This document shows positions 1 to 64,000 of a stretch of 64,000 nt of DNA, in pieces. The stretch lies in assembly GCF_001194135.2 (NCBI RefSeq), contig NC_068987.1, positions 74,992,911 to 75,056,910 of the forward strand, given 5' to 3'. The position numbers and the translations under genes were made by a program. This DNA comes from Octopus bimaculoides (Eukaryota). A model generated the notes under the pieces. That model was not told the origin of the DNA. It ran no database searches and was given only the letters and a program-made list of their open reading frames with translations. How positions within the stretch are numbered: the first letter of the stretch is position 1; each line of letters opens with the position of its first letter.

Positions 1-1656
1 GAACCTCGACGTCGTAAGCGACGGAGTGCCAACAACAACATTTCATCTGTCTATATGTTGTGAGCTCAAGTTCTACTGAGATCAGCTTTGCCTTTCATCC
101 TTTTGAGGTGAATAAAATAAGTACCTGTTAACCATGGTGGGTGGGGGGCAATATAATCGACTTATTGCCTTCTCCCAAATTGCTGGCCTTGTCCCAAAAT
201 TTGAAACGGAGATTTATGGGTATGTGTGCCATGAAAAATTGCACTCAGTTCCACTCTGTAAAGTGGTTGGTGTTAAGAAGGGTATCCACTTGTAGAAACC
301 ATATCAGAAACAAGACATTAAAGCTGGTCATGGCCAATTGAATCCCATAAAGCCATCATACCACGCCAGCATGGAAAGCTGATATCTAATATAATAAATG
401 TGAAAACTAATTTCTGTATGTCAGTGTGTCACACTTAGACCCCCTCTCTCACTATTCAATGATAGTCCTACTATTACTCATGATGGGGTAAGAGTAATAG
501 TAGGCATAGAGATGGTGAGGGCGGTGGCGAAAACAGAGAGAGAGAGAGAGAGAGAGAAAGAGACTAAGAAATTTAGGGAGAGTTGATGTTTTATTAAAAG
601 TAGTTGTGTTGATGGTGGCAGTGGGAGTAATAAAAGAGGGAGATGATGTACAACTTCATTTAACAGAAATTTGACAAATTCCTGTCGCCAACATACTGAA
701 CACTCATTTTTGTTTTATTTTTTGCTTTCTTTAATACACACACATATAAAATACACTTTAAATGAAATAAAGTTTCCCCAAAATCAAACACATCTAATAT
801 GATAAATGTGAATGTTAGTGTTTCACACTTTTTCAACTTTAATAAATCCTTNNNNNNNNNNNNNNNNNNNNNNNNNNNNNNNNNNNNNNNNNNNNNNNNN
901 NNNNNNNNNNNNNNNNNNNNNNNNNNNNNNNNNNNNNNNNNNNNNNNNNNNNNNNNNNNNNNNNNNNNNNNNNNNNNNNNNNNNNNNNNNNNNNNNNNNN
1001 NNNNNNNNNNNNNNNNNNNNNNNNNNNNNNNNNNNNNNNNNNNNNNNNNNNNNNNNNNNNNNNNNNNNNNNNNNNNNNNNNNNNNNNNNNNNNNNNNNNN
1101 NNNNNNNNNNNNNNNNNNNNNNNNNNNNNNNNNNNNNNNNNNNNNNNNNNNNNNNNNNNNNNNNNNNNNNNNNNNNNNNNNNNNNNNNNNNNNNNNNNNN
1201 NNNNNNNNNNNNNNNNNNNNNNNNNNNTATATATATATATATATATGCACATAAAAAGCATCATCCGAACCTGGCTGATGCTAGTGTCCCCAGACTGGCT
1301 CCCTTGCCGGTGGCACGTAAAAAGCACCATCTAAATGTGATCAATGCCAGGCTCGTCTGGCTGGCTCCTGTGCTGTGGCACATAAAAAGCACCCACTACA
1401 CTCTCTCAGTGGTTGGCGTTAGGAAGGGCATCCAGCTGTAGAAACATTGCCGGATCAGATTGGAGCGTGGTGCAATTGCTGGCTTCCAGACGTCAGTCAA
1501 ACTGTCCAACCCATACCAGCATGGAAAATGGACGTTAACCGACAATGATGATGAAAATTTAATAAATGTGTATGTCAGTGTGTCACTCTTTTTCAACAAT
1601 ACTCCTAGAGACCGTAGCCCAACATATATCATATTTTGAAATCAGGTTGACTCCGT

Positions 1657-1880
1657 GAGTAAATTAAAAACATTCCGGGCTGAGTCCAGACCCACAATCC
1701 TGAAATTATGGATTCGCAAGTTTTCATTACTGTGATTGTATTCGATGATTTTTTTACGTGACTTTGTGCGACAAATTTTTTTGTATGATAACAATTTTTA
1801 TAATCTGAAAGCTAATTCTGCGAGTAAATTAAAAACATTCTGGTCTGAATCCGGACCTGCAATCCTGAAATTTTGGATTC
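1657..1880. repeat. 59-bp imperfect direct repeat, period 165
   Basis: gagtaaattaaaaacattc...aatcctgaaatt.tggattc at 1657-1715 and 1822-1880. Confidence 0.85.
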
Positions 1881-2052
1881 CTATGCTTTCATTACTGCAA
1901 TTGTTTTTGGTGATGTTTTTTACACGATTTTTTGCAAGGAATATCATCATTGGGATATGGCTCTGGAGAAAGCAATTGGAACAAATTCTCCAAAACAAGT
2001 CAGAGATCTGTTTGCAGATCTTCCCATTCAGGGTCAGTTGCTTAAAAGCTAT

Positions 2053-2430
2053 TGTATTGTTGGCACTCCGTCGCTTATGATGTTGAGGGTTCCAGTTGAT
2101 CCGATCAACGGAACAGCCTGCTCGTGAAATTAACGTGCAAGTGGCTGAGCACTCCACAGACACATGTGTACCCTTAACGTAGTTCTCGGGGATATTCAGC
2201 GTGACACAGAGTGTGACAAGGCTGACCCTTTGAATTACAGGTACATCAGAAACAGGAAGATAGAGTGAGAGAAAGTTGTGGTGGAAGGGTTTGCCACCCC
2301 TGCCGAAGCCTCGTGGATCTTTAGGTGTTTTCGCTCAATAAACACTCTCAACGCGCCCGATCTGAGAATCGAAACCGCGATCCTATGACCGTGAGTCCGC
2401 TGCCCTAACCACTGGGCCATTGCGCCTCCA
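2053..2430 (-). mobile_element. tRNA-derived SINE (family B), full length
   Basis: Head tggaggcgcaatggcccagtggttagggcag with A/B boxes; (CAA)n-like tail; 12-bp TSD cttaaaagctat at 2041-2052 and 2431-2442. Confidence 0.9.
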
Positions 2431-2995
2431 CTTAAAAGCTATATACTAGCTTAAAAGCTGCCCAATAGGACAGCTTTTAAGCTAGTGTATATACAGCCAT
2501 CCATACATACATGCATGCATGCATGCAAAGAAACAATCCAAATCATCCTTATTTAATATCCACTTGTCCATGGATGGAATTTATTGAGGCAGAATTTCTA
2601 CAGCCGGATGCCCTTCCTGTCACTAACCTTCACATGTTTCCAATCCCATGACCAGACATGTTTTTCATGGAAGACTGGAAACGAACAACCTCACTTGTGT
2701 GACCATGACGCTCTGACCTGCGGGAATATCTATATGGTCACTTGACTTGCTAGAAAAAACAGCTGAGTCTTTTAAATCATACCTAACCACCTTAGAAAAT
2801 AATACCATCTACAATGTGGTCCAAAGGACATGTCACTCTGGAAAAAGACAGGATTGTTATGGCTTGAATGTCTTTGACTAAACCACAACAATGATAATCA
2901 TAGTTTATATGTAGTGATATGAGGTCCTAATGAAATTCTACTTGGAAATTTTTGTTTGCTTTCACTGTTTTTAATGCATTGTTTCTTTGATTTAG

Positions 2996-3101
2996 TTGCA
3001 AAAGAAGCCTACAGCATGCAGATGAAGAGGCATTCTTTGTCAGTACACCACATAATATAGCTGAAGCAGAAATTAGTATATTTCCTAAGAAACGAGCCAA
3101 G
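2996..3101 (+). CDS. MCPH1: MCPH1 exon: end of BRCT1 plus basic patch
   Basis: tttag| and |gtaact; reads CKRSLQHADEEAFFVSTPHNIAEAEISIFPKKRAK; phase 2 to 0. Confidence 0.85.
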
Positions 3102-6100
3102 GTAACTATGCATATTTTTGTGGGTTGTGTTATTTTGGTTTTCAATTCTGTTTTCATTTCCAAACTAGAACTTCTCATTGGCTATTACTGCCCCTTTTTA
3201 CTCTTGCTTGACTCAGATATAATTGGGAGTAGGGGTGTGGTTGTCAGTGGTCAGTAAACTGCTTTGTCCATCTCAGCAAAACTGAGGTCCTGTCAAACCT
3301 CCCTCCATCTTCTTATACTCATCCCTTCAATCTTCTATCTGTGGTACTACTTACTCAAATGCTGTTAATGATACCATCTGTCTCCCTACACTTCACATTG
3401 TATCCCTACTTCTGTCCTTTATCATCTCTTCTGCCACCCTGACCCACTCTTATTTCCTCCCTCCAAACTGCCCATTTCTAATCTTCTATCACACTCTTTT
3501 CATATACTCTTATGCACTTACTTGCCTACCCACTTTTTTGTTTCTCTATCCCTAAACTCTTTCTCTTATTCACTTTGTACCTTGAGGATATGTACCTCCC
3601 CCTCCTCTCTCCTGCTGGGGGAGCAGTGAATTTATTTCTTCAGCAAGGCACTCATTCCTGTTCCTCAATCATGCATTCACAACCTTCAATACTATGCTCC
3701 TCTCACGTGGGGGGGTCTTATCTTGTGAGTACTTGGTGGCTTCACAAAAGTTGGTGCCACAAAAAAAAGTGGTTGGTGTTAGGAAGGGAGTCCAGCTGTA
3801 GAAACCATGCCAAAGCAGCCCTCTAACTAGTTGGTTCCTGTCAAAGCATCCAATCTCTGTCACTACAGTAAAAGGGACATTAAATATTTATATAAATGTA
3901 TAGATACAGGCATGCCTGTGCTTAATAAGTTGGCAACTTGGGCGAGGGTTTTTTTTACAGTAGACCTGGGTCAACCAAAGCCTTGTGAGTGGATTTTGCA
4001 GACAGAAACTGAAAGAATCCTATTGTATGTGCATGTATACACTTATGTGCATGTTTTGTCTCTTTGCTTTGGCATTACATGATAGCTGTAAATGAGCATC
4101 GCTGTCATACAAGCAGTGTCATTCATTTCCAGTATTCTCCAAAAACATGTCTGGCCTTGAAGTATTTACCTTGCTTGGAAGCAGTTGAGGATTGGCAAGA
4201 AAGTCATCCAGCCATAGAAAATCATCATTTTTTATGTTCTTTTTCCATGCAAGCATTAAAAAATGTTGGACTTGTTTTTCACAAGTCTGACTGTACTGAG
4301 AAGTCCATGTGGTCTTGTATACACAGATATATTTTTCAAATAAAATCTGTCAGAATTCTAGACAGAAAAATCCATTCCTTGAAGTTTCCTCTTCTCCCTC
4401 TTCTATATTCCTTCTTTCCTGCTTGTCCTCCCTTCCTTACTTTCTGTTACTTTCCAAAATCATTCCCCCAGTTTATCTTCATTGGCTTCTATCTTCCCAC
4501 ACAAACCTATTTTACTTTTTGTTTGATCAAAAATTCATAAAATTGAAATGTACCACATTCACACATCTTTGTGCATGCTCTTGTGTGTGTGTGTTTGTAT
4601 CTACCCACCCATGCATGCAAGCAAATATATTTATATGTATATATACATATTACAGGGGTTTCGATGCATGCAGCCCAAGAACTTGAATGAGGAGTTTGAA
4701 GACAGTTCCCAGCGGTGCCGTCGTCGAAGGAAGCGTTCTCATAAAACAAATGAGCAACAAAATTCTAGTCTGAGTGATGTTTATTTCACGCCTGTCTCAG
4801 ATGTAAGTACAAGTATTTCTTTTTGCTCTATTTTCTGTTTTCTTATTTCATGCTTGTTTTTATAATTTTTGTTCCTCAATGATTATCATCATCATCATCA
4901 TTTAATGTCTGTTGTCCATGCTGGCATGGGTTGGACGGTTTGATCAGGGCTGGTAAGCTGAGGGACTGCCCCAGACTCCAGTCTGATTTGGCATGGTTTA
5001 TATGGCTGGATGCCCTTCCTAATGCGAACCACTTTACAGTGTGCTGGGTGCTTTTACGTGCCACTGGCATAGGTGCCAGTTGTGTGACACCAGTATCTGC
5101 CACGACTTCAATTTTATTGGGCTTGATGGGTCTTCTCAAGCACAGCATATTGCCAAGGGTCTTGGTTATTTGTAGTGCCTTCATGAAGCCCCAAAATTAT
5201 AGGTATGACCACTTGTGAGGCCTGAAGGTCATAGGTATGACTACTTCACATGTATATGTGTGTTGTTTGAGTGACCTCTGTCATTTCTGCTGGAGTAGGA
5301 GACAGTCATATCATTAGATCAGCAGTGAAAATGCCTTGCTATGTTTAGTTGCAATCTTAAAAACTCAGAATGGGGTCAGCATTGCTTTAGATCTTTTGGG
5401 GGCTGACAAAATAAACCATCAGTCAAGAACAAATGCCAGTATAACCAACTGTATTCTCCTCTACTCTGAAAGACAAAATAAAAGTTTGTGTTGTATACAA
5501 TATCTTTTACTTGTTTCGGTCATTCGACTGTGGCCATTCTAGGGCACTGCTTTGAAGGGTTTAGTCAAACAAATCGACCTCATACTTGTTTTTCAGGCTG
5601 ATACTTCTTCTATTGGTTCTTTTATGGGGATGTAACAAAAACCAACACTAGATGTCAAGCAATAGTAGATGACAACTGCAAACACACACATACATATATT
5701 TGACAGGCTGTTTACTATAAATTTGTGTTTTTTTTTTTTGCTATTTTACATGAAATTTTCATTACTAATTTAAGACAATTACTTTGAGAACTTGATAAAT
5801 AGCTTTCCATCCATTAACCATTGAACCGTAAAGTAATAGAGGAGGCTACTTTTTGTAGGGGGAGGGGATAAGTCAATTACATTGGAGTAAGCAGATTTGT
5901 GTCCCTTGTTCACTGTGGAGGCTGTTAGATGTAATGGACTAAGTCTCAATAAATAACTAGATAAATATCTTAAAAAGGTGTTTGTCATTGTACCATTTAA
6001 TGTCAAACGTCCAACTCATGCTAGCATGGAAAGCGGATGTTAAACGACGATGATGATGATGTCATTTAGTCCGAAGTCAGTTCCAGTATATCAGACTAAG

Positions 6101-9100
6101 GGTCAAAGGTGTTTAGCTTTGGCTCCTTGGATCTATTCCATCTCAATCACATATTTTTTTAATTAATTTTTTTTAACTAAACAGTTTGAAACTTCAAATA
6201 GTGGTAGAACTTCTCATGTAGAACACGGTATACTTTGTGCGTTTTTGACAAAATTTCCTATTTTAGAAGTTATTTCATGTTAATGTTGTGTTTGAGTAAT
6301 TTCAACCAATCAACGATGTGTATTCGGTTGAAGAAAGCTACTGCTGTTTGTGATAGTAATCAAAGAGGAACAACTTCTGGGTCATCTCTACTAAATATCA
6401 CCACTCTTTTCTATTCGTCAAAATATAAAGAAGGATCATTAATTAAAAACAATGTTTATTTTCCAGTTCAAACAAAATGTACCCCGTTTAACTACACCCC
6501 CGAGAATGAAGGAAAGACTCCTTGAATACAGCAGAAGCCAAGGTATGTGTTTGTGTTTCTCCCATAACTTTATTACTCCATTCTTGTCAAGTCTGTGACT
6601 GATATTTCCATGAACTGTACTGCATGCAAAAACTATTTTGTGACAGTAACTTCTGTTTCTAGTTTAATTAGTCAGACTGTTTTCAGGTTTATGTTGTTTC
6701 CTACTCTATGTGTGTTTTGTAACTGTATGTCTATATATTTGTATTTGTGTATATATAGTATTTTCGTTTATTACTGTTTGTCAACAGGAGAGCTATTAAG
6801 CTATTATAAATATGATGAAAGTGAAAACCAACACCTGTGGCTTGCACAGCTCTCTCAACCATTCATCATTAGCGTTTTAGAGAACACCAGAACACTAAGC
6901 ATAGTATATTATTAACAATCTGTGCCGGTGGCACGTAAATAGCACCGTTCGAGCGTGATCATTACCAGCGTCGCCTTGCTGGCAATTGTGCCGGTGGCAT
7001 GTGAAAAAACATTCAAGCGAGGTCATTGCCAGTGCCACTGGACTGGCTCCTGTGCAGGTGGCAGGTAAAAAACACCATTTGAGCGTGGCCGTTGCCAGTA
7101 CCGTCTGACTGGCCCTCGTGCCAGTGGCATGTAAAAGCACCCACTACACTCTTGGAGTGGCTGGCATTAGGAAGGGCATCCAACTGTAGAAACTCTGCCA
7201 AATCAGATTGGAGCCTGGTGCAGCCATCTTGTTCGCCAGTCCTCAGTCAAATCGTCCAACCCATGCTAGCATGGAAAGCGGACGTTAAATGATGATGATG
7301 ATGATATGGGGGTGGGGTCATGTGTATGTATATATGTGTATGCATGAAGATTTGAGAGTTAGTTTATTTGTATGCACATTTATTAAGTGGTTCTGTTAGA
7401 TATAGTTCAGTGAGGGTGGTCTATTGGTACCCAACACTTATTCTAAAATGAAATGTGTGTATGTATCTGTATATGTGTGTAAGTGTCTGCATGTCTGTGC
7501 ATGTATCCTTTAAGCCTGTCTTCAGTGTTGATATTGTTGTAAATTAAGATAATCTTTCTATTGTCTTTTTTTTTCTCTTCCAGATAACACCCCTATTTGC
7601 CATCGTTCTTTCCAGAAACAGATCTTCAGTAAGTATTATACAGTCCCTTTAACTAGGTACATCTCCTTCATTGTACTGTTTTTCTTCACTTGAAAAGCTG
7701 CTCACTGTGTGAATTTGCTGTTCTATGTGCTGAGAATACTGTTCTATTAATCATGCCTCATAAATAGCGCTGGTGCCAGTGCCAAATAAAAAGTAGCGTA
7801 TACACTCTGTAAAATGGTTGGTGTTAGAAAAGACATCCATCTGTAGAAACCAAACCAAAACACACAATTGGAGCCTGGTGTAGCTCTCTGCCTGGCCTGC
7901 TCTGATCAAAACTGTTCAACCCATGCCAGCATGGAAAATGGACGTTAAATGATGATGATACATTATTTACATCATTTACATTTGACGGATATTTGTCCTC
8001 ATCTTGTCTGCCAAATCAGATTGGAGCCTGGTGTAGCCATCTGGTTCACCAGTCCTCAGTCAAGTCGTCCAACCCATGCTAGCATGGAAAGCGGACGTTA
8101 AACGATGATGATGATGATGATGATGCACATAATATGCACCCAGATAGTTCTTGATTCAATATTACTGCATCTGCATAGCAGCCTGTGCATGTGTCTTCAA
8201 ATGTAACCTAATGTTGACCAATACTTTGTGTATGAAATTTGGTAAATGGAAATGGCTATGAGTTAAGAAGTTTGCTTCCCAACCACATGGTTCTGGGTTC
8301 AGTCCCACTGCATGGCACCAATGTCTTCTACTACAGCCTTGGGCCAACCAAAGCCTTGTGAGTGGATTTGATGGACAAATTGAAAGAAGTGTGTCATACA
8401 TGTGTGTCTTTGTGTTTGTCCCCAACCACCACTAGACAACCAGCGTTGGTTTGTTTACATTCTCATAACTTAGTGGTTTGACAAAAAGATAACCATAGAA
8501 TAAGTACCATGCTTAAAAAAAGTAAGTGTTGGTGTTGATTTATTCAGTTCAGAAATTCTTCAAGGATGTGCTCCAGCATGGCCACTGTCTAATGACTGAA
8601 GCAAGTGAAAGATAAAACAAACCCATTGTTATGTCTAACATCATCTTATATGTGTATGTGTATTTTTGCTGATATAAGGTGCACATCATATTAAGTAACT
8701 TGATGTTCTCTTTTTTAAAGGTGGCTGTAGTAGAAGTTATTGCTGTTGTTTTTTATTACTGGCATTAAGAAGGGCATCCAGCTGTAGAAACAATGCCAAA
8801 GCGGACAGTGAAGCCTGGTGCATTCTTGCGGCTTGCCAGCTCCTGTCAAACCATCTAACCCATGCCAGTATAGAAAACGGATGTTAAATGATTTGAATGC
8901 TTATGATGATGATGTGGCTGCAGCTGCTTCAATAACCACTGGTGTGATTGCTGCAGCCAAGGTCATGGAAGTTGGCATTCAGCTCTCATCTTCTGTGGTC
9001 CAGTAAGCTTTGAAGTGGTTTGGTGTACCACGAATGTAAACAATTTGTTTTTCTACTTTCGATGACCACCTGTATCTGCTGACACTGTGTGAAATAAAAG

Positions 9101-12100
9101 TAAAAGGAAATTTCTCCAGAATAACCAGCATAGGGAACTCTAGTGACATTCCCATTTGGTTCTCTTGGAGTAGGTGTGGGCTTGAGTTATGTTATTTCTC
9201 AATATAATACAGTCAGAACATAGTGATGGGTAAAATACCGCTAAGCATCATCCAGCATGCTAACAATTCTGCCAGCTCGCCCCCTTAATATTCTCTTACT
9301 TGTTTTAGTCATTTGACTGCGGCCATGCTGGAGCACCACCTTTAGTCGAGCAAATCGACCCCGGGACTTATTCTTTGTAAGCCTAGTACTTATTCTATCG
9401 GTCTCTTTTGCTGAACCGCTAAGTGACGGGGACATAAACACACCAGCATCGGTTGTCAAGCAATGCTAGGGACACACACACACACACACACACACATAAA
9501 TATATATATATATATACATATATACGACGGGCTTCTTTCAGTTTCCGTCTACCAAATCCACTCACAAGGCTTTGGTCGGCCCGAGGCTATAGTAGAAGAC
9601 ACTTGCCCAAGATGCCACACAGTGGCACTGAACCCGGAACCATGTGTTTGGTAAGCAAGCTACTTACCACACAGCCACTCCTGCGCCTATATGATAATAA
9701 TAATTTCTAATAAACTGTGTTTTATTCTTTGTAGATGATGGTTCTGATGTAGAGAACAGTAGCCCTTCTGAAGACAAAGAAATGTTGAAGACTGAGAGTT
9801 TTAAGCTACATAATTCTGATGGCTCCACTCAACAGGACAGTTTGGCTTCAGCATCTTATCTCTCTATCAACAATCAAATGTCTTTTGTTCCCACCAAGTC
9901 GTCCGATCTTACTTGTCTGCCAAATCAACTCGACGTTTTAAATGACACAAAACAGAATCCTAAAGCAGTAAGTGAAATCGATCAACTGGATCAAAATGCC
10001 AAAATAAAAGTCAGTCCAGATTTACCAATGAAGTCATCGATATACTGTTCCATGATGTCTTCATCATTAGATGTGAAATCTGCTGAAAATTCTTCTACAG
10101 ATGTTAGTGATGTTCCTGAGGATGTTGATGTGAATGTGAGCAGCACTGTCTTCAAGGAAGCTGACATTTTCAGTAACAGTCCTATTGAAAATCTGTCTAG
10201 TTCATTACTATCAAGTGACTGTGACACAAGTTTGACAAGCTTCAAAAGATCTCAGAGGATTTCTAGACAGAAATTTGCTCACAGAGAGACAATGCATGTA
10301 CTTGGTATTAGTGATGAAGACTATGTCTCATCTAAAACAAGTAGTTTATCAAATGCTAACATTCCATCTTATAGAACTGATGATGTAGGTACTAACATAT
10401 CTAGTTTCACTGTAAATCAGGAGGAAGTATTGATAAATGGCAATACACAAAACTCAAACACCCTGTCTTCCTTGTTGTCTTGGAAGAGTGTGGGAAGTTT
10501 AGACAATTCTCAAGAGAGTAAAGCTTGGGAGATGGAAATTGAGAAAGAGAAACAAGTCAGAGAGTCACAACAGACATCTTCCTCTTGCTTGGACCAGTCA
10601 GATACCATTATCTCAGATGACCAAACTCTTGGGCCCAGAGTCAAGCGAAGGAAACTTGACTTCCCTACTACTGTGTCTCTGACTACAAGGAACCTTCGAC
10701 CTGTCAAGAAATATTTGGTGATGACCAGTATGTCTACCTCGTAAGTAAACTTTATGTTAATGGTATTGTCCTCATTAGAGGTAGCATGAAACTTTTGGTA
10801 ATTTAAGGGTTTACTAAACTCCACAGTAGCATCTTTCATCTCAGTATTGTCACTCCCTAACTTTAGCAATAGTAGGAACACTATGAATGTTAACACCTCA
10901 ACTATCGTTGCTAACTGACTTGCCATCAGCCATGTACCATTTATATAATCTATCTCACATTTTCGTGTAACAGGTGGTAGATAACCTAAAATTATCGTGG
11001 ACTAGTTTGAAATGAAAACTTTCAGTCTCCCCAAATACAGTTGATACTCACTGATTTTTGTAGCCTGTATTTGACGAAAATATGTATTAACCAGTGGTAC
11101 ATCAACTATTTATTATTATACAAAATAGAGTTGTTTTTTTTTTAATGTATAGTTAATGAAACCCCCTGTTAATGGATGGTACACCTAGTATACCATTTCT
11201 ACGATATTAACATTTCTTTCCAAATTTCATGTTTTTTTTTTTTGTCTAGTAAAGGAATACTTTTCATCTTACGAGGTTTTTAGTTTCATTCAACAACCAA
11301 ATTGCATTTGGGAAGAACCGTCTGGCATTTGCTCTAAATTGCAGCAAAATACACCTGCTTGATAATTAGCATGCATTATAAGTTCTTTGTTTGGAGGAAA
11401 TGACTCTTGTGTATGTGTACCATGTTGGAACATGTCATGCCAGGTGACACTAATATTTAATGTTTTCTTCTCTTCATACATATGGTATGATATACAATTG
11501 CTTCTGACAAGGGACTAAGTTGTCAGATGGAATGAATAATATACATGTTATTGGGTTGTCCAGAAAGTTTGTGCCGATTTATAGTAGCTTACTTTTCGAC
11601 TTATTTGCCATGAAGCCACCTCGATTCTGAGAAGAGGGTATTTTCAAGTTAAAGGAAAGATAGAGACGCATTATGCAACAAAATGGTTCATATTTGGTTG
11701 ATTAAAAATGTAATGGCAAGTATTTATTGACCTTTTTCATTCCTTTAAAACTCGGCACGAACTTTCTGGACAACCCAATAGATACACGTTTTCAAAACGT
11801 GTATGTACCATTCATGCTTGATTACTAATTTGAAGGTTTTGTTCTTTCTTTTCTCAAAGAATCCATTTATAAAATCACATCTGGTGAATACATTGAATCA
11901 AACCAAGGCCAAATTAACATAAAAACCATGCTGACTGTAAAGGGACTTGATGTCAAGTTTATGGCACCTCTTCTGTGCACATCCCTTGCTAATAATGAGC
12001 ACATTAGTATCCATTCTCTTTATAACCCCACTCCCGCAAAAAAATCGACCATGGTCAGAATTTCCAATCGCATTTAATTGTTTGATCAACAAAACTATTA

Positions 12101-13938
12101 GCGTCATTGGATTAGCATATAAGTGGCTGAGTAAACTACAGATACTTGTAACCTTAGCATAATTCTCAAGCATAATTAGCATGTCTGTGTGAAAAGGTTC
12201 GACCTTTGAATTACAGGTACAGTTCGTCAGTTTCTGTCTGCCTAGTTTCAGTCACAAGTTATAGGTCAATCTGTGGCTATAAACAGCAATGTTTACTGAG
12301 GTGCAGCCCTGTGGAATCAAAATAAAGCCTCATGATTGTGAAATGAACTTCTTAATAATTTTGCCAGTGGAACTGATGTGGATGATGATGGTTTTGGCTG
12401 ATGAAGATGCTTCTGAGCATACTCTTCAGGACGAAATATCCAGATGTCAGCTTCTTTCTGACTACAGTGCAATTCCAGCTTGGGTACTGTCTTTACCATT
12501 CCACCATCATCATCATCATCATCGTTTAATGTCCGCTTTCCATGCTAGCATGGGTTGGACGATTTGACTGAGGACTGGTGAAACCAGATGGCTGCACCGG
12601 GCTCCAATCTGATTTGGCAGAGTTTCTACAGCTGGATGCCCTTCCTAACGCCAACCACTCTGAGAGTGTAGTGGGTGCGTTTACGTGCCACCGGCACGAA
12701 GGCCAGTCAGGCGGTACTGGCAACGGCCACACTCAAATGGTGTATTTTATGTGCCACCCTCACAAGAGCCAGACCAGGGGCACTGGCAACGATCTCGCTC
12801 GAAAGTCCTTACACATGCCATGGCCATGATTCTCTAAAAGTGTATGATACTCTTTCCCGTATGCTAAGTACACTGTTATGTTCTTGTACACCTCAGCTGA
12901 GTACCTCTGCCAAACACGATACTCTACAAATGATTTTTTTTTATTCTCCCCTGTGTTGAGGAATTTTTTTCACTGGGTTGTTTTGTATGGTTGATCATTT
13001 TTATGCCTGTGGCAGCATGATACCTCTTTCAGCACTGTTGAAGTTTATGTTTGGTGTTAGGAAGGGCATCCAGCTGTAGAAACCATACCAAAATCAAACG
13101 GGGAGCCTGAACAGCCCTTCAGCTGGTCAGCTCTTAGCAAACTATCTAATTCATGTCAGCATGGAAAGCAGATGTTAAATGATGATGATGATGTTTGGTT
13201 AGGCATCTCTCACAAAATGGATCTTGCTTGTTCCTTTTGGTCAGCTTGTTTCACTAATCAAAACTTGTTTCGCTAATCAAAACTTGTTTCGCTAATCAAA
13301 ACTTTTAAAGTTGGAACCCCAGCAAAATCACAATCTGTGACATTAAATATTTTTTTATATTTTAGATTCTATTTTAGTTCCAAATTTTCTTTATTCAGAT
13401 ATTCATTTTAATAAAAAAAAAAATTCTTTTTTCTTGATTTTTTTTTTTCTGTTTAAAAATTCATATTTCTATGACTTGGTGTACTTCTAGAGATCAAGAA
13501 ATGGTGAAATCTGTAGCCAAAACCCTGGGTGAATGCGTAATCAGTGACATTGTGAAGAAGTCCACGACACATGTAATCTGTGGTATGCCTAGGCGCACAC
13601 TCAACGTGCTCTTTGCTCTTTCTCAGGGATGCTGGCTTGTCAGTAAAGAATGGGTAAGTCAAGATTTCATTCTTTAAACATTTAGAATTCAAATTACTTT
13701 GTCAGATGTTATTTTTTTTTCATTCACATTGTTTTGAATTAATTATGCATTATCTCATAGATTTGAGGTTTTGATGGTGTGGTTGTTTATTTTTAAAATG
13801 ATTTTGTAGGGTGGCTGTAGGAGGTCAGATCAGGCTAGCTTAAACATAAAACAAGTAGAATATTTGGACCAGATATGGCTGGTTTAAATGCTAATGGGTT
13901 AACTAATTCTACTGTTTCATACTACTACTTACTTGTTG

Positions 13939-13974
<36 letters not shown>

Positions 13975-14053
13975 NNNNNNNNNNNNNNNNNNNNNNNNNN
14001 NNNNNNNNNNNNNNNNNNNNNNNNNNNNNNTATATATATACATATATATATAC

Positions 14054-14085
<32 letters not shown>

Positions 14086-26297: not shown

Positions 26298-27047
26298 NNN
26301 NNNNNNNATATATATATATATATGTATGTATATATACATATATATATACATATGTATATATACATATATATATATGTATGTATATATATATACATCAGAG
26401 GTGTCTACATCATTCTGACTGTCTCCAGAAAAACAAGCAGCCAAACTGTTTATATACTCAACAAATGCAGCAGTTACTCTATGAAGGGGTCCCTAATTTG
26501 CATACTAAAAGTGTTTAACCCTCTATAAATGCCAGTGGACTGTCAACGGGGATCTTAGTCCACACAGTATCAAGGTATAATATAATATATATGTAACATA
26601 TAATTATAAACAGGGTATATTTTAGCCACTTCTCTGCAGACTAAAAAATGATGAATGTCTAGATGTCTGCTCAGAATCTCATGAACAGAGTGTGCTAAAG
26701 AAAATTTTACTCCAGATTCAGAATCAATTGAAAAAATTAAACAAACATCCTTTTCATCTATTGGAGTTTAGAAAATTGCTCATCTCCACAAAACAATTCA
26801 TTTCTAATTATTTAAGATACCAATATAAAATTTGATATGTTACTTGATAATATTAAAAAAAAAATTGTGTGACTATATATATACATATATATATGTATAT
26901 ATTAATATTATCTCGGTTTAAAAAAACCTTGACAATATAAATATGTTAATAGTTACCATGGGTACCAAAAATCACAAAAAAAAAAACAGGATATCACACC
27001 CGTTTTATAGGTAGAGATACCAAGTTATAGTGATGCATTTTGAGTAG

Positions 27048-27214
27048 ATATGAATAATAATAATAAATGGAGCAAAATGCATATAAACAAAAGTTCCTTT
27101 AATTCCTACATATGTTTCAAAATATATGTGCACTCTACTCCAAAGAAGTAAGAGGTGCTGGAATTGCACATATGTGTATATGCGTTTTGCTCCATTTATT
27201 ATTATTATTCATAT
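27048..27214. repeat. 167-bp fold-back element with 38-bp inverted arms
   Basis: 27048-27085 and 27177-27214 are reverse complements with 1 mismatch; nested shorter inverted segments inside. Confidence 0.8.
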
Positions 27215-29552
27215 ATATATATTTATATAAGTATATTCAGTCAGTGAAAAGTTTGTTTTAATTTTAAACCCCTTAAAATAACAGGTAATCAATGTATCAT
27301 CATCATCATCATCATCATCATCGTTTAACGTCCGCTTTCCATGCTAGCATGGGTTGGACGATTTGACTGAGGACTGGTGAAACCGGATGGCAACACCAGG
27401 CTCCAATCTAATTTGGCAGAGTTTCTACAGCTGGATGCCCTTCCTAACGCCAACCACTCAGAGAGTGTAGTGGGTGCTTTTACGTGTCACCCGCACGAAA
27501 ACGGCCACGCTCGAAATGGTGTCTTTTATGTGCCACCCGCACAAGCCAGTCCAGGGGCACTGGCAACGATCTCGCTCGAAAATCTTACAGGAGCCAGATT
27601 CTGTATCTTCAATAGTATAAACAGTTGTGTGTATATATCTGTATTCATGCATAAGTACTTCTGTGCCTAGTTCTGCTTCATGGCTGACCAGAATGGACCA
27701 CTTGGTCTTCTTTCTGTGGAGGAAATAATGTATTCCATTGGTTAGATAGTCCTGTTTTCTGTCAACATCTGCTATTTGCAGGACTGGCTATACCATGGCT
27801 AATGATGTCCAGGCATATGCTAAGGTTGCAACATTTCTAGTATCTCCTTGATGGTTAGCAGGTCTGGTTGCTGTTCACAGCTTGTCCTTTTGGCAGAGCT
27901 GCAGTCCTGGATCAAGCATGGACTGAGGCAGAGCACCAAGGAGAAAGAGTGCCACCAGACTCCTCACAGCCCTCTACTAGATGGTTGGCCCATAAAGAAG
28001 GGGATGGTCACAGCAGGAATATTCATAATCAAAGGTTTCTATCAGTTGAGGCTAAACAACAATAATAAAAACAAATTGCCAACTAACACAATGGTCTTTC
28101 AATCTGCAAGAAATAGCTGCCAAATCTTCTTTAAATTGTACTCTATCTTATGTAAGAAAAAATACATTAGATAATGTAGTCTCACAAGATGGGATGGTGA
28201 TAACAGGAAAACATTTGATTAGAAGTAAACTTGGTCATGATTGACAGGACTAAACAACAATTTACATTGTCACCAACTACCAATCAACTGTAACAGATTC
28301 TACCACACATTATCTGTCTGCATTTACACTACCATCCATTATTAACACAATGTCAGTCAACAAATAGCTGAGTTGTTAGGTTGGTGTGCCAGGTGTAAAT
28401 TTAAATGAACCGTCTCAGAACAAGCCAATAAATAAAACTCTTTCATTATCCATGCAAATATGAAGTAACAAAAAAAAAAAAGGATTGCTGTGTAAACATG
28501 AANNNNNNNNNNNNNNNNNNNNNNNNNNNNNNNNNNNNNNNNNNNNNNNNNNNNNNNNNNNNNNNNNNNNNNNNNNNNNNNNNNNNNNNNNNNNNNNNNN
28601 NNNNNNNNNNNNNNNNNNNNNNNNNNNNNNNNNNNNNNNNNNNNNNNNNNNNNNNNNNNNNNNNNNNNNNNNNNNNNNNNNNNNNNNNNNNNNNNNNNNN
28701 NNNNNNNNNNNNNNNNNNNNNNNNNNNNNNNNNNNNNNNNNNNNNNNNNNNNNNNNNNNNNNNNNNNNNNNNNNNNNNNNNNNNNNNNNNNNNNNNNNNN
28801 NNNNNNNNNNNNNNNNNNNNNGAATCCTTTACATAATAATAAAGACAAAATTTAAAATAAAAAGTTCATATTTCAGTTATTTCTCTCGATGTCTGTTAAT
28901 ACCTCACTAAGATATAAATTGTAACAATGTTTTATTACATCATCATCATCGTTTAACGTCCGTTTTCCATGCTAGCATGGGTTGGACGATTTGACTGAGG
29001 ACTGGTGAAACCGGATGGCAACACCAAGCTCCAATCTAATTTGGCAGAGTTTCTACAGCTAGATGCCCTTCCTAACGCCAACCACTCAGAGAGTGTAGTG
29101 GATGCTTTTACATGTCACCCGCACGAAAACGGCTATGCTCGAAATGGTGTCTTTTATGTGCCACCCGCACAAGAGCCAGTCCAGGGGCACTGGCAACGAT
29201 CTCGACTGTATTACTTTGTGCTGTACTATGTTGTGTGTTGCCTTCCATAGTGATATCCTTATATCATTACACTCTCCACTTTGAAGATGTGTAGCTTTCC
29301 ATAGTGAAGTATATACAGGTGCAGGAGTGGCTGTGTGGTAAGTAGTTTGCTTAACAACCACATGGTTCCGGGTTCATTCCCACTGCGTGGCACCTTGGGC
29401 AAGTGTCTTCAACTATAGCCTTGGGCAGACCAAAGCCTTGTGAGTGGATTTGGTAGACAGAAACTGAAAGAAACCCATCGTATGTATATATAGAAGCCAT
29501 GATTGATCGCTGACCAAACCATTCAATTTTTTTCTCCTTGTTTTCTCCGTAT

Positions 29553-29589
29553 TCTTTCTGTTGAAAAGCGTAGCTTGAAACGTTAAAGA
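29553..29589 (+). ncRNA. Hammerhead-like motif in left arm of fold-back element
   Basis: TCTTT-CTGTTGA-A-AAGC(GTA)GCTT-GAAA-CG-TT-AAAGA; A6 is replaced by U and there is an extra A after A9. Confidence 0.45.
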
Positions 29590-29741
29590 CTTTCTGTATT
29601 CCCAAGCGTCAAACTAATACATCTTTTTGTTGTTTACACCACCTGTCCNNNNNNNNNNNNNACAAAAAATAACAACAGACGAGGACAGGTGGTGTAAATA
29701 ACAAAAGTATATATTAGTATGACGCTCGGGAATACGGAAAG

Positions 29742-29778
29742 TCTTTGACGTTTCGAGCTACGCTCTTCAACAGAAAGA
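29742..29778 (-). ncRNA. Hammerhead-like motif in right arm of fold-back element
   Basis: TCTTT-CTGTTGA-A-GAGC(GTA)GCTC-GAAA-CG-TC-AAAGA; GUC triplet; A6 is replaced by U. Confidence 0.5.
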
Positions 29779-31113
29779 ATACGGAGACAAGGAGAAAAAA
29801 CACGGAGAAAAAAAATTGAATAGTGTTCAGTCAACGGTCAATCGTGTGTGTGTGTTTGTCCCCCCACCATCGCTTGACAACCAATGCTGGTGTATTTACG
29901 TCCCCGTAACTTAGTGGTTTGGCAAAAGAGACTGCTAGAATAAGTACTAGGCTTCCAAAGAATAAGTCCTGGGGTCGATTTGTTCGACTAAAGGCGGTGC
30001 TCCAGCATGGCCACAGTCAAATGACTGAAACAAGTAAAGAGTAAAGAATATCTTGGAGTGTAAGGTTTGATGTACAAAAGATATTGATAAGTTCAGAGCT
30101 CCACATAGAATATCATAACCCAGTCTGCTTCTAGTATAATAATGTGGTTACTACTGTACTCACTAGTTATGATAGACTGATTAAATGTTGGAGAAATTAT
30201 GATAAACACGTTTCCTATGAATGTTTCACTCTAGCGTTTATTTTCAATGCTTGCATTGGATGTTCCAAGTGCAACAGGATGCTGTGCTGAACCACAACAG
30301 GTTGTCAGGTGAATAATTTATTGTATTATGTTACACAGATCAAATGGTATTTGATCAAAGGCAAGTTGTTGAAACAGCTATTATCCATGGAATAAATGTA
30401 AACTTCACTCATTGTTTATTATATATACTCCACTCATCATTTGTATATGCTAGCAGAAGCTCCATTTGAAGGGTGGTATATCCGGGTGGTATAACTGCTG
30501 TGGTGTGCTTGTTTATTGGCCAAGTTGAAATGTAAAATTTTGTAAGTAATTTTGATCTGATTATTATAGTGTAAAAACTCACAAATATTCTCAGAGAAAA
30601 CTTTTGTGATCTCGTATCTTTAATGAAAACACTTGAATAAAGGCAGGAGAGAGAGAGAGAGAGAGAGAGAGAACATTCTAAGAAAAGAAATTGGAACAGA
30701 ATGTGCTAGGGAATGATGAAAAATATTAAATGAAATAACAGGGGAAAGGATACAGTGAGAGTGAGAAGAGGCAAAAAATGAAAGGATAAAAATAAGAGAA
30801 AGATTCATAAGGAAATAGAAAGACTAATAGGAGTAGAAATGATAAAGAAAAGATGGAGAAAGAGAGAGAGAGAGAGAGAGAGCTTTGCAAGGAAATAGCT
30901 GTGGTTTTAAACCACATTTTGATGAAAAAAAATGTATATATTAAAATTGAAAATTTTAAGAATTTTCTAAATAGTGTAGACTTTAATTGTTTTCTTTTTT
31001 GTAAAACCTGCTCATAACTAATTAATAAGCAGCTTTCTTTATTATAGTATTTATATTTATGTATATAGCTATATTTTCCAAGATAATAGAAGGGTTAAGT
31101 AAGAAGAACTTAC

Positions 31114-31177
31114 CAAACATGGTCCTGAGAAGTTACTTGCAACACAGTCTGATATTAGCCCAAATCCAAACTGGGTC
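31114..31177 (-). CDS. Gene 2 exon, Cys-containing C-terminal region (last confident exon)
   Basis: tattctag| and |gtaagt; (K)TQFGFGLISDCVASNFSGPCL; the downstream exon was not found. Confidence 0.82.
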
Positions 31178-33934
31178 CTAGAATAGACAAAGTGTTTAGT
31201 GGAAGTGATCAGTTGGTGCTTGTAACATAAATATGAAAAATTGATTTTTAATTATCAAAGTAATAGGAAAAATGTGAAATAAATTAAAGTTAATTATATG
31301 TGTTTGTGTGTGTATATGTTACACACATGTGCATAGCATAGTAGATAAAGGTGTTAAGAAATGCAGTGCAGTCACATAGAGGTTCTGAGTTCAATCCTAG
31401 GCAAGGTATTAAGATGACTCACAAGACAGCTGGAGCAAACTCAGCCAAAATGTAGTGAAAGCAACAAACAAAATGTGGACACCAGTCCAACTAATGTGTA
31501 TATTGAACGCTGTGAAGCAACAAACAGGAAGCGGGACAAAGTAAGTTCGTGTGTTTGCTCGGCGATATATATATATATATATATTCAGGTTGTACAATAT
31601 ATACTTTACCATTTCTTTATATATTTCAAATCATGTTTCATATGAAGTTAATGTATTGTTCTTATTTCACCATAGATCAGACCTGACTAAGCAGATCTAC
31701 GATCAAAGTAATTTCAGCTATAACCATTTTGTTGTTCATTTTTTTTTTTATTCAGGTACAGTGTATCTAGGAACCACTTATTCAATGCAGCTTTTGTTTA
31801 TTTATTTGTTTTTTTTTTGAGCTGGTATGATGTGAATTGAGCTAGTTTTGGCTAATTTAGCAGATGGCAGACCAAATAGATATTCTTTCTGACTGTTTTA
31901 TGTAAAATTTACTTACTTGCTATTACCTTTACATTGACCAAAGTCTGTGACAGTCCGTTTATAATTCATCAATAAAGCAAGGAGCTGTAATAGAGAACTG
32001 CATTGATTATATGCATGGCAAAAAAAAAAAAATAAAGGCTTAGAAAATTGTATATATATATATATACATATATATATCATCATCATCATCATCATCATAT
32101 ATATATATTGGGTTGTAACATAAATAATGTGGTTCTTTTTCAATTGCATGAACTAAAAGTCAGAGGGGGACGGGATAAACTACCTACATCAACTTGCTAT
32201 AAAAGCAGGTAGTAAATCTACCTTGTCCTTATTCTTAGTGCAAGTTTTGAAGAGTGCGGTTCGATTTTAACAGTCACTTTTTCAAAGCTATAATAGAAGC
32301 GACAAAGGAGTATATTTGGCATATTTTGTTTTATGAGTTCAATAAAGTCCTCAACACAATGGAAAATGTGAGGGATATTAATGCACTATATGGATATTGG
32401 ACAATAAGCGTAAGCCATTGTCAACGGTGATTCCAGAAATTCAGAGCCAAGAAGACAAGCCTCGTCCTGGAAGATCTGTTGAGCTCAACAAGGATATCCT
32501 GCAAACCCTGGTGGAGCAAAATTCTATCATAACTGTTGAAGAACTAGCAGAGAAGCTTGGATTTGGTCATTCAACCATTCATCAACACCTGTGTGCCATC
32601 AGAGAAGTTAGCAAATTGGTTAAATGGGTTCCTCACAAACTTTCCAAGTCTAATCATACATAGAGAGTGAATGTGTGCTCTTATTTGTTGCCATGTCCCA
32701 TGAATGAACCTTTTTTGAACTGAATAGTGACTGGTGATGAGAAATGGGTTCTCTATAAAAATGTTAAGTGCTGAAGACAGTGGAAGAAACACTAGTACCC
32801 CAGGCCAAAGAAGGTCTTCACCCATGTAAGGTGTTGTTATCTGTTTGGTGAGATATGAACGGTTTAGTCCGTTGTGAACTTTTAAACCCAAACCAAACGA
32901 TAAAAAAGGAGATCTACTATGTGGTATGACATCAGCGACTGGGGAGCTGACCACTGACCGGCACCTGGAGCTGACTGGAACTGGGAGCTGACCGGAAGAG
33001 GGGAAGAGGGAGCCATGATTGGCATTTTGTGCACTTTTCGAGTGGGGTCGTTGCGACGCGAAGACGTGCGAGGCGATTGTCCAGGTGAGGGAGAGGCAGC
33101 TGCTATTTCTAGNNNNNNNNNNNNNNNNNNNNNNNNNNNNNNNNNNNNNNNNNNNNNNNNNNNNNNNNNNNNNNNNNNNNNNNNNNNNNNNNNNNNNNNN
33201 NNNNNNNNNNNNNNNNNNNNNNNNNNNNNNNNNNNNNNNNNNNNNNNNNNNNNNNNNNNNNNNNNNNNNNNNNNNNNNNNNNNNNNNNNNNNNNNNNNNN
33301 NNNNNNNNNNNNNNNNNNNNNNNNNNNNNNNNNNNNNNNNNNNNNNNNNNNNNNNNNNNNNNNNNNNNNNNNNNNNNNNNNNNNNNNNNNNNNNNNNNNN
33401 NNNNNNNNNNNNNNNNNNNNNNNNNNNNNNNNNNNNNNNNNNNNNNNNNNNNNNNNNNNNNNNNNNNNNNNNNNNNNNNNNNNNNNNNNNNNNNNNNNNN
33501 NNNNNNNNNNNNNNNNNNNNNNNNNNNNNNNNNNNNNNNNNNNNNNNNNNNNNNNNNNNNNNNNNNNNNNNNNNNNNNNNNNNNNNNNNNNNNNNNNNNN
33601 NNNNNNNNNNNNNNNNNNNNNNNNNNNNNNNNNNNNNNNNNNNNNNNNNNNNNNNNNNNNNNNNNNNNNNNNNNNNNNNNNNNNNNNNNNNNNNNNNNNN
33701 NNNNNNNNNNNNNNNNNNNNNNNNNNNNNNNNNNNNNNNNNNNNNNNNNNNNNNNNNNNNNNNNNNNNNNNNNNNNNNNNNNNNNNNNNNNNNNNNNNNN
33801 NNNNNNNNNNNNNNNNNNNNNNNNNNNNNNNNNNNNNNNNNNNNNNNNNNNNNNNNNNNNNNNNNNNNNNNNNNNNNNNNNNNNNNNNNNNNNNNNNNNN
33901 NNNNNNNNNNNNNNNNNNNNNNNNNNNNNNNNNN

Positions 33935-33979
<45 letters not shown>

Positions 33980-36881
33980 TCATTGTTGTTGTCAATTAAC
34001 GACAACTTTCCATGTTGGCATGGGTTAGATGGTTTGATTAAGAACTGGCAGACCGGGAGGCCACACTGGGCTCCAATCTGATTTGGCAAGGTTTCTATAG
34101 CTATATACTCTTCCTAATGCCAACCACTCCAAGAGTGTAGTGGGTGATTTTTATGTTCCACTGGCATGAGTACCAGTCAGGTGGCACTGGCATAGGCAAA
34201 AAAAAAAAAATTTCTCATTGGTTCTCTCCCCTTGAGCGAATTTCTCCCTCTCTTCGATTTCTAAGCAAACTCTCATTCTCTCTGCCTCTTATTCTGAAAG
34301 CTACCGTAGATGGCAGCAACAGTAGTCACCAGTCAAATTTCACACACGCACATACATACATACATACATACATACATAAATACATATATATATAAAATTA
34401 TAATCATCTTACTGTCCACTTTTCTATGCCTGCATTGGTCAGATGGTGTTTATCCAGACAGATTTTCTTGTCCGGATGCCTTTCCTGCTGCCAACACTCA
34501 CCTGTTTACAAGTTAGGTAGTATTTCCCCATGGCTGGACATGTAGACATGTTCTCTCAGAAGATCAGAGGGTTGGAAATGATTGACACTGCCTGTAAGGT
34601 CGTGACAACCACATAAAACTTTCTCTTGATGTCAATACAAGGAGAAACACACACACACACACTCACGACAGGTTAGACACTTGCTCGAGGTGTGTGGGCA
34701 GTGTATATGTACACACACACTATATGTACTGAATACTCAATCTCTGATTTGTACACCCAAACACACATGTGCACACACACGCATGTATACAAATATACAA
34801 CAATGTTACCTGATAGAGCAGAGGCACAAGGGAGGTGTAGGTTTTGTTCCTTGTATCATAGTCAATGTATTCAAGGTGGCCAGCTGAAAATACTAAAGAA
34901 AAAGAATGGAGTTATATTTGTGGTCAATGCTGTGGTGTTGTCAACATTTTAGTATTCTTGTGTGTATTGTAGTATTTTTGTATTCTCTACTGTAATGTTG
35001 TTCATATATGTAGTAGGCCTGGCTAAGTGGTTAAGAAGTTCATTTTGTAAAAATGAGGTCCTGGGTTCGATCCCAATGTATGGCATCTAGGGCAAGTGCA
35101 TATATCATTACCTCAGGTCAAACCAAAACCTTGTGGGTGAATTTGAGTAGAGGAAACTGTACAGAACTGACTACAGTTGAGACTAATTACTAATACATAC
35201 CAGACTACATTACTTAACAGTAATTTGAATTTAATAACATTTAACTAAATTAGTGACACTTAAAATCAATAAAACGCTAACTTGCTCTCAGATGGGATGA
35301 AAAGAAAAGTGATTCTTGTACCTATGTTCCATGGTGCCATATCTTCATAAAGTGGTAGTTGTAGGAAGTTCTTGTATAATTTGTGACGGATTTTTGGTAA
35401 AAGTCCTGACCGAAGAAGAGTGATTAATGTTATAGCTGCAAAATAAAAAAAATAGGTTTGTAATCTGACATTTGGGAAAACATCAGGATCAGGCAGTTAC
35501 AGAAAATAACACTCCTTCGAACTGCTAGAATACTTAGACAATTGCTTGACAATTGAAGGTACCACCCCAGTGCATTGTTTGTGGACAGCCAGCACCAAAA
35601 TGACACCACCAGCAACAAATGCCACCACCACCGCTGCCACCGCCACCACCACCGCTGCCACCACCACCATTTAGTGACCATTTCCATGTTGGTTAGATTA
35701 TTTGACTGGGATTGCTAAGCCAGAGAGCTGTACCAGACTTAGGTCTGATTTGGCTTGGTTTCTACAGCTCGATGCCCTTCCTAATGCTAATCACTCCAAG
35801 TGTGTAGTGGGTGTCCTTTACATGTCACTGGTATGGGTGCTTTTTATGTGTCATCGGGACTGGCCACAACTATAATTTCTCTTGACTTGATGTGTCTTCT
35901 CAAGCACAGCAAATTTCCAAAAATCTTGATCACTTGTCATCACCTCCATGAGACTCAACGTCCAAAGATCAAAGCTTATCACCTCGTCTCATGTCTTTCT
36001 GGGTTTATCTCTTCAACAAGTAAACAAGCAATACATTTTGACAGAGTAATTGGAATGCTGAAGGGTTAAGATATGATGATTGAGTCTTTGATAAAATTTG
36101 TATATACTTACTGTGAACATCTCCGTAGGGAATAATGAAACCATCAGTTTTACGTTGAAGATACACATCATAATGATGACTGTTTGTTGAGTTGCAATGG
36201 AGACTGTACTTTCTGGAATGGCCATCACGAAAGGATTCAAAATGGTGATCAACCTTTAAAAATGTAACAATAATGATTTCAAATTTTTGCCACAAGGGCA
36301 GCTTGAGGGAAGGGATTAAGTTGATTACATCGACCCCAGTATGTAACTGGTACTTATTTAATTGACCCTGAAAGGATGAAAGGCATAGTCAACATTGGTG
36401 AAATCTGAACTCAGAACGTAGGGGCAGAGGAAATACTGCAAAGCATTTCGCCCACTATGCTAACGATTCTGCTGGCTCACCGCCTTGAAAATGTAACACT
36501 AATGAGGATATCATTGTCATTATGATTTTGGCATCTACTGGTCCATGCTTGCATGGGTTGGATGGAGTTTACTGAGGTGGATTTTCTGTGGTCAGATACC
36601 CTTCCTATCGCCAGACCTCACCTGTTTCCAGGCCAGGTAATATTTCCTCATGGCCAGACATGTCTACACAGAATGATGGAAATGAATGATACTTCTTGTA
36701 TGACAGTGACACATGCAATATCAAGACAAGAAGTCACAAACATACACATTTACACACAATAGTTTTCTTTCAGTTTCTGTCAATGAACCTGAAACCATGT
36801 GGTTGCGAAACAAACTTCTTAAGCATACAACCATGCCTGCACCTATACATATATACATGCATATATAACATACATACATTC

Positions 36882-36930
<49 letters not shown>

Positions 36931-39900
36931 TCATCGTCGTCGTTGTTTAACATCCGCTTTCCATGCTAGCATGGGTTGGACGATTTGACTAAGGACTGGT
37001 GAAATCAGATGGCTACACCAGGCTCCAATCTGATTTGGCAGAGTTATATGTATGTATATGTATGTATATGTATATGTATATATAACAAGCTTTCAGTCCT
37101 GTCTTCCGAATTCTCTCAAAAGGCATGGTCAATCAGGGCAATAGTAGAATAGTGGAAGACACTTGCCAAAGAACTCATGTAGTTAGATTGAACCTGAAGC
37201 CAGATGGTTGAGAAGCAAAGTTCTTAACTACCCAAGTAAGCCTGTCTTATTAAAAAATAATAAACAGAGAAAATAAACCTTCAGTTTATTTAACAGTTTC
37301 TTTGATTTAACTTGATAAATGTCATGTTATGCTATAATGATATCAATGATTAGATAAGATTAGCAAAGACTTTACACATGGTTTATTGACCAGATGGCAG
37401 CAGCTGGACTAGCCTGTAGTGAAAATCTTATTAAGACAGAGTTAGTTAAATAAAATTAATTATAAATGGTCACACAATTGAAGGGAAGTAACTCAATATG
37501 TTACCATAAATTAATCCTACCTGACGTATGAGATGCTTTACATCAATACGAACAAGGTTCCAAGGCAAAAGATCTCTAGTGTCTGAGTAGAAAGGGCCTT
37601 TTACTGTAGTTGTCACCTGAATAGACTTATCAGTTTGGTTATCCTGAAACATAAGCAAATAGTAAAGTATTCAAATATTGGTTTTAAATTTTGGCACAAG
37701 GCCAGCAAGTTCAGGAGAGTGGGTAAGTTGATTACATCAACCCCAGCACTCAATTGGTTCTTATTTTGTTGACCCTGAAAGAATGAAAGGCAAAGCTGAG
37801 CCTGGTAGAATTTGAACTCAGAACAAAAAGACGGACAAAACACCACTAAGCATTTTGTCTGGCATGTTAATGATTCTGCCAATTTGCTGCCTTGCTATTT
37901 ATGAGACTCTTGGTGTCCATCACCCAAAAGATGGAAAAGTATTCAAATATTGACTGGTACAACATATGTACAACAATACAGATTATGAAGTAGAGAGGAA
38001 TCTCAAATATTAATTTCACATATTTAAATAGTTTCACAAATTTGTCAGACTAGAACAAAGGTAATGGCTGTGTAGTTAAGAAGTATGCTTCTCAACTACC
38101 TAGTTTCAGGTTCAACCCTATTACATGGCACTTTGGCCAATGTTTTTCCACCACAGTCTCATATCAAACAAAATCTGAGTGAAATTTTGCTGAACACAAT
38201 TATATTCAATTAATGAAGTTAATTAGCTGATATTTTATGGTCCAGTGTAGACCACGACTGGTTTTATTAGACTCTACTAGTTTTCCTTTAGTATAGTAAT
38301 ATGTCATTAACTTACTTTGAAGAGTAATTTTTGGTCAGTTATCTTGAAGATGTTTAATGGGTGATTGTCTGATCTGAAAGAAATCTTCAGAAAACCAATG
38401 AGAATATCAGCAGAATTACATGTTGGAATGACTTAGTTAAAGAAATACATCTGGTATAACTATACTAACAAATGTACAGTATTCTGATCTACTTAGCAAT
38501 TCTTTCAGATCTTTTCCATTTGAATTACTATGCTTCGTCTTTAAAAAAAATATTTTTTCCACAGATGTAGTTTTGAATGCTAATTATAAAAATACCATTT
38601 TCTTTTGAGAAATAAATAATACGAAAGTTATGAATAGCTATCTGTGTATTATACTTAATGTAAATACATCATAAAAAGCCGAATCAGACACAGTATTCAT
38701 TCATAAAAAATATATCTTATGGACATACAAGGGCTGTTCATTAAAGATTTCTCCTGATCCACTTCCCAAGGACTGGGATAAAGGAAACGGCATAATTATT
38801 AGTCCTTCTCTACATAGCCACCACCAATGGTGAGACACTTATCCTATCACTTTATGCAGCTGTGAAGACCTCATCAGTAGAAGTCAGTAGGTTGCATCTG
38901 GAGCCAAGACTTTACCTCAGAAATAAGTTCATCATCATCTGAAAAGTGCTTCCCCTTTCAAAAAAGACTTCATGGTTGGAAAGAGGTGGAAGTCAGATGG
39001 TGTGAGGTCAGGAGAGTAAGAGGGATGAAGAAGGATTTCATAGCCGCAGAAGTGTGCTTTCATCTGGGCAACATGTGCATTGTGAACTGGGGCATTTTTT
39101 TGGAGGAGGCAGACTCCTTTGGTCAGCATGTCATGCCCCTCTGCTTTGATGGTGTCCCACAATTTCTGCAGCAAAGAAGCATAATATGCCCCATTAATTG
39201 TGGTACCCTTTGCCAGAAAATTTGTCATCACTACTCCATGCTGGTCCCAAAAGACTGTGAGCATCACCTTACCTGCTGAGGATTGGACATGAGCCTTCTT
39301 TGGAGGTGATGAGTTATGTTTCCATTGCTTCAATTGAACTTTAGTCTCAGGATCATAGTGATGGACCCATGTTTCATCCTGTGTAAAAAGTCCTCCTTGT
39401 TTTCTTGGCACATTGCCAAAAGAGCCTGGGAGCAATTGACTTGTTCTTGCTTCTGAAAAGGTGTGAGCATCTAATGAATCCATCATGCAGACAACTTCTG
39501 CATGTGCACATGGTTGTGAATGATTTTTTTCCATGGACCTTACACTTATCTCCACTTCTTGGGCTAGTTACCAAATAGTTATGTGGCGATCCTCCAAAAT
39601 GGTGGCTTCCACTTTATGGATGGTGTTGTCATCAATGATGAAATGTGATTGTCCAGGAGTAAGAGCAATTTCCACTTATGTCCAACAACATTTGAAATTG
39701 GCGATGCCAGTGCTTGACTATGTTATATGATGGTGTATCGTCACCATAAACTTCTTTTATCTCATTGAAAGTCTCTTTTGCTATACAACTTTTTATGTAT
39801 AAGAACCTGATCACTGATCTGCATTCAACTGCCTCCATTATAATACCTAAGTCCACTTCAGCAGCCATAAAAGACAAATGAATACCAGTGGAAAGCTACG

Positions 39901-42900
39901 ATTTTCAATGTAACATGTAGAGACATGTATGATTATACTTGTGCATGTTCTGTTTTCTGCAATAACCAGAAGTGGGTCAGGGGAAATCTTTAATGAACAC
40001 CCTTTGTATTGTATAAATAATACAAATATATCAGTAGCAGATGAAAATCATCCAGTAGCAGAGATGAGAATGCTAAACACATATTCCTGTCTTATTTGGG
40101 CTTTATCAGTAGCATGTACACATTGGCAGTTGCATGCTAAGACAATTTTTTTTTATCACCATTGATATAGGAAAACTGATTGAAAAATCACTGATGTTGC
40201 AATTAGCTGACTGGCTGAATAAAAATCTGTAATATGCAATTGAAGCAGTATTAGGTTAAAATAGCAATATGTACATCAAATGGATTGCAACAAGCTATAT
40301 AAACTATGGTCTTTGTCCAGGGAGAAAGTTTTAGCCTCCACTATTGTTGTACTAGAAAAAGCAATTGTCATGTTAAAAAAAAGAAGAAATTCAGAATATT
40401 ATGAAACTCTCAAAGATGAAAACATTTAATGAAAGGAAAGCAAAGCATTATAAAACTTTAAGAGAACCTTAAGCACTAACCTTAAACTCTAAATCCTAAT
40501 GTTTTCAACAGTATTAAAAAAAAGTGGGAGTTCCCTATGAGATTGTCAATGCAAAGTAGTTACAATATCTGGTATGTTGATAGTTGAGGCATCTGAATGG
40601 GTAAAATTACCAAAAATTTTAACCGTAAAAGATTCATAACTTCTTTATTATTAATTTCTCCAAGAAATGAATGTCATTTTCATAATAAACATGCAAAACT
40701 ACATATGTGTTGAGATTAAAAAAAAAAAATGAGCACAGTGACTCAAATGTAAAAACTCTATTCTTTCACTTTGGACACTATGCTTGACAAATAAGGTCAG
40801 AACAATGCCTTGAGCTGTCTCCCATACTTCCTAGAAAAAGAAAATGAAAATAAAATATTTGTATTTTAACATTAGCTCCAAGCCACATATTTTTAGTGAG
40901 GGTATAATTAATGATTAAATCAACTTTTGTTCCTGACAGATACTGTATTTCATTGATCCACTCTTGGAAGGACAAAAGCATATTTGATCTCAGAACAAAG
41001 GGCTGAAAGTATATATCAAGCTAGTTTGTCTGACTCTAATAGTTCTGACAAACCCTACCCAAAGAAAATAATAGTAACTATAATTTATAACATTTTTCAT
41101 CTGTATTGCATAATTATTTCTAACTAGCTTTATGAGGCTCCATGCATTAAACACTTATACTAATTTGATCGTTATGGTAAAAACAGTTAAGCAGCTGAAG
41201 AAGTTAAATGAGATGGTTTGGTACAGGAAGGTTTTAATTTCTTTCAACTAATCACATGGCCAATTCTTGTAAGGGTTATTTGACCAGCCAAAAATAGTTT
41301 CTGAGTAATCTGAATTCTGATGGGTTAAATGTTGAAATAACTGTGAAATCTCTATATAACATTGAAAAATAAACAAAAAAATACCTGACTTTCATCAGGA
41401 TGTTCTGTTTGATATGGATTCCACTGGGATTCTGGATAAAATGTCACCATTGCCAAGGAAAGGATCTAAAAATTTAAAATATTCATAGGTTCAGAATTAG
41501 AATGTTTAGCAGAGCTCTATTTGTGTGTATGAGTGACTTATGCAGGATTCAAAAAGTATTTGAGGACACTTAACTATCAGTATATATATATATATATATA
41601 TATATANNNNNNNNNNCAAGTTACAAAGTAGAGCTTTTCTTTTTGGGGAGGAGAAGGAAGAAAAAAAGGGGAGGGTAGATTTTTGATCAAAAGGGATCGT
41701 AAAAAAAAATAGATAGATAGATGGATAGATCGATAGATAAATAGACAGATAGATAGCTAGTATGCTTCGCTGGATGTGCAGTGTCAGTGTGCATGTATGA
41801 CAAAACATCTTGAGAGAAAAGTTGGGCATAAAAGTCATCAGATGTGGTGTGCAAGAGAGACAACTCTGCAGGTCTGGGCATGTGATGTATGTGGACGAGG
41901 ACAGCTGTGTAAAAAAGTGCCAATATCTAACTGTTGAGGGAACCTGAAGAAGAGGTAGAGTCAAGAAGACATGGGATGAGGTGGTGAAGCATGATCTTCA
42001 AACATTGGGCCTCATGGAAGCAATGACAGGTGACAGAGACCTTTGGCAATATGCTGTACATGAGAAGACCTATCAAACCAAGTGAAACTATAATTGTGGC
42101 TGATGCTAGTGTCATGTAATAGGCACCCGTGCTGGTGGCATGTAAGAAGCACCCTTCAAACGTTGGGCCTCATGGAGGCAATTATTAGTGACCAAAACCT
42201 TTGGTGATATGTCATGCTTGAGAAGACTTGTCAAGCCAAGTGAAATCATAGTCGTGGCCAATGCCAGTGTCACATAACTAGCACCTGTGTTGGTGGCACG
42301 TAAAAAAGCGTCCATTATACTCTTGATGTGGTTGGCATTAGGACTGTAGAAACCATGCCAAATCAGATTGGAACCTGGTGCAACGCTCTAGCCAACCAAT
42401 TTCAGTCAAACCAGCTAACCCATGCCACCATGGAAAGCAGATGCTAAATGATGATGATGATGATGATGGTATATATATAAGGTTGTTTGTTATGGCAGGT
42501 CAGAGAGCGACCATTGGTTTTGCACCTATAAAGTGACTCATCAGACTCAAGTAGCTGGAGGGTTATATGCCTCCAGCCTTTTGAGCCTCACAATTCACCT
42601 ATACACTTTATATATATGTGACCAACCATAACAAACAACCTTCTAAATATCCTGCTGCTCTAATGTTCCACTGTGCTTCTTTTTCGAATATATGAACGTG
42701 TGTGTGTGTGTGTTGTTGTTGTTGTTGTTTTATTCTTTCATTTTTTTACTTGTTTCAGGCTGTTTCAAGCTCCAATGACTACTTTGCTATGGTTTCTACA
42801 GTTTGATGCCCTTCCATATGTCTAAATTTATATCTATATCTGAATCAGTCTATCTACATAAAATGTGTGACTTGGAAAGGTAATGTAGTACAGGACAGTT

Positions 42901-43749
42901 GACAAGAATGATGCCAGAGTGTTACCTTTGCAGATGGCTGAAGAATGAATGTTGAAATGCTGAGAGATACCATTATGTTTAGCATGGAATTCAGTTGTTG
43001 TTTTGAGTAAGAGTCAACCAGATTCAAGAAAGACTCATAACCTACAACCAGAAAGAAAATAAACAAAGTGACAAATAGTTATCAAATAAGAATTTCTAAC
43101 TAATGTGCAAGGTTGTAAGTTTTCTAAGGAACAGAGTATAGTTTGGTTGTACAGATCTTTTCTATTCTAGGCACAAGGCCTGAAATTTTGAGGCAGGCAG
43201 GGGCAGTCGATTAGATCGACCCAATATGCAACTGGTACTTAATTTATCGACCCTGAAACGATGAAAGGCAGCAGAATTTGAACTTAGAATGTAAAGACAG
43301 ACGAAATACCGCTAAGCATTTCGCCCGGCATGCTAACATTTCTGCCAGCTCACAGCCTGGTTATACAGATCTTGAAGCGTTACTGGTGCTTATGTTCTAC
43401 AGAAATCACACACAAATACATGCACAAACTAATACACATACACTCAAACATACACTTACACTCATACATGCACTCATACTCACACATGCACTCACACTCA
43501 CATAAAATGCAACATCCGCCATATCAGAGTTATTCGTTTATTCTTTTCCTTATTTCAGTCATTTGACTGTGGCCATGCTGGAGCACTGTCTTAAAGGGTT
43601 TTAATTGAAGAAATCGACTCCAGGATTTATTCTCTGCAAACCTAGTACTTATTCTATCAGTCTTTTTTGCCAAACCACTAAGTTACGGGTACATAAACAC
43701 ACCAACATTGGTTGTCAAGTGATGGTGGGGAACAAACAGAGACACAAAG

Positions 43750-43823
<74 letters not shown>

Positions 43824-46743
43824 ACACACACACACACACACGACATGCTTCTTTCAGTTTCCGTCAACCAAATCCACTCACAAGGCTTCCTTTGGTCTGC
43901 CTGAGGCTATAGTAGAAGACACTCGTCCAGGTGTGATGTGTGTGTGTATTCGTGTGCATGTGTGTGTGTGCACGCGTGCATGCCCACATGCGCATGTGCA
44001 TCAGTGTGTGAATATATCTGTGCTTTTGTGTTTTTCCTCCACCATTGCTTGACAACAGGTGTTGGTGTGTTTATGTCCCTATAGCTTGATTGATGATAAA
44101 GATAAAATAATACCAAAAACAACAACGTCCAGATTTTGTAAATGTTGTCTGCCATAATATTTCCAGTCCACAATGAGGTTACATAAACATGACATACATT
44201 TTGTGGTTGTCTTATGTATCTAGCAAATTTTAATTACTATTGTAGTGGTGGCTAAAAAGCTATGGATATACGCCATAGGAAAGCTTAGTATGGAAAGTGA
44301 AGATTGCTTGCACATCAATAATTTATGTAAATGACTAAGCTAATCCCTGCTACCAGACTAATAAATCCAATTGATATTAAAAAAGCAAAATAAAAACAAA
44401 AACACTAATTAATAATACATAACTAATACATTCCTCTTAATTCTTTCTTTAATGAAGGACTTAGAATAAAATGTTACAATCTTCCGCACAGAACATGACC
44501 TTTCTAAAAGAAAGAGAAAGGAAAAATGTACACTTACCAATATACTGGAATCGAAGGAACTCTGGACTCTTCAGAAGTTTCCAAATATAAATATTATCAA
44601 ATCGATTAACTGTGATTGCCAGATTGTCAAGGAATTTACTCTCAGAGATTTTGTAAATGTTATCTGCCGTAACATTGTCTTGCACCATTGCAATAAATGT
44701 ACTGTTTTTATAGATAGTTGCCAATTCTGTAATAATTTTGCCTGGTGAGGGAAGAAATATTGATTTCTTTGATGTAAGTTGCACACAGTTTGTAATTTAT
44801 AAAGAGATGCAAGAAATGAGACTGTAGCTTTTATAAGTTTCATCTTATATTAAAATTCAAATTACAATGAACGTAAACAAACAAACGAAGTTTGCTTTTA
44901 GAAGCGTTGAGATGTCTTAGAAAGTTAAAGAAGTGATTTTAAATTCTCAATCGCAGGATAATGTTAATAATATAGCCTGAACAGGATAAACTACCCCTAT
45001 TTTGCAGAGAAAAGTGTAGGTGAGGGGTAGTTTATCCTGTTCAGGCTATATTATTAGCATTATCCTGCAATTGAGAATTCATCTTATATTGTTTAATGAC
45101 TATGTTATCTTTAAGAAATATATTTTCATTATCTAGATCAGTGCTCTGTGATCTTTTTTTTACTTGTGGCACATTTATATTCTTTTCAAAATTTGGCGGC
45201 ACACCTAGACTAAAAATATAACTAAAAGTATAGGGAAACAAATTATATTCAGGTAACACTGTGGCACACCTAACATTGTCCTATAGCACATCAGTGTGCT
45301 GCAGCATACTGGTCACAGAGCACTGTTTGAGATGAAAAATTTTCTAGAATGTTATTTGTAATGAGTGGATGACAACAAAACCATGGCAATGGAGGTAAAT
45401 GGTTTCAGATGGGAATTGAAACCTGATGATAAATTTATTTAATTTCACCCGTTGACAAACAAATAATGATGCTAAACAACCAGACACCCATCCAATTTTT
45501 GTACCAGAAATCTTTAATTGATGTTTTCTTTTTCAGTATATTGCAGGAGATTCCAGAAGCATGAATGTCTAATTCAAACAAAGTGAAATTTGAACTTAGA
45601 ACAACAAGTACTGAACTCTACTGAAAAGCAAATCATCTGAACTACAGCGCCATCATTATGCTAAGGATTATCTTTTCAAGGTGTAGGCATGGTTGTGTGG
45701 TAAAACATCTACTTCCTTACAGCATGATTCTAGGTTCAATCCCAGATCCAAATACAGGGTTGATCTAATTGACTGCCCCACCACCGCCTCAAAATTTCAG
45801 GCCTTGTGCCTAGAATAGAAAAGATCTGTACAACCAAACTATACTCTGTTCCTTAGAAAACTTACAACCTTGCACATTAGTTAGAAATTCTTATTTGATA
45901 ACTATTTGTCACTTTGTTTATTTTCTTTCTGGTTGTAGGTTATGAGTCTTTCTTGAATCTGGTTGACTCTTACTCAAAACAACATTCTTCAGCCATCTGC
46001 AAAGGTAACATTCTGGTATTATTCTTGTCAACTGTCCTGTACTACATTACTTTTCCAAGTCACGCATTTTATGTAGATAGACTGATTCAGATATAGATAT
46101 TAATTTAGACATATGGAAGGGCATCAAACTGTAGAAACCATAGCAAAGCAGTCATTGGAGCTTGAAACAGTCTCCTGGTTTGCTAGCACCTGTCAATTCT
46201 TCCAACCCATGCCAGCATGGAAAACAGAACTTAATTTGTGATGATGATATATGTATGTATATGTATTTGCATGTATACATACATATACGATAGAAAGATT
46301 GATAAATAAGTTTATACCTGTAATTATTGGGGCACTGGGATATGTAACATACTGCTCTAAATGCCAATCTTGAGAAATTAGGCTTCTCAAAACCAGAAAG
46401 GCGAAAGCTGATTTGAAGACTACAGATACAAGTCATCACTGGAACTGTAAAAATCTGCAAAACTTTCCAGAAGTTTCAAAATATGTTGAGCCTAGTTTTG
46501 AGAAAGCTATAACAATCCTTTCTCTTCTGGGCGCAAGGCCTGAAATTTGGGGGAGTGGGGCTTGTCGATTTCATCGACCCCAGTGCACAACAGGTATTTA
46601 TTTAATTGACACCAAAAGGATGAAAGGCAAAGTCGACCTTGGTGGAATTTGAACTCAGAATGAAATGCCTCTAAGCATTTTGCCTGGTGTGCTAACGTTT
46701 CTGCCAGGTCACCGCCTTTGAGAAAGCTGTAATAATGATGGCA

Positions 46744-46793
<50 letters not shown>

Positions 46794-49059
46794 AATGATG
46801 ATGATGACGATGATGGTGAAGCATCAGGGGAGGAGGAAGCAGCAAAGGAGAAAAAGGAGAAAGAAGAAGAGGTGGAAAAGGAGATTATTGATGAAGATGC
46901 AAGCAAAATATATATTAAAAAAAAATAAATACCCCCCCCCCCCAAAAAAAAAACCAAAAGTGCAGAGATGCTGTATTCAAGAAGGACTAATGCATCAGCT
47001 AGTGACCTACCTTTTGAGTTGTACTCCATGAAAGAGAAATCTGTTGAAAGTTTGGTTTCTTTGGCAAGTACTTCTGCTGTGGACTTTGGTGGATTTCATG
47101 TGGATTAGAGAAAGGAGAGGATAAAAACATTTTAGAATGTTGTTTTAAACAAGATTAGCTGCCAAAAAATCAAATGGGAAAGAGGGAAATGGAGAATGAG
47201 GGGTAGAGAGAGAGAGAAAGAAAGAGAAAGGGAAGATAGAAGGGGAGAGGGAGCTTATGAGAGTAAGAAATTAGAGGGAGTTAGTAAATGATTAGAAAAG
47301 GTTAGTTGTTATTGTAGATTTGTAGCAATTGTAATTAGAAATAAATTTTGAGATACGCTGTGCTTGAGAATACCTGTTGAGTCAAGTGAAATCGAAATTG
47401 TAGTTACGGCCGATGCCAGTGAGCTTGACTGGCACCTGTTCTGGTGGCATGTAATAAGCACCATTGAAGCATGGGTTAATGCCAGTGCCGCCTAACTGGT
47501 TCCCTGTTCCAGTGACATGTAAAAAGCACCATCTGAATGTGGTCAAGGCCAGGGCCGCCTGACTGGCTCCTGTGTTGGTGGCATGTGAAAAGTACCCACT
47601 ACACTCTCAGACTGGTTGGCATTAGGAAGGGCATCCAGCCATAGAAACCTTGCCAGATCATACTGGAACCTAGTGCAACGCTCTAGCTAACCAATTTCAG
47701 TCAAACCATCTAACCCATGCCACCATTAAGGAGTAGTAACAACTAGGGTAGGGTAGCTGACTGCTTATTGTGATCATTTGTCTTTTGGTCTCCTGTAGCT
47801 TTGCTCTCTTTTACAAACCCAGTGAGCATACATATATTTCCTATTTCAAAGAAATTCGAACAATACATATAAGACCCAAGTTAAAAAGATTCTCAACAAT
47901 TAAACTTCTCTGGTTGACATTAAGACACCCACCCCCAATAGAGGCCTTAACTCCCACATTTTAGAGCTCCATGACCTCCATTTTTCAGGAGCAAAATCCT
48001 TTTAACAGGTTCCATAAGACTGGAATTTTGGAATCTGCAAATAAAGATCAGTAGTATGGGATACATGTGTCATGATTAGAATTTCTTTAGGGAGTGTAAA
48101 GAGGGAAAGAACCCTCATCTGCAATTTTGATGAAATTCGAATCATATGTATTCCAGTTCCTTACAGAAAATATAACAGAAAAGTCTAATTCTTCAATTGC
48201 ATGTAACACGGGCCACGCCGGGTATCTTTGCTAGTATATATACATCATCATCATCATCATCACCGTCGTTTAACGTCCGCTTTCCATGCTAGCATGGGTT
48301 GGACGATTTGACTGAGGACTGGTGAAACCAGATGGCTACACCAGGCTCCAATCTGATCTGGCAGAGTTTCTACAGCTGGATGCCCTTCCTAACGCCAACC
48401 ACTCAGAGAGTGTTGTGGGTGCTTTTACGTGCCACTGACAAGAAGGCCAGTCAGGCGGTACTGGCAACAGCCATACTCAAAATGGTGTATTTTATGTGCC
48501 ACCCGCACAAGAGCCAATCCAGGGGCACTGGCAATGATCTCGCTCGAATATCTTTACACATGCCGCAGGTACAAGTGCCAGAAAGGCAACGCTGGGCACA
48601 GGTGCCATCACAATTTCGCTTTCGCTTGCCCCAATAAGTCTACGCAAGCTGAGTTTCGTGTCCAATGAGGGAGACGACATTGGCATGGGTGCCAGACGTC
48701 AAATTTAACTCGATTTTGATTTCACTTGCCTCAACAGGTCTTCGNNNNNNNNNNNNNNNNNNNNNNNNNNNNNNNNNNNNNNNNNNNNNNNNNNNNNNNN
48801 NNNNNNNNNNNNNNNNNNNNNNNNNNNNNNNNNNNNNNNNNNNNNNNNNNNNNNNNNNNNNNNNNNNNNNNNNNNNNNNNNNNNNNNNNNNNNNNNNNNN
48901 NNNNNNNNNNNNNNNNNNNNNNNNNNNNNNNNNNNNNNNNNNNNNNNNNNNNNNNNNNNNNNNNNNNNNNNNNNNNNNNNNNNNNNNNNNNNNNNNNNNN
49001 NNNNNNNNNNNNNNNNNNNNNNNNNNNNNNNNNNNNNNNNNNNNNNNNNNNNNNNNNNN

Positions 49060-49130
<71 letters not shown>

Positions 49131-49449
49131 ATATATAAATGCATACATGTGTGTGTGCAGGCAAAATTTTGCTTTACACAAATTTTATCTTTCGTAGCAA
49201 GTATGTGTTCATCCATACAAATACCCATCTCTGACTACCTAAACAAATGAATGCCATTTCCTTTTGTGCTCATTGCTTGCACCCACAGCAAAACAATTAG
49301 AAGGAACGTTGTTTGTAAATTACTTTGGGATTCGCTGAAGTTTTCCCTTTGAAGAACTCAATCTGGTCAGTAACAATGTGGCAAGATTCTTTTGTTTAAG
49401 TCAATATAATTCTTAGACTTTGTAGTTATCTAAATTGTTTGATTTATAC

Positions 49450-49487
<38 letters not shown>

Positions 49488-52400
49488 TTGTGTGGCTAAA
49501 TTTGTTCTTGATTAGAGAGTTTGCTTTGTTACTCTTTATACAAGGGGTGCATGCATGAGTATTACACATGCATGTGTAACTATTTGTATATGTTCACCCA
49601 GCTATCTCAAATGAAGAATCACTGAAATATTTTGTATGTATGTATACGTGTATGTTAACTTGGAACAGTGGATAGAAAAATGATTTTGTTGAGGTAAAAG
49701 TTACCTTTATATCTGAAAGTTCATTGTAGAAAAGCTTGTTATAATTAATATTTTCTTTATTCCAGGAGCAATAAGTTAACCCTTTGTAGTCCCACTCTAT
49801 ATATGAAGGGCACATATTAGGTTGAACAGAGAGGGACAAATAGTTTTTCAACAGACGTTTCCTGTCAAATAAAATAAAAGCAACATAGTTAAATGTGGTA
49901 AAGAAAATTCTCTCTAGAAATTCCCCTACTAGAACTATGTATTTGGACAATGAAATTTTGAGATTCCATGATCCACATTAGAAATTAAATACCTCAAGGT
50001 ATAATGTGAGAGGTCACAGCTCTGGTACTACTGACATATGATTAGAAAGTCACAGGAAAGAATTGCAAAATGGATACTTCAGGCCAAGCCAACTGGCAGG
50101 TGACCAAAAATAAGTTGATTGGATAATATCCATGGTTTCAGTTGGTCGTGCTTGGGAATCCATTTGAAAAGCTTAATGATGGCTGCTTCTCACAGGACCT
50201 TATTGAGAAGTATATATGCTTCTAATATCCTATTACACACAATTACAATACATCAATGTATTGAGGGCAGTGTCATATGCTCTCCAAGTTCAGTTCCTCT
50301 CTGTGACATGAAAGACTGTTGTAACATGAGTTCCTTACCTTTCATACTCTTTTAAATTCAGTGACAACAAAACAGGCAGTCCTATTCTGTTGCTTGCTTG
50401 GAACTTCTTATCATTCCCAATATGTAGATATGGCAGTGGAAAAATGAGTCGATTGAAAGTGAAAACTGTTTTTGATTGGTTGCAGTAAAAATTAACCTAA
50501 AAAGACAACCAATATGACCACATTTCAATTATTTAGAACATACATCAATTGAAATTGTTGGAAAATATTAATTTTTTCATGAAAAAGGAAAGTAACATGG
50601 GTTGCCCACTTTTCATCCTAATATGAGATGATTTAAATTTTGTCACTTGGATCTACAACAGCTGAAACCAAATTATCCTCAAATCATAAGTATCTTAAAA
50701 GTAAGCTCATTAAATAATGTAGTCTGAGGTACACTATACTCAGGAGAAAAAAATGCGAAATGCGTGAATGATTTTTGGAATAAGTCTGAATGATCAGGAC
50801 TGGCTTAAGGCAAAGCAACTCGAGTAAATTTTAAACAAGGTTTTACTTATAACTATTCCCAAACAGTATGAGAAAAATCTTCATTAATTCATCATGTAAA
50901 TTCTAATATTAATCTCTGATTTTACTACAAGGGACTAAAGAGTGCAGAAGGCTTACTGAATAGGATAGCAGATGTCTAGGTGGATAGGAAACCAGGCAAG
51001 GCACCACCAGTTCAAATCCTGTACTTGGCACATGCTATGCTTGTAGTCAGGACACTAGACTGTGAAATGGCTTCAGTCAACCTAACAAAATATTTCCCAT
51101 GGCCTAGAAACAGTTTGTGTTCAAGGCTAGGATAATAATTCAGAAATGACTCAGTCTACTAAGCTATATATAGTTAGCAAAGGTAGAATGCAAGATAAGA
51201 ACAATTTGTGCCTAAGGCCGAGACACTAATTCATAGGTGGCCCAGTTTACTCAGCTGTAAATAGATTAATGGGTAATGCACATCAGGAACAATTCATTGC
51301 TTGAAGCAGCAAAAGAACCGTTGATTTGACAACTGATTCATTAACTTGCAGAAATGAATTTAACCCTTCTTGTGGAATAGAGAAAAAGCTACTGACCTAA
51401 GATGGTGTAGCACCCTGTCAAGGCCATATATACCTCTCATCCACTTAAAGTAATGAATCTGGTGATTAAGCACCAGGTATGTGAGATTATTGTGACTCAG
51501 AGGGATTAACATTGAGTGACCACATTTTTGTACTGTAGTTTCAAGATTACTGCCTCATTGTTACTTCACACAAAAATATTTGCAGCTCTTTTCAGAATCT
51601 CATCTTCTTACTCAAGTGAGACAAATACATGGAGATGATTATTCATTAGTTTATTAGACCAGATAGTGCATGCATCAACATTAGTCATTATTCAGTACAA
51701 TTTCCATAATTTCTGTTGATATTAAATGACGAACAACAAAAATAAACTGTCAATCAATTATATATGCAAATTGGTATATCAAGCTTCAGCCTGCCCTATG
51801 AAGATAAAGGTAAAACCAAAGTAAAAACAAGCAATCCCTGACTTCTTCCAGACAGAAATTATTTTCCATCTATGAGCAATGTTTCACTTCATAAAATGTT
51901 TAATTTATACCTCTTAGGTTATGTCATGCTGATGATTTCTAAAATGAATGAAATAATACTATGCATGATTTAAGATCTTCATAATAAGAAAGCAGCAAAA
52001 AAAAAACAAAAAACAAAAAACAACCCAAATATGTGTATTCTGTGCATTTTTATCTTATTCATTAATTTTAAATTCAAACTACTTCTAATTCCACCACATA
52101 TTATGAAGAAATGATTATCTTCCTTGTACTAACAGTCAGCAAGGAGACACCATGTGTTTGCAAACAGTTGAAGATGGTACTCACAATGAAACCCCAAAAT
52201 AGCTTGAAACTTTTTTCTATCCATCAATATATTGCACATAAAAATGTGTTTACACTTGTCTATACATAGCATTGTTTTAAAATCTATGGATACATTCTGT
52301 GGTACAGTATAACATTGAAACAATGGAAATATCTGAGAAATTCATTTGACATTTTACAACCCCATTGTTTTTATTATTTATGCTGTCATTGATATTTAGC

Positions 52401-55400
52401 TTTAATTTGGCAGTCTTGTATTTGGCCAATCAGCCAAGAGCTGATCTGTGCTGTGATTTACTTGAGGTCAAAACTCTTATCTCTAAATGACTGCGACTGT
52501 TTAGTAGCATGAAGTACTGCTGGGAAGTATGATATTTCTCTAAATAATGTTTGCAATGCAAAATTAGTAAATGATCCAGAGACTTGTAGTAGCACTGTGT
52601 TTACTTTCTCCCATGGGAAATGTTATTTGCCACCAAGTAACATGCTATCTAGAAGAAAATATGGNNNNNNNNNNNNNNNNNNNNNNNNNNNNNNNNNNNN
52701 NNNNNNNNNNNNNNNNNNNNNNNNNNNNNNNNNNNNNNNNNNNNNNNNNNNNNNNNNNNNNNNNNNNNNNNNNNNNNNNNNNNNNNNNNNNNNNNNNNNN
52801 NNNNNNNNNNNNNNNNNNNNNNNNNNNNNNNNNNNNNNNNNNNNNNNNNNNNNNNNNNNNNNNNNNNNNNNNNNNNNNNNNNNNNNNNNNNNNNNNNNNN
52901 NNNNNNNNNNNNNNNNNNNNNNNNNNNNNNNNNNNNNNNNNNNNNNNNNNNNNCGTATTTAATTTCCATAGCTTCGTTTTGCTTTTTTCTTTTTAAATTT
53001 GCTGTTTTACCCTAACCCTAACCCTATCACTGATAGAATTGTTTCAGAATCGTTTGTTTATGTAGTCGGCACTTAATGTATATCGGCTGAATGGACGTCA
53101 GTGATTGGTTGAAACTACAGAAATACGACAACTTTAACATGGAATAACTTAGGGATTTCTTTTTTTTTTAAGAAGACTAAGAGAAAAAGATGTTTTATAT
53201 GACACATTCTACCAGTGTTCCAAGTTTCAAAGTGTTTCGTTAATGAAAAATGTGGCCCCCGTTTTAAAAAAGATCTGAAAATATGTATCTCACCTGCTTT
53301 AAGCCTGAGAAATAGGAGATAAGCCCATGAAGGTCTATGAATGGAAAGAAAATATGTGACCTGTTACTTTCAATATGTTATCTATGAGTGAACTGAGTCT
53401 GACATTGCACAAGGGTGAGTAAGAAAGTTAAGCAATTTTTAATTGTATTACTTTTTGACTCTTGTATGTATGGGGGTGAACTGAAAAATAATGTAAACAA
53501 GCATCGCATTACTTTCTGACTGACCATTTTAATAATGTGCCTCTATCTAAATTGAATCTTAATGAATCTATGTATAAACTGTGTTCGACACTTCTGTGAA
53601 TAGCTGATGTTTCAGTGATTCACCCATAGGATATGAATAAAGAATAAAACCTTTGCACTTACTTCACGTTGAAGATATTCCATTTTAACCAGTAGGACAG
53701 TAGGTTGTCTGAAGTTGTCTGTTTTTAGAATGACTATTTCCTGTACAATACCATTTACTGATGTTACAGCTCTGTTGATGAAACTCTGCAGTGGAAATGA
53801 GACAATATGTGCTAAATGTCTGAAATATAACATTTTGACTTCTGTTTTGTTCCATCAAACCCATACAATATTTATCTATTGGAATTTTTTTCTCATTTTG
53901 CCAATTTACATATTATTATTATTTCAACCAAGCAGTGCCTTGGATGTGTGTACAGTGTTGATTTGATATATTGAGTCATCCCATAAATAATGTGTTTTTT
54001 TTTCAATTGCAGTGAGCTGGCAGAAACGCTAGCACGCCGGGCAAAATGCTTAGCGGTATTTTGTCTGCCACTGCGTTCTAAGTTCAAATTCCGCCGAGGT
54101 CGACTTTGCCTTTCATCCTTTCGGGGTCGATAAATTAAGTACCAGTTACGCACTGGGGTCGATATAATCGACTTAATCCGTTTGTCTGTTCTTGTTTGTC
54201 CCCTCTGTGTGTAGCCCCTTGTGGGCAGTAAAGAAATAGGTATTTTGTCTGTCATTATGTTCTGAGTTCAAATTCCGCCGAGGTCGTCTTTGCCTTTCCT
54301 CCTTCCTGGGTCAATGAATTAAGTACCAGTTGCGCACTGGGGTTGATCTAATTAACTGGTTTCCTCCCCACAATTTTCAGGCCTTGTGCCTAGAGTAGAA
54401 AAGAATTGCACGAACTAAAAGTCGGAGGGGGACAGGATGAACTAACTGCATCAACTTGTTATAAAAGCGGGTAACAATTTTACATTGTCCTTATTCTTAG
54501 AACAAGTTTTAAAAGTTTGATTTTAACAGTTATCTTTTCAAAGCTATAATGGAAGTGACAAAGGAGCATATTTGGCCATATTTTGCTTTATGAGTTCAAT
54601 AAAGGCAACAACTCAACAGAAAGTGTGAGGAACATTAATGAAATATATGGAGATCATATAATAAGTGTAAACCAGTTTGAATGGTGGTTCCTGAAATTCT
54701 GAGCCAGAAACTACAGCTTAGAAGATGAGCCTTGTCCTGGAAGAGCTGTGGAGCTCAATGAAGATGTCCTGCAAACCCTGGTGGGAACAGTTTGAATGGG
54801 AAACGATGCCCCACCCACCATATTCACCAGACATTGCCCCATCTGATTATCAATTTGGTGCTGGTCATCAAAATCATTTGGACAGAAAAAATATGAATTT
54901 TGTAGACAAGGTCAGAACAGTACTAATCGACTGGCACTCCCTCCCCCAAAATTTCGGGCCTCATGCCTAAGTAGAAAAGAATATTAACTTTATTCTAAGG
55001 TGGTGGGCTGGCAGAGTTATCAGCATGCCAGCTGAAATGCTTAACAGTAATTTATCTGTTTTTATGTTCTGAGTTCAAATTCTGCCAAGGTCAATAAATT
55101 AAGTACTAATTGAGCATTGGGGTCGATCTAACCAACTTAGCTCCTTCCCTGAAACTGCTGGCTTTGTGCCAAAATTTGAAATCAATATTAACTTTATTGA
55201 AGTAATATTTACTTTATTGAAGACAAGCTGGCCGAATTGTTAGCACACCAGGCAAAATACTTAGCAGTATTCTATCCATCTTTACGTTCTGAGTTTCAAT
55301 TCTGCTGAGGTTAACTTTGCCTTTCATCCTTTTGGTTTCGGTGCTGATAAAATAAGTATCAGTAGCACACTGGAGTTGATGTAACTAATTTATCCTTTTC

Positions 55401-58400
55401 CCTGAAATTACTGGCCTTGTAACAAAAAATTTGAAATCAATATCAACTTTATTCTAATTAAAAAACAAAAAAGAAGCAGAACTGCTGGAGTAAATTCTAG
55501 ATTTCAAGACACAGGTATCGTGGCCTGAAATAACCAATAATCAGTTCAATAATATTTTTAAAATTGAGTTCAGTCCAAAAATATTAGATCCATCTAATAA
55601 TTTAAATTTCTTCACCTGTGAATTGTAATCTTCTGGCCAGTTTGTGTAATGGATATCTGATTTGGCAATTAATAATATCAAGAAAAAAATACACTGTTTT
55701 TGGAAGTGGGATTCAAGGCATGGTAGAATGGAAGTTCTTGTACAAGTATTTTTTTTGCTTGAATGTTATCAGCATCATGGAATGGTGTTTAGTTTGTGTT
55801 TCATCCTTTCCAAGTCAATAAATAAGCATATGCTTCATCTTTTCTCCTTCTCCTCCTCTCTCTCTCTCTATATATTTATACACACCCATATGGATTGATG
55901 GATAGATAAATAGACAGATAACTAGATATAGCTAATATGTCTTTATATAAAAATAAGAGTGCAAAGTGTTTATATATCTGTATGATCATGAACACATGTA
56001 TGTGTATTTGTTAGTGTGTGTGTACGTACAGATATACAGGTATGTGTGATTAACTAACCTTTATCCAATATTTCTGTGAATGTACCTTGAACATGTCAAT
56101 TCCAAAAAGGTATGAGACTTCAATGAAATGGTCAAATGGAGGCAGTTCTAAGACACTAACTTCAGCCAAACTCAACAATTGTCCGAGATGGTTCACAAAT
56201 CGCTCTTTCAAAGGCAGAACATTACTGAAGATATGTTGGTCTAAAACCTGAAGGTATACAACATAGTCCATGGTACACATTGTTGGTATAGTTTAGAATA
56301 GAATATTACCAAAGATATGTTAAACTTTTATTCCTTTATTCATGTACTGGTTTCAGTCATTCGACTACAATCTTACTTGAATGCACCCTTCAAAGGTTTT
56401 TAATCCCACTGCGTGGCACCTCGGGCAAGTGTCTTCTACTATAGCCTTGAGCCGACCAAAGCCTTGTGAGTGGATTTGGTAGACGGAAACTGAAAGAAGT
56501 TCGTCGTATATATGTATGTATGTGTGTATATGTTTCTGTGACTGTCTTTGTCCCCCCAACATCGCTTGACAACTGATGCTGGTGTGTTTACGTCCCCGTA
56601 ACTTAGCGGTTCGACAAAAGAGACCGATATAATAAATACTAGGCTTACAAAGAATAAGTCCTGGGGTCGATTTGCTCGACTAAAGGCGGTGCTTCAGCAT
56701 GACCACAGTCAAATGACTGAAACAAGTAAAAAAGTACAAGAGACTATGTCCCACGAATGAACTATTTTGTATGTATAGTTAAGTAGGGGTTAACTTACTA
56801 AATCTTTAGAGTGAAAAGCATAAATAATAAATAAAATTACTGTCATAACGAAGAGAAAAATTGTCAATGCCAATGATAATTTTTGTGAAGAAAGGCAAGG
56901 GAGACAATTTTGATTGAATTTCTTACCTGAAATTTGAATAGGCTTGCCTTACTGTAAAGAGTAGCAACAACATCAGCATCAACATCATTGACTGCCGTCA
57001 TCACGTTAGTCGTCAACACATTCCTGGAAGAATCATACCTCAGTGGTGGATCATAATAATAATATCAAGGGCACTCAGAGAGTGCAAACCTCCACCAAAG
57101 CAACACCAACGTCCTCTCAACTATTAGCCAGAGATGATTTTTAAAAAGAGAATATCTGAAATAAACTTGATTGCTCTCACAAACAAGAATACTGAAAATG
57201 AAACCGATCGCTCTCAAAAATGAAGTTAAAAAACAGGAAAAATAATCCAGAATCCTTGTCCGGTGCCAGATCAATCCCAAAATCTAATCGGTTCGTGCCA
57301 GTTACGAGGCCAAACATCCCTGAAAGTTTCATCCAAATCCACCCAGCGGCTCTTGAGATATTTTGTCTACGGACAAACAAACAAACACTACTGAAAACAA
57401 TACCCCCGCCTGTGCTAAGGCGGAAGTAATAATGATCATCATCACTGTTATCACTAATGTTACTACCATCACCAGATAACTTTAATAATAATAATAATAA
57501 TAATAATANNNNNNNNNNNNNNNNNNNNNNNNNNNNNNNNNNNNNNNNNNNNNNNNNNNNNNNNNNNNNNNNNNNNNNNNNNNNNNNNNNNNNNNNNNNN
57601 NNNNNNNNNNNNNNNNNNNNNNNNNNNNNNNNNNNNNNNNNNNNNNNNNNNNNNNNNNNNNNNNNNNNNNNNNNNNNNNNNNNNNNNNNNNNNNNNNNNN
57701 NNNNNNNNNNNNNNNNNNNNNNNNNNNNNNNNNNNNNNNNNNNNNNNNNNNNNNNNNNNNNNNNNNNNNNNNNNNNNNNNNNNNNNNNNNNNNNNNNNNN
57801 NNNNNNNNNNNNNNNNNNNNNNNNNNNNNNNNNNNNNNNNNNNNNNNNNNNNNNNNNNNNNNNNNNNNNNNNNNNNNNNNNNNNNNNNNNNNNNNNNNNN
57901 NNNNNNNNNNNNNNNNNNNNNNNNNNNNNNNNNNNNNNNNNNNNNNNNNNNNNNNNNNNNNNNNNNNNNNNNNNNNNNNNNNNNNNNNNNNNNNNNNNNN
58001 NNNNNNNNNNNNNNNNNNNNNNNNNNNNNNNNNNNNNNNNNNNNNNNNNNNNNNNNNNNNNNNNNNNNNNNNNNNNNNNNNNNNNNNNNNNNNNNNNNNN
58101 NNNNNNNNNNNNNNNNNNNNNNNNNNNNNNNNNNNNNNNNNNNNNNNNNNNNNNNNNNNNNNNNNNNNNNNNNNNNNNNNNNNNNNNNNNNNNNNNNNNN
58201 NNNNNNNNNNNNNNNNNNNNNNNNNNNNNNNNNNNNNNNNNNNNNNNNNNNNNNNNNNNNNNNNNNNNNNNNNNNNNNNNNNNNNNNNNNNNNNNNNNNN
58301 NNNNNNNNNNNNNNNNNNNNNNNNNNNNNNNNNNNNNNNNNNNNNNNNNNNNNNNNNNNNNAGTGTTTATGTATGTGAGATAGAGGATCTTTCTGATTTG

Positions 58401-58514
58401 GCGGGCGCCATTATTTATGTTTTATTTAGTTTGTTTTCTACCGAAACACTTTAAAACTTCGTATACTTGTATATTTTGTCTTGGAGAGAGAGAGAGAGAG
58501 AGAAAGAGTAAGAG

Positions 58515-58552
<38 letters not shown>

Positions 58553-61500
58553 GGTGTGAAAAGATTAGAAGTTCAAGGTATCAAGTGTATAAGGAAGTGG
58601 ATGACAAGAATGGGAGAAAGGAGGTAGAAAAAGCCAATGTCTCAAGCAAGACAAAAGACAAACAAACCCTCCCAAACAGTGGAGTTCAGGTAAATATTGG
58701 TGGAATGGTATTACCTCAACTTGATCAGTCATCTCTTGACTAATATATTGACCATTTACCATTATCTCTGTTTCCTGATATACATTAGTGACCAGTCTGT
58801 CTCATTTTGTTTTCAAACATATTGTCGCTGGACGGCGGCGAGCTGGCAGAAACTTTAGCATGCCGGACGAAATGCTGAGCGGTATTTTGTCTGCCGTTAC
58901 GTTCTGAGTTCAAATTCCGCCGAGGTCGACTTTGCCTTTCATCATTTCGGACTCGATAAATTAAGTACCAGTTACGCACTGGGATCGATGTAATCGACTT
59001 AATCCCTTTGTCTGTCCTTGTTTGTCCCCTCTATGTTTAAGCCCCTTGTGAGCAATAAAGAAATAAGAAACGTTAGAACGCCGGGTGAAACGCTTAGCGG
59101 TACTTCGTCTGCCGCTACGTTCTGAGTTCCAATTCCGCCGAGGTCGACTTTGCCTTTCATCCTTTCGGGCCTTGTACCTAGAGTAGAAAAGACATATTGT
59201 CGCTGGGTATACATTTTTATATTTCCTTTTTAAAAGATGGTAGGGATATGATTTTAGAAAGATTTGGCAGCTATTTCTTCAAAGGCAGTGTGGTCATGTA
59301 TTGTTCTTTGGTGTAACATTCACATAGTAAATAAGTAAAGTAGACTTACCTGTAAGATTCCATGGCAATAGCGTGTTTCTGTAATACTACATTTACTATG
59401 ACAGACTGGGGGTACAATAAACCAATTTTGGCAGCAAAGAATGTCATGTGAAGAGAGCCTGAAAATAGATATATTGCAAAATCATTGTTGCTGCTGTTCA
59501 ACCCTAGGCTCTGACTGAACTGTCCAAAGGCATTCTGGCTTTGGCAGAATTTCTACTTCGTTTTGGTTATAGTGTACCTGGGACTTTTTGAAGATAGCCA
59601 AGAATTTTGGTTGCAATTTTGAGTCGTAATTCTATAAAGAGTCTCTCTTTGCCTCACAACCATGTAGACTCACTCACCGGCTAACAGTCACTTAGTGGCT
59701 CCCTCATTGGTTGGATTGCAACAAAGATGGAAGTAATGAGGTAATAAGTTGTGATGTCAGTAGTGTTATGTCCAAACACTATGAGTATTAAGATTCATCG
59801 AATAATTTTTAAAAAATCACCATAAATTCCGATATAATCGAAATCCACTTCATCAGAAACGTATTTGTTGAAAATTTCATTAAAATATATCCTCTTTTCT
59901 GGAAGTTATGAGGAAACAAAGTCGAGAGGACACACTTATGTAGGTATGCAAAAATTACTTTTGAGCCTCGTTTGATCCTTGCTTTTTCTAGGATACTAAA
60001 CGAAAATTTCATTAAAAGATATCTATTTTTCTAAAAGTTATGTGGAAACAAAGTTAGGGGGACACACTTGTGTAGGCATGCCATAATTTTTTTCAAGATA
60101 ATTGTGATCTACATTATCAGAAAACACGAGGAAACAAAGTCGAAATGCCTGAGATATCCGTCCACTATCAATTTTTTTTTTTTTGCACATTAAATTCCGG
60201 CTTAATCGCAATTTACACCATGTAAAAGGTATTTATAGAAAATTTTCTTAAAAACATCTATATTTCTGAAAGTTATGAGAAAACAAAGTTGAGGCAAGTG
60301 AATTATCTGCAACTCCCCTCCCTCTAACTCGCTTCCTCTGAAAAAGCTTTTGGCAACAAATTCCGATATAATCGTAATCTGCAACATCTGAAATGTATTT
60401 GTAGGTTACGTTTCATTAAAAATCATCCTTTTTTTTTTAAAGAAAAGTTATACAGAAACAAAAGTCAGGCGAAGGCACAGTTCTGTAGTTATGTCCTAAA
60501 TTTATTTACTGAGCGAGTAAGTACTATTAGACAAATAGGGATTGTTGGCACTCCGTCGCTTACGACGTCGAGGGTTCCAGTTGATCCGATCAACGGAACA
60601 GCCTGCTCGTGAAATTAACGTGCAAGTGGCTGAGCACTCCACAGACACGTGTACCCTTAACGTAGTTCTCAGGGATATTCAGCGTGACACAGTGTGACAA
60701 GGCTGACCCTTTGAATTACAGGCACAACAGAAACAGGAAGTAAGAGTGAGAGAAAGTTGTGGTGGAAGAGTACAGCAGGGTTCGCCACAATCCCCTGCCG
60801 GAGCCTCGTGGAACTTTAGGTGTTTTCACTCAATAAACACTCACAACGCCCGGTCTGTTCTGCCATCCACTTTAGCATGCTTTCTACAGCTGGATGCCCT
60901 TCCTAATGCCAACCACTTTAAAGACTGTACTGAGTGCTTTTTGCATGGCACCAGCAGCAGAGAAGCTGCCAAATGTCTTGTAACTTATTTAGCAACCTCA
61001 CTGCTACTGGTGCCACGTAAATTGCACTTCAGTACACTCTGTAAAGTAGTCGGTTTTAGGATGAGCATCCAGCTGTAGAAAAACAGGCAGCCAAGCTTGG
61101 TACAGTCTTCTGATTTGCTAGTTCCTGTCGAACTGTCCAACACATGCCAGCGTGGAAAAACGGACGTTAAATGATGATGATGATGATGATGGTGACATAT
61201 TTCTAATTTGTGTAAATTTTTTCTGAGTTCAAATTCCGCCGAGGTCGACTTTGCTTTTCATTCTTTCGGGTTCGATAAATTAAGTACCAGTTGCATACTG
61301 GGGTCGATCTAATTGACTGGCCCCACTCTCCAAAAATTTCGGGCCTTGTGCCAAGAGTAGAAAAGAATTTGTGAAAATTTTCTGTTACGTCTGATTTTCC
61401 TTTGTATCCCTTATTCGTGTAAATATCATTTAACAAGAAACAGAAAATCGCCCGGCGGGCAGTCTTTCTTCTAGTATAATGAATCTGGAAGGTCTTACCA

Positions 61501-62194
61501 AATGTTAGCATTGTGAAGCCGGATTTCCCAGCATTCCATTCAGAAGGGAAAAGATGTTGGATTGTTTTCCAGAGTCTGTCAAACCGTTTCTCTTCTGTTA
61601 CGATCTAAGTATGAAATAAGAGTCGATTGAGAATAATTAAGAGTTATAGGGATTTTGGTGGATTTTAGGGAGAGACATACATACGCTATTTTGGGAATAG
61701 AAACATAGGCCATATAGATAGAACAGACAGAGGGATTCATAAGCTTATGACAGTTTTAATTTTTTAATTTTTCCTTATTTCTTAATCCTTGACTTTGAAT
61801 TTTTAATATTTGATAAGATGGACGTACACATCGAAACCGGTAATATTTTTCATAAAGGTCACTTAATGTAACAAATACATATCCTGTCCAATTAAAGGAA
61901 AAAAGAAGCAAAAAAATCTTTAAGCAAACCTTCGTGCTGCTTCCACGTTATCTTTTTACCCCTTCTCTCTCTATGCATTTATATATATATATATATATAT
62001 ATATGTATTAGAAAAAAATAATAATCAGGTACTCATATGTTTGGATGGTTGTCTGGATGAGAGAAATTTCTCTCAAAATTTGATAAACCTACAAGACTAG
62101 GTGAAAGCGCTAATTTATAAAACATGTGACATGAATAAAAATCTGTAAATATACAACCATCCAGACATCTGAGTAATCACCTCCAAACCTTCCA

Positions 62195-62235
<41 letters not shown>

Positions 62236-62259
62236 TATGTATAGATTGTTTAAGTATGT

Positions 62260-62299
<40 letters not shown>

Positions 62300-63454
62300 A
62301 GATGAACGCTTCTTCCTTCTATCTGCATGCAGCATACTTGCTCTATTATTCACTTACGCACTTAACTCTGCCTATCCCTCTCTGTTCCTATACTTTTCCT
62401 CTTTCCCTTCTTTTGACTCCCTGAAATTTTTCTTCCTCTCCGTCCCTTTCCATGTACACTACAATGCATCTACATCTCTTTTCATGTGCATCTTGTTTCA
62501 AGGAAGCCTGTTTCAAGGAAGCATGTTTCAAGAAAGAATGCTCAACAGAATCACAGTAACAACAGCAGCAACAAAGTTATCTATACTTACCGTGTCGTAA
62601 ATGTTCCCTGTATCAGTTTGAAAAACACTTCTGGATTGTTTAGAAACTTCTTTTGGGATTATAGTCTTTCTGCGACTATTGACTGTTTTTATTTGTTTAG
62701 CATCTTTCGATATCTTAGCATTTGACTTATGTAGTCGTTTTGAGTTATCTGTACGCAATGCCCTGAGTTCGTTGAATGTATTTCGTTCAGCACTTAATTT
62801 CCTTGGTTTATTGCGTATTTTATAAAAGTTTTCCCTTTTTCTTTGGTGGACGTCATATAATTTGGCTGTAACTTGCAATATCTTTCGTTTCTCTGGTTTT
62901 GAAAGATTATTTATCTGATTACTGTTAGAAAATACTCGTTTTATTTGATCCAAACGTCCTTTAGACGCACTTGTCTTTCTTATTCGATGATTCTTTGTGG
63001 TAACTAATGTATATTTAGAAGCAATACCTCTTTGGTTCAAGACATCCATATTTCCCTTGTGGCTATCAAACAGTAGATTGAATTTCGATTTCCCGTGTTT
63101 CTCAAGATCTTTATTGCTTATTCTTTCAACTTCTATTGGTTTTACCAAATTTTCCTGAATTTTCATGGGTTTCTGGAAGACGTTTCGTTTAAATTCTACC
63201 GTGGGACTAGCAATGCCATGAATACCATCATCGTCTCGATTCCAGAAAGCATTTACCATTGCAATTTCACGAGCATTACTTTGATTTGGTTTGTTTTTCG
63301 ATACTGTTGTCGTCTTTAATTTAGGATTTGAAGACAAACTGTATTCTGGTTCTAATACTCGTTTTTCAAAGATATGGGCATGTTGGGTTGATGATGCTTG
63401 TCTAGTAAAAGTATTGACAAAGAATTTCTTGAAATTTGTTGGTAAATGGATATG
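31114..63454 (-). CDS. Uncharacterised multi-exon gene: low-complexity stem plus two tandem methyltransferase-like/kinase-like modules (both ends unresolved)
   Basis: About 20 GT-AG exons with matching phases (two junctions uncertain), about 1000 codons. The two halves align to each other. Module 2 has the DxxPxN and IDYD kinase-type motifs. The product assignment is inference. Confidence 0.85.
31917..31984 (-). CDS. Gene 2 exon
   Basis: ctattacag| and |gtaagt; LLALLMNYKRTVTDFGQCKGNS; phase 0 to 2. Confidence 0.85.
32108..32925 (+). pseudogene. Mariner transposon 5' part, decayed transposase
   Basis: Starts TA-ttgggttg; peptides EDKPRPGRSVEL, KWVPHKL and IVTGDEKWVLY with stops; truncated by an insertion and gap. 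Confidence 0.85.
32928..33112. mobile_element. GC-rich LTR-like fragment truncated by gap
   Basis: Abrupt GC-rich segment starting TGTGG with short gagctgac repeats; identity uncertain. Confidence 0.3.
34810..34892 (-). CDS. Gene 2 exon with IDYD (DFG-equivalent) motif
   Basis: ttttctttag| and |gtaaca; (V)FSAGHLEYIDYDTRNKTYTSLVPLLYQ; phase 1 to 0. Confidence 0.9.
35322..35435 (-). CDS. Gene 2 exon with kinase-type catalytic loop DMAPWN
   Basis: ttattttgcag| and |gtacaa; (T)ITLITLLRSGLLPKIRHKLYKNFLQLPLYEDMAPWNI; phase 1 to 1. Confidence 0.9.
36112..36253 (-). CDS. Gene 2 exon, module 2
   Basis: tttaaag| and |gtaagt; VDHHFESFRDGHSRKYSLHC...GFIIPYGDVH; phase 0 to 1. Confidence 0.87.
37521..37643 (-). 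CDS. Gene 2 exon, module 2
   Basis: atgtttcag| and |gtagga; DNQTDKSIQ...PWNLVRIDVKHLIRQ; ends at the same aligned position as the LQRE exon of module 1. Confidence 0.8.
38316..38373 (-). CDS. Gene 2 exon, module 2
   Basis: tttctttcag| and |gtaagt; SDNHPLNIFKITDQKLLFK; phase 2 to 0; upstream partner uncertain. Confidence 0.6.
38728..40006 (-). mobile_element. Full-length mariner transposon, decayed transposase
   Basis: About 30-bp imperfect TIRs with TA on both flanks. Fragments include TQDETWVHHYDPETK and HPSYSPDLTPSDFHLF; the ORF is broken and LLQKNAP replaces the usual LLxDNA. Confidence 0.9.
40944..41002 (-). CDS. Gene 2 candidate exon
   Basis: actttcag|; PFVLRSNMLLSFQEWINEI; bridges phase 0 to 2, but the donor (gtatct) is weak. 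Confidence 0.35.
41385..41465 (-). CDS. Gene 2 exon, module 2
   Basis: aatttttag| and |gtattt; ILSLAMVTFYPESQWNPYQTEHPDESQ; phase 0 to 0. Confidence 0.75.
41762..42468 (+). mobile_element. RTE-clade LINE 3' end with (GAT)n tail
   Basis: MLRWMCSVSVHV*QNILREKLGIKVIRCGVQER...RRGRVKKTWDEVVKHDL matches the RTE ORF C-terminus, followed by the common 3' repeat and (GAT)n. Confidence 0.82.
42479..42642. mobile_element. 164-bp element with 17-bp inverted termini and a hammerhead remnant
   Basis: aaggttgtttgttatgg (42479-42495) and ccataacaaacaacctt (42626-42642) are perfect reverse complements. Confidence 0.55.
42505..42548 (-). ncRNA. Degenerate (probably inactive) type-I hammerhead motif
   Basis: GAGT-CTGATGA-GTCAC(TTTATAG)GTGC-AAAA-CC(AAT)GG-TC-GCTC; canonical left core, G12 changed to A, 1-nt gap in stem II. 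Confidence 0.5.
42760..43194. repeat. Inverted duplication arm A (contains coding exon 42926-43041)
   Basis: Reverse complement of 45786-46170 apart from a 50-nt indel and 7 substitutions. Confidence 0.95.
42926..43041 (-). CDS. Gene 2 exon, module 2 (the exon with an inverted copy)
   Basis: ttctttctggttgtag| and |gtaaca; (G)YESFLNLVDSYSKQQLNSMLNIMVSLSISTFILQPSAK; aligns with LGQLLSLAEVSVLELP of module 1. Confidence 0.85.
44538..44741 (-). CDS. Gene 2 exon, module 2
   Basis: ccctcaccag| and |gtaagt; KIITELATIYKNSTFIAMVQ...WKLLKSPEFLRFQYI; phase 1 to 1. Confidence 0.88.
44942..45079. repeat. 57-bp stem / 24-nt loop hairpin
   Basis: 44942-44998 and 45023-45079 are reverse complements with 2 mismatches. 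Confidence 0.95.
45139..45325. mobile_element. hAT-type MITE
   Basis: 13-bp perfect TIRs cagtgctctgtga; 8-bp flanks atctagat / tttgagat (imperfect TSD). Confidence 0.5.
45786..46170 (+). pseudogene. Inverted duplication arm B: antisense, 50-nt-deleted copy of a gene 2 exon with both splice sites
   Basis: The exon copy at 45939-46004 (66 nt against 116 nt) keeps ggttgtag| and |gtaaca. Confidence 0.92.
47011..47076 (-). CDS. Gene 2 exon, start of module 2 (acceptor uncertain)
   Basis: Donor |gtaggt; EVLAKETKLSTDFSFMEYNSK(G). Possible exon starts are 47083 (AAG acceptor, phase 0), 47076 or 47040 (both phase 1). Confidence 0.7.
48000..48234 (+). mobile_element. Probable non-autonomous Helitron 3' end
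   Basis: GC-rich cgggccacgccggg followed by terminal CTAG at 48231-48234; the 5' boundary was not defined. Confidence 0.4.
48243..48744 (-). mobile_element. RTE-tail repeat, longer copy truncated by gap
   Basis: Same 3' end as the 12505 copy plus about 200 nt of further upstream sequence. Confidence 0.8.
49375..49429 (-). CDS. Gene 2 candidate linker exon
   Basis: ITTKSKNYIDLNKRILPH resembles IVTEEKRFDRLWKTIQH of module 1 and bridges phase 0 to 1, but the donor (gttact) is weak. Confidence 0.3.
49705..49861 (-). CDS. Gene 2 exon, degenerate kinase-like segment of module 1
   Basis: tatttgacag| and |gtaact; (R)KRLLKNYLSLSVQPNMCPSYIEWDYKGLTYCSWNKENINYNKLFYNELSDIK; donor choice uncertain. Confidence 0.8.
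50339..50496 (-). CDS. Gene 2 exon, module 1
   Basis: gtctttttag| and |gtaagg; VNFYCNQSK...NRIGLPVLLSLNLKEYE; phase 0 to 2. Confidence 0.85.
53663..53785 (-). CDS. Gene 2 exon, module 1
   Basis: tttccactgcag| and |gtaagt; SFINRAVTSVNGIVQEIVILKTDNFRQPTVLLVKMEYLQRE; phase 0 to 0. Confidence 0.82.
53971..54905 (+). mobile_element. Internally deleted mariner copy interrupted by a composite SINE
   Basis: Same 5' end as the 32108 element; peptide ETMPHPPYSPDIAPSDY; SINE insertion at 54012-54403 with aattgca duplicated on both sides. Confidence 0.8.
54012..54403 (+). mobile_element. Composite family D SINE inside mariner
   Basis: Two related units, flanked by the 7-bp duplication aattgca. Single or partial family D copies near 36270, 37680, 43170, 46525, 55000, 55225 and 61221. 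Confidence 0.8.
56059..56247 (-). CDS. Gene 2 exon, module 1
   Basis: ccttcag| and |gttagt; VLDQHIFSNVLPLKERFVNHLGQLLSLAEVSVLELPPFDHFIEVSYLFGIDMFKVHSQKYWIK. Confidence 0.87.
56927..57023 (-). CDS. Gene 2 exon, module 1
   Basis: ttcttccag| and |gtaaga; (R)NVLTTNVMTAVNDVDADVVATLYSKASLFKFQ; phase 2 to 0. Confidence 0.82.
57062..57428 (+). mobile_element. Candidate non-autonomous rolling-circle (Helentron/HINE-like) element
   Basis: Internal (CAAA)n and a terminal ccgcc...ggcgg hairpin followed by aagtaa; family assignment from general resemblance only. Confidence 0.35.
58832..59191 (+). mobile_element. Composite (dimeric) tRNA-derived SINE, family D
   Basis: Two related units head-to-tail, flanked by the 15-bp TSD acatattgtcgctgg (58817-58831 and 59192-59206). 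Confidence 0.85.
59350..59458 (-). CDS. Gene 2 exon, module 1
   Basis: ttttcag| and |gtaagt; (G)SLHMTFFAAKIGLLYPQSVIVNVVLQKHAIAMESY; phase 1 to 2. Confidence 0.85.
59812..60500. repeat. Degenerate tandem array, about four units
   Basis: Recurrent aaatttcattaaaa...aagttatg.ggaaacaaagt and aaattccg.t.taatcg blocks. Confidence 0.7.
60542..60855 (-). mobile_element. tRNA-derived SINE (family B), 5' truncated
   Basis: Matches 2053-2360. A 3' fragment of the same family is at 1-40 (+). Confidence 0.85.
61499..61604 (-). CDS. Gene 2 exon, start of module 1
   Basis: tacttag| and |gtaaga; IVTEEKRFDRLWKTIQHLFPSEWNAGKSGFTMLTF(G); phase 0 to 1. Confidence 0.82.
61805..61847 (+). ncRNA. Minimal type-I hammerhead ribozyme motif, U3-A8 core variant
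   Basis: AATAT-TTGATAA-GATG(GACGTACA)CATC-GAAA-CCGG-TA-ATATT. All three stems are present; predicted cleavage after GUA at 61842. Confidence 0.7.
62076..62116 (+). ncRNA. Minimal type-I hammerhead ribozyme motif, U3-A8 core variant
   Basis: AAAT-TTGATAA-ACCTA(CAAGAC)TAGGT-GAAA-GCGC-TA-ATTT; predicted cleavage after CUA at 62112; stem I is only 4 A-U pairs. Confidence 0.62.
62495..62537. repeat. 15-bp tandem repeat x3
   Basis: tgtttcaaggaagc(c/a) units. Confidence 0.85.
62591..63454 (-). CDS. Gene 2 large exon, Lys/Ser/Asn-rich stem
   Basis: tttgcag| and |gtaagt; 288 codons HIHLPT...GNIYDT within ORF 62528-63460; phase 0 to 0. Confidence 0.85.
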
Positions 63455-63621
63455 CTGCAAATATATAGAAATATTTCAGATTTTTACTAGTTATGCCAAT
63501 ATTTCTAGCAAAGCAGGAGAAAAATCAGGCTCTCAAAAATAATTACTCCCTTATACGTATACAGAGTAAATACAAAATTGCTATCTATCGGATGTACTAG
63601 TTATATATATATATATATATA

Positions 63622-63676
63622 TAGAATGGTCTATAATAGCTAGAATGGTCTATAATAGAATGGTCTATAATAGCTA
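63622..63676. repeat. 15-19-bp tandem repeat x3
   Basis: tagaatggtctataa(tagc) units. Confidence 0.85.
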
Positions 63677-63912
63677 GATCAATGCCATATGAGAGAGGAA
63701 GAAAGTATTGTTCGCTCTGTACGGTGGAACTGTACCACATACTCTTCTCTAAGGATAAATTGATTAATAAAGTAAAGAATAATGCTCTGAAATGTACGCA
63801 TATCATAAGAGGTACATTTCGTTGGTATAAATGATCTCAAGATGTGATGAAGTACAGCATGATGTCTCATGTGTGTGCAATTATGCATATATGGATGAGT
63901 GCATAAAAGATA

Positions 63913-63943
<31 letters not shown>

Positions 63944-64000
63944 TGTATGTATATATGTATATGTATATATATATGTGTGTATATATATCTGTGTATGTAT

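What the first reader, a model, noticed from the sequence alone, without database searches (positions are those of the whole stretch)
42760..46170. Inverted intronic copy of a coding exon: built-in ~385-bp dsRNA over the exon and both its splice sites
Seen: 45786-46170 is an antisense copy of 42760-43194, which contains exon 42926-43041 of gene 2 with its acceptor and donor. In the pre-mRNA the arms could pair, loop out exon 44538-44741 and leave only 50 exon nt bulged. Most of the duplicated sequence is unique, not a dispersed repeat. Established: coleoid cephalopods recode mRNAs extensively by ADAR editing, which needs such exon-complementary dsRNA. Inference: an editing-complementary sequence or splicing switch created by local inverted duplication.
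Basis: partly seen in the sequence, partly recalled or inferred. Interest (0 to 1): 0.75.

Follow-up and report, generated by a model that had tools for sequence, protein, structure and literature searches.

The report
Young inverted intronic copy of exon
An octopus gene carries, in an upstream intron, a recent backwards copy of one of its own conserved coding exons; the pre-mRNA could fold into a ~380-bp double strand over that exon and both its splice sites, but nothing yet shows this is more than a young, unselected duplication.

Summary
Window 45786-46173 is an inverted copy of 42757-43194. One half is 199 nt at 100% identity, the other 191 nt at 96%, and 50 nt are present only in arm A. 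Arm A holds a genuine, conserved 116-nt coding exon (43041..42926, minus strand) with both splice sites. The gene is an uncharacterised conserved protein, the orthologue of LOC115214405. Arm B lies two introns upstream, so the arms also flank exon 44741..44538. Predicted folding gives 379 arm-to-arm base pairs, with both splice sites paired and a 50-nt bulge.

The copy ran from A to B. Arm B carries the target-site duplication and the first 40 nt of arm A's SINE, then runs into a different, resident SINE. Its other end runs into a resident dispersed repeat. This fits repeat-anchored templated repair or template switching, followed by gene conversion of one half.

The copy looks young: arm divergence is about 4%, against about 10% between this genome and O. 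vulgaris. Argonauta hians has no such copy. The O. vulgaris site could not be reached.

A near-perfect 380-bp duplex is what ADAR edits promiscuously, and what promotes circular RNAs or blocks splice sites. It is not the short, imperfect, conserved kind of editing-complementary sequence. Function is untested. The 100% half could be a gap-filling artefact.

The parts
42757..43194 (-). Arm A, the original copy: 153 nt of upstream intron, the 116-nt coding exon, and 169 nt of downstream intron (in gene sense).
   Evidence: Polarity A to B from the SINE target-site duplication.
42926..43041 (-). Conserved coding exon (116 nt, enters in phase 1 and ends in phase 0), encoding (G)YESFLNLVDSYSKQQLNSMLNIMVSLSISTFILQPSAK. 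Skipping it shifts the frame.
   Evidence: Splice sites and frame. HMMER hits span it. Same exon in Argonauta hians, L004 19662-19787.
42948..42997 (-). 50 exon nucleotides present only in arm A. They are deleted in arm B with a 2-nt TG microhomology and form the bulge in the predicted duplex. This stretch also marks the boundary between the 96% and 100% halves.
42757..42815 (-). 59-nt fragment of an abundant dispersed repeat (here called R2; its copies end ...CCAACCCATGCCAGCATGGAAA...(GAT)n), at the outer end of arm A.
   Evidence: At least 13 other copies in the window.
42816..43154 (-). Unique core of the duplicated segment. Its only other copy in the window is in arm B, and there is none in the O. 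vulgaris or A. hians loci apart from the orthologous exon itself.
43155..43358 (+). SINE-like dispersed repeat inserted next to arm A's core, flanked by the target-site duplication GGTTGTACAG (43145-43154) / GGTTATACAG (43359-43368). Only its first 40 nt belong to the arm.
45786..46173 (-). Arm B, the antisense copy, lying in the intron between exon ..47011 and exon 44741..44538. It lacks the 50 nt.
45675..45785 (-). Remainder of a different, degenerate SINE resident at the B site. Arm B's A-derived tract merges into it in register.
   Evidence: Alignment A2; BLAST hits cross the junction.
46174..46250 (+). Continuation of the R2 repeat beyond arm B's outer end, in register with other R2 copies and running to its (GAT)n tail.
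   Evidence: About 20 R2 copies align 46115-46250 without a break at 46173.
44538..44741 (-). 204-nt coding exon lying between the arms. It would be looped out by the duplex and is the candidate for back-splicing.
47011..47086 (-). Upstream coding exon (3' part mapped). Its donor leaves 1 nt, matching the phase of exon 44741.
41385..41465 (-). Next downstream coding exon (ILSLAMVTFYPES...), phase 0.

Best explanation
This is a real but young, lineage-specific inverted duplication inside a conserved gene.

Origin. A 438-nt piece of the gene was copied backwards into the intron two introns upstream. The piece comprised a 116-nt coding exon, its two splice sites and 150-170 nt of each flanking intron. 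The copying was anchored in dispersed repeats that already lay at the recipient site in the matching orientation, a SINE at one end and an R2-type repeat at the other. This fits ectopic gene conversion or synthesis-dependent strand annealing after a break, or replication template switching. The copy later lost 50 nt. The half on one side of that deletion has since been re-homogenised by gene conversion between the arms.

RNA consequences (inferred). Arm B is transcribed first. In those transcripts where its intron has not been removed before arm A appears about 2.6 kb later, the arms zip into a ~380-bp near-perfect duplex. Such a duplex is a substrate for promiscuous ADAR hyper-editing: 18 exon adenosines lie in the duplex, and 13 would recode if edited. 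It also buries the acceptor and donor of exon 43041..42926, which favours frame-shifting skipping. And it brings together the splice sites of exon 44741..44538, which favours a 204-nt circular RNA.

Net effect expected: a modest loss or scrambling of productive mRNA. This would be a neutral or slightly harmful by-product, not an evolved site-selective editing guide.

Shown: the repeat, the exon, the polarity of copying, the repeat-embedded junctions, the uneven divergence, and the predicted duplex. Inferred: every RNA-level consequence.
For: Repeat and duplex.

The exon is real and old.
- HMMER finds 17 homologues across both exons, including Argonauta hians (64% identity), gastropods, an annelid and sea urchins.
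- At least 19 exons of the gene map to the window's minus strand.

Polarity A to B.
- Arm A's SINE has a 10-nt target-site duplication in situ.
- Arm B carries the left copy of that duplication plus exactly the first 40 nt of that SINE.
- Arm B then continues as a different SINE with its own 3' end and no matching duplication.
- R2 runs unbroken through arm B's other end.

Two-step history: 8 mismatches in 191 nt against 0 in 199 nt (Fisher p = 0.003), with the switch at the 50-nt indel.

Youth: arm divergence of 4% or less, against 85-92% identity of the same gene's introns with O. vulgaris. No second copy of the exon in the whole A. hians gene.

Expected behaviour of such duplexes: hyper-editing clusters come from long dsRNA (PMC9989829). 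Inverted repeats of 30-40 nt in flanking introns are enough for circularisation, and ADAR antagonises it (PMC5733622).
Against: - No RNA evidence of any kind could be obtained.
- The gene's expression pattern is unknown.
- Co-transcriptional removal of the arm B intron could prevent pairing altogether.
- The window is a gap-rich scaffold (12 N runs). The perfectly identical half is bounded by an indel on one side and a repeat on the other, which is also what mis-recruited reads in gap filling would produce.
- Youth is estimated from arm divergence, and gene conversion can reset that.
- The closest relative available (O. vulgaris) could not be examined at this site, so conservation within Octopus is untested.
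- The R2-side junction could equally reflect later loss of R2 sequence from arm A.
Confidence: 0.55

Rival explanations
1. Evolved editing-complementary sequence or splicing switch. On this view arm B is kept by selection because pairing with the exon directs useful ADAR recoding or regulated exon choice.
For: Complementarity to the exon and both splice sites is real and extensive. 13 of the 18 duplexed exon adenosines would recode. The 199-nt perfectly identical half could reflect selection for pairing. Five of the 8 mismatches place an A on the arm B strand opposite a C; from my own knowledge, this is a context ADAR edits well.
Against: - The duplex is near-perfect and about 380 bp, which gives promiscuous rather than selective editing (PMC9989829).
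- ECSs as described are conserved with their sites (PMC5705066), whereas this element is absent in A. hians and looks younger than the split from O. vulgaris.
- The junctions lie inside resident repeats, as expected of accidental repair.
- Identity between nearby inverted arms is maintained by gene conversion without selection (general knowledge).
- All mismatches lie in intron, none in exon.
Confidence: 0.1
2. Partial or complete assembly artefact. The 45786-45984 half of arm B, or all of arm B, would have been built from reads of arm A during gap closing of a short-read scaffold.
For: - The window has 12 N runs.
- The identical tract is exactly bounded by a 50-nt indel on one side and by a switch inside a SINE on the other, both places where an assembler can jump.
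- 0/199 against 8/191 mismatches is abrupt.
Against: - There is no N run between 41617 and 48744.
- The 96% half differs from arm A at 8 positions (about 4%). From recall, that is far above what I remember as allelic variation in octopus, which was not checked here. So at least a 191-nt inverted copy, carrying the donor site and 22 exon nt, is a distinct genomic sequence.
- Its flanks are unique-plus-repeat sequence continuous with the surrounding intron.
- Gene conversion explains the same pattern biologically.
Confidence: 0.2
3. Inert at the RNA level. The duplication is real, but the arm B intron is spliced out, or the region is too weakly expressed, so the arms never meet. On this view the only effect is on DNA, as a substrate for inversion of the 2.6-kb spacer.
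For: Arm B is transcribed 2.6 kb before arm A begins. The acceptor that allows its intron to be removed appears about 1.3 kb before arm A begins (coordinates). Many other inverted transposon pairs sit in this gene's introns, apparently tolerated.
Against: -667 kcal/mol of pairing over 379 bp dominates the fold of the whole region. From my own knowledge, splicing commonly lags transcription by more than the 30-60 s needed to transcribe that stretch.
Confidence: 0.15

Closest known systems
Editing-complementary sequences (ECS) of site-selectively edited exons (e.g. GluA2 Q/R and R/G, insect Syt1; review PMC5705066)
   Same: An intronic sequence complementary to a coding exon, able to make that exon double-stranded in the pre-mRNA before splicing.
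   Different: ECSs are conserved with the edited site (PMC5705066); from my own knowledge, they are also short (tens of nt) and imperfect. This element is about 380 bp and 98-100% paired. It covers both splice sites, lies two introns away, is evolutionarily young, and has no demonstrated edited site.
Inverted Alu (IRAlu) pairs and other transposon inverted repeats that form long hyper-edited dsRNA in pre-mRNAs
   Same: Two inverted copies within a few kb of one transcript, forming a long duplex. Expected outcome is promiscuous clustered A-to-I editing.
   Different: The arms here are 77% unique gene sequence, including a functional exon, rather than two independent transposon insertions. Identity is much higher than for the transposon pairs in the same window (68-96%; only short pairs of 130 nt or less exceed 91%).
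Intronic complementary sequences that drive exon circularisation (mouse Sry inverted repeats; Alu pairs flanking circRNA exons; PMC5733622)
   Same: Complementary sequences in the introns on both sides of an exon (here 44741..44538), well above the 30-40 nt that suffice. ADAR is expected to antagonise the pairing.
   Different: The downstream arm extends through the next exon and its splice sites, so pairing would also block linear splicing. No back-splice evidence exists here. Very stable pairing can also inhibit circularisation (PMC5733622).
Hairpin-RNA / endo-siRNA loci made of inverted duplicates of gene fragments (Drosophila hpRNAs, mouse oocyte pseudogene hairpins; from my own knowledge)
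   Same: An inverted duplicate of a piece of a protein-coding gene, giving long perfect dsRNA that matches the parent gene.
   Different: Those are separate loci that act in trans through Dicer. Here one arm is the working exon itself, within the same transcript. Small RNAs are untested.

Membership tests
Editing-complementary sequence (site-selective A-to-I recoding) | Sequence in the same pre-mRNA complementary to the exon around the edited adenosine | tested here: met
   66 of 116 exon nt, plus both flanking intron stretches, pair with arm B.
Editing-complementary sequence (site-selective A-to-I recoding) | Documented A-to-I editing of the paired exon | not testable with these tools
   No RNA-seq or transcript contigs of this species were reachable.
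Editing-complementary sequence (site-selective A-to-I recoding) | Conservation of the complementary element together with the exon across related species | tested here: not met
   The A. hians gene (L004) has the exon but no inverted copy. The O. vulgaris site is unreachable behind more than 27 kb of transposons. Arm divergence indicates an origin after the split from O. vulgaris.
Editing-complementary sequence (site-selective A-to-I recoding) | Short, imperfect duplex whose mismatches and bulges confer site selectivity | tested here: not met
   379 bp; the exon part is perfectly paired apart from one 50-nt bulge.
Long inverted-repeat dsRNA (hyper-editing substrate, IRAlu-like) | Two inverted copies within one transcription unit, a few kb apart, forming more than 100 bp of near-perfect duplex | tested here: met
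   Both arms lie inside one gene, 2591 nt apart, with 379 pairs.
Long inverted-repeat dsRNA (hyper-editing substrate, IRAlu-like) | Arms are independent insertions of a dispersed element | tested here: not met
   339 of 438 nt are unique. The arms are a segmental copy of each other.
Long inverted-repeat dsRNA (hyper-editing substrate, IRAlu-like) | Clustered A-to-G mismatches in RNA | not testable with these tools
   No RNA data.
Intron-pairing-driven circRNA locus | Reverse-complementary sequences of at least 30-40 nt in the introns on both sides of the circularised exon | tested here: met
   Arm B lies 1045 nt upstream of the acceptor at 44741. Arm A begins 1344 nt downstream of the donor at 44538, and its first 153 nt are intronic.
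Intron-pairing-driven circRNA locus | Back-splice junction reads (44538 joined to 44741) | not testable with these tools
   No RNA data.
Repeat-anchored ectopic gene conversion / template-switch duplication | Copied tract ends inside homologous sequence already present at the recipient site | tested here: met
   The SINE-side junction lies 40 nt into a SINE, after which arm B follows a different SINE copy. The R2-side junction is in register with a continuous R2 copy.
Repeat-anchored ectopic gene conversion / template-switch duplication | Donor identifiable by features that could only arise in situ | tested here: met
   The target-site duplication flanks the SINE only at A. B has the left copy but no right copy. 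The exon is functional and conserved only at A.

The most novel reading that the evidence does not exclude
A newborn exon-complementary sequence caught soon after birth. In this species arm B would make a conserved exon double-stranded, producing species-specific recoding of up to 13 codons and/or an autoregulatory choice between linear mRNA, exon skipping and a 204-nt circular RNA. The pairing would be kept intact by gene conversion between the arms. This would be a direct example of how editing-complementary sequences can originate by local inverted duplication.
Probability: 0.15. Interest if true: 0.7.

Novelty: new variant of a known kind. Interest (0 to 1): 0.4.

Why it matters
As far as I know, how exon-complementary sequences that guide ADAR arise is still not settled. 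An inverted duplicate of a working exon, sitting in its own gene in an animal with very active ADARs, is a natural experiment. One RNA-seq versus DNA comparison would show whether a newly made exon duplex is immediately edited, and whether it disturbs splicing or makes a circular RNA.

If it does nothing, or only causes diffuse hyper-editing, that supports the view that most such structures are non-adaptive by-products.

At the DNA level the arms are also a substrate for inversion of the 2.6-kb spacer. Such an inversion would flip a coding exon and inactivate a conserved gene.

Tried and rejected
1. Word-indexed protein search with the joined 106-aa peptide found nothing, and Pfam found nothing. 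This briefly suggested the exons were not real. The exhaustive HMMER search overturned that.

2. Direct in-frame splicing from exon 50496..50338 to exon 44741 fails. Two intermediate exons, 49869..49750 and 47086..47011, explain this.

3. Cross-species check in O. vulgaris.
- The syntenic locus L001 was fetched.
- Collinearity runs from window 63.6 kb down to 46474 and then stops, 300 nt short of arm B.
- The next 27.5 kb of O. vulgaris are LINE and Helitron-like sequence.
- The remaining exons are not in the locus.
- A third protein search with the C-terminal exons, meant to find an O. vulgaris model further downstream, returned only homologues at 33-67% identity, nearly all from metagenome and read-archive collections.

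4. Exact look-ups of window ORFs, to find independent assemblies or transcripts, found nothing in the collection.

5. 'Both arms are copies of a low-copy transposon and the exon is exonised.' Rejected: the exon's protein sequence is conserved in gastropods, an annelid and echinoderms, and the core has no further copy in 167 kb examined.

6. Retro-copy origin. Rejected: the copy contains intron on both sides and has no poly(A).

7. Simple inverted duplication followed by decay. Rejected at the SINE end: identity falls from 100% to about 70-80% within the repeat, and arm B follows a SINE with a different structure.

8. Rfam and tRNA scans of 41-48 kb gave only sub-threshold microsatellite-type hits.

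9. Naming the gene family through Pfam, NCBIfam and PDB gave no match.


Full report
**1. The observation**

The repeat finder on 41500-47500 reports two adjoining inverted pairs.
- 42996-43194 with 45786-45984: 199 nt, 100% complementary.
- 42757-42947 with 45983-46173: 191 nt, 96% complementary.

Pairwise alignment (A1) shows a single inverted repeat. Arm A is 42757-43194 (438 nt) and arm B is 45786-46173 (388 nt). The only gap is a 50-nt stretch of arm A (about 42948-42997) that arm B lacks. Its junction has a 2-nt TG microhomology. The BLAST E-value within the window is 6e-171. A self-comparison of the whole window for inverted pairs shows this is the longest and much the most identical. 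All the others are transposon pairs at 68-96% identity, and none longer than 130 nt exceeds 91%. No N run lies between 41617 and 48744, although the window as a whole has 12 N runs.

**2. The exon is real**

Splice sites and frame:
- On the minus strand, 44741..44538 (204 nt) and 43041..42926 (116 nt) have canonical acceptor and donor sites.
- Their frames join into an open 106-aa peptide.

First searches were negative. The word-indexed protein search and Pfam found nothing.

The exhaustive HMMER search of 1.84 billion representatives found 17 proteins. Most aligned over residues 1-106, across the exon junction.
- The best (P0003, 64% identity) is 'uncharacterized protein LOC115214405, partial' of Argonauta hians.
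- The others are uncharacterised proteins of Gigantopelta, Patella, Haliotis, the annelid Owenia and sea urchins.

Mapping of the gene:
- tblastn of P0003 maps at least 19 exons of this gene to the window's minus strand, from 63316 down to 31117. The two exons have the same boundaries as in A. hians.
- The neighbouring exons are ..47011 (its donor leaves 1 nt, as exon 44741 requires) and 41465..41385 (phase 0, as exon 42926 requires).

The family has no Pfam, NCBIfam or PDB match.

Anatomy in gene sense:
1. exon ..47011
2. intron of 2269 nt containing arm B
3. exon 44741..44538
4. intron of 1496 nt, whose last 153 nt begin arm A
5. exon 43041..42926, inside arm A
6. intron whose first 169 nt end arm A
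7. exon 41465..41385

**3. What the arms are made of**

BLAST of each arm against the window gives three parts.
- 42757-42815 is a fragment of an abundant dispersed repeat, here called R2. Its copies end in ...CCAACCCATGCCAGCATGGAAA... and a (GAT)n tail.
- 42816-43154 has no copy other than arm B.
- 43155-43358 is a SINE-like repeat with many copies.

**4. Direction and mechanism of copying**

SINE end:
- Arm A's SINE is flanked by GGTTGTACAG (43145-43154) and GGTTATACAG (43359-43368). This is a target-site duplication, which shows the SINE inserted where it now lies.
- Arm B contains the left copy of that duplication and exactly the first 40 nt of that SINE, all at 100% identity.
- Arm B then continues as SINE-homologous sequence that differs from arm A's. 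About 20 of the next 29 positions match, two CpGs have decayed, there are internal deletions, and it has its own 3' end ...ACACCTTGAAAAG. No right-hand duplication follows (alignment A2).

R2 end:
- About twenty R2 copies align to 46115-46250 with no break at the arm boundary 46173.
- Arm A's R2 fragment stops at 42757 against unrelated T-rich sequence.

Inference. Arm A is the donor. The copied tract ends inside repeats already resident at the recipient site in the matching orientation. This fits repair of a break, or a replication template switch, that used the SINE and R2 copies as homology anchors and copied the unique exon-bearing core between them. Later loss of R2 sequence from arm A would also explain the R2 side.

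**5. Two ages**

All 8 mismatches lie in 42757-42947 and none in 42996-43194 (Fisher p = 0.003). The switch coincides with the 50-nt indel. I read this as an older duplication, followed by recent gene conversion of one half that stopped at the heterology.

The same pattern would arise if a gap closer had filled arm B's inner half with reads from arm A, joining at the SINE. I cannot separate these two readings without reads.

The 96% half differs from arm A by about 4%. So at least a 191-nt inverted copy, carrying the donor site and 22 exon nt, is a distinct genomic sequence.

**6. Age and conservation**

Octopus vulgaris:
- Introns of this gene are 85-92% identical to the O. vulgaris chromosome (OX597820.1). 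The arms differ by 0-4%. So the duplication is younger than the species split, unless conversion has reset the clock.
- O. vulgaris itself could not be examined at this site. Collinearity runs from window 63.6 kb to 46474 and then ends, 300 nt short of arm B.
- The following 27.5 kb in O. vulgaris encode LINE endonuclease and reverse transcriptase and a Pif1-type helicase.
- The gene's later exons are not in the fetched locus.

Argonauta hians:
- The entire A. hians gene (18.8 kb; assembly identified through PMC12682272 and PMC13652810) has the orthologous exon.
- It has no second, inverted copy of that exon.

**7. Predicted RNA behaviour**

Folding:
- Cofolding the two arms as the minus-strand transcript gives 379 intermolecular pairs and -667 kcal/mol.
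- The minimum-energy fold of the 3651-nt stretch 46300..42650 retains all 379 pairs.
- The acceptor AG (43043-43042) and donor GU (42925-42924) are paired, and 42947-42996 is bulged.

Adenosines and mismatches:
- The exon has 35 adenosines. 18 are in the duplex, and 13 of those would change the amino acid if read as G.
- All mismatches are intronic. Five are C (arm A) opposite A (arm B).

Everything beyond this is inference from established behaviour.
- Long near-perfect dsRNA is hyper-edited promiscuously, and coding sites inside such clusters are generally regarded as by-products (PMC9989829).
- Inverted repeats in flanking introns promote back-splicing, ADAR counteracts this, and very stable pairing can even inhibit it (PMC5733622).
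- Burying both splice sites should favour skipping of the 116-nt exon, which shifts the frame.
- Whether the arms meet depends on whether the arm B intron survives the roughly 1.3-3 kb of further transcription.

**8. Comparison with known systems**

The element works like an ECS in that it is intronic and exon-complementary. It fails two defining features of that family, conservation and a short imperfect duplex. The central feature, actual editing, could not be tested.

It meets the structural definition of a long inverted-repeat dsRNA and of a circRNA-promoting intron pair. It differs from both in that the arms are a segmental copy of unique gene sequence that includes a working exon.

It resembles hairpin-RNA loci in origin, being an inverted duplicate of a gene fragment, but it is intragenic.

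**9. Verdict**

The functional interpretation is only a possibility.

My best reading, at about 0.55, is a young, repeat-anchored inverted duplication with likely but unproven RNA side-effects. Partial assembly artefact stands at about 0.2, RNA-level inertness at about 0.15, and an adapted ECS or splicing switch at about 0.1.

Interest is moderate. It is a clean, cheaply testable case for how exon-complementary sequences might be born, but nothing here shows that it is functional or selected.

Noticed in passing
window 44942-45079 (within 44915-45106): A second local palindrome lies in the same intron, about 200 nt upstream of the acceptor of exon 44741. It is a near-perfect hairpin with a ~58-bp stem (RNA fold -93.9 kcal/mol, z = -18.8). 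It is single-copy in the window and absent from the O. vulgaris and A. hians loci. It could be a foldback element or another template-switch product.
   Followed up: partly
window 44131-44161 vs 44646-44676: A 31-nt direct copy (28/31 identical) of a piece of coding exon 44741..44538 lies in the downstream intron. Together with the two inverted repeats, this suggests the 3.4-kb stretch is prone to small local duplications.
   Followed up: partly
window 42879-42919 / 46011-46051: Four of the 8 arm mismatches (five counting 42759 at the arm end) are the same change on the same strand: G in arm A where arm B's equivalent position has A. They cluster within 41 nt and are not at CpG. By my own rough estimate, about 5% of random outcomes would be this one-sided. 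This might be a strand-coordinated mutation cluster from the repair event, or chance.
   Followed up: partly
L001 37068-64578 (O. vulgaris OX597820.1) vs window 46474: The orthologous O. vulgaris intron holds more than 27 kb of transposon sequence (LINE EN/RT ORFs, Pif1-type helicase). The annotated O. vulgaris protein P0002 (400 aa, 'hypothetical') stops after the exon matching window 50496-50338 and adds a terminal exon 20 kb away inside that block. The gene model therefore looks truncated.
   Followed up: partly
window 38935-39555 (-): A mariner-type transposase ORF (Pfam Transposase_1, E = 5e-20) sits inside an intron of the same gene.
   Followed up: no
window 38387-31117 (-), C-terminal exons of the gene: The C-terminal ~220 aa (DHHF...DGHSRKY...LPLYEDMAPWNIVF...YIDYD...) have 78 homologues at 33-67% identity, nearly all in metagenome and read-archive protein sets. 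All but one carry no Pfam domain, and none has an informative name. There is also no NCBIfam or PDB match. This is a widespread domain that is still undescribed.
   Followed up: partly
window 41996-42148 vs 42154-42306: A tandem duplication (153 nt, 77% identity) of the R2-type dispersed repeat lies just downstream of arm A in the same intron.
   Followed up: no
window 9782-10744 (+): A 320-aa serine-rich ORF on the opposite strand has no Pfam match and was not placed in any gene.
   Followed up: no
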